From positions 11,102-75,101 of the forward strand of contig JAJPIC010000015.1 of the NCBI GenBank assembly GCA_021324915.1: a stretch of 64,000 nt of DNA, written 5' to 3'. This document shows positions 1-64,000 of the stretch, piece by piece. Below the pieces are notes generated by a model. It worked only from the letters and a program-made list of their open reading frames with translations, was not told the DNA's origin and did no database searches. Position numbers and translations under genes: made by a program. How positions within the stretch are numbered: the stretch's first letter is position 1; every line of letters starts with the position of its first letter. The DNA is from Beijerinckiaceae bacterium. GTDB lineage: Bacteria > Pseudomonadota > Alphaproteobacteria > Rhizobiales > Beijerinckiaceae.

Positions 1-308
1 TAAGCCTCGTCGGGAGACTCTGAATAGCCGTGACCGGGATAATCCGGGGCATAAACGGAGAAATGTGCTGCGAGCGCAGGCAGCATCGGCGCAAAAATCT
101 TAAGCTGCGTTTTAAGCGTGTGAAGAAGCACGAGGGGCGCTCCCGCGCCAGTTGCGATATAATGCAGCCGCATCCCCTTTACGTCCGTGAAGAGGACCGG
201 AACTTCCGGCATATCTTTTGTCGGAATAGATTGAACGGCCAATCCCGTGTTCCCGCTGACCGAGCCGGTTTACGCCGGCGTTCCGACGCCAGAGTCGCGA
301 GATCGAGC

Positions 309-326
309 GGATGTTCAAGAACATCC
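309..326. promoter_or_regulatory. Perfect palindrome GGATGTTC-AA-GAACATCC, likely TetR operator
   Basis: Exact 8-bp inverted repeat 45 bp upstream of the TetR gene start; TetR regulators typically bind palindromes in their own upstream region. Confidence 0.6.
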
Positions 327-371
327 TTTTTCGTCGCGTAAGTTCCGTGATCTGTTCGAGGAGGCAGGCTC

Positions 372-962
372 GTGCCGCATGTACCTGAGCGCAAATTGGA
401 GACCCGCGCACAAATCCTGCGCAGCGCGCGACGATTGTTTAATAGAAAAGGCTTCGCTGAGGTCACGATCGACGAGATCATGAATGATGCGGGACTGACG
501 CGCGGCGGATTCTATCGTCACTTTAAAACGAAGGACGAGCTTTACAGCGAGGCTCTCCTCCAGTTCACCTGCAAGGATCCGCCGGAAACATGGCAGAGCA
601 AATATGTCGATCCATGTGCCAAGGGTGTGCCGCTCGCCCGCATGGTGGTCGAGGCCTATCTCTCCCGCGAACATTTGCTCGATCGCGACGGCCCCTGCCC
701 CACGGCCGGTCTTTCTTCGGACGTCTCGCGCAGCAGCTTGCGCGTGAAACAGGCGTTCCGGAAAGTTCTGGAATCGATGCTCGATGTCTTTGCCGGCAAC
801 ATGCACGGGGAAGACGCCCGCGAGCGCGCCCTCGCCTTGGTCGCGCTCTGCGTCGGGGCAATGGCGGTGGCACGCGCCGTCGACGATCCGGCGCTCGCCA
901 ATGCTTTCCGGAATGCTGCTCGCAAACACGTCTTTGCGAACTCCGGCTGGGAGGAAGGTTGA
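372..962 (+). CDS. TetR/AcrR family transcriptional regulator
   Basis: N-terminal HTH ARRLFNRKGFAEVTIDEIMNDAGLTRGGFYRHFKTKDEL; RBS GAGGAGG upstream of GTG. Confidence 0.92.
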   Translation: MPHVPERKLETRAQILRSARRLFNRKGFAEVTIDEIMNDAGLTRGGFYRHFKTKDELYSEALLQFTCKDPPETWQSKYVDPCAKGVPLARMVVEAYLSREHLLDRDGPCPTAGLSSDVSRSSLRVKQAFRKVLESMLDVFAGNMHGEDARERALALVALCVGAMAVARAVDDPALANAFRNAARKHVFANSGWEEG

Positions 963-1147
963 GCTGCCGCCTTGCTGTGCCGCGATGCGCCGTCCGAAAC
1001 CCGCGAGCTTTCGATTCAAAAACAAGATTAGAAGCGAACAGCAGCGCCGCTTCGAGACGCCGGGGCGGCGAGATGAATTGATGGAGCGGAACTCGGCGAG
1101 GCCGATGCGATGCCCTGCATAGGAGGCTCAAATGAATGGAGGCTCGA

Positions 1148-1897
1148 ATGAATATTGCCGGAAAGATCGTCCCTGCTCAGTCCGTCTTTCGCTCCGCTGA
1201 GGAGTGGGTCGGAAGATATGATTGGACGGCGCTATCGTCCGAGCTCGGCGCCTACGGTTGCGCTGTCATGGAGAAACTGCTCACGCCGGAAGAATGCAAA
1301 GAGATCGCGGAGCTCTATCTCCATGAGGAGCATTTCCGCAGCCAGATCCATATGGCCCGCCACGGCTTCGGCAAGGGCGAATACCGCTATTTCAAATATC
1401 CGCTTCCCGATCTCATTGCCGGACTGCGAACAGCTCTCTATCGACATTTGGCGCGCATCGCCAATGAATGGAACGCGCGGCTGCGGCTCGATCAGCATTA
1501 TCCGGCCGAGCACAGCGACTTCCTGAAACTCTGCCACGATGCCGGACAGAGCCGGCCGACGCCGTTGCTGCTCCAATACGCCGCCGGCGACTTCAACTGC
1601 CTGCATCAGGATCTCTATGGCGAACTCGCGTTCCCGATCCAGGTCGCAATCCTGCTTTCGGAGCCCGGCCGGGACTTTACCGGCGGCGAATTCGTGCTTA
1701 CCGAGCAACGCCCCCGTATGCAAAGCCGGGTTGAGGTCGTGCCGCTCCGGCAAGGTGATGCGGTCGCCTTCGCCGTTCACAATCGTCCCATTCAAGGTAC
1801 GAGCGGCAATTATCGCGTCAACCTGCGTCACGGCGTCAGCCGCATCCGATCAGGCCGGCGCCATACCCTCGGCATTATTTTTCACGACGCGCAGTGA
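1148..1897 (+). CDS. 2OG-Fe(II) oxygenase (DUF2086-like)
   Basis: HxD motif (LHQD), distal His (RHG) and terminal R (RHTLGIIFHDA); start at 1148 follows GGAGG (1136 is an in-frame alternative). Confidence 0.85.
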   Translation: MNIAGKIVPAQSVFRSAEEWVGRYDWTALSSELGAYGCAVMEKLLTPEECKEIAELYLHEEHFRSQIHMARHGFGKGEYRYFKYPLPDLIAGLRTALYRHLARIANEWNARLRLDQHYPAEHSDFLKLCHDAGQSRPTPLLLQYAAGDFNCLHQDLYGELAFPIQVAILLSEPGRDFTGGEFVLTEQRPRMQSRVEVVPLRQGDAVAFAVHNRPIQGTSGNYRVNLRHGVSRIRSGRRHTLGIIFHDAQ

Positions 1898-1970
1898 ACT
1901 CGCGCAATCCTTTCGCTCGCAATGACCGTCCTGCACCTATCGGCCGATAGGAGTGCCAAGGCCGCCGCGC

Positions 1971-2897
1971 TTACGGCGTAACATCGAGGCCCAGCATCAG
2001 GCCGAGGTTCTGGACCGCGGCGCCCGATGCGCCCTTACCCAGATTGTCGAGCTTGGCCACCAACACCGCGTGGCCCCGGGCCTCGTTGCCGAAAACCCGC
2101 AGTTCGAGGTTATTGCTGCCGTTGAGCGCTTGCGGCTCGACCCGCTCGGCGGAATCGGCCGGAACGATGCGGACGAACGGGCTCCCAGCATAATGCGCGG
2201 CGAGCGCGGCGGAAAGGTCCGCCGGCTTCGGCCGGGCGGGCAGTTCGTCAACGAAGAGCGGTATGGAAACGAGCATGCCCTGCGCGAATTTGCCGACGCT
2301 CGGCACGAAAATCGGCCGGCGCGCGAGCCTGCTGTACGTCATGATTTCGGGCACGTGCTTGTGCTCGAGACCGAGTGCGTAGAGCTCGAAGGGCGGCGCA
2401 TCTTCCGATTCGTAATAAGAAATGTAGCTGCGCCCGCGTCCCGTATAGCCCGAGACCGCGTTGATCGTGATCGGATAATCGGCCGAAACAAGCCCCGCAT
2501 CGACGAGCGGCCGCAAGAGCGCGATCGCACCCGTCGCATAACAGCCGGGATTGGAGACGCGCGTGGCGCTTCTGATCTTGTCGCCCTGCTCTTCGGCCAG
2601 TTCCGGAAAGCCGTAGACCCAGCCTTCCGCAACGCGATGCGCGCTCGAGGCGTCGAGAATGCGCGGGGCGGCATTGCCGAGGCCCGCGGCGAGCGTCACA
2701 GTCTCTTTGGCCGCCGCATCCGGCAGGCAGAGGATCACGAGATCCACCTGACGCAGCAGATCGGCTTTGGCAGCGGGATCTTTGCGCTGTTCCTCCGGTA
2801 GGCTCGCGAGCGCGATCTCCGGTATAGCAGCGAGCCGCTTGGCAATGCCAAGCCCGGTCGTGCCCGCTTGCCCGTCGATGAAAATACGTGCGCCCAT
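1971..2897 (-). CDS. argC: N-acetyl-gamma-glutamyl-phosphate reductase (type 2)
   Basis: [17 protein letters not shown] active-site Cys, [14 protein letters not shown]. Confidence 0.95.
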
Positions 2898-2915
2898 CGT
2901 GCCCGCTCAGAATTC

Positions 2916-2957
2916 TAAAGCGCGATGACGATCCGGCGTGAAATCGCATCGCGCCTT
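2916..2957. repeat. Intergenic imperfect palindrome (TAAAGCGCGATG...CATCGCGCCTT)
   Basis: Inverted repeat GCGCGATG/CATCGCGC between rpsI and argC; resembles short Hyphomicrobiales dispersed palindromic repeats. Confidence 0.5.
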
Positions 2958-2999
2958 GGGCTGACTTCCAGAGCCGCAGCGCGGCTGGCTGACAAATAA

Positions 3000-3476
3000 T
3001 CAGCGCTTCGAGAATTGGAAGCTGCGCCGGGCTTTTCTCTTGCCGTATTTTTTGCGTTCGACGACACGCGCGTCGCGGGTCAAGAAGCCCTCGTGCTTGA
3101 GGACGGGCCGCAGATCGGGCTCGTAATGAGTGAGCGCCTTGGCGAGGCCGTGGCGCACGGCGCCCGCCTGACCCGAAAGCCCGCCGCCGGCGACGCTGAC
3201 TGTTACGTCATATTGGCCGATTCTCTTCGCGACTCCGAGTGGCTGCTGGAGGATCATCCGCAGCACGGGACGCGCGAAATAAGTTTCGAGCGGCCGGTCA
3301 TTGACCGTGATCGTGCCTGTGCCGGGCTTGATCCAGACGCGGGCAACGGCGTCCTTGCGCTTGCCGGTCGCATAGGCGCGCCCATGCTGATCGAGCTTCT
3401 GAACGTGTACGGGCGCGGGCGCCGGCGCTGCCGTCACCGCCTTCAGATCCTGGAGCGAGGAAAGAGTATCGGACAT
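3000..3476 (-). CDS. rpsI: 30S ribosomal protein S9
   Basis: [27 protein letters not shown]-terminal [11 protein letters not shown]. Confidence 0.99.
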
Positions 3477-3943
3477 CAGCTTCTCGCATTCTTGCGATTG
3501 AGGCTCGCCACATCGAGCGGCGTCGGATTTTGCGCAGCGTGCGGATGTTCGGCGCCTTTATAGACGCGCAGATTGCCGAGCTGTTTGCGGCCGAGAGGCC
3601 CACGCGGCAGCATGCGTTCGACCGCTTTCTCGATGATCCGCTCCGGAAAGCGGCCTTCGAGGATGAACTTGGCCGAGCGTTCTTTGATGCCGCCCTGGAA
3701 GCCGCTGTAATGATGATAGACCTTGTCGTCGCGTTTGCGGCCGGTGAGAACAACTTTCTCGGCGTTGATCACGACGATATTGTCGCCGTCATCGACGTGC
3801 GGCGTGAAACTCGGCTTGTGCTTGCCCCGCAGTCTCAGCGCAATCAGCGAAGCGAGCCGGCCGACGACGAGGCCGGTGGCGTCGATCAAGACCCAGTTCT
3901 TCTTGATATCGGCCGTCTTGGTCGAGTGAGTCTTGGCAAACAT
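3476..3943 (-). CDS. rplM: 50S ribosomal protein L13
   Basis: [26 protein letters not shown]; overlaps rpsI start by 1 nt. Confidence 0.99.
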
Positions 3944-4051
3944 GGCTGCTACTCAGGATAAGGCGAGGCCGTGCTTCTAGCGGCGCGCACCGATTTCGTC
4001 AATCGGCAAAAGCAAAAAGGCCAAGGAAACAGGCCTATTATGCATGTGGTA

Positions 4052-5161
4052 TTATGATACCTTGAGAAGCCCCTGCTCTACCCTTTGCGAACCGCGGGAC
4101 AGAACCTGCAAATTGACGGCCGCAAGCGACAGCACGACCATGGCAAAGGCCTGATGCAGGAGCCCGGCCCAGAGGGGAACGACCAGAAGAAGGGTAACAA
4201 TTCCTAACGCCGCCTGGAGAATGACGATGAGCATAAAGCCGGTCGCCCGCCGCGCCGCGCCGCTTCCCGGCGAAAAGGCGATGAAACTGAGTGCCTGAAT
4301 GAACGCCAAAGCGAGCAGCGTATAGGCGACCATTCGGTGCTGAAACTGCACCATGGCGACATTGTCGGTGAAATTGCGCCAGAGCGGCATCAGCGACAAT
4401 AGGACATCTCCGGGTGGCGCGAATCCGCCGTCCATTTGCGGCCAGGTGTTATAGACTTTTCCGGCCCGCAGCCCGGCGACCAAAGCGCCGAGAAAGATCT
4501 GCGCAAACGTCGCGATCAGGATCAGAAGCCCGAAACCACGCTGCCAGAACGCCGTCGTCTCGGCCTTGCGGGTCGAGAGCGAGGTCGCAATCCAGATCAG
4601 CGCCGCGAATGTGAGCGATGCCAAAAGAAGATGGATTGCAAGGCGTTGCTGCGCCACTTCGATTCGATGAACGAGGCCGGACTCGACCATCCACCAGCCG
4701 ACGAATCCCTGAATACAGCCGAGAGCGAGGACGGCCGAAAGCTTCACCTTCAGCGCGGGCGTGAGCGCGCCGCGCAGCCAGAAGAAGACAAGCGGTGCTG
4801 CAAAGGCAAGACCGATCAGGCGCCCCAGCAGCCGATGGCTCCATTCCCAAAAGAAGATGAACTTGAACCCGTTGAGATCGAGCGTCGAAAAGAGCGCCCT
4901 ATATTGCGGGATCTGTTTATAGCGCTGGAATTCCGCCACCCAGGCAGCGTGATCGAGCGGCGGGAGCACGCCGCGGATCGGCTGCCATTCGGTAATCGAA
5001 AGACCGGATTCGGTCAGGCGCGTTGCGCCTCCGACAACGACCATAGCGAAGACGAGCGCCGCCACGCTCCAGAGCCAGATGCGAATGGCAGTGCGATGGA
5101 CGGCAATGCCGGTGGTGGATGCCGCAGGCGCGAGGGCGGATGGGAGCGTGGTCTCTGTCAT
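4052..5161 (-). CDS. ctaA: Heme A synthase (COX15/CtaA type 2)
   Basis: GGATRLTESGLSITEW, WEWSHR, QFQHR, multiple TM helices with heme His residues. Confidence 0.93.
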   Translation of the reverse strand: MTETTLPSALAPAASTTGIAVHRTAIRIWLWSVAALVFAMVVVGGATRLTESGLSITEWQPIRGVLPPLDHAAWVAEFQRYKQIPQYRALFSTLDLNGFKFIFFWEWSHRLLGRLIGLAFAAPLVFFWLRGALTPALKVKLSAVLALGCIQGFVGWWMVESGLVHRIEVAQQRLAIHLLLASLTFAALIWIATSLSTRKAETTAFWQRGFGLLILIATFAQIFLGALVAGLRAGKVYNTWPQMDGGFAPPGDVLLSLMPLWRNFTDNVAMVQFQHRMVAYTLLALAFIQALSFIAFSPGSGAARRATGFMLIVILQAALGIVTLLLVVPLWAGLLHQAFAMVVLSLAAVNLQVLSRGSQRVEQGLLKVS

Positions 5162-5250
5162 ACTGCTTCAAATTGTCGAATTGGCGAAAGAGCCCGATGC
5201 AACCGGCGCGATTTTTATCCCGCCCGGCTCTTGGTTTCTTTAGCTCTTTG

Positions 5251-5302
5251 TTTGAGCATGATCTTTTCGGAAAAGGTTCCTTCTTTTCCGGATCCTGCTC
5301 TA
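5251..5302. repeat. Dispersed palindromic repeat (GAGCATGATC...GATCCTGCTCTA)
   Basis: Imperfect hairpin with the same architecture as hairpin B of the 7976-8295 array. Confidence 0.65.
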
Positions 5303-5357
5303 TAGAGCCAAGGCTTGCCGCAAGTCCAGGCGCGGCCTGTCGCAGATTGGAGAGATC

Positions 5358-5564
5358 ATGGGCGGAAACCGGCGCAAATTTCTGGGCGCGGTCCTGATGC
5401 TCGCCTTCGTCATCGTCTATGCGCTGGTCGCCATGGCGCTTGCGCAAACAAAAGCCTTGCAGCAGGCCCCGGGCCTCGTTCAGGCCCTCTGCTACGGCCT
5501 CATCGGAATGGCCTGGATCCTGCCGGTGATGCCGCTCATCAAATGGATGGAGCGGCGGGATTGA
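5358..5564 (+). CDS. DUF2842-like small membrane protein
   Basis: 68 aa, two TM helices, RKFLG start and WILPVMPLIKWM end; RBS GGAGA. Confidence 0.85.
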   Translation: MGGNRRKFLGAVLMLAFVIVYALVAMALAQTKALQQAPGLVQALCYGLIGMAWILPVMPLIKWMERRD

Positions 5565-5581
5565 GCGCGCCTTGCGTCATG

Positions 5582-6628
5582 CTACGCAACCTTGCGTCCG
5601 CGGTTCCAGATCGCGAAGGGCACGCCGGAAAGCAGAATTTCGACGAAGTCGAGCGATTGCCAATTGCCGTTGATCGAAAGCCGCGGCAGCGCGGTCCGAC
5701 GCCGTGCGTGTTCTGGAAAAATCATTCCTGGCCGCGTCGTCACGGCGCTGGCAAAGCCCAGCTCGGCTGCGGCGGCGAATTCGCGTTCGCCCGCCGCAAT
5801 GCGGATCCCGACCGGATAGGCGAGATGTTCCGCGGGCCGCCCGATATGGGATTCGATCTCCTTGCGGCTTTGCGCGAGTTCGCGGCGCATGTCGGATTCG
5901 CTCAATTTGGAAAGGCGCGGATGCGTCAACGTATGGACGCCGATTGTGCAGAGATCATGCCGAGCCACCTCTTCAATCCCCGCCCAATCGAGGCAGAGGT
6001 CTTCGACGATGGTGGCCGAATTGACCCCCGCTTTCTGCGCGAGGTCGCCGATCACGTCGCGCAAAATATGTTCCGGCCCGTTGATCAGGCGGCGGTAGAT
6101 TGCCGCGAATGCGGCGTTCTTTTCTTCCGGCGTGGCGGTCGGCAATTCGAGCTTCTCGCCTAAAATCTCGATCTCGATCCGCTGCAAGAGACGGATCGAT
6201 TCTTCGAGGTCGATCCACCAAAGCGAAGCGCTGCGATCGGCGAAACCGGTCGTGACGAACATCGCAAAAGGTGCGCGATGCTTCTCGAGGATCGGGAGCG
6301 CAAAATCGCGCGTGTCCTTATAGCCGTCGTCGAAAGTGAGGACCGCAAAAGGCTGCTCCGTCTCGCTCGCCATCCTAGCGAGCGCTTCATCGAGGCTCAC
6401 GATCGAAAAGCCGAGCGCGCGAAGGCGGGTGAGAACCGCATCGAAAAATTCCGGCGTAATCTCAAGCAGCCGGTTCGGCGCAAAGCCGCGCTCAGCCCAA
6501 GGCCGTACTTGATGGAACATGAGGATCGCCCCTGCCCCACGCGTAAACGGGGATGCGAGACGATGCAGGCCTGTCATCTTGAAAAATGAAAAGCCGGAAG
6601 AAATCAGTCGATTTTTGGTGTCGATCAC
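5582..6628 (-). CDS. Polysaccharide deacetylase (CE4/NodB family)
   Basis: LTFDDGY, GVHTLTHPRL, AYPVG motifs; RBS GGAG before GTG. Confidence 0.92.
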   Translation of the reverse strand: MIDTKNRLISSGFSFFKMTGLHRLASPFTRGAGAILMFHQVRPWAERGFAPNRLLEITPEFFDAVLTRLRALGFSIVSLDEALARMASETEQPFAVLTFDDGYKDTRDFALPILEKHRAPFAMFVTTGFADRSASLWWIDLEESIRLLQRIEIEILGEKLELPTATPEEKNAAFAAIYRRLINGPEHILRDVIGDLAQKAGVNSATIVEDLCLDWAGIEEVARHDLCTIGVHTLTHPRLSKLSESDMRRELAQSRKEIESHIGRPAEHLAYPVGIRIAAGEREFAAAAELGFASAVTTRPGMIFPEHARRRTALPRLSINGNWQSLDFVEILLSGVPFAIWNRGRKVA

Positions 6629-6763
6629 GAGAGGACTCCACGGGGGCCTTCATCTTGGCAAGAGGTCGTTGACCTTTGGTTGATAAACCATGTTCATAAA
6701 GCCCGGCAGATTCGCAAAACTCGATGCGATAGGAATACGGCGGGGCCTCGATCCGGGTTCATC

Positions 6764-7978
6764 GTGTCGATCGTAACGGAATACGCTTCATCCGAAAGCT
6801 CGTGGCCTATTTCGACCGCGCCGCAGGTCGTCGCGGAGGTTCATCGCGACCTCGCCTCGGTCCGCGCCGCCTGGGCCGAACTCGAGGAGGTCGCGCCGGC
6901 TTCCGTTTATCAGACCCGCGCCTTTCTCATTCCCTGGCTCGAAACCATCGGGCGGGCGCGTAAGATCGAACCGTTTTTCATTGTTGCGCGAGACCGCCGC
7001 GGGCGCGTCATGGCGCTTCTGCCTTTCGGCATCGAGCGGCGCGGCCGTTGGCGGCGCGCCCTCTTTCTCGGCGGCAAGGAATCGAATTTCAACCTCGGCC
7101 TTTTCCGACCCGGCGTCGAACTGAGCGGCCAAGATTTGCGCATGCTCCTCTTGGCAGCAGCCAAAGCGCTCGGGCCCGATGCGCCGCATGTCTATTCGTT
7201 GAAGAACCAGCCGTTCGAATGGGAGGGCGTGCCAAATCCTTTCGCCCTCCTGCCGCATCGTTTGAGCCCGAGTTTCGCCTATGCGACAAGGCTCGGTACA
7301 AGCGCCGAGAGCTTTCTGGCCGCTAAGCTTTCGAAGAATGCGCGTCGGCGGCTGCGCAAGAAAGAGGCGCGGCTTGCCGAGATGGGGCCGCTCGCGCTGG
7401 CCGCCAGCGATTCTCCCGGCCTGCGCTTCAAGATCCTCGACGCATTTTTCAGCGAAAAGATCGCCCGCTGCGAAGAACAGGCAATTGACGCGGATTTTTC
7501 CAATCCGTCGGTCCGCGATTTCTTCGAGCGGCTGACGCGGCCTACGACCACGGCCTCGTCTTGGCTCGAACTTTATGCCCTGATGCTCGGCGATCGCGTG
7601 ATTGCAACCTATGCCGGCGCGGCGCATCGCGGTCAATTCAGCGCCATGGTCAATTCTTTCGATACGGATCCGGAAATAGCCAAGTCGAGCCCCGGCGATC
7701 TTCTGCTCATGAAGCTCATCGCCAGCCAATGCGAAAAGGGGATCGCGAAATTCGATCTCGGCATCGGCGAGGCACGCTACAAGAAGACCTATTGCGAAGA
7801 GGCTATACCTTTATTCGATGTCGTCATCGGCCTCGACGCCAGCGGCCAAGTCTATTCCGCCCTTTCCTCGCTGAGTTCGCGGCTCAAATCCACGACCAAA
7901 AGAAGTCCGCACCTCTTTGCGGCGTTGCGCGGAGGCAAACGTGTTGGCGCGCGCGTCTGGCGAGCGCTGAAGCGCTAG
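6764..7978 (+). CDS. GNAT acetyltransferase, CelD/BcsL/HfsK-like
   Basis: SPGDLLL...FDLGIGEARYK GNAT_6-type C-terminus; start uncertain (GTG 6764 chosen, ORF open from 6680). Confidence 0.85.
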   Translation: MSIVTEYASSESSWPISTAPQVVAEVHRDLASVRAAWAELEEVAPASVYQTRAFLIPWLETIGRARKIEPFFIVARDRRGRVMALLPFGIERRGRWRRALFLGGKESNFNLGLFRPGVELSGQDLRMLLLAAAKALGPDAPHVYSLKNQPFEWEGVPNPFALLPHRLSPSFAYATRLGTSAESFLAAKLSKNARRRLRKKEARLAEMGPLALAASDSPGLRFKILDAFFSEKIARCEEQAIDADFSNPSVRDFFERLTRPTTTASSWLELYALMLGDRVIATYAGAAHRGQFSAMVNSFDTDPEIAKSSPGDLLLMKLIASQCEKGIAKFDLGIGEARYKKTYCEEAIPLFDVVIGLDASGQVYSALSSLSSRLKSTTKRSPHLFAALRGGKRVGARVWRALKR

Positions 7979-8295
7979 ATCACGATGCTTTTGGATCGGA
8001 TCGATTAAAACATTTAGAGCGGGATTTGCGCGAAAAACCGGTATCCACTTTTTCGCATCCCGCATTAGATCACGATGCTTTTGGATCTATTCGATCCAAA
8101 AGCATGAACGTGATCGATTCTAAAGATTTAGAGCGGGATTTGCGCGAAAAACCGGTGTCCACTTTTTCGCATCCCGCATTAGATCACGATGTTTTTGGAT
8201 CGGACCGATCCAAAAGCATGAACGTGATCGATTCTAAAGATTTAGAGCGGGATTTGCGCGAAAAACCGGTGTCCACTTTTTCGCATCCCGCTCTA
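7976..8295. repeat. Tandem array of three composite double-hairpin units (90, 114 and 116 bp)
   Basis: Units start TAGATCACGATG at 7976, 8066 and 8180; each has hairpin A (ATGCTTTTGGATC-N-GATCCAAAAGCAT, truncated in unit 1) and hairpin B (TAGAGCGGGAT...ATCCCGC). Confidence 0.95.
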
Positions 8296-8359
8296 ATGTT
8301 TTACAGGTCCGGCGATCTGACTTAATAAGCCCCGCACATTCTCGATCGGCGAAAGATAC

Positions 8360-9229
8360 ATGGCCAAGGTCGCGTTTATCGGACTGGGCATCATGGGTTA
8401 TCCCATGGCGCGCCATTTGAAGGACAAGGGCCACAACGTCACGGTTTACAATCGCACGACTGCGCGAGCGCAAAAATGGGTCGCCGAAAATGGCGGTGCG
8501 CTCGCCAAGACGCCGCGCGCTGCGGCAGAAGGCCAGGACTTCGTCTTCTGCTGCGTCGGCAATGATGCCGATTTACGCTCCGTCACTTTGTTTGAAGAGG
8601 GCGCGTTCAAGGGCATGGCGCCCGGCGCTGTTTTCGTCGACCACACGACCGCTTCCGCCCTCGTGGCGCGCGAGCTTCACGCCGACGCGGAGAAGGGCGG
8701 CTTCGGCTTTATCGATGCGCCGGTCTCCGGCGGCCAGGCGGGGGCGGAGAACGTCACTCTGACGATCATGTGCGGCGGCGATAGCGAAGATTATTCCCGC
8801 ATCGCCCCCGTGATCGCGGCCTATGCCCGGGCGCAGCGGCTGATGGGGCCGTCGGGTTCCGGTCAGCTCACCAAAATGGTTAACCAGATCTGTATTGCCG
8901 GCCTCGTCCAGGCGCTCGCCGAAGGGCTGCATTTCGCCCGCCGCGCCGGCCTCGATGTCGAAGCCGTGGTCGACGTCATTTCCAAAGGCGCCGCGCAATC
9001 CTGGCAAATGGATAATCGCCACAAGACCATGCTCGCGGGCAAATTCGATTTCGGTTTCGCGGTCGATTGGATGCGCAAGGACCTCGCGATCTGCCTCGAC
9101 GAGGCGCGCCGCAACGGCGCGAGCCTGCCGGTCGCAGCCCTCATCGATCAATTCTATGCCGACGTCCAAAAGATGGGCGGCTCACGCTGGGATACGTCGA
9201 GCCTCATTGCGAGGCTCGAGAGCGAATAG
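8360..9229 (+). CDS. NAD(P)-dependent beta-hydroxyacid dehydrogenase (3-hydroxyisobutyrate/GlxR family)
   Basis: FIGLGIMG Rossmann fold, DAPVSGG, GSGQLTKMVNQ. Confidence 0.93.
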   Translation: MAKVAFIGLGIMGYPMARHLKDKGHNVTVYNRTTARAQKWVAENGGALAKTPRAAAEGQDFVFCCVGNDADLRSVTLFEEGAFKGMAPGAVFVDHTTASALVARELHADAEKGGFGFIDAPVSGGQAGAENVTLTIMCGGDSEDYSRIAPVIAAYARAQRLMGPSGSGQLTKMVNQICIAGLVQALAEGLHFARRAGLDVEAVVDVISKGAAQSWQMDNRHKTMLAGKFDFGFAVDWMRKDLAICLDEARRNGASLPVAALIDQFYADVQKMGGSRWDTSSLIARLESE

Positions 9230-9328
9230 AAATTAAGACCGCCACGATCCTCGCAGCCATTCGATTGACCGCTTTGCTGATCGCTGATTAGACTTTCGCT
9301 CCAATGAATAATCCGTGGGAGGTTATCC

Positions 9329-9574
9329 ATGAAGGCGATTGTCCTTGGCTTGTTGCTCTGCATCATCGGCGGCATGGCGTTTGCGCAGACGTCGACCTGT
9401 AAGTCTCGGGCGGCAGAGAAGAATTTGGCTGGAGCCGCGCTCACGAGCTTCATGAAGAAGTGCGAGAGAGACGCGAAGACGACTTGCGATTCCGCCGCCG
9501 CGGACAAAAAGCTGCACGGCGCCGCGAAGACGAGCTTCGAGAAGAAATGCGTCTCCGATGCGGTGGGCGGCTGA
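9329..9574 (+). CDS. PsiF-like small secreted protein
   Basis: Signal peptide plus two repeats of C-x3-AA-x-K-x-LxGAA-x-TSF-x-KKC; RBS GGAGG. Confidence 0.8.
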   Translation: MKAIVLGLLLCIIGGMAFAQTSTCKSRAAEKNLAGAALTSFMKKCERDAKTTCDSAAADKKLHGAAKTSFEKKCVSDAVGG

Positions 9575-9671
9575 CGCAAGAGCGTTCAGCCGCAGTTCAT
9601 CGGCCGCCTCTAACAACTGAAGCGTTGGATGAGCAGCGGCGATGTTCTACGCCTTTGATGAGGAGGGTCTC

Positions 9672-10259
9672 ATGTTTCACTTTATCTGGCGGCCGGCCTT
9701 GGCATGCGCCGGCATCGCCTTGCTTGCCGGCCTTGCGGCGACGCAGGCCCAGGCAGAATCGGTCCAGAAGCAATGCAGCGAGAAATATCAGGCCGCCAAA
9801 GCAGCGAATTCGCTGAACGGTCAAACCTGGAACCAGTTTTATCATCAATGCGCCGCCGACTTGAAGGGCGGCGCGCCGGCGAGCAATACGGCCGCACCTG
9901 CAAGCAATACCGCCGCGCCGTCCTCTCCGCCCCCTTCGACGACGACGCAGGCTTCACCCCCGCCATCGACGGGAGGAGGATGGTTCCATCACAAGAAGAA
10001 GCAGGAAGCTACGGCCCCTGCCGAGACGCCCCCTGCCCAGACGCCCTCGGCCGCAGCGCCGGAACCAACCGGCCCCGTGGTCTTCCCGCCGGCCATTTCG
10101 TCCAAATATTCCAATGAGACGCCGGCCAAGCAGCGTTTCCACACCTGCCTCGATCAATATCACGCCAATAAGGCCACCAATTCCAACGGCGGCCTGAAAT
10201 GGATCGAGAAGGGCGGCGGCTATTACAGCGAGTGCAACAAGAAGCTGAAGGGCGCTTGA
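9672..10259 (+). CDS. Secreted hypothetical protein with two Cys-pair helical repeats and a Pro/Ala/Thr linker
   Basis: RBS AGGAGG at 9661; signal peptide; repeats QCSEKYQAAK...W..FY..C and TCLDQYHANK...W...GYYSEC. Confidence 0.8.
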   Translation: MFHFIWRPALACAGIALLAGLAATQAQAESVQKQCSEKYQAAKAANSLNGQTWNQFYHQCAADLKGGAPASNTAAPASNTAAPSSPPPSTTTQASPPPSTGGGWFHHKKKQEATAPAETPPAQTPSAAAPEPTGPVVFPPAISSKYSNETPAKQRFHTCLDQYHANKATNSNGGLKWIEKGGGYYSECNKKLKGA

Positions 10260-10271
10260 AACGCCCCGGTG

Positions 10272-10405
10272 CCCTCTCCCCGTTTACGGGGAGGGGGTTA
10301 CAGCAAGGGGCAAAGTGAATTGGCGTCGTCGCTAGACGCCATTCCCTCTGCCCCGGCCCTCACCCTAGCCCTCTCCCCATTTCGCTTCGCTCATGGAGAG
10401 AGGGG
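10272..10405. repeat. CCCTCTCCC/GGGAGAGGG-type intergenic palindromic element
   Basis: CCCTCTCCCCGTTTACGGGGAGGGG ... CCCTCACCCTAGCCCTCTCCCC ... GGAGAGAGGG; architecture of rhizobial intergenic mosaic repeats. Confidence 0.75.
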
Positions 10406-10479
10406 AGCGGCCCCGCAATTGCTTGCTATCCTAGGCCGGGCGAGGCAGACCGCCTCCGGCAAGCAATGCGGATGATCGC

Positions 10480-13400
10480 GTGTCCATTTCTGCCGCCATT
10501 CATCACGTTACCCATTACCGCTACGACCGGCCGGTCGGCCTCGGGCCGCAGATCATCCGCCTGCGCCCTGCCCCGCATTGCCGCACGAAAATTCTGAGCT
10601 ACGCGCTCAAAGTCGAGCCTGCCGAACATTTCATCAACTGGCAGCAGGACCCGCATGGGAATTGGCTCGCGCGCCTCGTCTTCCCGGAGAAAACGCAGGG
10701 ATTGAAAATCGAGGTCGATCTCGTGGTCGATCTTGCCGTCATCAATCCCTTCGATTTTTTCATCGAGCCCTATGCCGAACATTTCCCCTTCGCCTACGAG
10801 CCGGAGCTCAAAGCGGATCTTGCGCCTTATCTCGAAGCCGAGCCGCTCGGGCCGCGGCTTGTGGCCTATCTCGCCCATCTGCCGAAAGGCCAGATGCAGA
10901 CGGTCGCCTTTCTCGTCGCGCTCAACAGCCAGCTCCAGCAGTCGGTGCGCTATCTGATCCGCATGGAGCCCGGCGTGCAGGCGCCGGAAGATACGCTGGC
11001 GCTTGGCTCGGGCTCGTGCCGCGACTCGGCCTGGCTGCTCGTGCAGCTCCTGCGCCATCTCGGCCTCGCAGCGCGCTTCGTCTCGGGCTATCTCATCCAA
11101 TTGCGTCCCGACATCGAGCCGCTCGACGGACCGAAGGGCACGCAGCACGATTTCACCGATCTGCATGCCTGGGCCGAAGTCTATGTGCCGGGCGCCGGCT
11201 GGATCGGCATGGATCCGACCTCAGGCCTTTTCTGCGGCGAGGGCCATATTCCGCTCTGCGCGACACCGCATTTTCGCTCGGCCGCACCGATCCATGGAGC
11301 GGTCGAGCCGGCGCAAGTCGATTTCAGTTTCGACATGGACGTACGCCGCATTGCCGAGGCGCCTCGGATCACATTGCCTTTTTCCGAAGAGGCCTGGGCA
11401 AAGCTCGATGCTTTGGGCGAGCGCATCGACGCCGATCTTTCGGCACAAGACATGCGCCTCACGATGGGCGGCGAGCCGACCTTCGTCTCGATCGACGATG
11501 TCGAATCCGAGGAATGGAACACCGCCGCCGTCGGCCCGACGAAGCGCATGCGCGCCGACGATCTGATCCGCAGATTGCGCGAACGTTTCGCGCCGGGCGG
11601 CATGCTGCATTATGGCCAAGGCAAATGGTATCCGGGCGAGACCCTGCCGCGTTGGGCCTTCGCGCTCTATTGGCGCAAGGACGGCAAGCCGATCTGGAAA
11701 GATGCCAGCCTCATCGCGCCCGTGCCATTGACGCGAACGGGGGGCGGCCCGCGCGAGCATAACGAGATCTCCTGCATGGAAGCACGGACGCTGATTGAAG
11801 CCGTCGCGACGCAGCTCGGCATCGAGCAGGACTGCATTCTTCCGGCTTATGAAGATCCCGCAGTCTGGCTCGTCAAGGAAGGCAATCTGCCGGAGAATGT
11901 CGATCCGCTCGATCCGAAGATCGAGGATGCGGAAGAACGCAATCGCATGGTCCGCACATTCGCGCGCGGCCTGACCATGCCTTCCGCTTATATTCTTCCG
12001 GTGCAACGCTGGAACACAAAGGCCGACCGGCGCTGGACGAGCGAAAAATGGAAGCTCAGGCGCGGACGGCTTTTTCTTGTTCCGGGCGATTCTCCCGTGG
12101 GGCACAGACTGCCGCTTTCCTCATTGCCCTTTGTCCCGCCTTCCGCCTATCCCTTCGTCGTCGCGCAAGATCCCCTCGAAGAGCGCGGCGCTCTGCCCGG
12201 CCCTTCGGAAATCGGCCAGCGGGCCGAGCGCAGCGGTCCGAGCGCGGCGGCGCAGGAGCTTGTCGAACAGCAGATTGTCGAAGGCGCGGTGCGTACCGCG
12301 CTCTCCATCGAGCCACGCGAAGGAATCCTTTGCGTCTTCATGCCGCCGGTCAAGACACTCGAGGATTATCTCGAGCTTCTCGCCGCGGTCGAAGCCGCCG
12401 CCGCGGAAAAGCGCATGCCGGTTCACATCGAAGGCTACGCGCCGCCCTTCGATCCGCGCCTTGCCGTGATCAAAGTGACGCCCGATCCCGGCGTCATCGA
12501 AGTCAATATTCATCCCTCGGCGGATTGGCGCGAGGCCGTCGCGACAACGAAGGGCCTTTACGAAGACGCGCGCCGCGCGCGGCTCGGGGCCGACAAATTC
12601 ATGACGGACGGTCGCCATACGGGAACGGGAGGCGGCAATCACATCGTCTTCGGCGGTCCGAGCCCGGCCAACTCTCCCTTTCTGCGCCGCCCCGATCTTC
12701 TGAAGAGCCTCATCCTTTATTGGCAGCGCCACCCTGCCCTTTCCTATCTGTTCTCCGGCCTCTTCATCGGGCCGACAAGCCAGGCGCCGCGCGTCGACGA
12801 AGCGCGGCATGACCAGCTTTACGAGCTTGAAATCGCGCTCGCCGGCATGCCGAAGCCAGGCGAACACATGCCCGGGCATGTGCCCCTCTGGACCGTCGAT
12901 CGGCTCTTGCGCAATCTCCTTATCGATTCGACCGGCAATACGCACCGCACCGAGATCTGCATCGATAAGCTCTATTCGCCCGATGGGCCGAGCGGAAGGC
13001 TCGGGCTCGTCGAATTCCGCTCCTTCGAAATGCCGCCGGACGCGCGCATGAGTCTCGCGCAGCAGCTCCTCTTGCGTGCATTGCTCGCCTGGTTCTGGCG
13101 CGAACCGCAAGAAGGAAATTTCGTGCGCTGGGGCACGGCGCTGCACGATCGTTTCATGCTGCCGCATTTCGTCTGGCAGGATTTTCTCGACGTGCTCGCA
13201 GATCTCGCGCGTGTCGGCTATGGATTCGATTCGACCTGGTTCGAGGCGCAGCGCGAATTCCGCTTTCCTCTTTACGGCGCGGTCGAGCGCGGTGGCGTAC
13301 GGCTCGAATTGCGCCAGGCGCTCGAGCCTTGGCACGTTCTCGGCGAAGAAGGCGCGATCGGCGGCACGGTGCGCTACGTCGATTCTTCCGTCGAACGGCT

Positions 13401-13833
13401 CGAAGTCAAAGCCAGTGGGCTCGTCGAGGGGCGGCACGTCCTTGCCTGCAACAGGCGTAGCGTGCCGATGACCTCGACCGGATCATTCGGCGAGACGGTT
13501 GCCGGCGTTCGCTACAAGGCGTGGAAGCCGGCGCGCGGCCTGCATCCGACCTTGCCGGTGAACGCGCCGCTCACCTTCGATATCGTCGATATATGGAGCG
13601 GGCGTTCGCTCGGCGGCTGCGTCTACCACGTCGCCCATCCGGGCGGGCGCAATTACGAGACCTTTCCGGTCAACAGCTACGAAGCCGAGGCCCGCCGACG
13701 CGCGCGTTTCCAGGATCATGGACACACGCCGGGCGCAATCGAAGTGCCGCGCGAGGAACGCTCAGCCGAGTTTGCCCTGACTCTCGACCTGCGCCGGCCA
13801 TGTCCCTCTCCCCGCCCGCGGGGAGAAGGCTAG
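10480..13833 (+). CDS. Transglutaminase-like domain + DUF2126 protein
   Basis: N-terminal HHVTHYRY, catalytic GSCRD / DLHAW / DPT, followed by a long ligase-like domain ([31 protein letters not shown]). Confidence 0.9.
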
Positions 13834-13902
13834 GCGAAGGGGCTCGGCAACGAGCCCCTCGCGCTGGACTTTTCTCCTGATCTCGCTCCCCGTGGGAGAA
13901 GG
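13804..13902. repeat. Second CCCTCTCCC/GGGAGAAGG element overlapping the 3' end of the transglutaminase gene
   Basis: CCCTCTCCCCGCCCGCGGGGAGAAGG ... TTTCTCC...GGGAGAAGG; encodes the terminal PSPRPRGEG and the stop. Confidence 0.7.
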
Positions 13903-13910
13903 CCGGAGCC

Positions 13911-14660
13911 CTACCGCAATCCGCCGGACGCCACGATCCGTTCGCCGGTGATCCAGGCAGATTGGTCGGAGGCGAGGAAAACGGCGACGCGCGCAATATC
14001 GTCGGCCTCGCCGATGCGGCCGAGAGGCGTCTGCGGGATGATCGCAGCCTCGAACTGCTTGGCAGTTTCGCCCATGGCGGCGACGCCTTCCGTCGCCGTT
14101 AGCCCCGGCGCAATCGCATTGACCCTGATCTTCTTTGCTCCGAGCTCCGCGCCGAGGACCCGCGTCAGGGAATCGATCGCAGCCTTTGTCGCCGAATAGA
14201 TCACCGAATTGGGAAGCGCATTGGCGCTCACGACCGAGGTCAGATTGATGACGCTGCCGCCCTGCGGACCGAAATGTTTCACCGCTTCCTGAATCATCAA
14301 GATCATGCCGAGCACATTGATATCGAACTCGCGATGGAACTCGGCCTCGGTGACATATTCGAGCGGCATGAACGAATAGACGCCGGCATTGTTCACGAGA
14401 ATGTCGAGCCTGCCGTAATTCGCTTTCGTCTTCTCGAAAATGCGCTTGATATCAGCCGATTTGGCAACGTCGCCCTGAACGGCGATCGCTTTGCCACCTT
14501 TGGCGGCGATTTCGGCGACGACCTTGTCCGCGTCTACGTGGCTGGAAGCATAATTGACGACGACCGAGGCACCGGCCGCTGCGAGATGTTTGGCAATGGC
14601 TGCGCCGATCCCTTTCGACGCGCCCGTTACAATGGCAACCTTGCCCGTCAGTTCGCTCAT
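13911..14660 (-). CDS. Short-chain dehydrogenase/reductase (glucose 1-dehydrogenase/FabG-like)
   Basis: TGASKGIG, NNAG, YSATK; ATG 14660 after GGGAGAG. Confidence 0.92.
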   Translation of the reverse strand: MSELTGKVAIVTGASKGIGAAIAKHLAAAGASVVVNYASSHVDADKVVAEIAAKGGKAIAVQGDVAKSADIKRIFEKTKANYGRLDILVNNAGVYSFMPLEYVTEAEFHREFDINVLGMILMIQEAVKHFGPQGGSVINLTSVVSANALPNSVIYSATKAAIDSLTRVLGAELGAKKIRVNAIAPGLTATEGVAAMGETAKQFEAAIIPQTPLGRIGEADDIARVAVFLASDQSAWITGERIVASGGLR

Positions 14661-14761
14661 GTTCACTCTCCCGTTCGGTTAGCCTTGTCTTCGCGCTAGA
14701 TGCTCATTTGCCCGAAAGGGGAGTAGGCAGAGCGGCCAACTATGATATATTCAAAGGCCGC

Positions 14762-15664
14762 ATGAATGACCGGTTTTCCGCCCTAAAGCTTTTCATCCGC
14801 GTTGCCCGTACGGGCAGTTTTTCGCGCGCCGGGCGCGAGTTCGGCCTTTCCCAACCTTCCGCATCGCGGATCATAGCGGCGCTCGAGCGTGAGATCGGCG
14901 CCGTTCTCCTGACGCGCACGACGCGCGCCGTCTCGCTCACCGAAGCGGGCGCCGATTATCTCGCGCGCATCGAACCGATCCTGGCGGAACTGGAAGAAGC
15001 CGATCATGCGGCGCGCGGCACGGGCGAGATCCGCGGGCTCTTGCGCATCGGCCTTTCTTCGAGCTTCGCGCTGCGCGAAGTCATTCCGCGCCTGCCCGCT
15101 TTCATGGAGCAACATCCGTCATTGCGCGTCGATCTTCTGATGAACGACCAGCAACAGGATCTCGTCAACGATGGCGTCGATGTCGCGCTGCGCTTCGGTG
15201 CGCTGAAAGACTCGAATGCAACGGCGCGCCGGCTCGGCACGACGTGCCGCGCGCTCGTCGCTTCCCCGGCCTATCTCGCCAAGGCCGGAATGCCGCGCGC
15301 CCCGGCCGATCTCGCCGAACATTCGCTGATCCTCGGGCCCGCAGGAGCAAGCGCGAACAGCTGGACCTTCCGGCGCGACGGACAGACCGTTTCGGTGCGC
15401 GTCGAAGGCCGGCTGATGATCTCGGTCCATGAAGGCGCAATCGCTGCCGCCGCCGCCGGGCTCGGCATCGCGCTCACCGGACAATGGGGCTGCCTCAGCG
15501 AGTTCAAGAGCGGCGCACTCGTCCGCGTGCTTCCCGATTGGCAGATGGATTCGGCCGAAGTTCACGCGATCTTCCCGGCCGGCCGCGCGGCCAAACCTTC
15601 CGCGCGAGCCTTTGCGGAACATTTGGCTCTCGAGTTCAGGGGACCCGAGCAGCCGCGCAGGTGA
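14762..15664 (+). CDS. LysR family transcriptional regulator (CrgA-like), divergent from the SDR
   Basis: LFIRVARTGSFSRAGREFGLSQPSASR..LE..LG..LL.RTTR.VSLTEAG; start corrected to 14762. Confidence 0.93.
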   Translation: MNDRFSALKLFIRVARTGSFSRAGREFGLSQPSASRIIAALEREIGAVLLTRTTRAVSLTEAGADYLARIEPILAELEEADHAARGTGEIRGLLRIGLSSSFALREVIPRLPAFMEQHPSLRVDLLMNDQQQDLVNDGVDVALRFGALKDSNATARRLGTTCRALVASPAYLAKAGMPRAPADLAEHSLILGPAGASANSWTFRRDGQTVSVRVEGRLMISVHEGAIAAAAAGLGIALTGQWGCLSEFKSGALVRVLPDWQMDSAEVHAIFPAGRAAKPSARAFAEHLALEFRGPEQPRR

Positions 15665-15673
15665 TCTCGGCCT

Positions 15674-15717
15674 GTTCGTATTTTGTTCTGGACACGCTTC
15701 AGCTTCCAAGCTAGGAT
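15674..15717 (+). promoter_or_regulatory. LexA (SOS) box GTTC-N7-GTTC abutting a sigma70 promoter TGGACA-N17-TAGGAT
   Basis: GTTCGTATTTTGTTC at 15674-15688, -35 at 15689-15694, -10 at 15712-15717. Confidence 0.75.
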
Positions 15718-15856
15718 TTTTCTGCTGGCGACAAGGAAACGGGGATCATTGCGCCTGAGGTCTGCTCGGGCGCGAGGGGTGTATGTTGTTGCCCCTTGGC
15801 GAATCATTCCGCTGATCTTTCCAGACATCCGACGCCTGCGCTTCTTGGAGGCACGC

Positions 15857-16843
15857 ATGGTGAAGTTCGGATCGCGGATGTTCGGATTGGCCTTTTTGGT
15901 TCTGACGTTTCTTGGTTCGGGAATAGCCTATGCGGAGTCTCAACTCCCGAGCAAATCGCGTGTCGTAGCGGCGCTTCAGAACATCCTGGCCTTGGAGCGT
16001 CCGGGCAAGACCGGCTACGCGACGATCTACGACGGCAACAAATATATCCAGTGCGGACGCAGCATGAATCACAGCCTGCGCTGCGAAGCTGCGGGGACGC
16101 TGATGCAGCCCTCGCTCGCACATGTGCTCGTTCCAGAGCGGCTGAAAAGACTCCTTGCGCTCGGCTGGCATCTCGATCCGCATTTCGGCAATTATGTGCA
16201 GGTCTTCCCTGCCGAAGTTCCGCCGGAGGGAGTCGCAGACAAAATCCTGCAGACACTCTCGCAAGCCTACAGCGTCGATTTGGACAATCTGCAAGAAAAG
16301 ACGAAGTGGATTGAGAGCGGACTTTGTCCGCCGCGCAATGGGCCGACGCAAAATCTAGCGGGCATGATCGACGACGCGCCTGAGATGGCTTCGGTCGCGG
16401 TTCATGAATGCGCCTATACCGGACCTGATCTCGGAGACAAGTTCGAATCGACCGAGGATTTGATCGCGCACTATGGCAAGAGAGTCGCGGCTGAAATTCA
16501 AAGATTGAGGATCAATCCCGACCAGGACATTTTCTTCGTCTTGAGCACCGAGATCGGCTTCGTACAATGTGCACCGCAATCCGTTTCGGAGATTTTTTGC
16601 GAAGCCCAGTCGATCGATAGTTGGCCGGCGCTCGCGGCGGTTCTCACTTCCGATCGCATCGCCCGCTTGCACGCTGCCGGTTACGAAGATCCCGGCCGTT
16701 CGCAAAATTATAGGAAAGTCTATTCGCTCGACAAACTCGACGATATGGCGATCGCCCGTGAATTACTGGCGGTCCTCCACGACGCCTACGGCTACCTGGG
16801 ATTGCCGGCGCTTAAGATAGAGACCGAGACCGGTCATTCATAG
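15857..16843 (+). CDS. Secreted hypothetical protein with two tandem TY-Chap/YbjN-like domains
   Basis: RBS GGAGG before ATG 15857; signal peptide; internal duplication YIQC..LRCEA...L..LGW..D...NY and FVQC..IFCEA...L...GY.DP...NY. Confidence 0.72.
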   Translation: MVKFGSRMFGLAFLVLTFLGSGIAYAESQLPSKSRVVAALQNILALERPGKTGYATIYDGNKYIQCGRSMNHSLRCEAAGTLMQPSLAHVLVPERLKRLLALGWHLDPHFGNYVQVFPAEVPPEGVADKILQTLSQAYSVDLDNLQEKTKWIESGLCPPRNGPTQNLAGMIDDAPEMASVAVHECAYTGPDLGDKFESTEDLIAHYGKRVAAEIQRLRINPDQDIFFVLSTEIGFVQCAPQSVSEIFCEAQSIDSWPALAAVLTSDRIARLHAAGYEDPGRSQNYRKVYSLDKLDDMAIARELLAVLHDAYGYLGLPALKIETETGHS

Positions 16844-16974
16844 CGAGATTCTTCGACGCGCTTCGCTTCCGGTTCATTGCTTTCCCAACCGCGCATGATG
16901 GCCGCTACTGGTCGGCCGCATGATGCCGCAACATATATCCTTCTAAACCCCAAAGGCGCTCGACCGGAAAAACG

Positions 16975-17844
16975 ATGTACGCAATTACGGGCATAACCGG
17001 CAGAATCGGCAGCGAACTCGCACGCCATCTCATCGACGCGGGCCTGCCTGTGCGCGCAGTCGCGCGCGATCCGAAAAAGACGGTAGAATGGGCAGCGCTC
17101 GGTTGCGAGATCGCTCGCGCGGATATGACCGATGCCACGGCGCTGACGGAAGCATTCCGCGGCGCGACCGGCGTGTTCATTCTGCCGCCGCCGGTCTTCG
17201 ATCCGCAGCCCGGCTATCCGGAAGCGCATGCGGTCGCGGAAGCCGTTTTGAAGGCGCTCAATGAAGCCAAGCCCGGCAGAGTGCTGAGCCTCTCGACAAT
17301 TGGAGCTGATGCGGCTCAGGACAATTTGCTTTCGCAACATACGATCATCGAAGCGCAATTGCGCAAAATCCCCCTGCCCTTGACCATTCTGCGGCCCGCT
17401 TGGTTCATGGAAAACGCGGCCTGGGATGTCGCGTCGGCGCGCGAGACGGGCGCCATCCAGAGTTTCCTGGCACCGACCGACAGGAAGATCGCAATGGTTT
17501 CCACGAAAGACGTCGGGCGCGTGGCCGCCGAGATCATCGAACAGGATTGGATCGGTACGCGCATCGTTGAACTTGAAGGCCCAAGGCGCGTCTCGCCCGA
17601 GGATCTTGCCGAGGCTTTTGCACATGCTCTTGGCAAAGGGGTGCGAGCGGTGCCGGTACCGCGCGAGTCATGGGAAGGTCTGTTTCGCGCGCAAGGCATG
17701 AAGAATCCCGAGCCGCGCATACGCATGCTCGATGGTTTCAACGAAGGCTGGATCGATTTCCAGGACAAGGGCAGCAAAGCCATCAAAGGGCGCATCGATA
17801 TCGGTCCCGCGATCGCGGCACTCGTCGCCGACGCGGCGCATTGA
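16975..17844 (+). CDS. NmrA-like NAD(P)H-binding atypical SDR
   Basis: ITGITGRIG, LRPAWFMEN, VSTKDVG. Confidence 0.9.
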   Translation: MYAITGITGRIGSELARHLIDAGLPVRAVARDPKKTVEWAALGCEIARADMTDATALTEAFRGATGVFILPPPVFDPQPGYPEAHAVAEAVLKALNEAKPGRVLSLSTIGADAAQDNLLSQHTIIEAQLRKIPLPLTILRPAWFMENAAWDVASARETGAIQSFLAPTDRKIAMVSTKDVGRVAAEIIEQDWIGTRIVELEGPRRVSPEDLAEAFAHALGKGVRAVPVPRESWEGLFRAQGMKNPEPRIRMLDGFNEGWIDFQDKGSKAIKGRIDIGPAIAALVADAAH

Positions 17845-18853
<1,009 letters not shown>

Positions 18854-18977
18854 GAACGATGCTCTTCTCGGGCGCAGGGCCATTGTCTGTTCGTCACGAC
18901 CGTCGCCGGGACTGGATTCCGGGGATCGACCCGCAGTCGAAGCGCAAGCGGTCCGGTGCGGCGCCATTCCTCATGCC

Positions 18978-19688
18978 TCATTCGAGACCCCCGCGTATTT
19001 TGTCAGTCCCTTTCGGCAGACGTGCCAGCCATTTCGCCCGCAAGGCGGAGGGCCGCGCGGGATAGCGCTCGTCCAGAAATGTCGCGCTCATCACGCGATC
19101 GAGCCGAAAACTTCGGAAATCGTCCCTCAGCTCGCACCAGCCGATCAACACGCGGGCGGCCTCGAAATACCCGATCACGATCGGCCAGACGATCCGCTCT
19201 GTCTCCCGCCCCTCGCCATCGCGATAGATCAGAGCGATCTTGCGGCCGGCGCGCATAGAAGCGCGGGCGCGCGCGGCATCGAGCCCGTCCGGAGGGATTT
19301 TCGAGCCCGGCGGCGTGCGGGCGCCGGCATCGATGATGAGCGGGCGCAAATTTTCCGGCACAATGGCGGCGATTTTCGCGATCAGGTCATGCGCCGCGCG
19401 GGCAAGATCGGGATCGCCATGGCCTGCAACCCATTGGGCGCCGAGCACCGCGGCTTCGACTTCATCCGAAGTCAGCATCAGCGGCGGCAGGTCAAACCCA
19501 CCCTCGAGCACATAGCCGAACCCCGCTTCGCCGCGGATCGGCACGCGCAGGCCAATCAGAGCGGCAATGTCGCGATAGACCGAGCGCGTCGAGGTTTCGA
19601 GCTGGCCCGCAAGCTGTGCCGCAGTCACCGGCCGCTTCGAGCGGCGCAGGATCTGAATGATCTGAAAGAGGCGGTCGGCGCGGCGCAT
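18978..19688 (-). CDS. YafY family HTH-WYL transcriptional regulator
   Basis: MRRADRLFQIIQIL, RSVYRDIAAL, GEAGFGY, WCELRDDFRSFRLDR; start corrected to 19688. Confidence 0.92.
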   Translation of the reverse strand: MRRADRLFQIIQILRRSKRPVTAAQLAGQLETSTRSVYRDIAALIGLRVPIRGEAGFGYVLEGGFDLPPLMLTSDEVEAAVLGAQWVAGHGDPDLARAAHDLIAKIAAIVPENLRPLIIDAGARTPPGSKIPPDGLDAARARASMRAGRKIALIYRDGEGRETERIVWPIVIGYFEAARVLIGWCELRDDFRSFRLDRVMSATFLDERYPARPSALRAKWLARLPKGTDKIRGGLE

Positions 19689-19773
19689 GATCGATCTAAC
19701 TGCATAATGCTGACAGCATGGTGGCAAGAGGCTCGGGCTAGGATCTTTGCATCGAAACGAGGGAGCTTGACGC

Positions 19774-20178
19774 ATGCTGAAGACATATAGGGGAAGCTGT
19801 CACTGCGGTGCCGTGCACTACGAGGCCGACATCGATCTTTCCGCCGGGACAAACAAGTGCAATTGCTCGATCTGCGCCAAGACCCGCAATTGGAACGCGG
19901 CCGTCAAGCCCGCGGCCCTGCGGCTCCTCGCGGGGGAAGATGCGCTCGGCGACTATCAATTCGGCAGCAAAAATATTCATCACCTTTTCTGCAGATTTTG
20001 CGGCGTGCCGCTCTTCGAGCGCGGCCATGTCCCGGCGCTAGGCGGCGATTTCGTCACGATCAAAGTGGCCTGCCTCGACGATGCGAGGCCCGCCGAGCTG
20101 ATCGGCGCGCCGGTCCGGTATTTGAACGGGCGCGAGAATGCCTGGGCGACGCCGCCCGCCGAGACGCGGCATCTTTGA
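19774..20178 (+). CDS. GFA/CENP-V family Zn-binding protein
   Basis: [22 protein letters not shown]; RBS GAGGGAG. Confidence 0.92.
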
Positions 20179-20279
20179 AGGCCCGGCGCCGCAACCTTCC
20201 CGACAACTGGAGAGGATCGCTCGATTTCTGCCTCATTATCGGTTAGTCCATCGATGCCTGGACCGACCTGGAGGCCGCG

Positions 20280-21119
20280 ATGAGTGCGAAGACTTGGTTC
20301 ATCACCGGGGCATCCTCAGGCTTCGGGCGCGCCTTCGCCGAACATGCCCTGGCTCAGGGCTATAACATCGTCGCGACGGCGCGCAGCCATCCGTCGCTGC
20401 AGGAGATCGCCGCGAAGGATCCCGCACGCGTTCTGGCGCAAGCGCTCGATGTGACACGCCCGGCGGAGGTGGAAGCCGCCGTGCAGGCGACACTCGCGCG
20501 CTTTGGGCGGATCGATATTCTGATCAACAATGCGGGATATGGCATTGTCGGGGCCTTCGAAGAAACTCCGGATGCCGAGCTCCGCGCATTGATGGAGACC
20601 AACTTCTTCGGTGCCATGAATGTCACGCGCGCGATATTGCCGATCTTCCGCGCGCAACGCAGCGGCGCGGTCGTCAATATTTCGAGCCTCGGCGGCCAAT
20701 TGTCTTTCGCCGGGTTCAGCGCATATTCCGCTTCAAAATTCGCCCTCGAAGGCGTGAGCGAGGCGCTCGCGCGGGAAGTTGCGCCTTTGGGCATCAAAGT
20801 GCTGATTGTCGAGCCGGGCCAATTCCGCACCAATCTCGCCGGCCCGAGCCTGCGCCACATGCCCGTGATGGACTCTTATCGCGAGATTGTTGGCGGCTCG
20901 CGCGAGTTCGCGCGCAGCATGCATGGCACTCAGGAAGGCGATCCGCGCAAGGCCGCCGCCGCGATCGACAAAGCACTCGCGGCGCCGAATACGCCGCTGC
21001 GGCTTCAGCTCGGCGGAGACGCCGTCGATGCCATTCGCGCACATAGCGAGACATTGTTGAACGATCTCGCGGCTTGGGAAACGCTCGCACGCAGCACGCG
21101 TTTCGATGCGGACGCTTAA
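20280..21119 (+). CDS. Short-chain dehydrogenase/reductase
   Basis: ITGASSGFG, NNAGYG, YSASK, VEPGQFRT. Confidence 0.92.
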   Translation: MSAKTWFITGASSGFGRAFAEHALAQGYNIVATARSHPSLQEIAAKDPARVLAQALDVTRPAEVEAAVQATLARFGRIDILINNAGYGIVGAFEETPDAELRALMETNFFGAMNVTRAILPIFRAQRSGAVVNISSLGGQLSFAGFSAYSASKFALEGVSEALAREVAPLGIKVLIVEPGQFRTNLAGPSLRHMPVMDSYREIVGGSREFARSMHGTQEGDPRKAAAAIDKALAAPNTPLRLQLGGDAVDAIRAHSETLLNDLAAWETLARSTRFDADA

Positions 21120-21124
21120 AGTCT

Positions 21125-21445
21125 CTAGCCGGATGCTTTGACGCCGAGCGCATGAGCTTTCCGGTCGAATTCCTCGCGAATGTCTTCGATCGTCGGCAGA
21201 TGAAGATGCCGCAGCTCGCTGTGAACCTTCTTCGCGGGCGCGGAATTGAGATCGCGTTTGAAATTCGTGGCGACTTCCTCGGCCGATCCATATCCGCGGT
21301 AGCGTTCGATTTCCGACTGCGTCGCCCGCTTCACGTGTTCGAGCATGCGCTGATCGGCAGCGGATTTGCCGTCCGGCCTGGCGTGCATCACGGGGTCGAA
21401 GGCTTTGTGGATGACGAATTCAGCCAGTTCTTGCTTCGCAGCCAT
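21125..21445 (-). CDS. Hypothetical protein (106 aa)
   Basis: Clean ORF with RBS GGAGGGA; globular helical composition; no recognised family. Confidence 0.75.
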   Translation of the reverse strand: MAAKQELAEFVIHKAFDPVMHARPDGKSAADQRMLEHVKRATQSEIERYRGYGSAEEVATNFKRDLNSAPAKKVHSELRHLHLPTIEDIREEFDRKAHALGVKASG

Positions 21446-21473
21446 AGTCCCTCCGAAACAAAGTTTGGTGCAA

Positions 21474-21498
21474 AACCGGCATCGGCCGGCGAGGTTCC
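21474..21498 (-). promoter_or_regulatory. EcfG/sigmaT-type promoter GGAAC-N16-GGTT
   Basis: Matches the general-stress ECF consensus GGAAC-N16/17-(C)GTT, 28 nt upstream of the 21445 start. Confidence 0.6.
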
Positions 21499-21543
21499 AG
21501 CGCAGCCGCGCTGCGCCGAAGCCTTAACTTGCTATCGATTGAA

Positions 21544-22512
21544 TTACGGCAGGAGAACCGTCGCACCCGTCGTCTCGCGCGCTTCGAGTGCGCGATGTAC
21601 AGCCACAACATCGTTGAGCGGCCGCGTCGTGGTCGGGATCTCCACCGTGCCGTTCGCAACGACCCGGATGAGGTCGCGTGCCATTTTCTGCATATCCTTT
21701 GCATCGGCGGTGTAGGTAAAGAGCGACGGGCGCGTCGCGTAAAGCGAGCCCTTCTGGGATAACAGCCCGATGTTGAACGCCTGGATTGGACCCGAGGCGG
21801 AGCCGAAGCTCACGAACATGCCGAACGGGCGCAGGCAATCGAGGGAAGCGGGGAAAGTCGCGCGCCCAACGCCGTCATAGACCACATCGCACAATTTTCC
21901 CTTGGTGATCTCCTTGACGCGCGTAACGAAATCTTCCTCGCGGTAGAGAATGACGTCTTTGGCGCCGGCCTTTTTGGCGAGCTTCGCCTTGTCTTGCGAA
22001 CCAACCGTGCCGATCACATGGGCACCGAGCGCCTTCGCCCATTGGCAGAGAATGAGGCCGGTGCCGCCCGCAGCGGCATGGACGAGGATGCGGTCGCCCT
22101 TCTTCACTTTGTGCGTCTGACGCAGCAGATATTGAGCAGTGAGCCCCTTGAGCAGCATCGCTGCGCCCGTCTCGTAGCTGATGCTCTTCGGCAATTTGAC
22201 GACGCGCTCGGCCTCGACCGCGCGCGCCTGCGCATAAGCGCCGAGATTGGCGAGATAGGCAACGCGATCGCCGACCTTGATGTCTTTCACACGACTGCCG
22301 AGCTCGATCACTTCGCCGGCCGCCTCATTGCCCGGAATGAATGGTAGAGGCGCGGCATAGGCGCCGCTGCGATGATAGACATCGATAAAATTCACGCCGA
22401 TCGCATGATTGCGGACGAGAACTTCGCCCTCCTTCGGCGTCGGCAAATCGATTTCCTCGATTTGCATCACTTCGGGCGGTCCCGCCTCGTGCACGCGGAC
22501 GGCTTTGATCAT
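21544..22512 (-). CDS. qor: NADPH:quinone oxidoreductase (zeta-crystallin/MDR family)
   Basis: AIGVNFID, HAAAGGTG, YDGVG, SFGSASG, TTGATVL. Confidence 0.92.
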   Translation of the reverse strand: MIKAVRVHEAGPPEVMQIEEIDLPTPKEGEVLVRNHAIGVNFIDVYHRSGAYAAPLPFIPGNEAAGEVIELGSRVKDIKVGDRVAYLANLGAYAQARAVEAERVVKLPKSISYETGAAMLLKGLTAQYLLRQTHKVKKGDRILVHAAAGGTGLILCQWAKALGAHVIGTVGSQDKAKLAKKAGAKDVILYREEDFVTRVKEITKGKLCDVVYDGVGRATFPASLDCLRPFGMFVSFGSASGPIQAFNIGLLSQKGSLYATRPSLFTYTADAKDMQKMARDLIRVVANGTVEIPTTTRPLNDVVAVHRALEARETTGATVLLP

Positions 22513-22890
22513 CTCTCACTCCTCTTCAGCGCCGACGGCCGGCAACGCGCAAATTGACCATGCTCGGCTCGCAGAGCGCGCATCAATTCTGCACCCCGGC
22601 AGATCGCCCCTAGCTTTGCCAGCATCGTCAAGGCAAGTGCCTTCATGACTCATTCACCGAGAAATAGATCGTTCACCACGTCGCCGCGCGCTCGCGCAAG
22701 GGATCATTTACTCAAACCGACTGCCACAACAGATGATTTACCCAATTTGGCCTCGGGCGAGCGACCGAATGGACTTGCATAAAACTTTAGCTTTTCGCTT
22801 CCGACCTCTGCAAAAGCCCTCCTGCACATTCGCCCCCATCGAGGCGCGCGGCGGCGTGAGAGCCCTGCGCGCGGGCTTGGGAAGGGGCCA

Positions 22891-23502
22891 ATGCGCCAGG
22901 GATTCTTTTGCATCGCCTTCGTTACGGCGATGTTCATGCTCGGCTTCGGAAGGGGCGAAGCCGAAGAATTGCACGCGGGCTATGCAACGCTCGGCAGCCA
23001 AACTTCTGTTCCATACGGATGGCTCGATTTCTGCAGCCGCGAGCCGCAAGAATGCAATCAGCCTGTGCTTCGGCCGGCGGATGTCGAAGTCACGGGCGAC
23101 ACGTGGAACGTGCTCAATAAGATCAACCGGCATGTGAACCACACGATCGTGCCAATTTCCAATCTCGCGCATTGGGGTACGATGCTCGATCATTGGGACT
23201 ATCCGAAAGACGGCAAGGGCGATTGCAAGATCTACGCGCTCGAGAAGCGCCGCGAGCTGATGCAGGCGGGCCTGCCGCGTCAGGCGCTGCTCATGACCAT
23301 CGTCCGCGATCTCAACGGCGAAGGCCATGCGATCCTCACCGTCAAGACCGACAAGGGCGAGTTCATTCTGGACAATCTCACCGATCAAATTCGCCCGTGG
23401 GAAGCGACCGGCTATCATTTTCTGAAGCGTCAGTCGCAGCAGGATCCGAACGTCTGGGTCGCAATCCTGCCGCCCAAGTCCATCGTCTCGAGCCTGCAGT
23501 GA
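22891..23502 (+). CDS. Transglutaminase-like cysteine peptidase (BTLCP/LapG-like), secreted
   Basis: Signal peptide; GDCKIY..KR Cys, GHAIL His, ILDN Asp. Confidence 0.9.
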   Translation: MRQGFFCIAFVTAMFMLGFGRGEAEELHAGYATLGSQTSVPYGWLDFCSREPQECNQPVLRPADVEVTGDTWNVLNKINRHVNHTIVPISNLAHWGTMLDHWDYPKDGKGDCKIYALEKRRELMQAGLPRQALLMTIVRDLNGEGHAILTVKTDKGEFILDNLTDQIRPWEATGYHFLKRQSQQDPNVWVAILPPKSIVSSLQ

Positions 23503-23507
23503 GCCGT

Positions 23508-23536
23508 GATATGTGCCGGCCCGGCCGGCACATATC
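23508..23536. terminator. Perfect 13-bp-stem hairpin between convergent BTLCP and fabZ
   Basis: GATATGTGCCGGC-CCG-GCCGGCACATATC. Confidence 0.75.
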
Positions 23537-23571
23537 GTTTGCGAGCGCCGCCTTTTCTGACGGATTGCCGC

Positions 23572-24045
23572 TCATCCGCCTCCCTGCTCGGCCTCAATGA
23601 CGATCATGGCCGAAATTTCCGCTTCGCAAACGAGCTGCCCGTCGACGAAAGCGCGTCCGCTATACCACCAGATCGTGCGGCGGCGATTGAGCTTTTGCAT
23701 GTGGAACTCGACCCGGTCGCCGGGCACGACGGGCTTGCGAAACTTCGCCTTCTCGATGGTCATGAAATAGACCAGCGGCTGTTTTCCAAGCCCGACCGAA
23801 TTGATGCAAAGCGCCCCGGCCGTTTGCGCCATGCCTTCGATCAGAAGGACGCCCGGCATCACGGGCCGGTCCGGAAAATGCCCTTGGAACTGCGGTTCGT
23901 TCACGCTGACGTTCTTGATGCCGATGCAGGATTCATCGCTCTTCGCCTCGATGATCTTATCGACCATCAGAAATGGATAGCGATGCGGCAGGAATTTCAA
24001 GAGCCGCTGAATGTCGTAGGATTCGAGCGTCACCTGGTCCATCAT
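23572..24045 (-). CDS. fabZ: 3-hydroxyacyl-ACP dehydratase
   Basis: [29 protein letters not shown]; ATG overlaps the lpxD TGA (ATGA). Confidence 0.97.
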
Positions 24046-25103
24046 CGAGTCTCGCCTTTGCGCGCCGGCTTCTTGCCCTTGGCGAGCTTGTCGAGCATCG
24101 CCTCCCCTCGCAGCCAGGCCCGGACAGCGCGCGCCGGCGTTCCTCCCACTTGCATCCCTCCCGGTACGTCGGCGATTACACCCGCTTGCGCGGCGATTTG
24201 AGCGCCCGCTCCTATCTCGAGATGCGCGGCGAACCCCGCCTGCGCTCCCACGGTGACGAAATCGCCAAGCTCGGTCGAGCCGGAGATCCCCGCCTGCGCG
24301 ACAATCAGACAATGCCGGCCGATCCGCACGTTTTGCGCGATCTGTACGAGATTGTCGATCTTCGTGCCTTCGCCGATCACCGTATCGTGGAGCGCACCGC
24401 GATCGATCGTCGTATTCGCTCCGATCTCGACATCGTCCTGAAGGATCACCCGGCCGACTTGCGGCACTTTCAGATGATTGCCCTCGCCGGACACGAAACC
24501 GAATCCATCCTGGCCGATCGCCGCGCCGGCGTGAACGATGACGCGATTGCCGATGAGAGCATTGGCAATGCGTACCCCCGCGCCAATTGCGCAATTGCGC
24601 CCGATCTTGACGTTCGGTCCGATAACGACATTGGGCCCCACAATGGAATTGGCGCCAATCTCCGCATAGGGGCCGATGACCGTGCCCGGATCGACGATCA
24701 CGTCGTCCTCGATCCGCGCATCCGGATGAACCGACACGCCGGGGCTCACCCCATTCGAGCCGAACAGGCTGCCTGGCCGTAGTGCATCGGGATAGAGCTT
24801 TGCGAGGACGCGCGCGAAGTCGCGCGCCGGCTGCTCGGTCAAGAGCGCCAAGGTCGATCCGGGGACGCGCGCGGCAAAACGTGGCGCGATGAAACAGGCC
24901 ATTGCGCGCGTTGCGCTCAAATCCTCGAAATATTTAGGATTGTCGAAAAAGCTCAGGCTCGCGCGCGAGGCTTCCTCGAGCGGCGCCAAGCTCTCGACGA
25001 TTGCCGAAAGGTCGGCTCCGTGCGGAGCCGTCGCGCCCGTCCAGGCGACGATTTCAGCCAATGTCGGCCGAAGCGTAGAATGAAAAAAGACCGGATCGCT
25101 CAT
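24042..25103 (-). CDS. lpxD: UDP-3-O-acylglucosamine N-acyltransferase
   Basis: Hexapeptide repeats, [26 protein letters not shown]; start corrected to MSDPVFF. Confidence 0.96.
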
Positions 25104-25211
25104 CGAAAGGCGGCCATAGAAGTGCGGCCGCCTCATCTACCCCGTTTTTGCGAGCGGGGAAATGCTGCCTTCCAGTCATCACGTGAGATGCTTATCGGAA
25201 AGCGCGCCAGA

Positions 25212-27716
25212 TCAGAACGTCGTCCCGCCCGTGAAGTTGAAGATCTCGGTCTGATCATATTGGCTCTTGGTGAGCGCCTTGGCGAAGTCGAACCGGATCG
25301 GGCCCATCGGCGAGGCCCAGATCAGCGAAACGCCGACCGAGGTGCGGATATCGGGCGTATCGCCGCCGACCGTGATCGTATTGCCCTGCGTGAAGTAGGG
25401 AGCCGTATTGTATGGGATGATCGCGCACGTATAGCACGGCGTGAGGTTCGGACCGGCGAAATTGGTCTGGCCTTGATAGCCCCAGAGCGCGCCCGCGTCG
25501 AAGAAGACGCCGCCCTTCAGGCCGACCTCTTTCGGCAGGCCCCAAATCGGGAAATCGGCTTCGACCGAAGCGCCCCAATATCTCGTGCCGCCGAGCGGGT
25601 TGCCGGAGGGGTCGATACCGGGAGAGACGTCGCGCGGGCCAAGTCCGAAGGGCGCAAAACCACGGACGAGCTCCGGCCCCATGTTGAAATTGTCGATGAT
25701 GCGAAGCTGATTGCTGCCCCAGGGGAATACATATCCACCCTGCAGATGGGTGAGCCCCACGATGTCGAGATCCGAATAGAGCATCTGATAATAGCGGAAA
25801 TCGGCGGTCGTGCGGATGTAGCGTTCGGTGCCGCCCGCGCCGGCGAAATCCTGGCGCAATTCGGCGTGAATGCCGCTCGTCGGGTTCTTGTTGTTGTCGA
25901 GCGAGTTATAAGACAGCACGTAACCCGGCATCGACGTGATGGTCGTGCCCGCCGCCTGTTTCAAGGCAAGCGAGGCCTCGCCGTTGGTCAAGCAATTGTA
26001 GGCCGCGTTCGCCTGCGGAAAGCCGGCTTGCGCGTTGCCCGAGCTGTTGTTGACCGGCGTGATGAAGGGAATCGGACTGCCGGTGAATTGGCAATCGTTG
26101 TACGGGAACGTGGCCGTGTCCGGGATCGAGATATAGGACGAATAGCCCGAATAATGGGGCGAGAAAGTAATCTCCTCGGTGATCGGCAAGCCGGCGCGCA
26201 ACGTGCCGCCGACCATGAAGTCGTTGTAGAAGGCGAATTGCGAGACCATGCTGTTCTTGGCGAAAACGTCGATGCCCGCCGCGATCCGATGGTCGAGGAA
26301 ATAAGGTTCGGTGAAGGAGAAGGTGACGCCTTCGGCATATTGGCCGACCATCACGGACACGCGGGCGAACTGGCCGCGACCCATGAAGTTGCTCTCCTGG
26401 ACCGATACTTCGCCGATGACTCCGTCGACGGTCGAATAGCCGCCGGAGACCGAGAACTGGCCGGTCGGCTGGTCTTCGACCGTCACGACGATGACCACGC
26501 GATCGGGCGCCGAGCCGGGTTCGTTGGTGATCGTCACCTTCTTGAAGAAGCCGAGATTGTTCAGCCGCCGCTCGGCGCGGTCGATCAAGACTTTGTTGTA
26601 GGCGTCGCCCTCGGCAATGTCGAATTCACGCCGGATGACGTAATCGCGCGTGCGCGTATTGCCGCGAATGTCGATCCGCTCGATGTAGACGCGCGGCCCC
26701 TGATCGATGACGAAGGCGATTCGCACCGTGCGCGTGGTCGGGTCGCGATCGCCGCGCGGATGTACGTTTGAGAAGGGATAGCCGCGCCGGCCGAGCTCGA
26801 GAGTGAGCGCCTCGGTGGTTTTCTGGACCTGATCGCCGTCATAGGTCTGGCCGGAAGAGATGCGCAAGAACGGACGCAAAGCGTTCGAATCGATGCCGGG
26901 AATATTCGACTGAACATCGACGGCGGCGACGCGATATTGCGGGCCCTCCTCGACGGTGATCGTGATGACGTAGCCCTTGAGCGCCGGGTCGTAGCGCGCA
27001 TCCGAACCGATCACACGGAAGTCGGCGTAGCCATTCTTGAGATAGAATCGGCGGATGAGCTCGAGGTCGGAGGCAAGCCGGTCGGGATCGTAGACGTCGG
27101 TGTTTTTGAAGAAGGACAGCCAGTTCATCTCGGTTGTCGACATGAGGTCGCGCAGCCGACCCGAGGAGAAGACGTGGTTGCCGACGAAGACGATGGACTT
27201 CACGCCGGTCTTCGGACCTTCGTCGATGTGAAAGACGACATCGACACGGCCATTGGGGAGGTTGACGATTCGGTAAGTCACCGTCGCGGCAGCCTCGCCC
27301 GCGCGCCGGTAAAGGTCTTTGATTCGCTCGACGTCGGCATCGACGATCGTCTGGCTGAACGGGCCATGCGACTTCGACTGGATTTCCTGGGCGAGCTGGT
27401 CGGACTTGATCTTGCTGTTGCCCTCGAAGACCACCCGGTTGATCAGATTGTTCTCTTTAACCCGGATGACGACGCGGCCGCCCGCATGCACGACCTGGAT
27501 GTCGGAAAAGAGGCCCGTCGCGTAGAGGTTCTTGACCCCTTCGTTGACGGCCGCCGGCTCGCCGCTCGTAAAGAACGATTCGATGGTCTCGGTATCGACG
27601 CGCTGATTGCCTTCGACTTCGACGCCGGCGGCAAAAGCCGGGACGGAGGCGAGAAACGGCGCGACGACGAGAAAGGCGAGAAGCCACCGGAACAAGTGAG
27701 CCCGATCAAATCGCAT
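25212..27716 (-). CDS. bamA: Outer membrane protein assembly factor BamA
   Basis: POTRA repeats (GNQRV, GNSKI, GNHVF, GNTRTRDYVIRRE), VRGF motif, SPMGPIRFD, terminal F. Confidence 0.97.
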   Translation of the reverse strand: MRFDRAHLFRWLLAFLVVAPFLASVPAFAAGVEVEGNQRVDTETIESFFTSGEPAAVNEGVKNLYATGLFSDIQVVHAGGRVVIRVKENNLINRVVFEGNSKIKSDQLAQEIQSKSHGPFSQTIVDADVERIKDLYRRAGEAAATVTYRIVNLPNGRVDVVFHIDEGPKTGVKSIVFVGNHVFSSGRLRDLMSTTEMNWLSFFKNTDVYDPDRLASDLELIRRFYLKNGYADFRVIGSDARYDPALKGYVITITVEEGPQYRVAAVDVQSNIPGIDSNALRPFLRISSGQTYDGDQVQKTTEALTLELGRRGYPFSNVHPRGDRDPTTRTVRIAFVIDQGPRVYIERIDIRGNTRTRDYVIRREFDIAEGDAYNKVLIDRAERRLNNLGFFKKVTITNEPGSAPDRVVIVVTVEDQPTGQFSVSGGYSTVDGVIGEVSVQESNFMGRGQFARVSVMVGQYAEGVTFSFTEPYFLDHRIAAGIDVFAKNSMVSQFAFYNDFMVGGTLRAGLPITEEITFSPHYSGYSSYISIPDTATFPYNDCQFTGSPIPFITPVNNSSGNAQAGFPQANAAYNCLTNGEASLALKQAAGTTITSMPGYVLSYNSLDNNKNPTSGIHAELRQDFAGAGGTERYIRTTADFRYYQMLYSDLDIVGLTHLQGGYVFPWGSNQLRIIDNFNMGPELVRGFAPFGLGPRDVSPGIDPSGNPLGGTRYWGASVEADFPIWGLPKEVGLKGGVFFDAGALWGYQGQTNFAGPNLTPCYTCAIIPYNTAPYFTQGNTITVGGDTPDIRTSVGVSLIWASPMGPIRFDFAKALTKSQYDQTEIFNFTGGTTF

Positions 27717-28145
27717 CTACGCCAGGCCCCCGCATCTTTGCGCTCTGGTTATGGCCGAGGACCAGCCAAGCGGCTCGCCCTCGACAGCCACGATCATGTC
27801 CGGCCGAAATTCGGTCCCTCGGCAGGGCCTGAAAATCGCCCGGGGAATCGGACGGGCTTGGCAGCCGCACCCTTGTTTCATCGACGGTTTCTGCCGCCGA
27901 CCCCTCACACCCCAAGCTTCGCTTCTACAAGGTTTGTCAGGCCCTGCAAATGGAGTTTGCAGAGAAGCGATCTTTTTCGAAACTGCGTGACGAGTAAGAC
28001 ACGCCTGCATGTCAGCGCCGCGCTACCCTGAGGACGTGCGGCGGCGCCTTGCGCGCAAAGACTGTCATGATCCCCCTCCGCGGGCTTGCCCGCTATCCCA
28101 AATCCCGATGCGCCCTCACCCGTGCGGCGCAAATTCCCCGGTGCC

Positions 28146-29273
28146 TCACTTGGTGAGGCGAAGAATGTCGTTGTAGGTGGCGAGAATCATCAGCCCGACC
28201 ACCAAAGTGAGCCCGATTCGGAAGCCGACTTGCTGAACCCTTTCGTTGAGCGCTTTCCCGCGTATGGCTTCGACGGCGTAGTAGAACAAATGCCCGCCGT
28301 CGAGCAGCGGGATCGGCAGCAGATTTAAGATCCCAATGGAAATTGACAAAACAGCGGCAAGATTGAGAAGCGCAGCAATGCCGATCTTCGCCATTTCGCC
28401 GGAAACCTCGGCGATTCGGATCGGGCCCGACAACTGGTCGGTCGATTCGCGCCCGGTAAACAAACGGCCGGCATAAGATCCAGTCTGTTCGATGATGAAC
28501 CAGGTCTGCCCAACGGCGAGCCGTGTCGAATCGAAAAGATTGTAATGCTGGACGTGCCAGTTGGCGACGCTGGCATTGGCTTCGACGCCGAGCACGCCGG
28601 CCCGTGAGGTCCCGAACGGGGTCGAGACGTCGCGGCGGCGCGGCGTTGCAACCAGGGTGACCTCTTTGCCGTGCCGATCGACGATGAAGGTCAGCGGCGA
28701 ATCGCTCGAGGTCTGAACGATTCGCTGCATGTCCTCGAAACTGTCGATCTTATTGCCGTCGATCGAAACCACGATGTCGCCGGGCGCAAAGCCAGCGGCT
28801 TCCGCCGCACTGCCGGGCATGACCTTGTCGATCTCGGGCACGAGCACGCCCCGGCCGTGGACCAAGTAGATGCCGGTGAAAATGACGATGGCGAGAAGGA
28901 AATTCGCGATCGGCCCCGCCGCGACGATGGCGGCCCGCTTCCAGACGCTTTGCGCAAAGAAGGTCTGAGCCTTTTCCCCTGCCGGCATTTCCGCGATCGA
29001 GGCTTCGTCACTCATCGAGGCGCCGTTGAGATCCCCGTGGAATTTCACGTATCCGCCAAGCGGCAGCATGCCGACCCGCCAGCGCGTGTCCTTGCGGTCG
29101 ACGAAATGCGCGACTTCCGGCCCGAAGCCGAGCGAAAAGGCATCAACCTTGACCCCGCAGAGACGGCCGACAAGGAAATGGCCAAGCTCATGGAAGAAGA
29201 TGACGATGCTGAGGACGAACAGGAAGGGTACGATTGTCCCGAACACAGACCCGAATTGGCTGGCAAACAGCAT
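28146..29273 (-). CDS. rseP: Site-2 intramembrane zinc metalloprotease
   Basis: FFHELGH, AAGPIANF, PDZ domain, NLLPIPLLDGGH. Confidence 0.96.
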   Translation of the reverse strand: MLFASQFGSVFGTIVPFLFVLSIVIFFHELGHFLVGRLCGVKVDAFSLGFGPEVAHFVDRKDTRWRVGMLPLGGYVKFHGDLNGASMSDEASIAEMPAGEKAQTFFAQSVWKRAAIVAAGPIANFLLAIVIFTGIYLVHGRGVLVPEIDKVMPGSAAEAAGFAPGDIVVSIDGNKIDSFEDMQRIVQTSSDSPLTFIVDRHGKEVTLVATPRRRDVSTPFGTSRAGVLGVEANASVANWHVQHYNLFDSTRLAVGQTWFIIEQTGSYAGRLFTGRESTDQLSGPIRIAEVSGEMAKIGIAALLNLAAVLSISIGILNLLPIPLLDGGHLFYYAVEAIRGKALNERVQQVGFRIGLTLVVGLMILATYNDILRLTK

Positions 29274-29345
29274 TGAGCTTCCCTTGCTGACGCGCCCTTG
29301 GGCGGCTTTCGTTTCGCTGGGCGCGGACCGGCGCGCCGACCTTGG

Positions 29346-30581
29346 TTAGCGAATCGTTAACATGCCGGAAGCAATTGGCCGCGCCAAGAGGGTGCGTGCC
29401 TTTTCTCTAGCCGTATGGTCAATGGCCAGCGCTTCCTCAACCGATAGAGGTTCGCGTGCCGTCCCGTCGGCAAGCGCCGCCTCGCAACAGAGCTCGACCA
29501 GCCGGGCGATCTCGTGAAAAGAGATCTGCCGGGCAAGAAAAGCTTCAACCGCGACCTCATTGGCGGCATTGAGGACTGTTGGCAGGCCGCGGCCCTCTTT
29601 GAGGCAGTCGAGCGCCACCCGCAGAGCCGGAAACCGTTCGAAATCAGGCCGCTCGAAGCTGAGCTGGCCGACGCTCGCAAGGTCGAGCCGTCGCGCCGCC
29701 GTTTCCTGCCGGCCGGGATAGAAAAGACAATGGGCGATCGGCACCCGCATGTCCGGCGCGGCGAGGCCGGCGATCACCGAGCCATCCCTGAATGCGACGA
29801 GCCCGTGGACAATCGATTGGGCATGGACCAGGACCTCGAGCCGTTCCGGCTCAACTCCAAAAATATGATGTGCTTCAATAAGTTCCAAGCCTTTGTTCAT
29901 GAGGCTTGCCGAATCGATCGTGACCTTCCGCCCCATCGACCAGTTCGGATGGCGCAAAGCTTCCTCGGGCGTTGCCTTGGCGATCGCTTCGGCCGACCAG
30001 GTACGGAACGGGCCGCCCGAGGCGGTCAGTATGATCTTCTCGACCATGCCCGGCTCGGATGTGCCGAGCGCCTGAAAAATTGCATTGTGCTCGCTGTCGA
30101 CCGGCAGAAGCCGCGTGCCGGCTGCCGCTGCCTGGCGGACGAAAGCCGGTCCCGCACAAACGAGGCATTCCTTGTTGGCAAGCGCCACGGTGCGGCCGGC
30201 CGCAAGTGCGGCAAAGGTCGGCTCGACTCCGGCCGTGCCGGCAATTGCCGCCATGACGATTTCAGCCGGATAGAGAGCCGCCTCCACGACGGCGGCAGGT
30301 CCCGCGGCCGCCTTGATCCCGCTGCCGGCGAGAGCCGATTTTAGCTCGTTGTAACCCGAAGCATCGGCAAGCGCGGCGAACGAGGCGCCAAGATGACGTG
30401 CGACCTGCGCCAAGGCGATCGGATCGCGACCGCCTGCGACCGCCGTGACGCGCAAGGCGCCTTTGGAGCCCGCAACAATATCGGCCGTCGATTTGCCGAT
30501 CGATCCCGTCGCTCCGAGAATCACAAGCGAGCGGGCGGCGCCGTCGGGCACCTCGTGCACCAATTCCGATTGTGCCGCCAT
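29346..30581 (-). CDS. dxr: 1-deoxy-D-xylulose-5-phosphate reductoisomerase
   Basis: LGATGSIG, LANKE, LPVDSEH, HPNWSMGRKVTIDSA; start corrected to MAAQSEL. Confidence 0.97.
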   Translation of the reverse strand: MAAQSELVHEVPDGAARSLVILGATGSIGKSTADIVAGSKGALRVTAVAGGRDPIALAQVARHLGASFAALADASGYNELKSALAGSGIKAAAGPAAVVEAALYPAEIVMAAIAGTAGVEPTFAALAAGRTVALANKECLVCAGPAFVRQAAAAGTRLLPVDSEHNAIFQALGTSEPGMVEKIILTASGGPFRTWSAEAIAKATPEEALRHPNWSMGRKVTIDSASLMNKGLELIEAHHIFGVEPERLEVLVHAQSIVHGLVAFRDGSVIAGLAAPDMRVPIAHCLFYPGRQETAARRLDLASVGQLSFERPDFERFPALRVALDCLKEGRGLPTVLNAANEVAVEAFLARQISFHEIARLVELCCEAALADGTAREPLSVEEALAIDHTAREKARTLLARPIASGMLTIR

Positions 30582-30585
30582 CAGC

Positions 30586-31509
30586 CTACATCCAGTGAAA
30601 CAGGCCTTCCGCCGTGGTGGGGAAGCCACGCAAGGCGCCGAGGACCGCAGCAAAGACAGCAGCGGCGATAAATCCGTCAAGGCGGTCCATCAGACCGCCA
30701 TGGCCGGGGATGAAATTGCTCGAATCTTTCGTCCCGAAGCGCCGTTTCATCCAGGATTCATAAAGGTCGCCGGCTTGCGCCACGCAGGCCGTGACGAGGC
30801 CCAGGAGGAAAGGCGCAAAGCTTGGCGCAGGCGTTTCGATCCGGGTCAGGTGCCCTACGACGGCGAGAAACAGGGATCCGATCAGCGCGCCCCCGACAAC
30901 GCCCAGCGCCGTGCCGGCCCAGGTCTTCGAGGGAGAGACCTGCGGCAGGAATTTCGGTCCGCCGATCAGCCGCCCCGCGAAATAAGCGACGACGTCCGTG
31001 CCCCATACGACCGCAAACAGCCAGGCGATGGCGCGCGGCCCGAAGGGCCAGGACATGCGCAGCGTCACGACTGAGATGATGAGACTGCCGGCGTAAAGTA
31101 TGCCGACGGCGCCCCATCCGCGCCGGCCCTGATCGGCGACCCTTGCCGCACCGAGCGCGGCAAGGCAAAGCGTGAGAATCGCAAGGCCCGGGCCCCAAGT
31201 ACCCAATAGAATGGCGGCCGTGATCAGTGCCGCCGAACCGATTGCAAGGCGCGTTGCCTGGCGCGCGCCGCCGATGATCCGCTGCCATTCGAATTGAACG
31301 ATGAGCGCCGCCGCAAGCCAAGCGAGAACGAAAATCGCTCCGCCGATCTGCAAAGTCAGCAAAGCGATCGCGATCAGAATGGCCGAGGAAACGAGACGGG
31401 GACCTAGATCGGCAAGCCGCGCGGCAAGGCTCGGGGGGGCGGGCGCTGCGCCGGCGGCCATCTCGCCGACGTCCGGCCTCGACTCCGGCGCCTCAGCAGG
31501 GTGCGTCAT
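30586..31509 (-). CDS. cdsA: Phosphatidate cytidylyltransferase
   Basis: [35 protein letters not shown]. Confidence 0.95.
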
Positions 31510-32279
31510 CCACCGACCTTAGCACTCTGATGCGACAAGGTCACGCCGCCGAAACGGCGCTCGCGGGCCGAAAATTCCGTCAGCGCATCAGCCAAGGCCT
31601 GACGGTCGAAGTCGGGCCAGTGAATTGGCACGAAGACGAATTCGCTATAGGCCGCCTGCCACATGAGGAAATTCGACAACCGCTGCTCGCCCGAGGTGCG
31701 GATGATGAGATCGGGGTCCGGAATGCCGGCGGTGTCGAGATGTTCAGCGAAGAAATCCTCGTCGATCTCGGCCGGCGCAAGGACGCCGGACGCCGCCTTT
31801 GCGGCAATCATGCGCGCGGCTGCGGCAATCTCCTGGCGGCTGCCGTAATTGAACGCGACGATCAGCGTCAGGCCCGTATTGGCGGCGGTCAATGCCTCCG
31901 CCTCCTCGAGCAGCGCCAGAATTTCCGGATTGAGATTCTCGCGCGTGCCGATCACCCGGACTTTGACGCCGGCCTTTTGCAATTCGCCGAGGTCATGGCG
32001 GATGAAGCGCTTCAGCAGGCCCATGAGATCGCTGACTTCCTCGATGGGCCGGCTCCAATTCTCCGCCGAGAAACTATAGACGGTCAGATAGCGCAGACCG
32101 AATTCGATCGCGGCGCGCACCGTCACCCTCAGCGCTTCGACGCCGCGCCGATGTCCCTCGATACGCGGCAGGCCGCGGCTCAAAGCCCAGCGGCCGTTGC
32201 CGTCCATGATGATTCCGACATGCGCCGGTACACGTCCGGGCCAAGTCCTGACTTTCACCGCCGTATTCGCCTCGATCAT
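31506..32279 (-). CDS. uppS: Undecaprenyl pyrophosphate synthase
   Basis: [34 protein letters not shown]. Confidence 0.97.
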
Positions 32280-32395
32280 GTTCCGCATCTTTCTGCGCCG
32301 CAATCGGCGCCGCGCCGGGGCGCGGACGATCTCTCAACTCATGAAGGCATTGGTGCGAAGCAAGGTCAACGCGGGCAATTTGCCCTAGCGCCGAG

Positions 32396-32956
32396 CTACA
32401 CTTGCATGATTTCTTTTTCCTTGTTTGCCAAGGCGAGATCGATTTCGGCGATGTGCTGATCGGTCGCCTTCTGCACCTCGGCCTCGTGACGCTTTTCTTC
32501 GTCTTCGCTGATCTGCTTATCCTTCAACGATTTCTTCAACGCATCGAGGCCGTCGCGCCTGACATGGCGGACGGCGACACGCGCCTCTTCCGCATATTTA
32601 TGCGCGACTTTGACCATTTCCTTGCGGCGCTGTTCGTTGAGCTCGGGGATGCGAATCCGCAGCACCTGGCCTTCGGTGACCGGCGACAGGCCGAGGTTGG
32701 AATCGCGGATCGCCTTGTCGACCGGCCCGACCATGCTCTTGTCCCAAACCTGGACCGACAATAAGCGCGGTTCGGGGACGCTGATCGTCGCCAGCTGGTT
32801 GATCGGCATCGACTGGCCATAGGCCTCGACGTGAATGGGCTCGATCAGGCTCACGGAAGCGCGTCCGGTGCGCAGGCCTCCAAGCTCATGCCGGAGTGCG
32901 GCGATCGCGCCCTGCATGCGCCGCTTCAAATCGGAAATATCGAATCCTTCGCTCAT
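32396..32956 (-). CDS. frr: Ribosome recycling factor
   Basis: [29 protein letters not shown]. Confidence 0.98.
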
Positions 32957-33215
32957 CCCTTACCTGCCTTGCCGCCCATCTGATCGCCCGGAACGGGCCG
33001 CGGCATGGCGGCCGACACCTCTCCCAAGGCGCGAGCGCGACCGAAGCGGAAATCCGTCTCTTTCGAAACCCTAGGGAGTGATCGAGACGGTCGCGCCCGC
33101 AGGGGCAGCCTCGGATCGGCAGCGCCGGATCTCCTGATATGGTTCATTTGCTACGCGATTTCCGGTCCCCGTCCAAGCTATTCTTGGAGAGGCGAAGGCC
33201 GCAAACGAGGCAGGA

Positions 33216-33938
33216 TCAAGGCGTGACCAGCGTAGCTTTGGCCTTACCGAGCAGCGCGGCGGAAATAGCGTCCGGTTCGCGGATCGAGAAGACGACGATC
33301 GGAATCTTGGTTTCGCGCGCGAGCGCAAAGGCCGCGGTGTCCATAATGGCGAGGTTTTTCGCGATCGCCTCGTCATGCGTCAATATATCGAAGCGCCGGG
33401 CATTCGGATCGCGCTTGGGATCGGCGGAATAGACGCCGTCGACCTGCGTCGCTTTCATGATTGCATCGCAAGAAAGCTCGGCCGCGCGCAGCGCCGCGCC
33501 CGTGTCGGTCGTAAAGAACGGATTGCCGGTTCCGCCGGCGAGAACGACAATGCGCCCCTTGGCGAGATGGTGCAGCGCGGCCTGACGCGAGTACGGCTGG
33601 CAGAGCGAGGGCATAGCAACGGCGGAGAGCGCGCGCGCCGGCTGACCCTGTTTTTCGATCGCATATTCCATCGCGAGCGCGTTCATCACCGTCGCCAGCA
33701 TCCCGATGGAATCGGCGCGCGCCCGTTCGATTCCTTTTTCCGCACCGGCAATGCCGCGGAAGAAATTGCCGCCACCGACGACGACAGCGGTTTCAACGCC
33801 CAGCCGTGCAGCCGAGACGAGGTCCGCCGCAATCCTTTCGAGTGTCGCCGCGTCGAGCCCGTGGGTTGCCGGACCCATCAAGGCCTCGCCGGAAAGCTTG
33901 ACGACGACGCGCCGCCATTTCGGTTCGCATTGAGCCAT
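33216..33938 (-). CDS. pyrH: UMP kinase
   Basis: VKLSGEAL, VVGGGNFFRG, GTGNPFFTTD; start corrected to MAQCEPKW. Confidence 0.97.
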   Translation of the reverse strand: MAQCEPKWRRVVVKLSGEALMGPATHGLDAATLERIAADLVSAARLGVETAVVVGGGNFFRGIAGAEKGIERARADSIGMLATVMNALAMEYAIEKQGQPARALSAVAMPSLCQPYSRQAALHHLAKGRIVVLAGGTGNPFFTTDTGAALRAAELSCDAIMKATQVDGVYSADPKRDPNARRFDILTHDEAIAKNLAIMDTAAFALARETKIPIVVFSIREPDAISAALLGKAKATLVTP

Positions 33939-34129
33939 AGTGCCTCCGGCGGAATATCCTTCCGTTCTAACCGATCGCGGCCGCGTTCCGAAGCCGAATT
34001 CGCGTCCCATCACAGGTTCGGCCGTTCCCGACGGCGATTTCGAGAAGACTTGTTGCGCTCGGTCTTTAAGCGCGCCAAAAGAGTGCGACAAGGTCCAGGG
34101 GGACGATCCCGTCAGCCGGGAAAGAGGGC

Positions 34130-34774
34130 ATGGGCGAACGCGTCAAAGTCCTGATGATCGAAGATCATCCGATCGTGCGCGACGGCTGCCGGCTGATCTT
34201 CAATCGCCGCCCCGACATTGCGATCGTCGAGGCGAGCACGGCAGCGGAAGGCTATGCCGCCAACCGGCAGTATCGACCGGACGTGATTGTCCTCGATCTC
34301 GGGCTGAAGGACGGCAACGGCTTCGACATGGTGCCGACGCTTCTCGCCGAAAACGAGGGCGCGCGGATCGTCATTTTCAGCATGAACGAGACGCCGCGCT
34401 TCGTGCGCCGCGCCCTCGACATGGGCGCGCGCGGCTATATTACCAAGAGCGACGATCCGAACACGATCCTTGCGGCGATCGACAAGGTTCGCTCGGGCGG
34501 CGTTTATCTCGGCCAGTCGGTCGCCCAAGCTCTGGCGCTCGCCAATCTCGAGCCAAAGAGCGATCCCTTGCGCCGCCTGAGCGGGCGGGAAAAACAAGTG
34601 ATCGCGCTGCTCGGCGAAGGCAAGAGCCTCGCCGAAATCGCCGCCGGACTCGACATCGGATATAAGACGGTCGCCAATATCGTCGCCGCGATCAAACAGA
34701 AGCTGGGGATTGCGACGAGCGTCGCGCTGATCAAGTTCGCCGTCGAAGCCCACGCCCGGGATCGGCATCTTTAA
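34130..34774 (+). CDS. Orphan NarL/LuxR-type response regulator, MxaB/MxcE-like
   Basis: REC domain (EDHPIV, LDL, FSM, GYITK) plus LuxR HTH (GKSLAEIA...YKTVAN); no cognate kinase adjacent. Confidence 0.88.
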   Translation: MGERVKVLMIEDHPIVRDGCRLIFNRRPDIAIVEASTAAEGYAANRQYRPDVIVLDLGLKDGNGFDMVPTLLAENEGARIVIFSMNETPRFVRRALDMGARGYITKSDDPNTILAAIDKVRSGGVYLGQSVAQALALANLEPKSDPLRRLSGREKQVIALLGEGKSLAEIAAGLDIGYKTVANIVAAIKQKLGIATSVALIKFAVEAHARDRHL

Positions 34775-34864
34775 GCTTCGCACGCTGCAGTGCGATCCGA
34801 GGCCGCCGCCGTTCTCTTTTCGAGTTTTCCACTAAATCCACAGGGTCTCGCGTTGCGGCCGAAG

Positions 34865-34947
34865 CTCAGCGATGAACTTTTCCATGCTGAGAATGAAGTT
34901 TTCTAAGAAATTCAAAGTGTTCCGAGACACGTGTTGCATGAATACAC
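34865..34947. promoter_or_regulatory. Candidate regulator sites upstream of the TonB receptor
   Basis: ATGAA(C/G)TTTTC direct repeat at 34872 and 34893 (21-bp period); CTCAGC/GCTGAG dyad; two adjacent GTGT..ACAC dyads (34917-34947). Confidence 0.5.
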
Positions 34948-35017
34948 TTGAACTGCGCATGCCCGTGGCCTTAGGCTTGAGCACGGTAAAGTTGCGTGTT
35001 GCGCTTCGGGGGGAGCC

Positions 35018-37357
35018 ATGCGGTTCAAAGTCGGGTACGCGCGATCGGCGTTGGTCGCGTCCGTGTCGCTATCGGTGTTTACGCTCCCCAGCTTTGCGCA
35101 AGAAGCACTGCCGACGGTGGAGGTCGTTGCAACCTCACCGGTCGGGACGCAATCCACCAGCACGCTTAACGTGCCCTCCGAAGTTCAAACGATCGACAGC
35201 AAAGAGATCGAGAATTTAAACCACGCAACGATCACCGAGGACCTCGCACGCCGCACGCCGGGCGTTGCCACGACAGACGAACTCGGCAGCCCGTTGAACC
35301 AATCGATCGAATTCCGCGGCCAGACCGCGACACCTGTGCCGGGCACGCCCGAAGGCCTCGCGGTCTATCAAAACGGCGTTCGCATCAATGAAGCCTATGG
35401 CGACGTCGTCAATTGGGCCTTGATCCCGCCGATCGCGATCCAGCAGACGCAGATCGTAACGGGCAATCCGGTTTTCGGTCTCAATGCGCTCGCCGGCGCC
35501 GTCGTGATGAACATGAAGAACGGCTTCACCTGGCAGGGCGCGGAGTTCGGAACCCAGTTCGGCACCGACTTCCGCCACGAAGCCTACGCCGAATATGGAA
35601 TGACCAAGGGCGATTGGGCCTATTACGCGGCGGTCGAAGGCCTTGGGGACAACGGCTTTCGCGACGGCGGCGCCTCAGGCCTCGGGCGCGCCTACGGCGA
35701 TATCGGCTACCGCGTCGAAGGCAACGAAGTCCACGTGAACGTCACCGCCGGGCGCGCTTCGTTCGGCACCTCCGGAACGGCGCCGATCGACTTGGTGCAA
35801 CAGGACCCCAGGGCCTATTTCAATCTTCCCGGCCTGTCGCAAGAATCGATGGGCATGATCACGCTCTCGGACCAGTCGAAGATCACGAGCACATTGCAAT
35901 TCAACGGCAACGTCTATTTCCGCGATTACGCCGCGTTCCGCGAGGACGGCAATATCAGCGATTTCTACCATTGCGCCGCGGCGTTCTTCTGCAACGGCGG
36001 GGCGCTCACCACCCTGCCCGATCCGACGACCGGCCTGCCGAACGGCCAGCCCGCCGGCGAAATCGACAGCAATTGGACGCATAGCTACAGCACCGGCACC
36101 ACGCTGCAGCTCACCGACACCGACAAGATCTTCGGACACAACAATAATCTGATCGCCGGCGTGAGCCTCGACCATGGTTGGACGCATTTCGGCGGTATGA
36201 GCACGATCGGCGATATGCCGCCGGATCGCATCGTCAGCAGCTACGGCATTGTCATCGACCAGCCCGCTTACGATATTTCGCCGGTCGCTCTCCTCTCGCA
36301 GAACAATTATCTCGGCGTCTATGTGCTCGATTCTTTCGACGTGACCGACAGATTGACGGTGAATGCGGGCGCGCGGTTCAACGACGCCCAGATCGACCTC
36401 AACGACATCAACGGCACAAGCCTCACAAGCAGCAATAATTTCAATCGCATCAATCCGACGGTCGGCGCTTCATTCAAGATCACGCCGGACGTCGCGGCTT
36501 ATGTCAATTATTCGGAGGCCAATCGCGCCCCGACCCCGCTCGAGCTCGGCTGCGCGAGCCCGACGCAGCCCTGCCAGATCGACAATTTCCTCGTTGCCGA
36601 TCCGCCGCTGAAACAAGTCGTCGCCCGCACCGTCGAGGGCGGATTCAAGGGCGACCACCATATCACCGGCGGCCCGATACCCGGCGAGCTTACCTGGAGC
36701 GTCAGTCTCTATCGAACCGAGAACCAGGACGACATCATGAATGTGCCGAGCACGATCACGGGCTTCGGCTATTTCGTCAACGCCGGAAATACTTTGCGCC
36801 AGGGCGTCGATCTCGGCGCGACCTACACGACCGCGAATTGGGACGTCTATGCCAATTATTCCTATATCCAGGCGACGTTCCTGACGCCCGTCCAACTCGC
36901 CTCGCCGAATAATCCGAACGCGAATTGCCTCGGGCCTGGCTCCGGCATCGAATGTGTGACGCCGGGCGACAATCTCCCGGGCATCCCGCGACACAAATTC
37001 AAGATCGGGTTCGATTACACGGTCTTGCCGAAATGGACCGTCGGCGCCGATCTCGTCTATGAATCGAGCCGTTATTATTTCGGCGACGAGATCAATTCCT
37101 TGCCGCAGGTCCCCGGCTTCGCCACGCTCAATCTGCGGACTGCCTATCAATTCAGCAAAACGGTCCAGATCTACGGCATGATCAACAACGCGCTCGATTA
37201 TCGCTATGCGACCTATGGCGCGCTCTACGACACCGGCTCGAGCCTCAACCAGGTCACCGGCGCGCCGGTACCCGGTCTGTTCAACTCGACGGACCCGCGC
37301 GCGATCACGCTTGCGCCGCCATTCGAAGCCTACATCGGACTGCGCGTGACGCTCTAA
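35018..37357 (+). CDS. TonB-dependent outer membrane receptor
   Basis: Signal peptide, TonB box LPTVEVVAT, plug (NGVRINEAYGDVVNW...GLNALAGAV), beta-barrel ending YIGLRVTL. Confidence 0.93.
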   Translation: MRFKVGYARSALVASVSLSVFTLPSFAQEALPTVEVVATSPVGTQSTSTLNVPSEVQTIDSKEIENLNHATITEDLARRTPGVATTDELGSPLNQSIEFRGQTATPVPGTPEGLAVYQNGVRINEAYGDVVNWALIPPIAIQQTQIVTGNPVFGLNALAGAVVMNMKNGFTWQGAEFGTQFGTDFRHEAYAEYGMTKGDWAYYAAVEGLGDNGFRDGGASGLGRAYGDIGYRVEGNEVHVNVTAGRASFGTSGTAPIDLVQQDPRAYFNLPGLSQESMGMITLSDQSKITSTLQFNGNVYFRDYAAFREDGNISDFYHCAAAFFCNGGALTTLPDPTTGLPNGQPAGEIDSNWTHSYSTGTTLQLTDTDKIFGHNNNLIAGVSLDHGWTHFGGMSTIGDMPPDRIVSSYGIVIDQPAYDISPVALLSQNNYLGVYVLDSFDVTDRLTVNAGARFNDAQIDLNDINGTSLTSSNNFNRINPTVGASFKITPDVAAYVNYSEANRAPTPLELGCASPTQPCQIDNFLVADPPLKQVVARTVEGGFKGDHHITGGPIPGELTWSVSLYRTENQDDIMNVPSTITGFGYFVNAGNTLRQGVDLGATYTTANWDVYANYSYIQATFLTPVQLASPNNPNANCLGPGSGIECVTPGDNLPGIPRHKFKIGFDYTVLPKWTVGADLVYESSRYYFGDEINSLPQVPGFATLNLRTAYQFSKTVQIYGMINNALDYRYATYGALYDTGSSLNQVTGAPVPGLFNSTDPRAITLAPPFEAYIGLRVTL

Positions 37358-37417
37358 TGGAGGTCCGGGCTCAGCCGAACCAAATGCGGTGCGATCTGTT
37401 AAGATCGGCATATTCAC

Positions 37418-37930
37418 ATGCCGATCTTCTTCACCAGCGATACGCATTTCGGCGACGCCAAGCGCATCCGCGTCGATCGCCGGCCCTTCGCCTCGATTGC
37501 CGAACATGACGCCGCACTGATTGCGCGCTGGAATGAGGTCGTCGGCGTCGAGGACGAGATCTATCATCTCGGCGACTTCACCGCTTTCAAAGATCCGGAC
37601 CGCGTCAGCGCTCTGTTGGCTGCGCTCAACGGACGCAAACACCTCGTCATCGGCAACAATGATCCGCCTACCACGACCGCCAACAAAGGCTGGATAAGCG
37701 TTGCCTATTACGAAGAACGGATGGTCGAAGACCGGCTGCTGATCCTCTGCCACTATCCGTTCCGCACCTGGCACGACATGGGCAAGGGTGCGATCGACCT
37801 GCACGGCCATTCGCACGGAAAGCTCAAAGAGAAGACGCGGCAATATGACGTCGGCGTCGATGTCTTCGATTATCGGCCGGTGACGCTGGCAGAGATTCTG
37901 CGAAGCAAACGCCGGAGAAAAATCGATTGA
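37418..37930 (+). CDS. Calcineurin-like metallophosphoesterase (COG4186-like)
   Basis: SDTHFG, LGDF, GNND, CHYP, HGHSHG motifs. Confidence 0.9.
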   Translation: MPIFFTSDTHFGDAKRIRVDRRPFASIAEHDAALIARWNEVVGVEDEIYHLGDFTAFKDPDRVSALLAALNGRKHLVIGNNDPPTTTANKGWISVAYYEERMVEDRLLILCHYPFRTWHDMGKGAIDLHGHSHGKLKEKTRQYDVGVDVFDYRPVTLAEILRSKRRRKID

Positions 37931-38074
37931 CCGCGCATTCCAGAGAACTGGAAACCGGATTTCCCGATCATGCCCACGTGTATGTTTTGAAATGAAGCGC
38001 TGAACCTTGCACCGATCATGCAATTGATCGCGGCGCGGCGCATGAGGCAGACGGCAAGCTAATTCGCCCGAGGC

Positions 38075-38974
38075 TTACGCCCCCTCTTCCTGCTTCTCTA
38101 TGCCTTCGCCGAGCGCATAGCGCACAAAGGCCTTGAGCGCGATCGGCGCGCTGGCCGGACCTTCCGCTTCCTTGACGACCTGGCCGATGGTTTTCCCGCC
38201 ATGTTGTTCGGCATGGATCGAGGGCTGATCGAGCAAGCAGACCTCTTTGTAATAAGTCTTGAGACCGGATTCGATGATCTTCTCGAGGACATGCGGCGGC
38301 TTGCCGGCATTCTTATCGGCCAGCACCGACCTCTCGCGTGCGACGAGGTTCTGGTCCAATCCGCTCGGATCGAGCGCAAGCGGGCTTGCTGCTGCGACAT
38401 GCAGCGCGATCAGCCGGGCAAGCGGGGCAAGCACTTCCGTCTTGCCGGAAGATTCGAGCCCGACGAGCACGCCGATCTTGCCGAGACCTTCGGCCAAGGG
38501 ATTATGGACATAATGCCCGATCACGCCTTGCCCGACGCTCACGCGATCCGCGCGGCGCAGGTTCATATTCTCGCCGATCGTGGCAATCGCATTGGCGAGC
38601 GCATCGGCGACGGTTCCGCCGCCCGAATAGGCGGCGGCCTTGAGCGCCTCGACGTCGGTCAGGCCCTTTTCGAGCGCGACCCCTGCAATGCCGCGCACGA
38701 GCTTTTGGAACTCTTCGTTGCGCGCAACGAAGTCCGTCTCCGAATTGACTTCAATGACGACGCCGTCGCGCCCCGAGACCGCAACGGCGATCAACCCTTC
38801 GGCGGCGACGCGGCCGGATTTCTTGGCCGCTTTCGAAAGGCCCTTTTTGCGCAGCCAATCGATGGCCGCCTCGATGTCGGCGTTGGTTTCGGCCAAGGCC
38901 GCCTTGCAATCCATCATGCCGGCGCCGGTCTTCTCCCGAAGATCCTTCACCATTGCCGCCGTGACGTTCGCCAT
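38075..38974 (-). CDS. tsf: Elongation factor Ts
   Basis: [26 protein letters not shown]. Confidence 0.99.
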
Positions 38975-39030
38975 GCGCTTTCCTTAAGATCCTGGAGTTA
39001 CGCGTGTTAATATAGGATGGCTGCAAGCCT

Positions 39031-40041
<1,011 letters not shown>

Positions 40042-40144
40042 TTTTGTTCTCCGGTTGAGCCGCCGCGGAAGATCAGGCCTGCCGAAGTTCGACAGGCCAC
40101 CGGTGCGGACCTTCAAAGCAGGACCGCGAAATCCGCGTGTGGGA
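40042..40144 (-). ncRNA. rpsB 5' leader (t44/S2 autoregulatory-type structured RNA)
   Basis: Structured leader starting CCCACACGC, with hairpins CAGGCC/GGCCTG and GGTCC/GGACC, directly upstream of rpsB; position matches the known S2 leader. Confidence 0.5.
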
Positions 40145-40179
40145 TGGCGCGCTTATAGGGCGCGGACAGAAATATGGCA

Positions 40180-40204
40180 ACAGCCGCGAAAATTCCGCGG
40201 CTGT
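40180..40204 (-). terminator. Hairpin after the catalase gene
   Basis: ACAGCCGCG-N7-CGCGGCTGT, 27 nt past the catalase stop. Confidence 0.55.
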
Positions 40205-40231
40205 CGCTCCGGCAGGCTATTTAGGAGCGCC

Positions 40232-41710
40232 CTACTCGGCTGCAACGCTCGGGGCGGCCGCATTTTCCTCGGCGAGCCGGGCGAGCGCCTGGCGCACGCC
40301 CGATGCATAGTCCGGATGAACCTTTTGGAGGTGGCCGAGCTGGCGCTCGATGATCTCTTGCGGAATGCCGATCATGGCTTCCGCGATATTGGAGCAAAGC
40401 CGCTGGCGCTGGCCTTGGTCGAAGAGCAGGAACAGCGCACGCACCTGGCCGTAGTCATCATTGCCCTCGTAATGGTTGAAGCGCGTGCCATAGCCCGAGA
40501 TCCTGATCGGCGGCTCGAGCGCCGATGGATCCTGCACCGGACCGTTGAACGAATTGGGTTCGTAATAGGCGTCCGGATTGGGCATGTTCGGGAAGAACCG
40601 CATGGCTCCGTCCTTGTGGTACGTGTGAACCGGGCATTTCGGCGCGTTCACCGGCAGCGCCTCGTAATGCGTGCCGAGCCGATAACGATGCGCATCTGGA
40701 TAAGAGAAGATGCGCGCCTGCAGCATCTTGTCGGGCGAATGACCGATCCCCGGCACGACGTTCGACGGCGAAAAGGCCGCCATCTCGATTTGCGCGAAGT
40801 AATTGTCCGGATTGCGGTTCAATTCGAGGATGCCGACGTCGATCGGCGGATAGTCCTTGTGCGGCCAGACTTTCGTAAGATCGAACGGGTTATAGGGCGT
40901 CTTTTCGGCTTCCACCTCCGGCATGATCTGCACTTGCATGCGCCATCTCGGAAAATCGCCCCGTTCGATCGCGCCGAACAGCTCCTCCTGATAGGACTCG
41001 CGCGAGCGGCCGATGACCTTCGAAGCCTCACGATTGGTGTAGTGGCGATGGCCCTGCATCGTCTTGAAGTGGAACTTCACCCAATAGCGCTCACCAGTCT
41101 TGTTCCAGAAGGAATAAGTGTGCGAGCCGTAGCCATTCATATATTGCGGGGCGACGGGCAGGCCGCGATCCGAGAAGAGGATGGTCACTTGATGCAGGCT
41201 CTCGGGCGAAAGGGACCAGAAATCCCACATCGCCGTCGGCGAGCGCATGTTGGTGCGCGGGTGGCGCTTCTGCGTATGGATGAAATCGGGGAACTTCAGA
41301 GGATCGCGGATGAAGAAGACCGGCGTATTGTTGCCGACAAGATCCCAATTGCCCTCTTCGGTGTAGAATTTGATCGAGAAGCCGCGCACGTCGCGCTCGG
41401 CATCGGCCGCGCCGAGCTCGCCTGCGACCGTCGAAAATCGAATGAGTAGGTCGGTCTTCTTGCCCATCTTGGAGAAGACGCTGGCGCGCGTATATTTCGA
41501 AATGTCATGCGTCACGGTCAGCGTGCCGAAGGCGCCCCAGCCCTTGGCGTGGACCACGCGCTCGGGGATGCGCTCGCGGTTCTGGTGGGCCAGTTTCTCG
41601 ATGAGTTGATAGTCCTGCATGAGGATCGGTCCGCGCGGACCGGCGGTGACCGAGTTCTGATTGTCCGGGACCGGCGCGCCGGCCGTCGTCGTCAGTTTCT
41701 CCGAAGCCAT
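40232..41710 (-). CDS. katA: Monofunctional heme catalase (small subunit)
   Basis: [35 protein letters not shown]; RBS GGAGG before ATG 41710. Confidence 0.96.
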
Positions 41711-41756
41711 TTCGTCCTCCTGGGGCTGGCGCGAGGAACATAGGCAGGCGCTCGAC

Positions 41757-41833
41757 ATTGATCCAATCGATAGTCTCGCATAAAACGATAGACGGCGCCG
41801 ATGAGGCGCCGAAGTCTCGTTTCACGATAGACG
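41757..41833. promoter_or_regulatory. OxyR-type binding region in the divergent katA/oxyR spacer
   Basis: ATTG-N7-CGAT (41757-41771) and ATAG-N7-CGAT (41788-41802); CGATAG occurs three times; resembles the ATAG-N7-CTAT consensus. Confidence 0.55.
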
Positions 41834-41836
41834 CCC

Positions 41837-42754
41837 ATGAATTTGCGCGATCTCCGCTACATCGTCGCGGTCGCCGATTGCGGTCATTTCGGCCGCGCCG
41901 CGGAGGCCTGCAACGTGAGCCAGCCGACGTTGAGCGGCCAAATTCGTAAGCTCGAGGAAGAATTGGGCGTCATCGTTTTCGAACGCGACGGCCGCTCGGT
42001 GCGCCCGACAATCGCCGGCACCGAGATCCTCGCCTATGCCCGCAATGCGCTCGCTGCCGCGGACGATATTGCTCAAGCCGCACAACGCGGCCGCGATCCT
42101 CTGGCCGGGCCCTTTCACCTCGGCATAATTCCGACGCTCGGCCCTTATCTCATGCCCTATATCCTGCCCGGCGTAAAAGAAACGCTCTCGGCCATGCGCC
42201 TCATTCTCGTCGAGGATCTCACCGTTCGTCTGGTCGAGCTCGTGGGCTTAGGCAAGCTCGATGCAGCGATCATCGCGTCCGACCCCGATACGCAGGCGTT
42301 GAATTCAGTGCCGCTATTCGATGAGGATTTCTCGCTCGTGCTCCCCCGCGCGCATCCGCTCAACAAAAAGAACAGGATCGAGATCGCGGACCTCAATCCA
42401 GGCGATCTGTTGCTTCTGACAGACGGCCATTGCCTGCGCGATCAGGCGCTCGAACTCTGCGGGCAGCCGCAGAGCGACAATGCCATCGCCGATATGCGCG
42501 CAACGAGCCTCAGGACGCTGTTGCACATGGCGTCGGCCGGATATGGCATGACGCTGATCCCGGCGCTGGCGCTCAGACAGGAACAGCCGCTTCCCGGCGA
42601 TCTCGTCGCGCGCCGCTTGAACGGCAAAAAGGCGCGCCGCCGCGTGCGACTCATTTCGCGGCCGAGCCATCCGCGCCGTTCCGCGCTCGATACCGTGCGC
42701 AAGCTTGTTCGCGCGAGCGTCCTCAATGTGCTCGAGGAAACGCCTCTCTCTTGA
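41837..42754 (+). CDS. oxyR: Hydrogen peroxide-sensing LysR regulator
   Basis: HFGRAAEACNVSQPTLS, redox Cys pair GHCLRDQALELC; divergent from catalase. Confidence 0.95.
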   Translation: MNLRDLRYIVAVADCGHFGRAAEACNVSQPTLSGQIRKLEEELGVIVFERDGRSVRPTIAGTEILAYARNALAAADDIAQAAQRGRDPLAGPFHLGIIPTLGPYLMPYILPGVKETLSAMRLILVEDLTVRLVELVGLGKLDAAIIASDPDTQALNSVPLFDEDFSLVLPRAHPLNKKNRIEIADLNPGDLLLLTDGHCLRDQALELCGQPQSDNAIADMRATSLRTLLHMASAGYGMTLIPALALRQEQPLPGDLVARRLNGKKARRRVRLISRPSHPRRSALDTVRKLVRASVLNVLEETPLS

Positions 42755-42798
42755 ATTTCGATTTTCTGAACTTCGATTTTCGGCGCGGCGCGAAAGTT

Positions 42799-43035
42799 CT
42801 AAACGAGGCGTCGACGAGCGAGCTTGCGGCGCGGTGCCGGCGCGCGCTCTTTCTTCGGAAGCTCAACGCGTTCCTTCAGATCGACCAAAGCAAAATCCAA
42901 AAGATAGGAGACGGTGACGTGATCGAGCGCTCTTGCGAGGCGCTTCGCCTCCGAAATGAGAGCAAAGAGTCGTTCGATATCCGCGTCGCTCTTGGCCGGC
43001 GTCGGATCTGTTGTGGTCGCGCGAGGAATGGACAT
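42799..43035 (-). CDS. Small hypothetical protein
   Basis: Helical core LISEAKRLARALDHVTVSYLLDFALVDL resembles small alphaproteobacterial YLLxMA proteins; start may be 43050. Confidence 0.55.
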   Translation of the reverse strand: MSIPRATTTDPTPAKSDADIERLFALISEAKRLARALDHVTVSYLLDFALVDLKERVELPKKERAPAPRRKLARRRLV

Positions 43036-43231
43036 GGTCAGCTCAAACATGGCTTTTCACATTCGCGCAGAGCGGATGCACATACCCATAGAAATCGACG
43101 TCGGCCGCGCGATATCCACAGAATTCGCGCGGCGTGTGCGTCGATGCAGGATTCAACGCTTGTCTCTCGCACAGACAGTCTCGCCCGCTTTGCACGTAAA
43201 TGATTCGCAACATCATCAGCTTGCCGCAGCG

Positions 43232-43277
43232 TTAAATGGGCATTCACACTGGGTGACCTGAATTAAAATCCGCTTAA
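43232..43277. promoter_or_regulatory. CtrA-type boxes
   Basis: Perfect TTAA-N7-TTAA at 43263-43277 and degenerate TTAA-N7-TTCA at 43232-43246. Confidence 0.6.
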
Positions 43278-43338
43278 TGAATGCAGACGCCGCAGCACCG
43301 TATCGCCGCTTGCGGCGCGCTTTCGGCCGAAGAGGCAT

Positions 43339-46300
43339 TCAGACGTGTTCCACGTTAACGATTCCCGGAATAGCTTTCAAAGTCGCAGCGACCTGCGCGC
43401 TCGCCTGATATTTGCCCGGCAATTTGAGCTCGACCTCGCCCGTCTTGGTCGGCAGGACGAGAAAGATCTCGTCGTCGCCCCTGCCCGAAAGCCCCTTGGC
43501 GATTGATTCGAGTGGACCTTCGTCGCGCAAGAAAATGCGCAGGCCCTTTTGGATACGGCTCGCCGCATTGTCGAGCGGCTCGACGGAAATGATCCGCGCG
43601 CGCACGTCTTCGCCGTCGACATTGGCCTGAAGACCCAGAAGCACGGCCGCGCCCTTTTCCAGCAGATCGCGGTATTGATTGAGGCCTTCCTGGAACAGGA
43701 TGGCTTCATATTGGCCGGATTGATCGGAAAGCTGGACGATCCCCATTTTCGTGCCGGAACGCGTGCGCCGCTCCTGGCGCTCGAGCACGATCGCCGCAAG
43801 CCGGCCGGCCGAGGCGCCTTGTTTCACCCCGCGAGCGAATTCCGCCCAGCGCGTCACCCGGAGCCGGCCCAGAATCGCAGCATAGGCTTCGAGCGGATGG
43901 CCGGACAGGAAAAAGCCCACGGCATCGAATTCGCGGCGCAGCCGCTCGGCGAGCGGCCAGCTCTCGGTCTTGATGCGGGCCAGCGGATCGATCGGCTCGG
44001 CATCGAAGAGCGCCGACTGGCCGGCGCGCCGTTCTTCCTCGCGCCGATGGCCGAGCGAGAGCATGGTTTCGATGGCACCGAAGACGCGGGCGCGATCGCC
44101 TTCGAGCGCGTCGAAAGCGCCGGCGGCGGCGAGACTTTCGAGCATGCGCTTATTGAGATCGCGCGGACTGATGCGCGCCGCAAAATCGGCAAGATCGGCA
44201 AAGGCTCGGCCGCCCCGCGCGGCAACGAGCGCCTGCGCATGGCCATCCCCCACGCCTTTGATGGCCGATAATGCATAAATGATCGACAACGTGCCGTTCG
44301 CATCGGCGGCCACCTCGAAATCCACGCCGGAGCGATTGACCGAAGGCGGCTCGATCGTAATGCCGAGCCGGCGCGCCTCGTTGCAGAATTCGGCGAGCTT
44401 ATCGGTCGAGGATTTGTCGAGCGTCATGGACGCGGCAAGAAATTCGACCGGGTAATTCGCCTTGAGATAGGCGGTCTGGTAGGTCAGAAGCGCATAAGGC
44501 GCCGAATGCGATTTGTTGAATCCATATTCGGCAAATTTCGCACAGGCATCGAAGATCGCGTCCGCGTCCGCCTTCGCGAGGCCCCGCTCCACCGCACCCG
44601 AGACGAAGCGGCCGCGCTGCGCATCCATCTCGGCCTTGATTTTCTTGCCCATGGCGCGGCGCAGAGAATCGGCCTCGCCCAGCGAATAGCCCGACAGCGT
44701 CTGGGCGATCTGCATCACCTGTTCTTGATAGATGATGACCCCAAACGTCTCCTTGAGAATCGGCTCGAGCTTGGGATGAAGATATTCGACCTTTTCCTGC
44801 CCGAGCTTGCGCGCGCAATAGACCGGAATATTGGCCATCGGCCCGGGCCGATAGAGCGCAACGAGCGCGATGAGGTCCTCGAAACGGTCGGCGCGCATCT
44901 CGACCAGCGCCTTGCGCATGCCTGCGCTTTCAACCTGGAACACGCCGACGACCTCGCCGCGTCCCATAGTCTCGTAGGTCTTCTTATCGTCGAGCGGTAT
45001 GGCGGCAAGATCGACATCGATGCCGCGCCGCGCCAAGAGCCGCACGGTCTTGTCGAGGACGGTCAGCGTCTTAAGGCCCAGAAAGTCGAATTTGACGAGG
45101 CCGGCCGGCTCCACCCATTTCATGTTGAACTGGGTCGCCGGCATATCGGATTTTGGATCGCGATAGAGCGGGACCAATTCTTCGAGGGGACGATCGCCGA
45201 TGACAATCCCGGCCGCATGGGTCGAGGCATTCGAATAGAGGCCTTCGAGCGTTTCGGCGATCTTCAACATGCGCGCGACGCGCGGCTCGGCTTCCGCAGC
45301 CTCCTTCAGGCGCGGCTCGGCGGCAATCGCTTGTTTAAGACTGACGGGTGCTGCCGGATTTTGCGGCACGAGCTTGGCGAGCTTATCGACTTGCCCCAGC
45401 GGCATTTCGAGCACCCGGCCGACGTTGCGCATGACCCCGCGGGCGAGGAACGAGCCGAAGGTGATGATCTGCGCGACCCTGTCTTCCCCATAACGGTGGC
45501 GAACGTAACGGATCACTTCGTCGCGCCGGTCCTGGCAGAAATCGATGTCGAAGTCCGGCATCGAAATGCGTTCGGGATTGAGGAAGCGTTCGAAGAACAG
45601 GCCAAAACGCAAAGGATCGAGATCGGTGATCGTCAGAGCATAGGCAACGAGCGAGCCGGCGCCCGAGCCGCGCCCCGGGCCCACCGGAATGCCCTCGGCC
45701 TTGGCGTATTTGATGAAGTCCGCGACAATGAGGAAATAGCCGGGAAATTTCATCCGGATGATCACGTCGAGCTCATAGGCGAGCCGTTCGCGGTAGGCTG
45801 CCTCCGTAAGGCCCGGCGCAAGGCCGCGCTTGGCAAGCCGCGCGACGAGCCCCGCCTCCGCCTGGCGAACGAGCTCGTCCGCTTCGTCGCCCTCTCCGCT
45901 GGCACTGCCGAAGCGTGGCAGGATCGGCTTGCGCGTTTGAGGCCGATAGGCGCAGCGGAGCGCGATCTCGACCGAATTGGCGAGCGCCTCCGGAAGATCG
46001 GCGAAAGCAACGCCCATTTCGGCGCGCGATTTGAACCTGTGCTCGGGCGAAACTTGGCGTCGCGCACCATCGCCGATGACCGTTCCGTCCGCGATGCAAA
46101 GAAGTGCGTCATGGGCCTCGAAATCGGCCGCCCCGGCAAAATAGGATTCATTGGTCGCAACGAGCGGCAGGCTGCGCCGGAAGCTCAGATCAATGAGATC
46201 GGGCTCGATTTCGCGCTCGCGCGCGAGCCCGTGACGCTGAAGCTCGACATAGAGACGACCGGAGAAAAGCGCCTCGAGCAGCGAAAGGCGGCGGCTGGCA

Positions 46301-46851
46301 ATTTCCGGCCGCCCAAGAGCGAAACATTGATCGAGCGGGCCTTTCGGACCGCCGGAGAGCGCGATCAGCCCGTCGCTCCGGCTTTGCAGGCGGGCAAGCG
46401 TCACATGCGGCGGATCGCCCGGCTCGGGATCGAGCCAGGCGCGCGAGGCAAGATGCATGAGATTGCGATAGCCGGCCTCGCTGCTCGCGAGCAGCACCAG
46501 CGATGCCCGCCCGGCCCCGGTCTCCGCGCCGCGCGGCGCGACATCGGCACCGTCGCCGAAATCGACGGCAAGCTCGATGCCGATGATCGGTTGAATCCCT
46601 TCTTTGGCCAGCTTTTCGGAAAATTCGAGCGCTCCGAAAAGATTGTTCGTATCGGTGATTGCCAGCGCCGGCATACCGTCGCCCGCCGCGAGCTTGGCCA
46701 ACTTCGCGATCGATAGCGCTCCTTCCCGCAGGGAGAAGGAACTGTGAACATGCAGATGAACGAAACCAACGGCGGCGGCCAGAACAGCCTTGAGCGAAGC
46801 CGCCGGTTGAGGCGGGTCCGCGACGAGATCTGCGGCGAATTGAGGTTCCAC
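43339..46851 (-). CDS. dnaE: DNA polymerase III alpha subunit
   Basis: PHP domain HLHVHS, GPGRGSGAGS, SMPDFDIDF, KFDFLGL, YGFNKSHS; GTG start approximate. Confidence 0.98.
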   Translation of the reverse strand: MEPQFAADLVADPPQPAASLKAVLAAAVGFVHLHVHSSFSLREGALSIAKLAKLAAGDGMPALAITDTNNLFGALEFSEKLAKEGIQPIIGIELAVDFGDGADVAPRGAETGAGRASLVLLASSEAGYRNLMHLASRAWLDPEPGDPPHVTLARLQSRSDGLIALSGGPKGPLDQCFALGRPEIASRRLSLLEALFSGRLYVELQRHGLAREREIEPDLIDLSFRRSLPLVATNESYFAGAADFEAHDALLCIADGTVIGDGARRQVSPEHRFKSRAEMGVAFADLPEALANSVEIALRCAYRPQTRKPILPRFGSASGEGDEADELVRQAEAGLVARLAKRGLAPGLTEAAYRERLAYELDVIIRMKFPGYFLIVADFIKYAKAEGIPVGPGRGSGAGSLVAYALTITDLDPLRFGLFFERFLNPERISMPDFDIDFCQDRRDEVIRYVRHRYGEDRVAQIITFGSFLARGVMRNVGRVLEMPLGQVDKLAKLVPQNPAAPVSLKQAIAAEPRLKEAAEAEPRVARMLKIAETLEGLYSNASTHAAGIVIGDRPLEELVPLYRDPKSDMPATQFNMKWVEPAGLVKFDFLGLKTLTVLDKTVRLLARRGIDVDLAAIPLDDKKTYETMGRGEVVGVFQVESAGMRKALVEMRADRFEDLIALVALYRPGPMANIPVYCARKLGQEKVEYLHPKLEPILKETFGVIIYQEQVMQIAQTLSGYSLGEADSLRRAMGKKIKAEMDAQRGRFVSGAVERGLAKADADAIFDACAKFAEYGFNKSHSAPYALLTYQTAYLKANYPVEFLAASMTLDKSSTDKLAEFCNEARRLGITIEPPSVNRSGVDFEVAADANGTLSIIYALSAIKGVGDGHAQALVAARGGRAFADLADFAARISPRDLNKRMLESLAAAGAFDALEGDRARVFGAIETMLSLGHRREEERRAGQSALFDAEPIDPLARIKTESWPLAERLRREFDAVGFFLSGHPLEAYAAILGRLRVTRWAEFARGVKQGASAGRLAAIVLERQERRTRSGTKMGIVQLSDQSGQYEAILFQEGLNQYRDLLEKGAAVLLGLQANVDGEDVRARIISVEPLDNAASRIQKGLRIFLRDEGPLESIAKGLSGRGDDEIFLVLPTKTGEVELKLPGKYQASAQVAATLKAIPGIVNVEHV

Positions 46852-46951
46852 GAGGCTTTCCGGAAATGCGCCCGCGATATTAGCGAGACGCGCTGAAGCT
46901 CAGAAGCAGGCGCGCGAGGCTCTCAACAGAAACGAGCGCGCCCAGCGGATT

Positions 46952-47047
46952 TCAGCCGGCACCCAGCGCCCGGGCGAGAATGGCGATGAAGGCAACAAAG
47001 AGAGTTAGCGAGGCAAGCTCAGCCGCATCTTCAACGAAGGGCAACAT
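46952..47047 (-). CDS. 31-aa single-pass membrane peptide MLPFVEDAAELASLTLFVAFIAILARALGAG, SidA-like SOS peptide (below the ORF-track cutoff)
   Basis: GGAG RBS 7 nt upstream of ATG; hydrophobic helix; LexA-boxed promoter; 100 nt upstream of dnaE. Confidence 0.75.
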   Translation of the reverse strand: MLPFVEDAAELASLTLFVAFIAILARALGAG

Positions 47048-47069
47048 AGGCGTACTCCATAGCCCGTAT

Positions 47070-47103
47070 GTTCCCTTTATATTCCTATTATGTTCTATGT
47101 CAA
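47070..47103 (-). promoter_or_regulatory. Sigma70 promoter TTGACA-N16-TATAAA overlaid by a triple LexA half-site array
   Basis: Plus strand GTTC(47070)-N7-ATTC(47081)-N7-GTTC(47092); -35 at 47103-47098, -10 at 47081-47076. Confidence 0.85.
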
Positions 47104-47354
47104 GCTTAACTTCCACCCGGCAATTATTTTTGCGGAAATTACAGATGAGTTGCCAGAGGCTTAGGCCGCAGATTTGGCACGTTCCCGTTCCATCCCCCGT
47201 GTTAATACTGGGGAAAACTTCAAACTGTTAAGGAACTTTCAAGAATTCATCAAAGTCGAGCGCTAACTTGGCCGGATACGCTTGAGAACGGCATGCCGTT
47301 CAGCCTTGAACCGGCTTCGAAATTCTCGCTCGTCCGCCCGATCCAAATTTTGGC

Positions 47355-47390
47355 AAAAATGAGCCCCGACGCGCGGCACGCGCCGGGGCT
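47355..47390 (-). terminator. Rho-independent terminator after the DUF4239 gene
   Basis: AGCCCCG...CGGGGCT stem followed by a T-tract on the minus strand. Confidence 0.65.
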
Positions 47391-47469
47391 GACATTTTCA
47401 GTTCCACCGAGCGGGACATTCTCGGCTCTCTTTTATCGGGCGGCAGGCTTGCGCCGGGCTGAGGCGATC

Positions 47470-48246
47470 CTAGCCCGCGGGAAGCACGTCGAGCAGACGG
47501 GCTATAGGCGCGGATGAAACCGCCAGCGGCGGGGCGAAGGGCAGCTCATGCGCCGCGAGCAGGCCGAGGACGACAACGAGGCTTACCGTCAACACCGTCT
47601 GCGCTGCGATCTGCGGACGCAAGCGATCGAGATGGACGAGGGCCGTGCTGATCTGCGCCATGATCGCCAGCGCCAGCACCGCATACCATTTGACGCCGGC
47701 CGACTGGTCTTGCGCCAACACCAGGCGTGCACTCCGGGCGCTGCGAACCGAAAGCGCCGTCGTATACATGAGCCGATCGATTTCGCCCTTGCTCTCACCA
47801 ACGCGCAGATTGTCGATCGTTTTAAGCAGTTCGTCGAGCGCGCGCTCCGCCTCGGGCGAAACCTGCCTGCGTGCCATGCTCGGCCATTCCTTTTGCACGA
47901 CGATCGCGGCATAGGAGCGGATCGCCGCGTCGATCTGCGCGCGCGGAAGATTGAAGGTCGCAGCGAGCGTATCGAGCGCCAGGAGCTGATCGGCCTCCGT
48001 ATTGACCGTCGCCACGGCCCGTCGGTCGCGATCCGAAATGTCGCTGGCAAGAAAGCCGACGAGAATGGCGAGCATGGCGGCAATCGGGCCGACGAAGGGC
48101 GCCACGACCCCCTTGAAGCTTTGGATCGCGGGACCGCTTGCGCGCCCGAAAGAAAGGAAAACGAGGAGCGCGGCGATGCCGCCGAAAAAGAGTACGAGCG
48201 CTATGACAAGGGCCGGCAAAGGCAGCGCCAGCCAGGCTTCGACCAT
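47470..48246 (-). CDS. DUF4239-like membrane protein
   Basis: Two N-terminal TM helices, soluble helical region (EADQL, SIVQKEWPSM-like, SARL), two C-terminal TM helices then PF..PLAVS. Confidence 0.8.
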   Translation of the reverse strand: MVEAWLALPLPALVIALVLFFGGIAALLVFLSFGRASGPAIQSFKGVVAPFVGPIAAMLAILVGFLASDISDRDRRAVATVNTEADQLLALDTLAATFNLPRAQIDAAIRSYAAIVVQKEWPSMARRQVSPEAERALDELLKTIDNLRVGESKGEIDRLMYTTALSVRSARSARLVLAQDQSAGVKWYAVLALAIMAQISTALVHLDRLRPQIAAQTVLTVSLVVVLGLLAAHELPFAPPLAVSSAPIARLLDVLPAG

Positions 48247-48307
48247 GTCCCCCTCCGCACCGAACGCACTCCTTCATAGCGCGCCGGAGCATCGACGCGA
48301 CAGCGCA

Positions 48308-48360
48308 TAAAGCGGATGGGAAAAGCGGACACCAGTTTTTCGCGCAGATCCCGCTCTAAA
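48308..48360 (-). repeat. Solo reverse-strand copy of hairpin B from the 7976-8295 array
   Basis: Reverse complement reads TTTAGAGCGGGATCTGCGCGAAAAACTGGTGTCCGCTTTTCCCATCCGCTTTA. Confidence 0.85.
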
Positions 48361-48367
48361 TCTAAAC

Positions 48368-48391
48368 GGCCGGGCGCCTCAGCACCCGGCC
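48368..48391 (-). terminator. Hairpin after the small Trp-rich gene
   Basis: GGCCGGG-N10-CCCGGCC, 24 nt past the stop. Confidence 0.5.
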
Positions 48392-48415
48392 GGTTCGGCT
48401 CACCTATTTAGGCGA

Positions 48416-48670
48416 TCACCACCACCAGCGATGCCAAGGCCGATGCCAGCCCCAACCCCAGCCGTAGCCCCAGCGCGGGCCCCAATAGGGCGCCCAATGG
48501 CAGCCCCACGGACGGCAGACCCAGAAGGTCTTCTGGATGCCATGCTGCAGGTCCGACGGCGTCGCCACGGCAGAATCAAGTCCGCTCGGCATGGCAACTG
48601 CCGGCACAGCCACAGCACTCAAGCCGAGCGCGGCGGCGCCAGCAAGAACAGCTTTCAGCTTCGTATTCAT
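48416..48670 (-). CDS. Small secreted Trp/Gly/His-rich protein
   Basis: RBS GGAGGAAAG; signal peptide; C-terminal WVCRPWGCHWAPYWGPRWGYGWGWGWHRPWHRWWW. Confidence 0.8.
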   Translation of the reverse strand: MNTKLKAVLAGAAALGLSAVAVPAVAMPSGLDSAVATPSDLQHGIQKTFWVCRPWGCHWAPYWGPRWGYGWGWGWHRPWHRWWW

Positions 48671-48793
48671 GCTTTCCTCCTTCCGCTTTTCAGCCCCTCG
48701 CCTTTAGTCGGACATGGCACGTGAACCGCGGCTGAAATTCGCTTCAAAAACTCGCGATCGCCACGCCGCAGACCGCGCCTATCCACCTGTTTT

Positions 48794-48819
48794 AACGCGG
48801 GAATAAGCCTTGGGGTTCA
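48794..48819 (-). promoter_or_regulatory. ECF-type promoter TGAAC-N17-CGTT
   Basis: One mismatch to GGAAC-N17-CGTT, about 125 nt upstream of the 48670 start. Confidence 0.4.
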
Positions 48820-49039
48820 TCTCGGGACCCGTTCGGAAACGCTTGGCCGAACGCATGATGCGGCGCGGAAAAAACGCCGGCAGCGCTTGATTTTTCAGAG
48901 AGACCTGGCTCGCGCGCAATGACCTCGGGCGGGCGCAAATCATGATGTGCTACCGTTTGCGATAGGATTTCCGGTCCATCTTCCGAACCTCTTGGAGATC
49001 GGCCGGTCGGACGCGGACCTCATCTCGATCAGGAAGCGC

Positions 49040-50212
49040 ATGACCAAAGACAAGAACCTCAGGCCGCGGACGAAACTCGTCCATGCCGGACGCCACCCCT
49101 TCGAGCAGCACGGCTTCATCAATACGCCGATCTATCGCGGCTCGACGGTTCTCTTTCCGACCTATGCCGATCTTCTCGCCCGCAACGCGCGCTTTTCCTA
49201 CGGCACGGTCGGAACCCCGACGACCGAAGCGCTCGAAACCGCCTGGAGCGAGATCGCAGGCGCGGAAGGAACGGTGCTGGCGCCCTCAGGGCTCGCTGCG
49301 ATCGCGCTCGCTCTGCTCACCGTCGCCAAATCGGGCGACCATATTCTCGTGACGGATTCGGTCTATCGGCCGACACGCAATTTCTGCGACACGATTTTGC
49401 AGCGCCTCGGCGTCGAGACGACCTATTACGATCCGCTGATCGGCGCCGGCATCGAAAGTCTTATCAGGCCCAATACGCGCGCGATCTTTTTGGAAAGTCC
49501 TGGCTCGCAGAGTCTCGAATTCCAGGACGTGCCGGCCATCGTCGCCGTGGCCCAGGCAAAAGAAATTCCCACGATTCTCGACAATACCTGGGCGACCCCG
49601 CTCTTCTTCCCGTCGCATGCGCATGGCATCGATCTGGCCGTAGAGGCCGGGACCAAATATCTCTCCGGCCATTCCGATCTCCTGCTCGGTCTCGTCTCCG
49701 CCAATGCGACCTGGTTCAAGAGGCTGCGCGCGACCTTCGACGCCTTCGCCATGTGCGCCGGGCCGGAAGACATATTCCTCGCGCTGCGCGGATTGCGAAC
49801 GCTCGAGCTGCGGCTGCGAGAAGCGGAACGTCAGGGGCTCGCGATCGCCGAATGGCTCGTCAAACGCCCCGAGGTGGCGCAAGTGCTCCATCCGGCGCTG
49901 CCCACCTGCCCCGGCCACGCGATCTGGAAGCGGGATTTCCGCGGCGCCTCGGGCCTCTTTTCGCTTTATCTCAATCCTTGTTCACAGGAGGCGCTCGCCG
50001 CCTTTCTCGACGGTCTTCGCTTGTTCGGCATGGGCTATTCCTGGGGCGGCTACGAGAGCCTCGTCGTGCCCTTCGATTGCCGCACCTATCGCACCGCGAC
50101 GCAATTCGATCCGCCCGGCCCGGCGCTGCGCTTTTCGATCGGCCTCGAAGATCCGCAGGACCTCATAGCCGATCTCGAGGCCGCCTTTGCCAGGCTGAAG
50201 GCGCGCAATTGA
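49040..50212 (+). CDS. metC: Cystathionine beta-lyase
   Basis: INTPIYRGSTVLF, LDNTWATP, PLP Lys GTKYLSGHSD, FGMGYSWGGYESL; start corrected. Confidence 0.95.
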   Translation: MTKDKNLRPRTKLVHAGRHPFEQHGFINTPIYRGSTVLFPTYADLLARNARFSYGTVGTPTTEALETAWSEIAGAEGTVLAPSGLAAIALALLTVAKSGDHILVTDSVYRPTRNFCDTILQRLGVETTYYDPLIGAGIESLIRPNTRAIFLESPGSQSLEFQDVPAIVAVAQAKEIPTILDNTWATPLFFPSHAHGIDLAVEAGTKYLSGHSDLLLGLVSANATWFKRLRATFDAFAMCAGPEDIFLALRGLRTLELRLREAERQGLAIAEWLVKRPEVAQVLHPALPTCPGHAIWKRDFRGASGLFSLYLNPCSQEALAAFLDGLRLFGMGYSWGGYESLVVPFDCRTYRTATQFDPPGPALRFSIGLEDPQDLIADLEAAFARLKARN

Positions 50213-50324
50213 TGAACCATCGCATGCATAAACATTTGTCCGGCTCGCCTGAAATGGCCTAGATAGGCGGGCTGTCGCTCGACCGGTAAGACCAACCAAA
50301 CGTGTAGCGTTCGCGGAGCCTTCC

Positions 50325-51194
50325 GTGAGTGTGTTTCAGAGGCAAGATACTCCTTTCTTCGGAGCCATTTCAGGCCACGATCTATTGCGGCTGGCGCTGC
50401 TCAGCCTTGCCGCCTTGATTGCGATCAGCCTGGGCATCGATTTTCTTTTCGAGGCCAATAATGCGCCAAGCGCGGTCAATGAGGCGAGCGTGCCGGCGCA
50501 AAGCCCAGCGCCCGCAGAGCCCTTGCGCATCGCGCGGCAGAAGATCGAACGGGAGATTTTAAGCCAATCGCCCGATTATGCCCGCTTCTTCGGCCGCCTG
50601 CGCCAAATCCTGCCGAACGAATACGAGGCGGTCTTCGATGATTTCGCCAAACAATCGCTCGACGGAGTCGATGTCAGCAATGTCGATTCCCTCGTCTCGG
50701 AAGCCGTGCGCGACGTGCGTCTGTCGAACGGAGTTCTGGCCGCCAAAGCGGACGGGCCGGCGCTGTCGCATATTTTCGATATGCAGCTCAAAATGATGCA
50801 GGCTCTCGCTGTCAAAGATCCGCGCCTCTGCGTCGATTTTCTCTATGGCGGCGCAAGCCAAGCCTTCTTCGCCTTTTCGGCCCAGAACCGGCAGCTCGTC
50901 GCCGATATGGCGATCGCCGGTCTCGATGCGATCAATAGCGGGCGCATCAGCAATATCGAGCGCGAGCGCCCGACCGACAGCGATTTCGACACGCTCGAAA
51001 ACGCCTTGAAGGCGCAGGGCCTCAGCGAGGCTGAAGTCGGCGCGATCCTCGACGGCAAGACACCCGATCCTCCGATCGCCGACGAGCGCATGTGCACCGT
51101 CGGACAGACTTACCTGAAAACGCTCGCCTCATTGCCGGAGCCGGTACGCCTGCGCATCTACGGCTTGGCCGTGGAACTCATGGCGCGCTCCTGA
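50325..51194 (+). CDS. Hypothetical protein with an N-terminal TM anchor and a periplasmic helical domain (two Cys)
   Basis: Clean 289-aa ORF with typical codon usage; no family recognised. Confidence 0.7.
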   Translation: MSVFQRQDTPFFGAISGHDLLRLALLSLAALIAISLGIDFLFEANNAPSAVNEASVPAQSPAPAEPLRIARQKIEREILSQSPDYARFFGRLRQILPNEYEAVFDDFAKQSLDGVDVSNVDSLVSEAVRDVRLSNGVLAAKADGPALSHIFDMQLKMMQALAVKDPRLCVDFLYGGASQAFFAFSAQNRQLVADMAIAGLDAINSGRISNIERERPTDSDFDTLENALKAQGLSEAEVGAILDGKTPDPPIADERMCTVGQTYLKTLASLPEPVRLRIYGLAVELMARS

Positions 51195-51203
51195 ACCCCG
51201 CTT

Positions 51204-51233
51204 TGTCTATCCTAATGATAAAATTAATAGACA
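51204..51233. promoter_or_regulatory. Inverted repeat TGTCTAT-N16-ATAGACA, candidate Rrf2 operator
   Basis: Exact 7-bp arms around an AT-rich spacer, 46 nt upstream of the Rrf2 gene. Confidence 0.55.
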
Positions 51234-51279
51234 TCGCCTGCTTCGCTGCCTAGGAAACAGGCGCGTTGACGGGATTCTC

Positions 51280-51729
51280 ATGTTGACCAAAAAGGGAAAA
51301 TACGGACTGAAAGCGATGATGCATCTCGCCGGGCGGCCTCCGGGCGAGCCTTCGCTCGTCGCCGAGATCGCCGCAGCCAACGATATTCCCAAGAAATTTC
51401 TCGACACGATCCTGGGTGAATTGCGCAATGCCGGGCTCGTCAATTCGAAAAAGGGCAAAGGCGGCGGCTACACGCTGGCCCGTTCGGCCAAAGAGATCCG
51501 CGTCGGCCATATTATCCGAGTCCTCGACGGCCCGCTCGCGCCCATTCAATGCGCCAGCAAGACTTCCTACCGGCGCTGCGATGACTGCCGCGACGAGAAA
51601 GGCTGCGGGGTGAGGCTCGTGATGCTCGAAGCGCGCGAAGCGATCGCGACCGTGCTCGACAATCGCACCCTCGCCGACATGCGCGCCTTCGCCCTGCAGG
51701 GCGAAGCAGAGTTTACGTATATTATCTAG
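51280..51729 (+). CDS. Rrf2 family regulator with a Cys cluster (Fe-S candidate)
   Basis: KGKYGLKAM, KFLDTIL..L...GLV.SKKGKGGGYTLAR, PIQC...CDDC...C. Confidence 0.92.
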   Translation: MLTKKGKYGLKAMMHLAGRPPGEPSLVAEIAAANDIPKKFLDTILGELRNAGLVNSKKGKGGGYTLARSAKEIRVGHIIRVLDGPLAPIQCASKTSYRRCDDCRDEKGCGVRLVMLEAREAIATVLDNRTLADMRAFALQGEAEFTYII

Positions 51730-51887
51730 GCCAAAGCCTCCTCGATGCCGAGAAGGCGCCGAGCAGAACTCCCTTCCGGCCGACCCGCCTGCCCCACTTG
51801 CAGGAGAGCGCTAGCCTTCCCTTTCCGCCGTGTTAAGGGCATAAGCCCCGCCAAGCCCTCCTTACGCTCCATAGGCGATTATTCCTG

Positions 51888-53165
51888 ATGCTGGACGAGC
51901 CGAAAATCTTCCTGCGCTCCCTGTTCGAGGCGGCGATCTCGGCCGCCGATCCCGCACGTGTCCTTGCGCGGCATCTGCCCGCACCACCGCGGGGCCGGAC
52001 GTTCGTGATCGGCGCCGGAAAGGCCGCCGCCGCCATGGCCCGCGCCGTGGAAGACGCTTGGCCGGACGAACTCTCCGGCGTCGTGGTGACGCGCTACGGC
52101 CACCGCATGCCCACCCGCAGGATCGAGGTTCTCGAGGCGAGCCACCCGGTGCCCGACGCGGCGGGCCTCGCCGCCTCCAAGCGCATCCTGGAGAGCGTCA
52201 AGGGGCTGAGCGCGGACGACCTCGTCCTATGTCTTATCTCCGGCGGCGCCTCGGCTCTTCTGCCGCTGCCGCTCGACGACCTCGCGCTCGAAGACGAGCA
52301 GAGCCTCAACAAGGCGCTGCTCAAATGCGGTGCCACGATCAGCGAAATGAATTGCGTGCGCCGTCACCTTTCGGCCATCAAGGGCGGAAGACTGGCACTT
52401 GCCTGCCATCCGGCGCGCGTCGTGAGCCTCCTGATTTCGGACGTGCCCGGCGACGCGCCGAGCGACATCGGCTCGGGCCCGACGATCGCCGACCCGACGA
52501 CCTGCGCCGATGCGTTGGCGATCATCGCCCGCTATGGAATCGAAATAAGCGACAAGGTCCGCGAAGCTTTGGTGAGCGGACGCGGCGAAAGCGTCAAGCC
52601 TGGCGACCCGCGGCTGGCAGCGAGCGAAATCAAGATGATCGCCACGCCGCAAATGGCGCTCGAAGCGGCGGCCGAAAAGGCGCGCCAGGCCGGCATACCC
52701 GCCCATATTCTGAGCGATCGCATCGAAGGCGAGGCGCGCGACGTCGGCAAGGTTCTTGCCGCTCTCGCCCGGCACGTCGCGGAGCGCGGCGCGCCCTTTT
52801 CGCCGCCCTGCGTGCTGCTGTCGGGCGGCGAGACCACAGTAACCGTGCGCGGCGCAGGCCGCGGCGGCCGCAACGTCGAATTTCTCCTCTCGCTCGGCCT
52901 AGCGCTCGAAGGCAACCCCGGAATCTTCGCGGTAGCCGGCGATACGGACGGCGTCGACGGGCTCGAAGAAATCGCCGGCGCCTATCTCGCTCCGGATTCG
53001 CTCGCACGCGCCTGGAAGAAAGGCATCAAGCCGCAAGAGAGCCTTGCGGCCAATGACGGTCATGCATTCTTCGAGGCGCTGGGAGATTCGATCGTGACCG
53101 GCCCGACGCTGACCAACGTGAACGACTTCCGCGCCATCCTGGTGACGGGCGCCGCGCGCTCTTAG
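51888..53165 (+). CDS. gck: Glycerate kinase type 2 (TtuD/MOFRL family)
   Basis: GAGKAAAAMA, LISGGASAL, KHLS-equivalent RHLSAIKGG, GGETTV, GGRNVE, DTDGVDG, TGPTLTNVND. Confidence 0.92.
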   Translation: MLDEPKIFLRSLFEAAISAADPARVLARHLPAPPRGRTFVIGAGKAAAAMARAVEDAWPDELSGVVVTRYGHRMPTRRIEVLEASHPVPDAAGLAASKRILESVKGLSADDLVLCLISGGASALLPLPLDDLALEDEQSLNKALLKCGATISEMNCVRRHLSAIKGGRLALACHPARVVSLLISDVPGDAPSDIGSGPTIADPTTCADALAIIARYGIEISDKVREALVSGRGESVKPGDPRLAASEIKMIATPQMALEAAAEKARQAGIPAHILSDRIEGEARDVGKVLAALARHVAERGAPFSPPCVLLSGGETTVTVRGAGRGGRNVEFLLSLGLALEGNPGIFAVAGDTDGVDGLEEIAGAYLAPDSLARAWKKGIKPQESLAANDGHAFFEALGDSIVTGPTLTNVNDFRAILVTGAARS

Positions 53166-53176
53166 CCGACGCGCTC

Positions 53177-53479
53177 TTAATGGACCGCGTAAGTGCCGTT
53201 CAGAAGCGCCTCGGGATCGATGCCGAAAAGTGCAAGGCTCTCGAGGAACGGGGTGGACGGACGGACAAAGTCGAGCGTCATCCCGTCCGCGTGCCACGTC
53301 GCGAGCGCCGAGAGGAGGATTTGCAAGGACTGGCCGCCGAGCCGTTCGACTTGCGAAGCATCGATGACGATCTCGGCGCCGCGCAGCGCGAGAATATTCT
53401 CGGCAAGCGAAATTGCCGCTTTGATGTCGAGGATCTCGGGAAGAACCAATGTCCTTGGATTTGCCTCGCTCGCCGTCAT
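53177..53479 (-). CDS. STAS domain protein (alphaproteobacterial CheX-like)
   Basis: LVLPEILDIKAA, IDASQVERLGGQSLQILL; RBS GGAGA. Confidence 0.85.
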   Translation of the reverse strand: MTASEANPRTLVLPEILDIKAAISLAENILALRGAEIVIDASQVERLGGQSLQILLSALATWHADGMTLDFVRPSTPFLESLALFGIDPEALLNGTYAVH

Positions 53480-53547
53480 GCCCTGTCTCCTGCGCCGCAA
53501 GTCTCGCAATTTACTTGCTCATTCTTTCCAATTTCTTCCCGGGAGCC

Positions 53548-54168
53548 ATGCTTAGTTTTCTCGTCACCGGATTCGGAGCTTTTCCGGGGGCCAAATATAA
53601 TCCGACGATGGATTTGATGGCCGTCTTGGCGCGTCGGAAGGAGCGGTTCGCGCGCCTCGGGATCAGGCTCGAGACCCGCGTGCTGCCGGTCAGCTACGCC
53701 GAGATCGGCCCGCGGCTGGCGACGCTTGCCGCCGAAATTCACCCGGACGCCATCCTGCATTTCGGCCTGGCCGGACGGCGCAAATGGATCTCGATCGAAA
53801 CGCGCGCCATAAACCGGCTGCACGAGCTCAATCCAGATGCCGACGGCGCCTATGCCAGGGCCGCAGAAATCGTCTCCGACGGACCGCGGGTCCTTCGTGC
53901 GCGCGCTCCCGTCATGCAGATCGCCGCGGCCTTGCGCCGCGCCAAAGTCGCAACCCGCCTCTCGCAGGATGCCGGCCGATATCTTTGCAATGCCGCTTTC
54001 TATCACTCGCTCTTAAAACCGCATGCGCCAAGCGTCGGCTTCATCCATGTCCCGAGACCGGGATTTTCACGGCCGAGCTTCGCCGCCATCGTGAAATCCG
54101 CTGAAATTGCAATTCTGATCACCGCCGTCGCGACGCGGCGCTTTCAGCCTTCGAAGGCGCGGCAATGA
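53548..54168 (+). CDS. pcp: Pyroglutamyl-peptidase I
   Basis: LVTGFGAF, SIETRAIN (Glu), DAGRYLCN (Cys), FIHVP (His). Confidence 0.9.
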   Translation: MLSFLVTGFGAFPGAKYNPTMDLMAVLARRKERFARLGIRLETRVLPVSYAEIGPRLATLAAEIHPDAILHFGLAGRRKWISIETRAINRLHELNPDADGAYARAAEIVSDGPRVLRARAPVMQIAAALRRAKVATRLSQDAGRYLCNAAFYHSLLKPHAPSVGFIHVPRPGFSRPSFAAIVKSAEIAILITAVATRRFQPSKARQ

Positions 54169-54851
54169 AATTGGATTTTGCCAATTTCATCGCCCCCATT
54201 CTCGAGATCATTTGGATCGATGTCGTCCTGTCGGGCGACAATGCGGTGGTCATCGCGCTCGCCTGCGCGCGATTGCCTCAGAGGCAGCGATCCTGGGGAA
54301 TTATTCTCGGCACCGCCGCGGCAATCGGCTTGCGTGCCATTTTCACCCTGCTCTTTGCCGAAACGCTCGGCCTGCCCTTCGTCAAATTGGTCGGCGGCCT
54401 TCTGCTCTTCTGGATCGCCTTTCGGCTGGCGCGCGATGATCGCAGCCATAAGCCGGTCTCCCCTGCCGCCTCGATTTTCGCCGCGGTGCGGCTGATCGTG
54501 ATTGCCGACGCCGTCATGTCGCTCGACAATATGGTGGCGGTCGCCGCCGCGGCGAAAGGATCGATCCTTCTCATCCTGTTCGGGCTCGCGCTCTCGATCC
54601 CGCTCATCATTTTCGGCGCCACACTGCTTGTCGGATTGCTGTCGCGCTTTCCGATTCTCGTTTGGGCGGGCGCGGCTTTGCTGGGGTACATCGGCGGCGA
54701 TTTGATCGGCCGCGAATTTCTCGGTGCGCCGGCGCCGATCGGCACGTCGAGTTTCGTGCATCTGCCTTATTTCGTGACGCTCTGCGGGTTCGTCGGCGCG
54801 ATCTTCGTCGTGCTCATCGCCTATGTCATTCCACAAAGAGAAGAAGATTAG
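54165..54851 (+). CDS. TerC/YjbE family integral membrane protein
   Basis: DVVLSGDNAVVIALAC, ADAVMSLDN, GLALSIPLIIFG; ATGA overlap with pcp. Confidence 0.92.
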   Translation: MKLDFANFIAPILEIIWIDVVLSGDNAVVIALACARLPQRQRSWGIILGTAAAIGLRAIFTLLFAETLGLPFVKLVGGLLLFWIAFRLARDDRSHKPVSPAASIFAAVRLIVIADAVMSLDNMVAVAAAAKGSILLILFGLALSIPLIIFGATLLVGLLSRFPILVWAGAALLGYIGGDLIGREFLGAPAPIGTSSFVHLPYFVTLCGFVGAIFVVLIAYVIPQREED

Positions 54852-54939
54852 GGGGCGCAACCACGCGTTCGGGATCCCGGATCTTCGACCCTCGCGGCCT
54901 CGTACGGGAAGCGGCGAAGAGCCGGTTCCGCATCCGACC

Positions 54940-55593
54940 TTAAGTGGTGCCCTCGACGACCGCTTGGCGCAGGCCCGGCAAGACATCACTCTCGAACCAG
55001 GGATTGCGCTTGATCCATCCATTGTTGCGCCAGGACGGATGCGGCAGCGCAATGAGCCGGGGGCGCGCATCGGCAGGCGATTGCGCAGCGACGATCTCGG
55101 CAAGCGAAGCTCCGCGCCGCAGCGGCCGACCGAGGCGGGCGAAATGATAGGCCTGCGCGTAGAGGCCGATCGCGAGGATGCATTCGATCTGCGGCATCAG
55201 GTTGAAGAGTTCGTCGTGCCAGGCTTCGCGACATTCGGGGCGCGGCGGCAGATCGGCTTTCGCCGGACTATAGCCGGGAAAGCAAAAGCCCATGGGCACG
55301 ATCGCGATCAGCGCCTCGTCATAGAATGTCTCCCGCGTAACGCCCATCCAGGCACGCAGCCGGTCTCCCGAGGGATCGTTGAATGGAAGCCCCGTCGCAT
55401 GGACGCGCAAGCCGGGCGCCTGGCTTGCAACGAGAAGCCGCGCCGTCGTCGAGACGCGCAGGACCGGACGCGGTTCATGCGGGAGCCGCGCGCCGAGAGG
55501 CGTATCGCGGCAGATGCGGCACGTTCTGATGCGTGCGACGTAAGCTTCGAGATCGGCCTCGCGCGCCGCACGACAAGATTCAAGACAAGTCAT
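54940..55593 (-). CDS. Uracil-DNA glycosylase superfamily protein
   Basis: CRIC, ASQAPG, FNDPSGDRLRAW, MGFCFPG, LPHPSWRN. Confidence 0.9.
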   Translation of the reverse strand: MTCLESCRAAREADLEAYVARIRTCRICRDTPLGARLPHEPRPVLRVSTTARLLVASQAPGLRVHATGLPFNDPSGDRLRAWMGVTRETFYDEALIAIVPMGFCFPGYSPAKADLPPRPECREAWHDELFNLMPQIECILAIGLYAQAYHFARLGRPLRRGASLAEIVAAQSPADARPRLIALPHPSWRNNGWIKRNPWFESDVLPGLRQAVVEGTT

Positions 55594-55743
55594 TCTTAAC
55601 CAAAGTCTGTAACCAAATTCGGCGCGGGCCGTCCGCCCATTAGCGCCAATTCTAACCGTTACGTGAGCCTGGCGTTAATCTTTCTCGGCCATCGTCTACG
55701 AAACCTTGCGCGCCGACATAGAAATCGACGGAACAACCGAAGG

Positions 55744-57297
55744 ATGACCGAAGTCACCGCCGAGATGATCGAGCGCGGCCGCGGAGTCGACCCGAAGATC
55801 GCCGCGGAGCGCCGCCGCCTCAGCGCCAAGGTGCGCGAGGCGCGCGAAAAGCTGACCTCGGCGGGTTCGGGCTATCGCACGTTCGACGTCGAGCTTCTGC
55901 AACTCTTCGCCAGGGCGCGCCAGTCCTCGACGATCAGTCTCGCGATTGTCGCGATCGTCGCCATGGCTATCGCAACGGCCTGGGTGCCCCTTCAGCAGCT
56001 GCTCGTTTGGCTCAGTCTCGCGCTGGCCTCTCTCTCCGTCTCGCACGCGCTCGCGGCGAAATTCAGCACGCTCGAGCCGGCGAGCGTCAATGTCGCACGC
56101 TGGCGCAGCAATTTCATTGTGGCGGAAGTAATCCAAGGCATTGTCTGGGCGCAGATTGTGGCGCTTGTCGCCGAGACGCAGGATCCGAGCGGGCGAACCT
56201 TCATCCTGGTCATGCTCCTCCTCGTCGCCCAGATGAATGCGACGATCACCGCCTCGATCCCCGTCGCCGTCTATGCCGGCCTTGCACCGATGACCGCCGT
56301 GATCGTCGGCTTCCTTTGGCCGACGAGCTTCACGGATATGAATATGCCGCTCGCGGTTCTTGCTTGCGGCACCCTGCTCTATTCGGCGGTGCTCGCCAAA
56401 AAGCTCTATGCGCGCTCGCTCGATACGCTCTCCTTCCAATCGGAAAAGGACGAGCTCATCGCGGAGCTCGAACAGGCCAAGGCCAACAGCGATCTCGCGC
56501 GCCGGCGCGCCGAGGAAGCCAATCTCGCCAAGTCCCGTTTTCTCGCCACGATGAGTCACGAGCTCAGAACGCCGCTCAACGCCATTCTCGGGTTTTCCGA
56601 AGTCATGAAGGCGGAGCTTTTCGGCGCTCACAAAGTGCAATCGTACAAGGAATATTCGCACGACATTCACGCGAGCGGGCAGCACCTGCTGGCGCTCATC
56701 AATGAAATCCTCGATCTCTCGCGCGTCGAAGCGGGCCGCTACGAATTGAAGGCCGAGCCGGTGGCGCTCAATCATCTGGTCGAGGACTGCCGGCATCTGA
56801 TGGCGCTGCGAGCGAAGAAGCGCGACATAACGCTCAATGCGTTCTCGGAATCCGAGCTGCCGCGCATCTGGGCCGACGAGCGCGCCGTGCGCCAGGTGGC
56901 ATTGAACCTTCTCTCCAACGCGATCAAGTTCACCTCCCCTGGGGGGATCGTCACGATCAAAGTCGGCTGGACTTCATCGGGCGGTCAATATTTTTCGGTC
57001 AAGGATACGGGGCCCGGAATTCCGGAGGAGGAAATTCCAATCGTAATGTCCTCTTTCGGCCGCGGCTCGCTCGCCCAGAAGAATGCCGAAGAAGGATCGG
57101 GCCTCGGCTTGCCGATCGTCAAAGGCCTCGTCGAATTGCACGGCGGGACCTTCACGTTGAAATCGAAAGTCAGTGAAGGCACGGAAGTCATTGTGATCTT
57201 TCCGCCGGAACGGGTCATGAATGCCTTGCCGCGGCTCGATCCCGAGGAACCGCCCGGCGAATTGAAGCCGCAGAAGGCAGCGCGCAGCGCAGCCTGA
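55744..57297 (+). CDS. Membrane sensor histidine kinase, PleC/DivJ/PdhS-like
   Basis: About five TM helices, KSRFLATMSHELRTPLNAILGFSE, NLLSNAIKF, DTGPGI, GSGLGL. Confidence 0.92.
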   Translation: MTEVTAEMIERGRGVDPKIAAERRRLSAKVREAREKLTSAGSGYRTFDVELLQLFARARQSSTISLAIVAIVAMAIATAWVPLQQLLVWLSLALASLSVSHALAAKFSTLEPASVNVARWRSNFIVAEVIQGIVWAQIVALVAETQDPSGRTFILVMLLLVAQMNATITASIPVAVYAGLAPMTAVIVGFLWPTSFTDMNMPLAVLACGTLLYSAVLAKKLYARSLDTLSFQSEKDELIAELEQAKANSDLARRRAEEANLAKSRFLATMSHELRTPLNAILGFSEVMKAELFGAHKVQSYKEYSHDIHASGQHLLALINEILDLSRVEAGRYELKAEPVALNHLVEDCRHLMALRAKKRDITLNAFSESELPRIWADERAVRQVALNLLSNAIKFTSPGGIVTIKVGWTSSGGQYFSVKDTGPGIPEEEIPIVMSSFGRGSLAQKNAEEGSGLGLPIVKGLVELHGGTFTLKSKVSEGTEVIVIFPPERVMNALPRLDPEEPPGELKPQKAARSAA

Positions 57298-57476
57298 CGC
57301 GCGCGGCGACTCGTCCCTGCGTGGAGATCGAAGGCCGCGACGCAATCCAGCGTTCGGGGCCAAAATCCGGATGCTTCACTTCGTTCGCAATGACGGGCTT
57401 GCGCTCCTCCCCTGCCTCCCCTAAAGCCGCAGAGATCATCGGCGCGAGCACTGTAAGCTCGAGAGCGGAGGCGTGA

Positions 57477-58946
57477 ATGCGTGCGTTGAGAAGCGTTCTG
57501 GCGCTTTTTCTTTTTTGTGCCGCTCTGCCGCTTGCGGCACAGGATCACGAAAAGCCGACCACGCCGCCCAATCCTCTGCCCGCGCCTTCGGTGACGAGCC
57601 ACCAGCTCCAATTGAGCGACCGGACGATTCATTTCACCGCCAAGACCGGCGCGATCCGCTTGAGCGATGCGAAGACCGGCGCGCCGGTCGCCGATGTCGC
57701 CTATATCGCTTTTCTCAAGGACGGCGAAGATCCGGCAAAACGGCCTTTGACCTTCGTCTTCAACGGCGGGCCCGGCGCCTCTTCTGCCTGGCTCAATCTC
57801 GGCGCACTCGGTCCCTGGCGGCTGCCGATCGTCGGGTCGGCACTAGCGCCCTCCGCGCAGCCGGTCACGGTCGACAATGCCGATACCTGGCTCGACTTCA
57901 CCGACCTCGTCTTCATCGATCCCCCGGACACGGGCTATAGCCGCATTCTTTCGAAGGACGAATCCGCGGCCAAAAGCTTTTTCTCGGTCTCCGGCGATAT
58001 CAACGCGCTCGCCGTCGTGCTGCGCAAATGGCTCGTCGAGAACAAGAGAATCGCGAGCCCAAAATTTATTGTCGGCGAGAGCTATGGCGGCTTTCGCGGC
58101 CCGAAGCTGGCGCGAAGGCTGACCGAATCCGAAGGGATCGGAATCGACGGCATGGTGCTGGTATCGCCCGTCCTCGATTTTGCCTGGTTCGAGGGAACCA
58201 ACAATCTTCTGACCTATGCGACCCACCTGCCCTCCTTTACCGCGACGACACGCGGATTGAGTGGGCTCGACGGTCGCGAGAAGCTCGCCGACGTCGAAGC
58301 TTATGCGTCAGGCCCCTACATCGTCGATCTTTTACGCGGCGAGCGCGACCCCGCCTTGCTCGACGAGGTGAGCAAAAAGGTCGCGAGCTTCATCGGGCTC
58401 GATCCGAATTTCGTGCAGCGCCTAGGGGGACGCGTCGACGGGTCGAGCTTCGAGCGCGAACGCGCGCGCGCGGCGGGCCGGGTCGCCAGCGCCTACGATT
58501 CCCTCGTCACCGGATATGATCCAAATCCGCATTCGGAGCGCAGCGAATATTCCGATCCAGTCCTCGACGCTTTGCGCGCGCCGCTCGCAAGCGCGATGGT
58601 CAATATTTATGAGACGAAGCTCAATTGGTTCGTCGACGCGCGCTATGAAGTGCTGAACGAGGACGTGAGCCACAAATGGGAATGGGGATCGCCGCCCGAA
58701 GTCATCAGCGATCTCAAGGAGGATCTTGCGCTCGACCCCAACCTGCATGTGCTGATCGCGCACGGCCTCACCGACGAGGTGACCCCTTACTTCGGCACGC
58801 AATTATTGATCAATCAGATTCCGCCCATGGGAGATCCGGACCGCCTGCGCCTTGCTGTCTATGGCGGCGGACATATGGTCTATGCGCTCGACCGGTCGCG
58901 GGCGGCGCTACGCGCCGATGCACAGAAGCTGATCGTTGGCAGGTGA
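57477..58946 (+). CDS. Secreted serine carboxypeptidase (peptidase S10)
   Basis: Signal peptide, FNGGPG, FIDPP, GESYGG, HG..D, GGHM. Confidence 0.93.
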   Translation: MRALRSVLALFLFCAALPLAAQDHEKPTTPPNPLPAPSVTSHQLQLSDRTIHFTAKTGAIRLSDAKTGAPVADVAYIAFLKDGEDPAKRPLTFVFNGGPGASSAWLNLGALGPWRLPIVGSALAPSAQPVTVDNADTWLDFTDLVFIDPPDTGYSRILSKDESAAKSFFSVSGDINALAVVLRKWLVENKRIASPKFIVGESYGGFRGPKLARRLTESEGIGIDGMVLVSPVLDFAWFEGTNNLLTYATHLPSFTATTRGLSGLDGREKLADVEAYASGPYIVDLLRGERDPALLDEVSKKVASFIGLDPNFVQRLGGRVDGSSFERERARAAGRVASAYDSLVTGYDPNPHSERSEYSDPVLDALRAPLASAMVNIYETKLNWFVDARYEVLNEDVSHKWEWGSPPEVISDLKEDLALDPNLHVLIAHGLTDEVTPYFGTQLLINQIPPMGDPDRLRLAVYGGGHMVYALDRSRAALRADAQKLIVGR

Positions 58947-59385
58947 CTAGGCGCGCGCCGCCTCGGGCCATAAAGCGCAGCTCACCCGGCAGTTCGCCGA
59001 CGACCTTCGAGGATTCGCCGAAGTCGAGCTCCTTCCAGAGAAGATCGAACACCGCCTGCGAGACGGTGCGCGGATCCTGCGGAAAAGAAGGCGGCAGGTT
59101 ATCCGCTACGCGCGACAAGAATTCGTTCAGATGGCGGTCGAGGACCGGCTTGTCGGTCAAATGCCAGCCTTCGTAGTAAATGCCGCGCACGAGGAGCGGC
59201 AGCTGGGCGCCGAGATGCGTCGCCTGCTGTGCCGTCAAGCGATCGCGCAAAGCGTGCAACGTCGCACGCAAGGCGCTGTAGGCGTGACGCCTGTCGGCGA
59301 AGTGATGTTCGTCAACCAGCCTTTTCAGCCATGTATTCGTCAGCTGGACGGTATGGTCCAGGACCGGCAATCCGGTTTCGCTCAT
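58947..59385 (-). pseudogene. DUF2267 family protein, frameshifted near the C-terminus (about 58975)
   Basis: LDHTVQLTNTWL, LRATLHALRDRL, HLGAQLPLLVRGIYYEGW; the expected LWP...stop tail (TTA TGG CCC GAG...TAG at 58947) is out of frame; span 439 nt (+2 nt restores the frame). Confidence 0.75.
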
Positions 59386-59433
59386 GGCGGAACTCCCACT
59401 TTCATCGGTAATCACGGAGCGCCGACGCGCGCT

Positions 59434-60441
59434 TCAAGTCTGAGGCGCGCGCGCGGCAATTTTATCTATTCGCCGGATCGTGTCGCGCAACAGCATCTGC
59501 TCATCTTCGAATTCTTGCGCCTTGCGCTCCCATCTCTCGGCGAGTTGCTCACGGCCGGCCTCGCTCGCCTGTTTCTCGAGCCTGCGGACGAGTGCGATGC
59601 GCTCCTCTATGGCCCGCAGCCCGCTTGCCAGCGCGCGCCGAAGGTTTTCGTCGAGCGCAAGACTCATGACCTCCGCCGTATAGGCATGGCCGATGTGGCA
59701 GCGATAGCGGACGAGATCGCCTTCGTTGATCTCCCACATGGTTCCATTGCACTCGGGACAGGTGAGAACGGACCGTCGGCCTATCCGATCCATCTCCTGC
59801 ATGCTCCCAGGATCTCCTCTTGCGACCATGACTTCGTATTTCATCTCGGCCGGCACCGGCCGAGGCGGCCCCGCCGGTTCGCGTACAAGCTCGTTGAGCA
59901 GCGCCGGCATCGCCCTCAGGCTCACGACGTGGTCGGGCTTGACCCGCCGCAAAGCGCTCGACGGCATTTCCGGATAGGCAGCATCGGCCGGATCATGCAC
60001 AACGGTCACGCCGCCCGCTTGTTTGAGGGCCCAAAGCCCCGACGCCCCATCGCCGAGCGTGCCGGTCAGGATCACCCCGATCGCGCGCGGCGCACAACAA
60101 AGCGCCGCCGAGCGGAGCAAAGGGTCGATGGCCGGACGCGTATTGTTCTCCTGGGGCCCGTGGCCCAGATGCAAAACATTCCCGTCGACCAAAAGATGCG
60201 ACCCGGCCGGAGCAAGGTAGATCCGGCTGTGTTCGAGCTTTTCGCCATCGCGGGCAAAGCGCGCCGGCAGGTGACCGGAGTTCGTCAGGATAGAGTCGAG
60301 CTCCGAGGGAAACTGACTGGGCAGATGAATGACCATCAAAACGGAAGCTGGCAGATCCTGCGGAAGCCCCGCTGCCAGGAACCGCAGCGCTTCGAAGCCG
60401 CCGGCGGAGGCTCCGATCGCCAGGACGTCGCGATTGGCCAC
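59434..60441 (-). CDS. Stand-alone CheB-type methylesterase with a C-terminal CxxC/CHxGH domain
   Basis: GASAGG, VIHL, LTGTLGDG triad; LTCPECNG...RYRCHIGHAY; GTG start after GAGGGAG. Confidence 0.9.
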   Translation of the reverse strand: MANRDVLAIGASAGGFEALRFLAAGLPQDLPASVLMVIHLPSQFPSELDSILTNSGHLPARFARDGEKLEHSRIYLAPAGSHLLVDGNVLHLGHGPQENNTRPAIDPLLRSAALCCAPRAIGVILTGTLGDGASGLWALKQAGGVTVVHDPADAAYPEMPSSALRRVKPDHVVSLRAMPALLNELVREPAGPPRPVPAEMKYEVMVARGDPGSMQEMDRIGRRSVLTCPECNGTMWEINEGDLVRYRCHIGHAYTAEVMSLALDENLRRALASGLRAIEERIALVRRLEKQASEAGREQLAERWERKAQEFEDEQMLLRDTIRRIDKIAARAPQT

Positions 60442-60466
60442 GCGCTCCCTCCCTTCGCTCGCCCAC

Positions 60467-60491
60467 AATCGGCGCCTTCCGATTTGGTTCC
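60467..60491 (-). promoter_or_regulatory. Possible EcfG-type promoter GGAAC-N16-GATT
   Basis: Spacing would put the TSS just upstream of the RBS of the CheB-like gene; -10 element imperfect. Confidence 0.4.
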
Positions 60492-60604
60492 GAAGCTCTA
60501 TCTCAACCGCAACTCAATTGATCGCGTGCGCTTATTACCTTGAGCTTCGATTGTAACGTTTCCAGTCTTTTGATAATTTTGCCTCGCGGGTGGTGGAGGG
60601 CTTG

Positions 60605-63600
60605 ATGGCGGAACATCCCAATTCAGGCGAGCAATCCGCACAGCCTAGCCCAAAGCCTGTGGTCGTGGGTATCGGCGCATCGGCTGGCGGCGTTCAAGCC
60701 CTGCAGACCTTTTTCGAGGCCCTGCCTTCCGATACGGGTGCGGCCTTTGTGGTCGTCGTGCATCTCGATCCGAGAAGCCACAGCGATCTCGCCAACATAC
60801 TCGCCACCCGCACGTCCATGGGCGTCGCGCAGGTCGCGCAGGCGAAGCAGCTCCTGCCAAACCACGTCTATGTCATCCCGCCGGATCGGCGACTGCGCAT
60901 CACCGACGACGAAATCGAAACCGCCGAATTCAGCGAGCCGCGCGGGCAGCGTGCACCGATCGATCTCTTCTTTCGCTCGCTCGCGGAACAACACGGCGAC
61001 GGATTTGCCGTAATTCTCACCGGCGCGGGCTCCGACGGAGCCGTCGGCGTCCGGGCAGTGAAAGAAGCCGGCGGCATTATCCTCGTGCAGGATCCGGGCG
61101 AGGCCGAATATCCCTCGATGCCGCGGAGCGCGATAGCGACGGGAATTGCCGATTTCGTCCTGCCGGTGCGAGAAATGGCCGGCCGGCTCGCCGAAATGAT
61201 CCGCGACAAGAGCGCGGCCCAGGCAGGCGAAGCCCCCCATTTCGACGAAGAACTCTTACGGCGAATTCTCGCCCACGTGCGCGTCCGCACGGGCCATGAT
61301 TTTTCGAAATATAAGCGCGCGACCGTGCTGCGGCGCATCGCGCGGCGCATGCAGGTGGTGCGCGCCGACGATGGAATACAATATTACGAATATCTGCGCG
61401 ACAATCAGGAGGAAGCGCAGGCGCTCCTTTCCGATCTGCTCATTTCCGTCACGACGTTCTTTCGCGACAGCGAGGCATTCGAAGCGCTCAAACGGCAGGT
61501 CCTGCCTCAACTTTTCATGAAGCAGAACAGCGAATCCATTCGCGTCTGGGTGCCGGGTTGCGCCACGGGCGAAGAGGCCTACACGATCTCCATCCTTCTC
61601 TTGGAAGAGGGGGCGCGCCATGGCATTCGCCCGCCGATTCAAGTCTTCGCCTCGGATCTCGACATGCGCGCACTGGCGATCGCCCGCGAAGGGCGCTATC
61701 CCGCCGCGATCGAGGCCGACGTCAGCGAGGAACGCCTGCGCCGCTATTTCTCCCGGGAGGGAGACGATTATCGAGTAAGACAGGAATTGCGCGATATCGT
61801 GCTCTTCGCCAACCACAGTCTTTTGAAGGATCCGCCGTTTTCGCGGATCGATCTCATCTCCTGCCGTAATCTTCTCATCTATCTTGACCGCGAGCTGCAG
61901 CAGCTGGCATGCAGCACGTTTCAATATGCTCTCAATCCGGAAGGATATTTGTTTCTCGGCGCTTCCGAGACCGCAGATAATCCGCCGGGCCTTTTCCGCA
62001 CGCTCGACCGCAAGGCGCGCATCTATCAGTCGACCTCCCGTCCTGGCGACAAGCCGCGCGTTCTGCCGCGCCTTCTCGGCCACCTCACCATAGCGCGCGA
62101 GCAAGGCGCTTTTCCGGGGCGCTCCGCCACGCCGGGCAGCGCGCTCAGCGAAGCCGCCGCGCACCGTCAGGCGATCGAATATCTGGCGCCCCCGAGCATA
62201 CTCGTCGATCAGGCGCACAGGGTTTTGCATCTGTCCGAAAACGCCGGCCGCTACCTGCAGCCGGGCGGCGGCCCCTTGAGCGGCGATGTGGCCGATCTCG
62301 CTCGGCCGGAATTGAGATTCGAATTGCGTTCGGCTCTGCACCGCGTCTTCGAACGCTCGGAGACGACGCTCACCCTGCCGGTGCTCGTGCGCTTCAACGG
62401 CGCGCCGCATCGCGTGCTCATCCAGATCAAGCCGGTCCCGGACGAACATGACGAGCACGCGCAAAACGCCGTCATCCTTTTCATCGAAGGCGAGCCCGTC
62501 GAACAGGCCGCGGCACAAGCGGGCGGCGCATCTCCCGACGCCTCGACGAGCGCCAATGACGTCGTGCGCCGGCTGACGGAAGAATTGCAACTCACGCAGG
62601 CGCGGCTGCGCACCACGCGCGAAGAATCGGATGCCGCCAACGAGGAACTGCGCGCCGCCAACGAAGAGCTGCAATCGATCAACGAGGAATATCGTTCGAC
62701 CTCGGAAGAGCTCGAAACGAGCAAAGAGGAACTGCAATCGATCAATGAAGAGCTGCAGACCGTCAACAGCGAACTCAAACTGAAGCTGGAAGCGGTCTCG
62801 CGCGCCCATAGCGATTTGCAGAACCTGATGGCCGCAACCGATTTCGGAACCTTGTTTCTGGACTCTGGCCTCAGGATCAAGCGCTTCACTCAGCCGGTCA
62901 CCGAGCTTTTCAGCATCACCCCGAATGACGAAGGCCGCCCGATCACCGATTTCGCCCATCGGCTGGAATATGACGAACTCACCCGGGATGCGCAGGCGAT
63001 TCTGACACACCTCGCGCCGGTCCGACGCGAAGTCCGATCTCGCAACGGGCGCTGGTACGACCTGCGCCTTCGCCCCTATCGCACGGTCGACGACAAGATC
63101 GACGGCGTCGTCATCACTTTCGTCGACATCACGGAACGCCGGCAAGTCGAACAGGCGCTGCGCGAGAACGAGCGGCTGCTGCTGCAGGAAAAGAGGCTCG
63201 TCGATCTTTCGCGCGATCCGATCTTCGTCTGGGATTTCGACGGCGGCATTCTCGATTGGAACAGAGGCTGCGAAGAACTCTACGGCTACAGCCGCGTCGA
63301 GGCGCTCGGGCGGCGGAAGGAGGAATTGTTGGGCACGACCGTGCCGGGTTCCTCCTTCGATGTGTTGCGGGCCAGACTCCTCGAATCCGGAAATTGGACC
63401 GGCGAGCTAAGGCAAAAGACCAAGGAAGGCCGCGAATTGATCGTCGAGAGCCGGATCACGCTCGAACATATCAACGGCCGGCGTCTGGCGCTCGAAGGCA
63501 CGCATGACATTACCGAGCGCAAGGCATGGGAAGAGCGCCAGCACTTGCTGCTGCGCGAGCTCACCCATCGAGTCAAAAACACGCTCACCGTGGTGCAATC

Positions 63601-64000
63601 GATCGCCCATCAGACCTTGCGGAATGCCGCGACGCCGGCCGATTTCGTCGAAAGATTTGACGGCCGGCTCACCGCGCTCGCCACAGCCCATGGCCTGCTT
63701 GTCGAATCGCAATGGCATGGCGCCGACTTCGCTGCGCTGGCCCAGCAGCAGCTTGAGCCCTACGTCACCGACGATCCGAACCGGTTGCAGATCGAGGGCG
63801 AGGCAGTGCTGCTGCCGGCCGAGCTCGCCACGCCATTCGGCCTCGTGCTCCATGAGCTTGCCACCAACGCTGCCAAATATGGGTCGCTGTCGCGGCCTGG
63901 CGGACAAGTCCATCTAAGTTGGTCAATGAACAAACGGAACGGCGAACGCATTCTCACCGTTGTCTGGCGCGAAGAGAAAGGCCCCGCAGTGCGAGTGCCC
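60605..64000 (+). CDS. CheB-CheR-coiled-coil-PAS-PAS-HWE histidine kinase fusion (3' truncated by window; absent from the ORF track)
   Basis: Frame open from ATG 60605 to the end at all positions checked: GIGASAGG (CheB), TGHDFSKYKRAT and GCATGEEAY, CRNLLIY (CheR), NEELQSINEE heptads, PAS, RELTHRVKN and HELATNAAKYG (HWE). Confidence 0.93.
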   Translation, partial: MAEHPNSGEQSAQPSPKPVVVGIGASAGGVQALQTFFEALPSDTGAAFVVVVHLDPRSHSDLANILATRTSMGVAQVAQAKQLLPNHVYVIPPDRRLRITDDEIETAEFSEPRGQRAPIDLFFRSLAEQHGDGFAVILTGAGSDGAVGVRAVKEAGGIILVQDPGEAEYPSMPRSAIATGIADFVLPVREMAGRLAEMIRDKSAAQAGEAPHFDEELLRRILAHVRVRTGHDFSKYKRATVLRRIARRMQVVRADDGIQYYEYLRDNQEEAQALLSDLLISVTTFFRDSEAFEALKRQVLPQLFMKQNSESIRVWVPGCATGEEAYTISILLLEEGARHGIRPPIQVFASDLDMRALAIAREGRYPAAIEADVSEERLRRYFSREGDDYRVRQELRDIVLFANHSLLKDPPFSRIDLISCRNLLIYLDRELQQLACSTFQYALNPEGYLFLGASETADNPPGLFRTLDRKARIYQSTSRPGDKPRVLPRLLGHLTIAREQGAFPGRSATPGSALSEAAAHRQAIEYLAPPSILVDQAHRVLHLSENAGRYLQPGGGPLSGDVADLARPELRFELRSALHRVFERSETTLTLPVLVRFNGAPHRVLIQIKPVPDEHDEHAQNAVILFIEGEPVEQAAAQAGGASPDASTSANDVVRRLTEELQLTQARLRTTREESDAANEELRAANEELQSINEEYRSTSEELETSKEELQSINEELQTVNSELKLKLEAVSRAHSDLQNLMAATDFGTLFLDSGLRIKRFTQPVTELFSITPNDEGRPITDFAHRLEYDELTRDAQAILTHLAPVRREVRSRNGRWYDLRLRPYRTVDDKIDGVVITFVDITERRQVEQALRENERLLLQEKRLVDLSRDPIFVWDFDGGILDWNRGCEELYGYSRVEALGRRKEELLGTTVPGSSFDVLRARLLESGNWTGELRQKTKEGRELIVESRITLEHINGRRLALEGTHDITERKAWEERQHLLLRELTHRVKNTLTVVQSIAHQTLRNAATPADFVERFDGRLTALATAHGLLVESQWHGADFAALAQQQLEPYVTDDPNRLQIEGEAVLLPAELATPFGLVLHELATNAAKYGSLSRPGGQVHLSWSMNKRNGERILTVVWREEKGPAVRVP

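Follow-up and report, generated by a model that had tools for sequence, protein, structure and literature searches.

The comparative data presented here indicated that the gene at positions 15857-16843 of the window is likely to be a member of the alphaproteobacterial SOS regulon, and that its product is probably a LexA-repressed periplasmic protein, which would form a pseudo-dimer from one chain and bind a peptide client for as long as the SOS response lasts. The window is the whole stretch of DNA that was analyzed, 64,000 nucleotides of a Beijerinckiaceae bacterium genome. The regulatory logic of this proposal is classical, and the domain family to which the product (P0001) belongs is already in Pfam. 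What appears to be new, judging from the sequence comparisons, is that a tandem TY-Chap3 protein with cysteines and a predicted export signal belongs to the widely conserved members of the LexA regulon and lies outside conflict neighborhoods.

Operator, promoter and leader

The features of the locus, given in window coordinates, are the following:

15674-15688, + strand: candidate LexA operator GTTCGTATTTTGTTC, a direct repeat (GTTC-N7-GTTC) of alphaproteobacterial type whose spacer is AT-rich
15689..15717, + strand: sigma-70-type promoter TGGACA-N17-TAGGAT, identified by a consensus scan (9/12 matches)
15724..15856, + strand: predicted 5' leader of ~133 nt; 5 nt separate its GGAGG (15847-15851) from the ATG at 15857
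15857..16843, + strand: coding sequence of the predicted exported tandem TY-Chap3 protein P0001, 328 aa (open reading frame, Pfam and homologs)
15857..15934, + strand: putative Sec-type signal peptide, residues 1-26, with predicted cleavage between AYA and ES (heuristic reading; design shared with homologs)
15944..16327, + strand: TY-Chap3 domain 1, residues 30-157, with the Cys pair C66/C76 (Pfam, 26.1 bits alone)
16325..16435, + strand: interdomain linker, residues 157-193, with invariant C157-PPRNGPxQNLAG and C185 (family alignment)
16436..16834, + strand: TY-Chap3 domain 2, residues 194-326, with the Cys pair C238/C248 (Pfam, 25.7 bits alone)

The original prediction placed a LexA-type box directly against a TGGACA-N17-TAGGAT promoter, and a reading of the sequence confirmed this arrangement at positions 15674-15717. 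The -35 hexamer TGGACA (15689-15694) abutted GTTCGTATTTTGTTC with no gap, and a 17-nt spacer separated it from TAGGAT at 15712-15717 on the + strand. In the promoter consensus scan, this was the only promoter-like + strand site ahead of the gene, and transcription is predicted to start near 15724. The upstream gene, which encodes a LysR-type protein, was co-oriented with the 15857-16843 gene, and the intergenic region between its stop at 15664 and the ATG at 15857 was 192 nt long. Because this neighbor is co-oriented and ends at 15664, the box region serves the downstream gene alone.

A weak terminator-like hairpin of the LysR-type gene (15657-15675, plus a T-run) overlapped the T-rich spacer of the box. 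The box itself lay upstream of the -35 element, rather than over the -10 element or the start site, and repression from such a position can be weak. An RNA element in the leader was also considered and was rejected: there was no Rfam match, the predicted fold was no more stable than those of shuffled sequences (z = -0.81), and the leaders at two sister loci were short (just ~30-40 nt at L016 and L043 versus the ~133 nt predicted here).

Published work gives GTTC-N7-GTTC as the LexA box in Alphaproteobacteria and in Caulobacter (PMC3323433; PMC12700426). As a bare pattern, it was not above chance in the window (2 matches versus 1.93 expected) or in the 3.07-Mb genome (72 matches versus 99 for a reversed control pattern). 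Bare-pattern statistics were therefore dropped as proof of the box, and matrix scores and conservation were used instead. The significance of the box came from the score of its AT-rich spacer and flanks, from its position flush to the -35 hexamer, and from its conservation upstream of homologs.

Two matrices were used for scoring. Matrix A (21 nt) was built from the boxes upstream of homologs of the target gene, with the window left out, and was used to scan the genome. The GTTCGTATTTTGTTC site scored 20.2 bits on this matrix, which made it the 13th-highest-scoring site in the 3.07-Mb genome and placed it above the genome's own recA, comM, and lexA sites. The same matrix recovered the genome's ssb, imuA-imuB, recA, comM, lexA, and radical-SAM promoters, which indicated that the motif found upstream of this protein family was the LexA motif and not that of another regulator. 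On matrix B, which was built from ten sites of the genome itself (lexA, recA, ssb, imuA, comM, the radical-SAM gene, and the dnaE region), the site scored 19.7 bits.

Copies of GTTC-N7-GTTC with AT-rich spacers were present in this genome at ssb, the imuA-imuB pair, comM, the radical-SAM gene (which bears a double box), and lexA, and recA had two sites with one mismatch each. In addition, a 43-nt near-copy of the box plus promoter, 84% identical, headed another gene in the same genome and was the top match to the LexA matrix. A wider periplasmic branch of the SOS response, with an HtrA/DegP-like protease whose gene had a box 199 nt upstream, was considered and set aside, as that box was kept in just 2 of the 30 orthologs in the genus.

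Family, export signal and predicted structure of P0001

A TY-Chap-like assignment had been suggested from the sequence of the window, and it was borne out by the Pfam search. P0001 matched TY-Chap3 (PF22552) over two stretches with 46.9 bits (cut-off 27; E=5e-12), and this was its sole family match; searches against NCBIfam, PADLOC, PHROGs, and PDB sequences gave no match. Sequence relatives with solved structures were also sought, and none were found. The two halves of the protein scored 26.1 and 25.7 bits when they were searched alone, values just below the cut-off of 27, and they aligned with each other at 27% identity (E=3e-9). The two related domains of the original prediction were thus recovered both by the match between the halves and by the match of each half to TY-Chap3, and its C-x10-C pairs had to be corrected to C-x9-C (C66/C76 and C238/C248).

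P0001 had 703 homologs, and the 120 of these that were listed spanned 300-354 aa. Six cysteines (C66, C76, C157, C185, C238, and C248) were invariant in 30 aligned homologs. The C157-C185 linker, with its invariant CPPRNGPxQNLAG, was the most conserved stretch of the family alignment.

The signal peptide that had been proposed for the protein was also found on a heuristic reading. The N terminus (MVKFGSRMFGLAFLVLTFLGSGIAYA, followed by ES) had a positive n-region with K3 and R7, a hydrophobic h-region (FGLAFLVLTFLG; core residues 9-19, mean Kyte-Doolittle value 2.59), and an A-x-A site, AYA followed by E, and it lacked a lipobox. By the same heuristic, this design was common to nearly all of the 30 aligned homologs. 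The mature protein would have 302 residues and a mass of 33 kDa and would be acidic (pI 5.2). The QC...CEA cysteine pair persisted in some distant relatives that had no signal peptides and were apparently cytoplasmic, so the cysteines need not serve disulfides. In the exported clade, disulfides seem plausible from the sequences.

The full-length AlphaFold2 model contained two confident domains joined by a linker with pLDDT <50 (pTM 0.51), and the mutual position of the two domains in this model was uncertain. Domain 1 was modeled as a helix, three strands, helices, two strands, a helix, and a strand (pLDDT ~85-96), with C66 and C76 on neighboring strands. When domain 2 was modeled alone, the pLDDT was 94.9 and the pTM was 0.89. 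The main PDB neighbors of the domain 2 model were the type III secretion class I chaperones SycE, CesT, SycH, SpcS, and SycT, and these matches were weak (E ~1e-2, TM 0.4-0.5, 10-14% identity, probability up to 0.87); no PDB match had an E value of 0.001 or below for either the full-length or the domain 2 model. A resemblance of the full-length model to sliding clamps was rejected as an artifact of the repeated alpha/beta domain, as the top Foldseek rows had a TM of 0.11 and an rmsd of ~18.

Type III secretion class I chaperones and YbjN function as homodimers, in which peptide segments are held in an extended state. Because these fold relatives are peptide-holding homodimers, the tandem protein is most likely a single-chain pseudo-dimer, and the dimeric state of the class I chaperones fits this arrangement. 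The order of elements in the modeled P0001 domain (helix, three strands, helix, two strands, helix) is also that of the class I chaperones, which are likewise small and acidic. However, class I chaperones are cytoplasmic, are encoded beside effector or secretion genes, and are not LexA controlled, whereas P0001 is predicted to be periplasmic, and no secretion or effector genes were found among the neighbors of its gene or among the recurrent neighbors of the homologs. P0001 is thus not a type III secretion class I chaperone, and the weak likeness is one of fold alone. The chaperone-like neighbors are consistent with, rather than independent proof of, the TY-chaperone superfamily assignment of Iyer et al.

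TY-Chap3 was described in anti-viral systems centered on ADP-ribosylglycohydrolases, where the domain was predicted to have a chaperone-like alpha/beta fold that binds peptides (Iyer et al. 2022, PMC9503650). The original prediction described TY-Chap domains as mostly cytoplasmic and tied to conflict systems, in agreement with this defining paper. P0001 resembles the TY-Chap3 proteins of Iyer et al. in that it scores above the curated cut-off and both of its halves match the profile. Unlike them, it has a predicted signal peptide, a tandem duplication, six invariant cysteines, and a LexA-type operator, and its gene stands alone, with no ADP-ribose or defense genes nearby, whereas their genes lie in conflict neighborhoods (PMC9503650).

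Operator conservation, gene neighborhoods and distribution

To collect homologous loci, we used a profile-guided scan with one genome per species, which gave 78 loci; the 57 with intact genes were analyzed. The locus set was built from two peptide patterns and thus underestimates the size of the family, and the start codons of the homologs were approximated from a conserved anchor. Part of the 78 loci came from Nitrobacteraceae and Xanthobacteraceae (Rhodopseudomonas, Rhodoplanes, Afipia, Bradyrhizobium, Tardiphaga, and Pseudolabrys), and further sources were Beijerinckiaceae, Devosia, Aureimonas, Caulobacterales, and many uncultured Alphaproteobacteria.

Exact boxes were strongly concentrated upstream of the homologs. 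The 26.2 kb upstream of the 57 homologs contained 39 exact boxes, and the remaining 326.7 kb of the loci contained 7, which corresponds to densities of 1.49 and 0.021 per kb and a ~70-fold enrichment. The enrichment would still be several-fold if all 7 outside boxes were intergenic. With matrix B, 33 of the 57 upstream regions (~58%) scored above the 99th percentile of 625 control windows, compared to ~0.6 expected by chance. The upstream scores were bimodal, at either at least 10.2 bits or at most 6.8 bits, and 23 of the 57 homologs were without any LexA site on this matrix, which indicated that LexA control is dispensable for the family. The boxes were oriented forward in 23 cases and reverse in 14. 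Culturable species with a box at this gene include Rhodopseudomonas palustris, R. pentothenatexigens, Rhodoplanes roseus, R. tepidamans, Devosia riboflavina, and Aureimonas glaciei. In half of the box-carrying loci (16 of 32), the upstream gene was co-oriented, so the box there is not that of a divergent neighbor and can serve this gene alone.

Box presence was scattered across the whole protein tree (16 changes versus a shuffled mean of 18.8), a distribution that fits an old association with repeated loss, as far as the sequences reveal. Retention of the upstream GTTC-N7-GTTC in homologs, which had been proposed as a check on the original prediction, was thus observed at ~58% of loci, with ~70-fold enrichment and across the whole tree. 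Two loci, L016 and L043, grouped with the window locus and had the same layout, consisting of a box, TGGACA or TGGACG, N17, and a -10-like CTACAC or TACAAC. This box-TGGAC-N17 layout was kept even though the sister loci were just ~55-57% identical at the protein level.

Operators were also found upstream of single-domain exported relatives. Two of these (P0150 and P0156) had exact boxes 72 nt upstream of their starts, and the box of one single-domain relative faced a separately boxed operon that included a gene for an SOS-response-associated peptidase domain. A split-gene heterodimer was considered for such relatives and was rejected, as the single-domain relative in L089 was preceded by a gene for an unrelated Cys-rich protein and not for a domain 1 homolog.

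The neighbors of the gene varied between loci. Recurrence was limited to guaA, at 18 loci, and to an ArsC-like gene, at 9 loci, and it is synteny and not an operon. None of the conserved neighbors hinted at a client for the protein. At the homologous loci, no ADP-ribose-processing or defense gene and no toxin, lysin, type VI secretion, or prophage gene was a conserved neighbor. A defense or phage link was pursued with PADLOC, which gave no match, and with PHROGs and a viral fold library, and these searches yielded nothing useful.

The window genome has one copy of the family. Within the genus, the family was present in 2 of 31 genomes including the window's own, that is, in one of 30 other species, and this only other copy had a degenerate box and a broken frame that was split over two frames. 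None of the 30 genomes sampled from other genera of the family and order had a copy. The GC content of the gene was 56%, compared to 62% for the genome. The patchy presence and the low GC content indicated that the gene is accessory in this genome, and it may have been acquired together with its operator.

The family was absent from all 14 control genomes, including that of Caulobacter vibrioides, which was the sole alphaproteobacterial model checked directly. Sinorhizobium, Agrobacterium, Brucella, and Rhodobacter did not appear among the homologous loci that were recovered. In the literature on TY-Chap domains, alphaproteobacterial LexA regulons, and periplasmic SOS genes, we found no mention of the family. 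The 2004 study of Erill et al. reportedly included Rhodopseudomonas palustris, and it is possible that the family is listed there in passing. The absence from Caulobacter vibrioides and the gaps among the recovered loci may explain why the family has gone unnoticed in regulon studies.

Proposed role and alternative explanations

In the mechanism that we propose, a LexA dimer would occupy GTTC-N7-GTTC, at about -50 to -36, in the undamaged cell and would keep RNA polymerase off the promoter. After DNA damage, RecA-stimulated self-cleavage of LexA would free the promoter, a transcript would be made from near 15724, and translation would begin at the ATG at 15857. The precursor would be exported by Sec and cut after AYA26. 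The mature protein would then fold as two TY-Chap3 alpha/beta domains joined by the Cys-bounded CPPRNGPxQNLAG loop, with a probable disulfide between neighboring strands in each domain. In this form, the tandem protein would most likely bind or sequester a stretch of peptide from a protein of the periplasm or envelope until the SOS response ends.

Two other explanations of the data were weighed. One is that P0001 is a periplasmic inhibitor or immunity protein instead of a chaperone, with its regulation and export unchanged, and we judged this to be unlikely. The target would be an envelope-damaging enzyme or toxin that appears with the SOS response, in the cell itself or in its neighbors, such as a prophage endolysin, a bacteriocin, or a peptidoglycan hydrolase. 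Ivy is a periplasmic lysozyme inhibitor with an inhibitory disulfide loop, and by analogy, the Cys-bounded CPPRNGPxQNLAG loop of P0001 could be an inhibitory insert. An inhibitor would suit a cysteine-rich, acidic protein with a predicted export signal whose most conserved element, the C157-C185 linker loop, lies outside both domains, but no known lysozyme or protease inhibitor was among the top PDB matches. Similarly, the patchiness of the gene (2/31 genomes of the genus and 0/30 of other genera) and its GC content (56% versus 62%) are typical of conflict-related genes, and TY-Chap3 was first described in conflict systems (PMC9503650). However, PADLOC and PHROGs gave no match, and the recurrent neighbors of the family were guaA and the ArsC-like gene rather than a toxin, lysin, type VI secretion, or prophage gene.

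The other explanation concerns the regulation of the gene. The box in this genome could be a leftover or a coincidence, with expression that is constitutive or under another regulator, such as the LysR-type protein whose gene lies directly upstream, and we consider it quite improbable that the gene is not LexA controlled. Although the bare pattern occurred at chance frequency, the site outscored the genome's own recA, comM, and lexA sites. Loss of the site in ~40% of homologs, together with the degenerate box and broken frame of the sole other copy in the genus, speaks for this explanation, but the box-TGGAC-N17 layout was kept in sisters that were ~55-57% identical in protein, and the 43-nt near-copy (84%) of the box and promoter that heads another gene was the top match to the LexA matrix. 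The position of the box at about -50 to -36, where the weak hairpin with its T-run overlaps it, also favors this explanation; on the other hand, a LexA dimer bound directly beside the -35 hexamer should collide with RNA polymerase.

Within the preferred reading of P0001 as a LexA-controlled periplasmic peptide binder, a more specific role can be imagined, and we give it little probability. Upon DNA damage, P0001 might clamp an exposed peptide of a protein that works in cell division or peptidoglycan synthesis, such as a divisome segment on the periplasmic side. If so, it would act from outside the cytoplasm, delaying division or stabilizing the envelope while cells filament, and it would correspond to SulA or SidA in function but be unrelated to them in fold and location.

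SOS regulons have been thought of as sets of intracellular genes for DNA repair, mutagenesis, and division control. SidA of Caulobacter is a small inner-membrane division inhibitor that is linked to the SOS response. HigX of Caulobacter, which is also SOS linked, is a membrane-bound regulator (PMC13384398). Both set a precedent in Alphaproteobacteria for an SOS response that extends to the cell envelope. The P0001 gene shares the GTTC-N7-GTTC motif with the LexA regulons of Rhodobacter, Rhizobium, and Caulobacter. However, the described regulon members work in the cytoplasm or at the inner membrane, with DNA or division as their target, whereas P0001 is soluble and predicted to be exported. 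SidA (a small peptide) and HigX (a transcription factor) are membrane proteins, and the 302-residue, soluble P0001 has no sequence or structural kinship with either.

A LexA-type operator was kept upstream of a predicted exported soluble protein across several alphaproteobacterial families and in both tandem and single-domain forms. This conservation suggested that DNA damage also triggers an activity in the periplasm, and it pointed to an undescribed part of the DNA damage response that would act outside the cytoplasm. Such a role would fit recent evidence from Caulobacter for a coupling between the SOS response and envelope maintenance (PMC13384398). For TY-Chap3, a domain known from computational work alone, the findings add a second and very different biological context. 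They also provide the domain with a simple experimental handle, namely, treatment of culturable Rhodopseudomonas, Rhodoplanes, or Devosia with mitomycin C or UV to induce the gene.

LexA-type sites across the genome

To describe LexA-type sites in the genome that carries the window (G000), we used a pattern search for the bare repeat, sequence comparison with the promoter of the tandem TY-Chap3 gene (the target), and a matrix scan.

Sites in the window and on other contigs of the same genome
Window 9584-9598: GTTC-N7-GTTC, GTTCAGCCGCAGTTC; the only match in the window besides the target box (pattern search)
Window 47067-47098: double, overlapping LexA site, TATGTTCCCTTTATATTCCTATTATGTTCTAT; 27.0 and 21.4 bits (matrix scan)
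G000:C7:155816-155830, outside the window: LexA-type box GTTCTTGTTATGTTC, 199 nt 5' of the gene at C7:156015-157559
G000:C10:1624-1668, outside the window: near-copy of the target promoter, comprising box, -35, spacer, and -10 (sequence comparison)

The repeat at 9584-9598, which had a GC-rich spacer and was located upstream of the ORF at 10480-13833, received no LexA-site score in the matrix scan of the genome and was probably a chance match. The scan also identified strong LexA-type sites at C28:16221-16241 and C15:157258-157318 (29.3 and 26.1 bits). One of these two sites adjoined a gene for a 323-aa protein that had no match in a Pfam search, and the other adjoined an ORF that we took, from its N-terminal sequence, to be an IS1595-like transposase. 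The recA gene was located 2.5 kb from the site with the IS1595-like ORF.

The product of the gene downstream of the C7 box was an HtrA/DegP-like periplasmic protease, and the box itself was identical to a published Caulobacter LexA box (PMC12700426). Within the genus, 30 orthologues were compared and just 2 had retained a box; the protease gene was therefore probably not a stable member of the LexA regulon.

Boxes at relatives of the target

The only other copy of the target family in the genus was the locus L076 (G023:C2:56667-57609). Its coding sequence was divided between two reading frames, and its only box carried one mismatch. Judging from this split frame and the mismatched box, the L076 gene was probably decaying.

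LexA boxes were also found at single-domain exported relatives of the family in two homologous loci (L087:1369-1443; L089:788-802 and 1429-1443). In the case of L087, a second, divergent box served a 66-aa zinc-ribbon-like gene; the gene after this one encoded an SOS-response-associated peptidase domain (PF02586). In the case of L089, the preceding gene, whose 196-aa Cys-rich product was unrelated, had its own box.

The target promoter and its near-copy

The co-oriented LysR-type gene upstream of the target had a weak terminator-like hairpin (window 15657-15684; 6 pairs, 3 of them G-C), and the T-run of this hairpin was the T-rich spacer of the target LexA box. Thus, the same bases may have two purposes, as a terminator-like T-run and as a LexA box spacer.

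The C10 near-copy, which read GTTCTTATTTTGTTC-TGGACA-...-TTAGGC, was 84% identical to the target promoter over 43 nt and was the top LexA-matrix match genome-wide (31.4 bits). The gene downstream (C10:1706-3877) encoded a 723-aa DUF4132 protein. The near-copy and the target promoter may represent a duplicated SOS promoter module.

Follow-up and report, generated by a model that had tools for sequence, protein, structure and literature searches.

A predicted LexA-controlled membrane peptide gene upstream of dnaE in Methylovirgula is a candidate orthologue of sidA

The stretch of DNA analysed here (64,000 nucleotides of a Beijerinckiaceae genome, referred to below as the window) carries upstream of dnaE, and on the same strand, a 31-codon open reading frame. 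It is probably the sidA orthologue of Methylovirgula; in Caulobacter, sidA encodes a cell-division inhibitor that is induced in the SOS response. Sequence comparisons indicate that this ORF is a real gene under purifying selection and that it is an unnamed, diverged member of the known SidA family, not a new kind of system. Its assignment as a diverged sidA orthologue was made because of a profile-profile score and because of intermediate sequences that connect the two groups of peptides.

The features of the locus are listed in Table 1. An original prediction, made from the nucleotide sequence, had placed here a 96-nt ORF preceded by a GGAG ribosome-binding site and encoding one hydrophobic helix. 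All these elements were found in their places, the helix by AlphaFold2 modelling and by hydropathy. With the family alignment as input, AlphaFold2 returned a single helix comprising residues 3-27 (pLDDT 94.5), and the hydrophobic core was located to residues 8-24 (mean Kyte-Doolittle value 2.24); as modelled, the product is a peptide of about 30 residues with one hydrophobic helix, a predicted membrane peptide. A longer version of the ORF (54 residues, GTG start at 47116) was rejected: it would start 5' of the -35 element, and the unit that is conserved consists of the ATG and 31 codons.

Table 1. Coordinates of features identified at the sidA-like locus, numbered from the first nucleotide of the window
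Feature	Position	Strand	Details
Intrinsic terminator of the upstream bestrophin-like gene	47352..47390	minus	stem 47390..47362, T-run
Predicted promoter P1, sigma-70-type	47076..47103	minus	TTGACA 47103-47098, 16-nt spacer, TATAAA 47081-47076
Three predicted LexA half-sites	47070..47095	minus	GAAC 47095..47092, GAAT 47084..47081, GAAC 47073..47070
GGAG ribosome-binding site of the sidA-like ORF	47055..47058	minus	7 nt 5' of ATG 47047
sidA-like gene, 31 codons + TGA	46952..47047	minus	ATG 47047; TGA 46954..46952; product MLPFVEDAAELASLTLFVAFIAILARALGAG
Conserved motif TGTTGAGAG	46920..46928	minus	just 3' of the sidA-like stop codon
Putative LexA-independent dnaE promoter P2	46877..46905	minus	TTCTGA-N17-TAATAT, inferred from sequence
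dnaE, replicative DNA polymerase III alpha subunit	43339..46851	minus	NF004226, 1404 bits

The dnaE gene had been predicted to start 100 nt downstream of the peptide gene on the same strand, and this was borne out: exactly 100 nt separate the stop codon of the sidA-like ORF from the GTG start of dnaE (46851), a minus-strand ORF of 1170 codons whose score against NF004226 exceeded the cut-off of 1002 bits. No terminator was predicted between the sidA-like ORF and dnaE (46851 to 46952). On the other side, the upstream neighbour is a minus-strand ORF (47470-48246) that matched PF14023 (bestrophin-like membrane protein, E = 1e-39) and obtained no NCBIfam name. An insulating terminator had been claimed at 47355-47390, and a stem of 13 pairs, 10 of them G-C, with CATTTTTGCC after it, was indeed found there; this terminator is predicted to shield the sidA-like/dnaE unit from transcription entering from upstream. 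Just 3' of the peptide stop codon all 11 Methylovirgula loci that were read contain the motif TGTTGAG(A/G)G, which is located at a fixed distance of 23 nt 5' of the -35 hexamer of P2 in the nine loci having that hexamer. Genome-wide, the TGTTGAG motif was not enriched (8 observed vs 14 expected).

Promoter P1 and the three LexA half-sites covering its spacer and -10 element agreed base for base with the original prediction. Transcription from P1 is predicted to start near 47069. All Methylovirgula loci and most of the other families keep the CTTGAC sequence of this promoter; P1 was absent from the list produced by the promoter scanner only because the scanner demands that the -10 hexamer end in T. 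The half-sites are spaced by 7 nt and read GAAC-N7-GAAT-N7-GAAC on the minus strand (GTTC-N7-ATTC-N7-GTTC on the plus strand), so that by sequence the triple array constitutes two overlapping predicted SOS boxes of the alphaproteobacterial type, which lie across the P1 spacer and the -10 element. The same triple array, with the same spacing and the same 31-codon ORF, was found in 11 other Methylovirgula genomes, and in the Methylovirgula loci read the distance between the array and the ATG was 22-28 nt. Since dnaE is essential, a LexA-independent promoter must also be required, and the candidate is P2, which occurs with a 17-nt spacer in nine of the 11 genus loci (TTCTGA/TTCGGA/TTTAGG-N17-TAGGAT/TAGAAT). 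In two other families of the Hyphomicrobiales perfect DnaA boxes (TTATCCACA) were noticed between the peptide gene and dnaE, so that in those two families the housekeeping promoter of dnaE may be controlled by DnaA.

To see such operators in their genomic context, the whole 3.07-Mb assembly (62% G+C) was scanned for LexA boxes. The plain sequence GAAC-N7-GAAC occurred at the rate expected by chance (72 observed vs 74 expected); 18 of the copies have A/T-rich spacers, and some of these precede ssb, imuA, a PA0069-type radical SAM gene and comM/yifB. Because boxes of the same type precede canonical SOS genes here (ssb, imuA, radical SAM, comM), the operator type can be regarded as valid for this genome. 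Triple GAAY arrays were found seven times (about 1.1 expected), only two of them with A/T-rich spacers: the array of the sidA-like locus and the perfect array GAACATAATGCGAACATTTATAGAAC (contig C14:51700, outside the window), which precedes the PA0069-family radical SAM gene, whose counterpart in Caulobacter is among the most strongly responding SOS genes of that bacterium. As the radical SAM gene also has a triple array, two overlapping operators appear to be a native arrangement in this genome. The imuA gene with the SOS box sits upstream of imuB-dnaE2. A second dnaE-like gene (C7:85052-90608, outside the window), located downstream of an imuA-like gene, scored 540 bits, which is below the cut-off; by sequence this gene is dnaE2, part of the usual imuA-imuB-dnaE2 cassette. 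Two further boxes were seen in the course of the scan. One, GAACAAAATACGAAC, is located within the window (15674-15688, minus strand) and is a perfect SOS box whose spacer is A/T-rich; the other, also perfect (GAACAAAAAAGGAAC), precedes the gene of an IS1595-family transposase by 73 nt (C15:157315, outside the window), and this transposase may be damage-inducible.

SidA of Caulobacter crescentus was reportedly described by Modell, Hopkins and Laub in 2011. The gene is CC_1927, also designated CCNA_02004 (PMC4211646 supplement), and CC1926 is dnaE (PMC1839093). SidA is a division inhibitor acting on FtsW, with FtsW/FtsI as its target; a block of division by this route, with filaments on overexpression, is known for Caulobacter only (PMC4211646). 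After mitomycin C treatment the log2 fold change of sidA was 3.42 and that of dnaE 1.18, the latter being 1.45 in the lexA sidA double-deletion strain (PMC12700426 supplement); damage induction of sidA is documented only for Caulobacter (PMC4211646 and PMC12700426 supplements). The annotated form of sidA has 40 codons and is 123 bp long (bioRxiv 10.1101/2022.11.10.516041). Using the published primer sidA_R, the authentic locus was found on a Caulobacter contig derived from a metagenome. The ORF recovered in this way encodes 29 residues and its product shares 97% identity with proteins to which NCBI gives the name "cell division inhibitor SidA". The sequences GAACATCTTGTGAAC and GAACAAAACAAGAAA in front of this ORF are the two LexA boxes given for ccna_02004 (PMC12700426 supplement), and dnaE follows on the same strand after 36 nt. 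The position of sidA just upstream of dnaE, which had been stated along with the prediction, was thus confirmed both by the adjacency of CC_1927 and CC1926 and by the 36-nt gap in the recovered sequence. A scan of the class genome sample with the NCBIfam model NF033228 detected no authentic SidA above the cut-off.

This model (div_inhib_SidA, curated cut-off 35 bits) gave the Caulobacter SidA proteins 64-73 bits. At a threshold as loose as E ≤ 10 it still left both the window peptide and the peptides of the Bradyrhizobium type unmatched, and it had no match in the whole genome of the window at E ≤ 0.1. A plain HMM of the Hyphomicrobiales family gave Caulobacter SidA 4.3 bits only, yet ranked it first among the 331 frames of the contig. 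Profile-profile comparison gave a clearer result: hhalign aligned the Hyphomicrobiales family to SidA with a probability of 80% (P = 1.4e-5) over 28 columns that were in register from Met1. The score of 22.6 was not reached by any of 200 column shuffles (mean 8.0, maximum 15.3), the reversed alignment scored 6.3, and the Methylovirgula sequences alone scored 16.4 against SidA. In this alignment the N-terminal motif M-(L/I)-x-x-x-x-(E/D)-x-x-A-L-x-S of the window family and of SidA coincide. Two bridging peptides, both preceding dnaE behind SOS boxes, were found: MARWVRDTLSLASCGGFVWMVWHAALLVA (beginning with MARWVRDTLSLASCGGFVWMVW), which scored 24.9 bits against NF033228, below the cut-off, and MRVFVRESAAFGAMGLFTGMVALWASVLPRLF (beginning with MRVFVRESAAFGAMGLF). 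The original prediction had regarded the window peptide as a positional and functional analogue of SidA divergent in sequence. The divergence and the shared position stood, but "analogue" understated the relationship, homology to SidA being detectable by hhalign and through the intermediates.

Within the genus, a profile search matched the ORF in 28 of the 31 Methylovirgula genomes and in 20 of the 21 genomes of high quality. All 11 Methylovirgula loci that were read have exactly 31 codons, and the start, the distance to the ribosome-binding site and the stop are fixed. In a DNA search 11 other Methylovirgula genomes gave alignments of 71-81% identity to the block made up of promoter and ORF, but none to the spacer.

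The peptide family was followed beyond the genus by running the Methylovirgula peptide profile across 300 genomes of the order, and a widened profile across 301. The Methylovirgula profile gave 17 matches outside the genus. Sixteen of these were directly before dnaE, and in 15 of the 16 a perfect GAAC-N7-GAAC preceded the match by 52-86 nt; the seventeenth match was an ATPase b subunit. With the widened profile, 62 of the 301 genomes were matched at E ≤ 0.05. All 12 further in-order matches that were short ORFs precede dnaE behind a perfect box, and one match within a long ORF does not. Taken together, 30 out-of-genus matches were checked. In 28 of them dnaE follows directly, and in 27 of these 28 the match or the start codon is preceded by a perfect GAAC-N7-GAAC at a distance of 46-86 nt. 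Among 1.84 billion proteins, 533 clusters (50% identity) were matched at E ≤ 1e-3. The peptides of Bradyrhizobium and other Hyphomicrobiales (MEH2501833.1, SIO52757.1) belong to the same HMM family (E values down to 1e-18). Like the window peptide, the Hyphomicrobiales peptides annotated as "hypothetical protein" are encoded in front of dnaE and behind the same promoter, in which CTTGAC is followed after 3-5 nt by GAACaaaannnGAAC, a layout common across families. Exact family peptides in Bradyrhizobium records also carry only the label "hypothetical protein".

When the Hyphomicrobiales HMM was run over 400 genomes of the class, nothing credible was found outside the order. The same module was present in a class-wide sample of 116 dnaE upstream regions, of which 16, representing at least nine families including Parvibaculaceae, contained an A/T-rich SOS box followed 13-45 nt later by an ORF of 26-47 codons with a single hydrophobic helix. 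The 16 sampled peptides have in common the loose motif (E/K/Q)-D-x-A-A-L, followed in about ten of them by a Trp close to the helix end.

The window locus and Caulobacter sidA share a membrane peptide of 29-32 residues with a single helix (predicted for the window), two LexA operators over the promoter, and dnaE as the next gene on the same strand. They differ in several details. The window peptide has VEDAAE, with acidic residues, where SidA has ARESLA, and its helix, unlike that of SidA, contains neither Trp nor Cys. The charges of the N- and C-terminal flanks are -2 and +1 in the window peptide but +1 and 0 in SidA. At the window locus the operators consist of three half-sites that follow each other in a single 11-nt register, whereas the two boxes of sidA are separate, and the spacer to dnaE is 100 nt, with a probable second promoter, instead of the 36 nt of Caulobacter. 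Compared with the rest of the family, the Methylovirgula branch is derived and is without the Trp kept near the helix end in most other branches: other Hyphomicrobiales keep AAAL and a W-A-Q helix end, whereas Methylovirgula has AAEL and (L/V)-A-(R/K). The reversed flank charges imply that the membrane orientation or the target of the Methylovirgula peptide may differ from those of SidA; speculatively, by the positive-inside rule, the orientation could be a different one.

Pairwise differences between the Methylovirgula loci at codon positions 1, 2 and 3 of the ORF amounted to 0.27, 0.12 and 0.49. The dN/dS ratio was 0.17 (Jukes-Cantor) and pN/pS was 0.32, while the two other sense frames gave values of about 1 and 3. 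A conservation search, for which dN/dS below 1 was expected, had been proposed along with the prediction, and its outcome was as anticipated: ORF and SOS array are kept across the genus and across families, with dN/dS of approximately 0.17-0.3. One antisense frame, which has its wobble positions in common with the ORF, also had a low pN/pS (0.40). The selection statistics alone can therefore not fix the strand, but the ends of the antisense frame are not conserved. As a gene, the corresponding 83-residue antisense ORF (46980-47231) was rejected; its ends differ between loci and it contains internal stops in two families. It is open across the peptide because the wobble positions are common to both frames, and by these comparisons the antisense frame is a by-product, not a gene.

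The similar pN/pS of the antisense frame could be taken to mean that the ORF is not translated at all and that its conservation reflects constraints on the promoter, the operator and the 5'-UTR of an SOS-regulated dnaE transcript. This is extremely unlikely given that the third codon positions vary most and the second least, that frame, 31-codon length, ATG and ribosome-binding site are all kept, and that at the protein level the family covers lineages whose DNA no longer aligns. Alternatively, the peptide could be functionless and the ORF a leader that adjusts dnaE expression after damage through the act of being translated. Such a role would suit an ORF that lies 5' of an essential gene and is not separated from it by a terminator, and it would suit the co-induction of dnaE with sidA in Caulobacter, but it would not explain why the amino-acid sequence is kept across families and orders with low dN/dS. 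Moreover, the distance between peptide gene and dnaE ranges from 36 to more than 250 nt across relatives, the spacer is likely to contain a separate dnaE promoter, and SidA is a functional peptide; we consider a leader function very improbable.

The size class (about 30 residues, one helix) and the LexA control are also those of an SOS-induced type I toxin like TisB, the 29-residue membrane toxin of Escherichia coli and, like the predicted window peptide, a small damage-induced single-helix peptide. A toxin of this kind would depolarise the membrane and favour dormancy, and the divisome would not be its target. TisB, however, has no sequence relationship to the window peptide, which is homologous and syntenic with SidA, a division inhibitor acting on FtsW, and TisB has an antitoxin RNA. 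An Rfam search of 46600-47500 at E ≤ 1 gave no match to an antitoxin RNA or any other known family, a search which a novel antisense RNA could escape, and Pfam searching of the ORF at E ≤ 10 gave no match either, toxin families included. A toxin is thus improbable here, only slightly less so than a leader. Another comparable peptide is DidA (PMC4211646), the SOS-independent division inhibitor of Caulobacter, which is likewise a small, damage-induced, single-helix membrane peptide, but it has no sequence relationship to the window peptide, and didA is under DriD, not LexA, and is not beside dnaE. Somewhat less unlikely, though still doubtful, is a scenario in which the module of LexA-controlled promoter, membrane peptide of about 30 residues and dnaE is ancestral to much of the Alphaproteobacteria and was rewired in Methylovirgula, where the loss of Trp, the acidic N-flank and the basic C-flank would go with the opposite orientation or with another divisome partner.

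The reading that we prefer, a sidA orthologue, would imply the following course of events. In undamaged cells LexA dimers bound to the two overlapping operators would cover the P1 spacer and the -10 element and keep P1 shut, and dnaE would then be made from its own weaker promoter P2 within the 100-nt spacer. DNA damage would lead to RecA-stimulated self-cleavage of LexA and would free P1. The short P1 transcript would be translated into the 31-residue single-helix peptide of the inner membrane, which, by homology with SidA, would bind the late divisome (FtsW/FtsI) and delay constriction. Because there is no terminator after the sidA-like ORF, transcription would continue into dnaE and result in a modest rise in Pol III alpha. 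For the locus studied here we infer from the sequence that LexA binds, that damage induces the peptide gene, that this gene is translated, that its product targets the divisome, that transcription reads through into dnaE and that P2 is a promoter; the predicted coupling to extra Pol III alpha has a published precedent in the co-induction of dnaE in Caulobacter (PMC12700426 supplement).

The order Hyphomicrobiales includes relatives of methanotrophs, rhizobia and Bradyrhizobium. No paper in the literature collection searched names an SOS-induced division inhibitor of Hyphomicrobiales, and a search for bacterial homologues of SidA returned only the fungal siderophore enzyme SidA. The window locus and its relatives offer a concrete division-inhibitor candidate for this order, which is open to ordinary genetics. 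The finding leaves the known mechanism of SidA unchanged and would extend the known system to more bacteria; the pairing of sidA with dnaE appears to be an old conserved SOS unit that is not peculiar to Caulobacter.

The NCBI SidA model names Caulobacteraceae proteins only, and annotation pipelines miss or mis-call the gene, which a broader family model would fix. Most database entries of the peptide family were found to be mis-called, some of them with N-terminal extensions that begin at upstream in-frame starts. Other mis-called entries have C-terminal extensions, in which the TGA stop codon was read as Trp (...IPQLW...).
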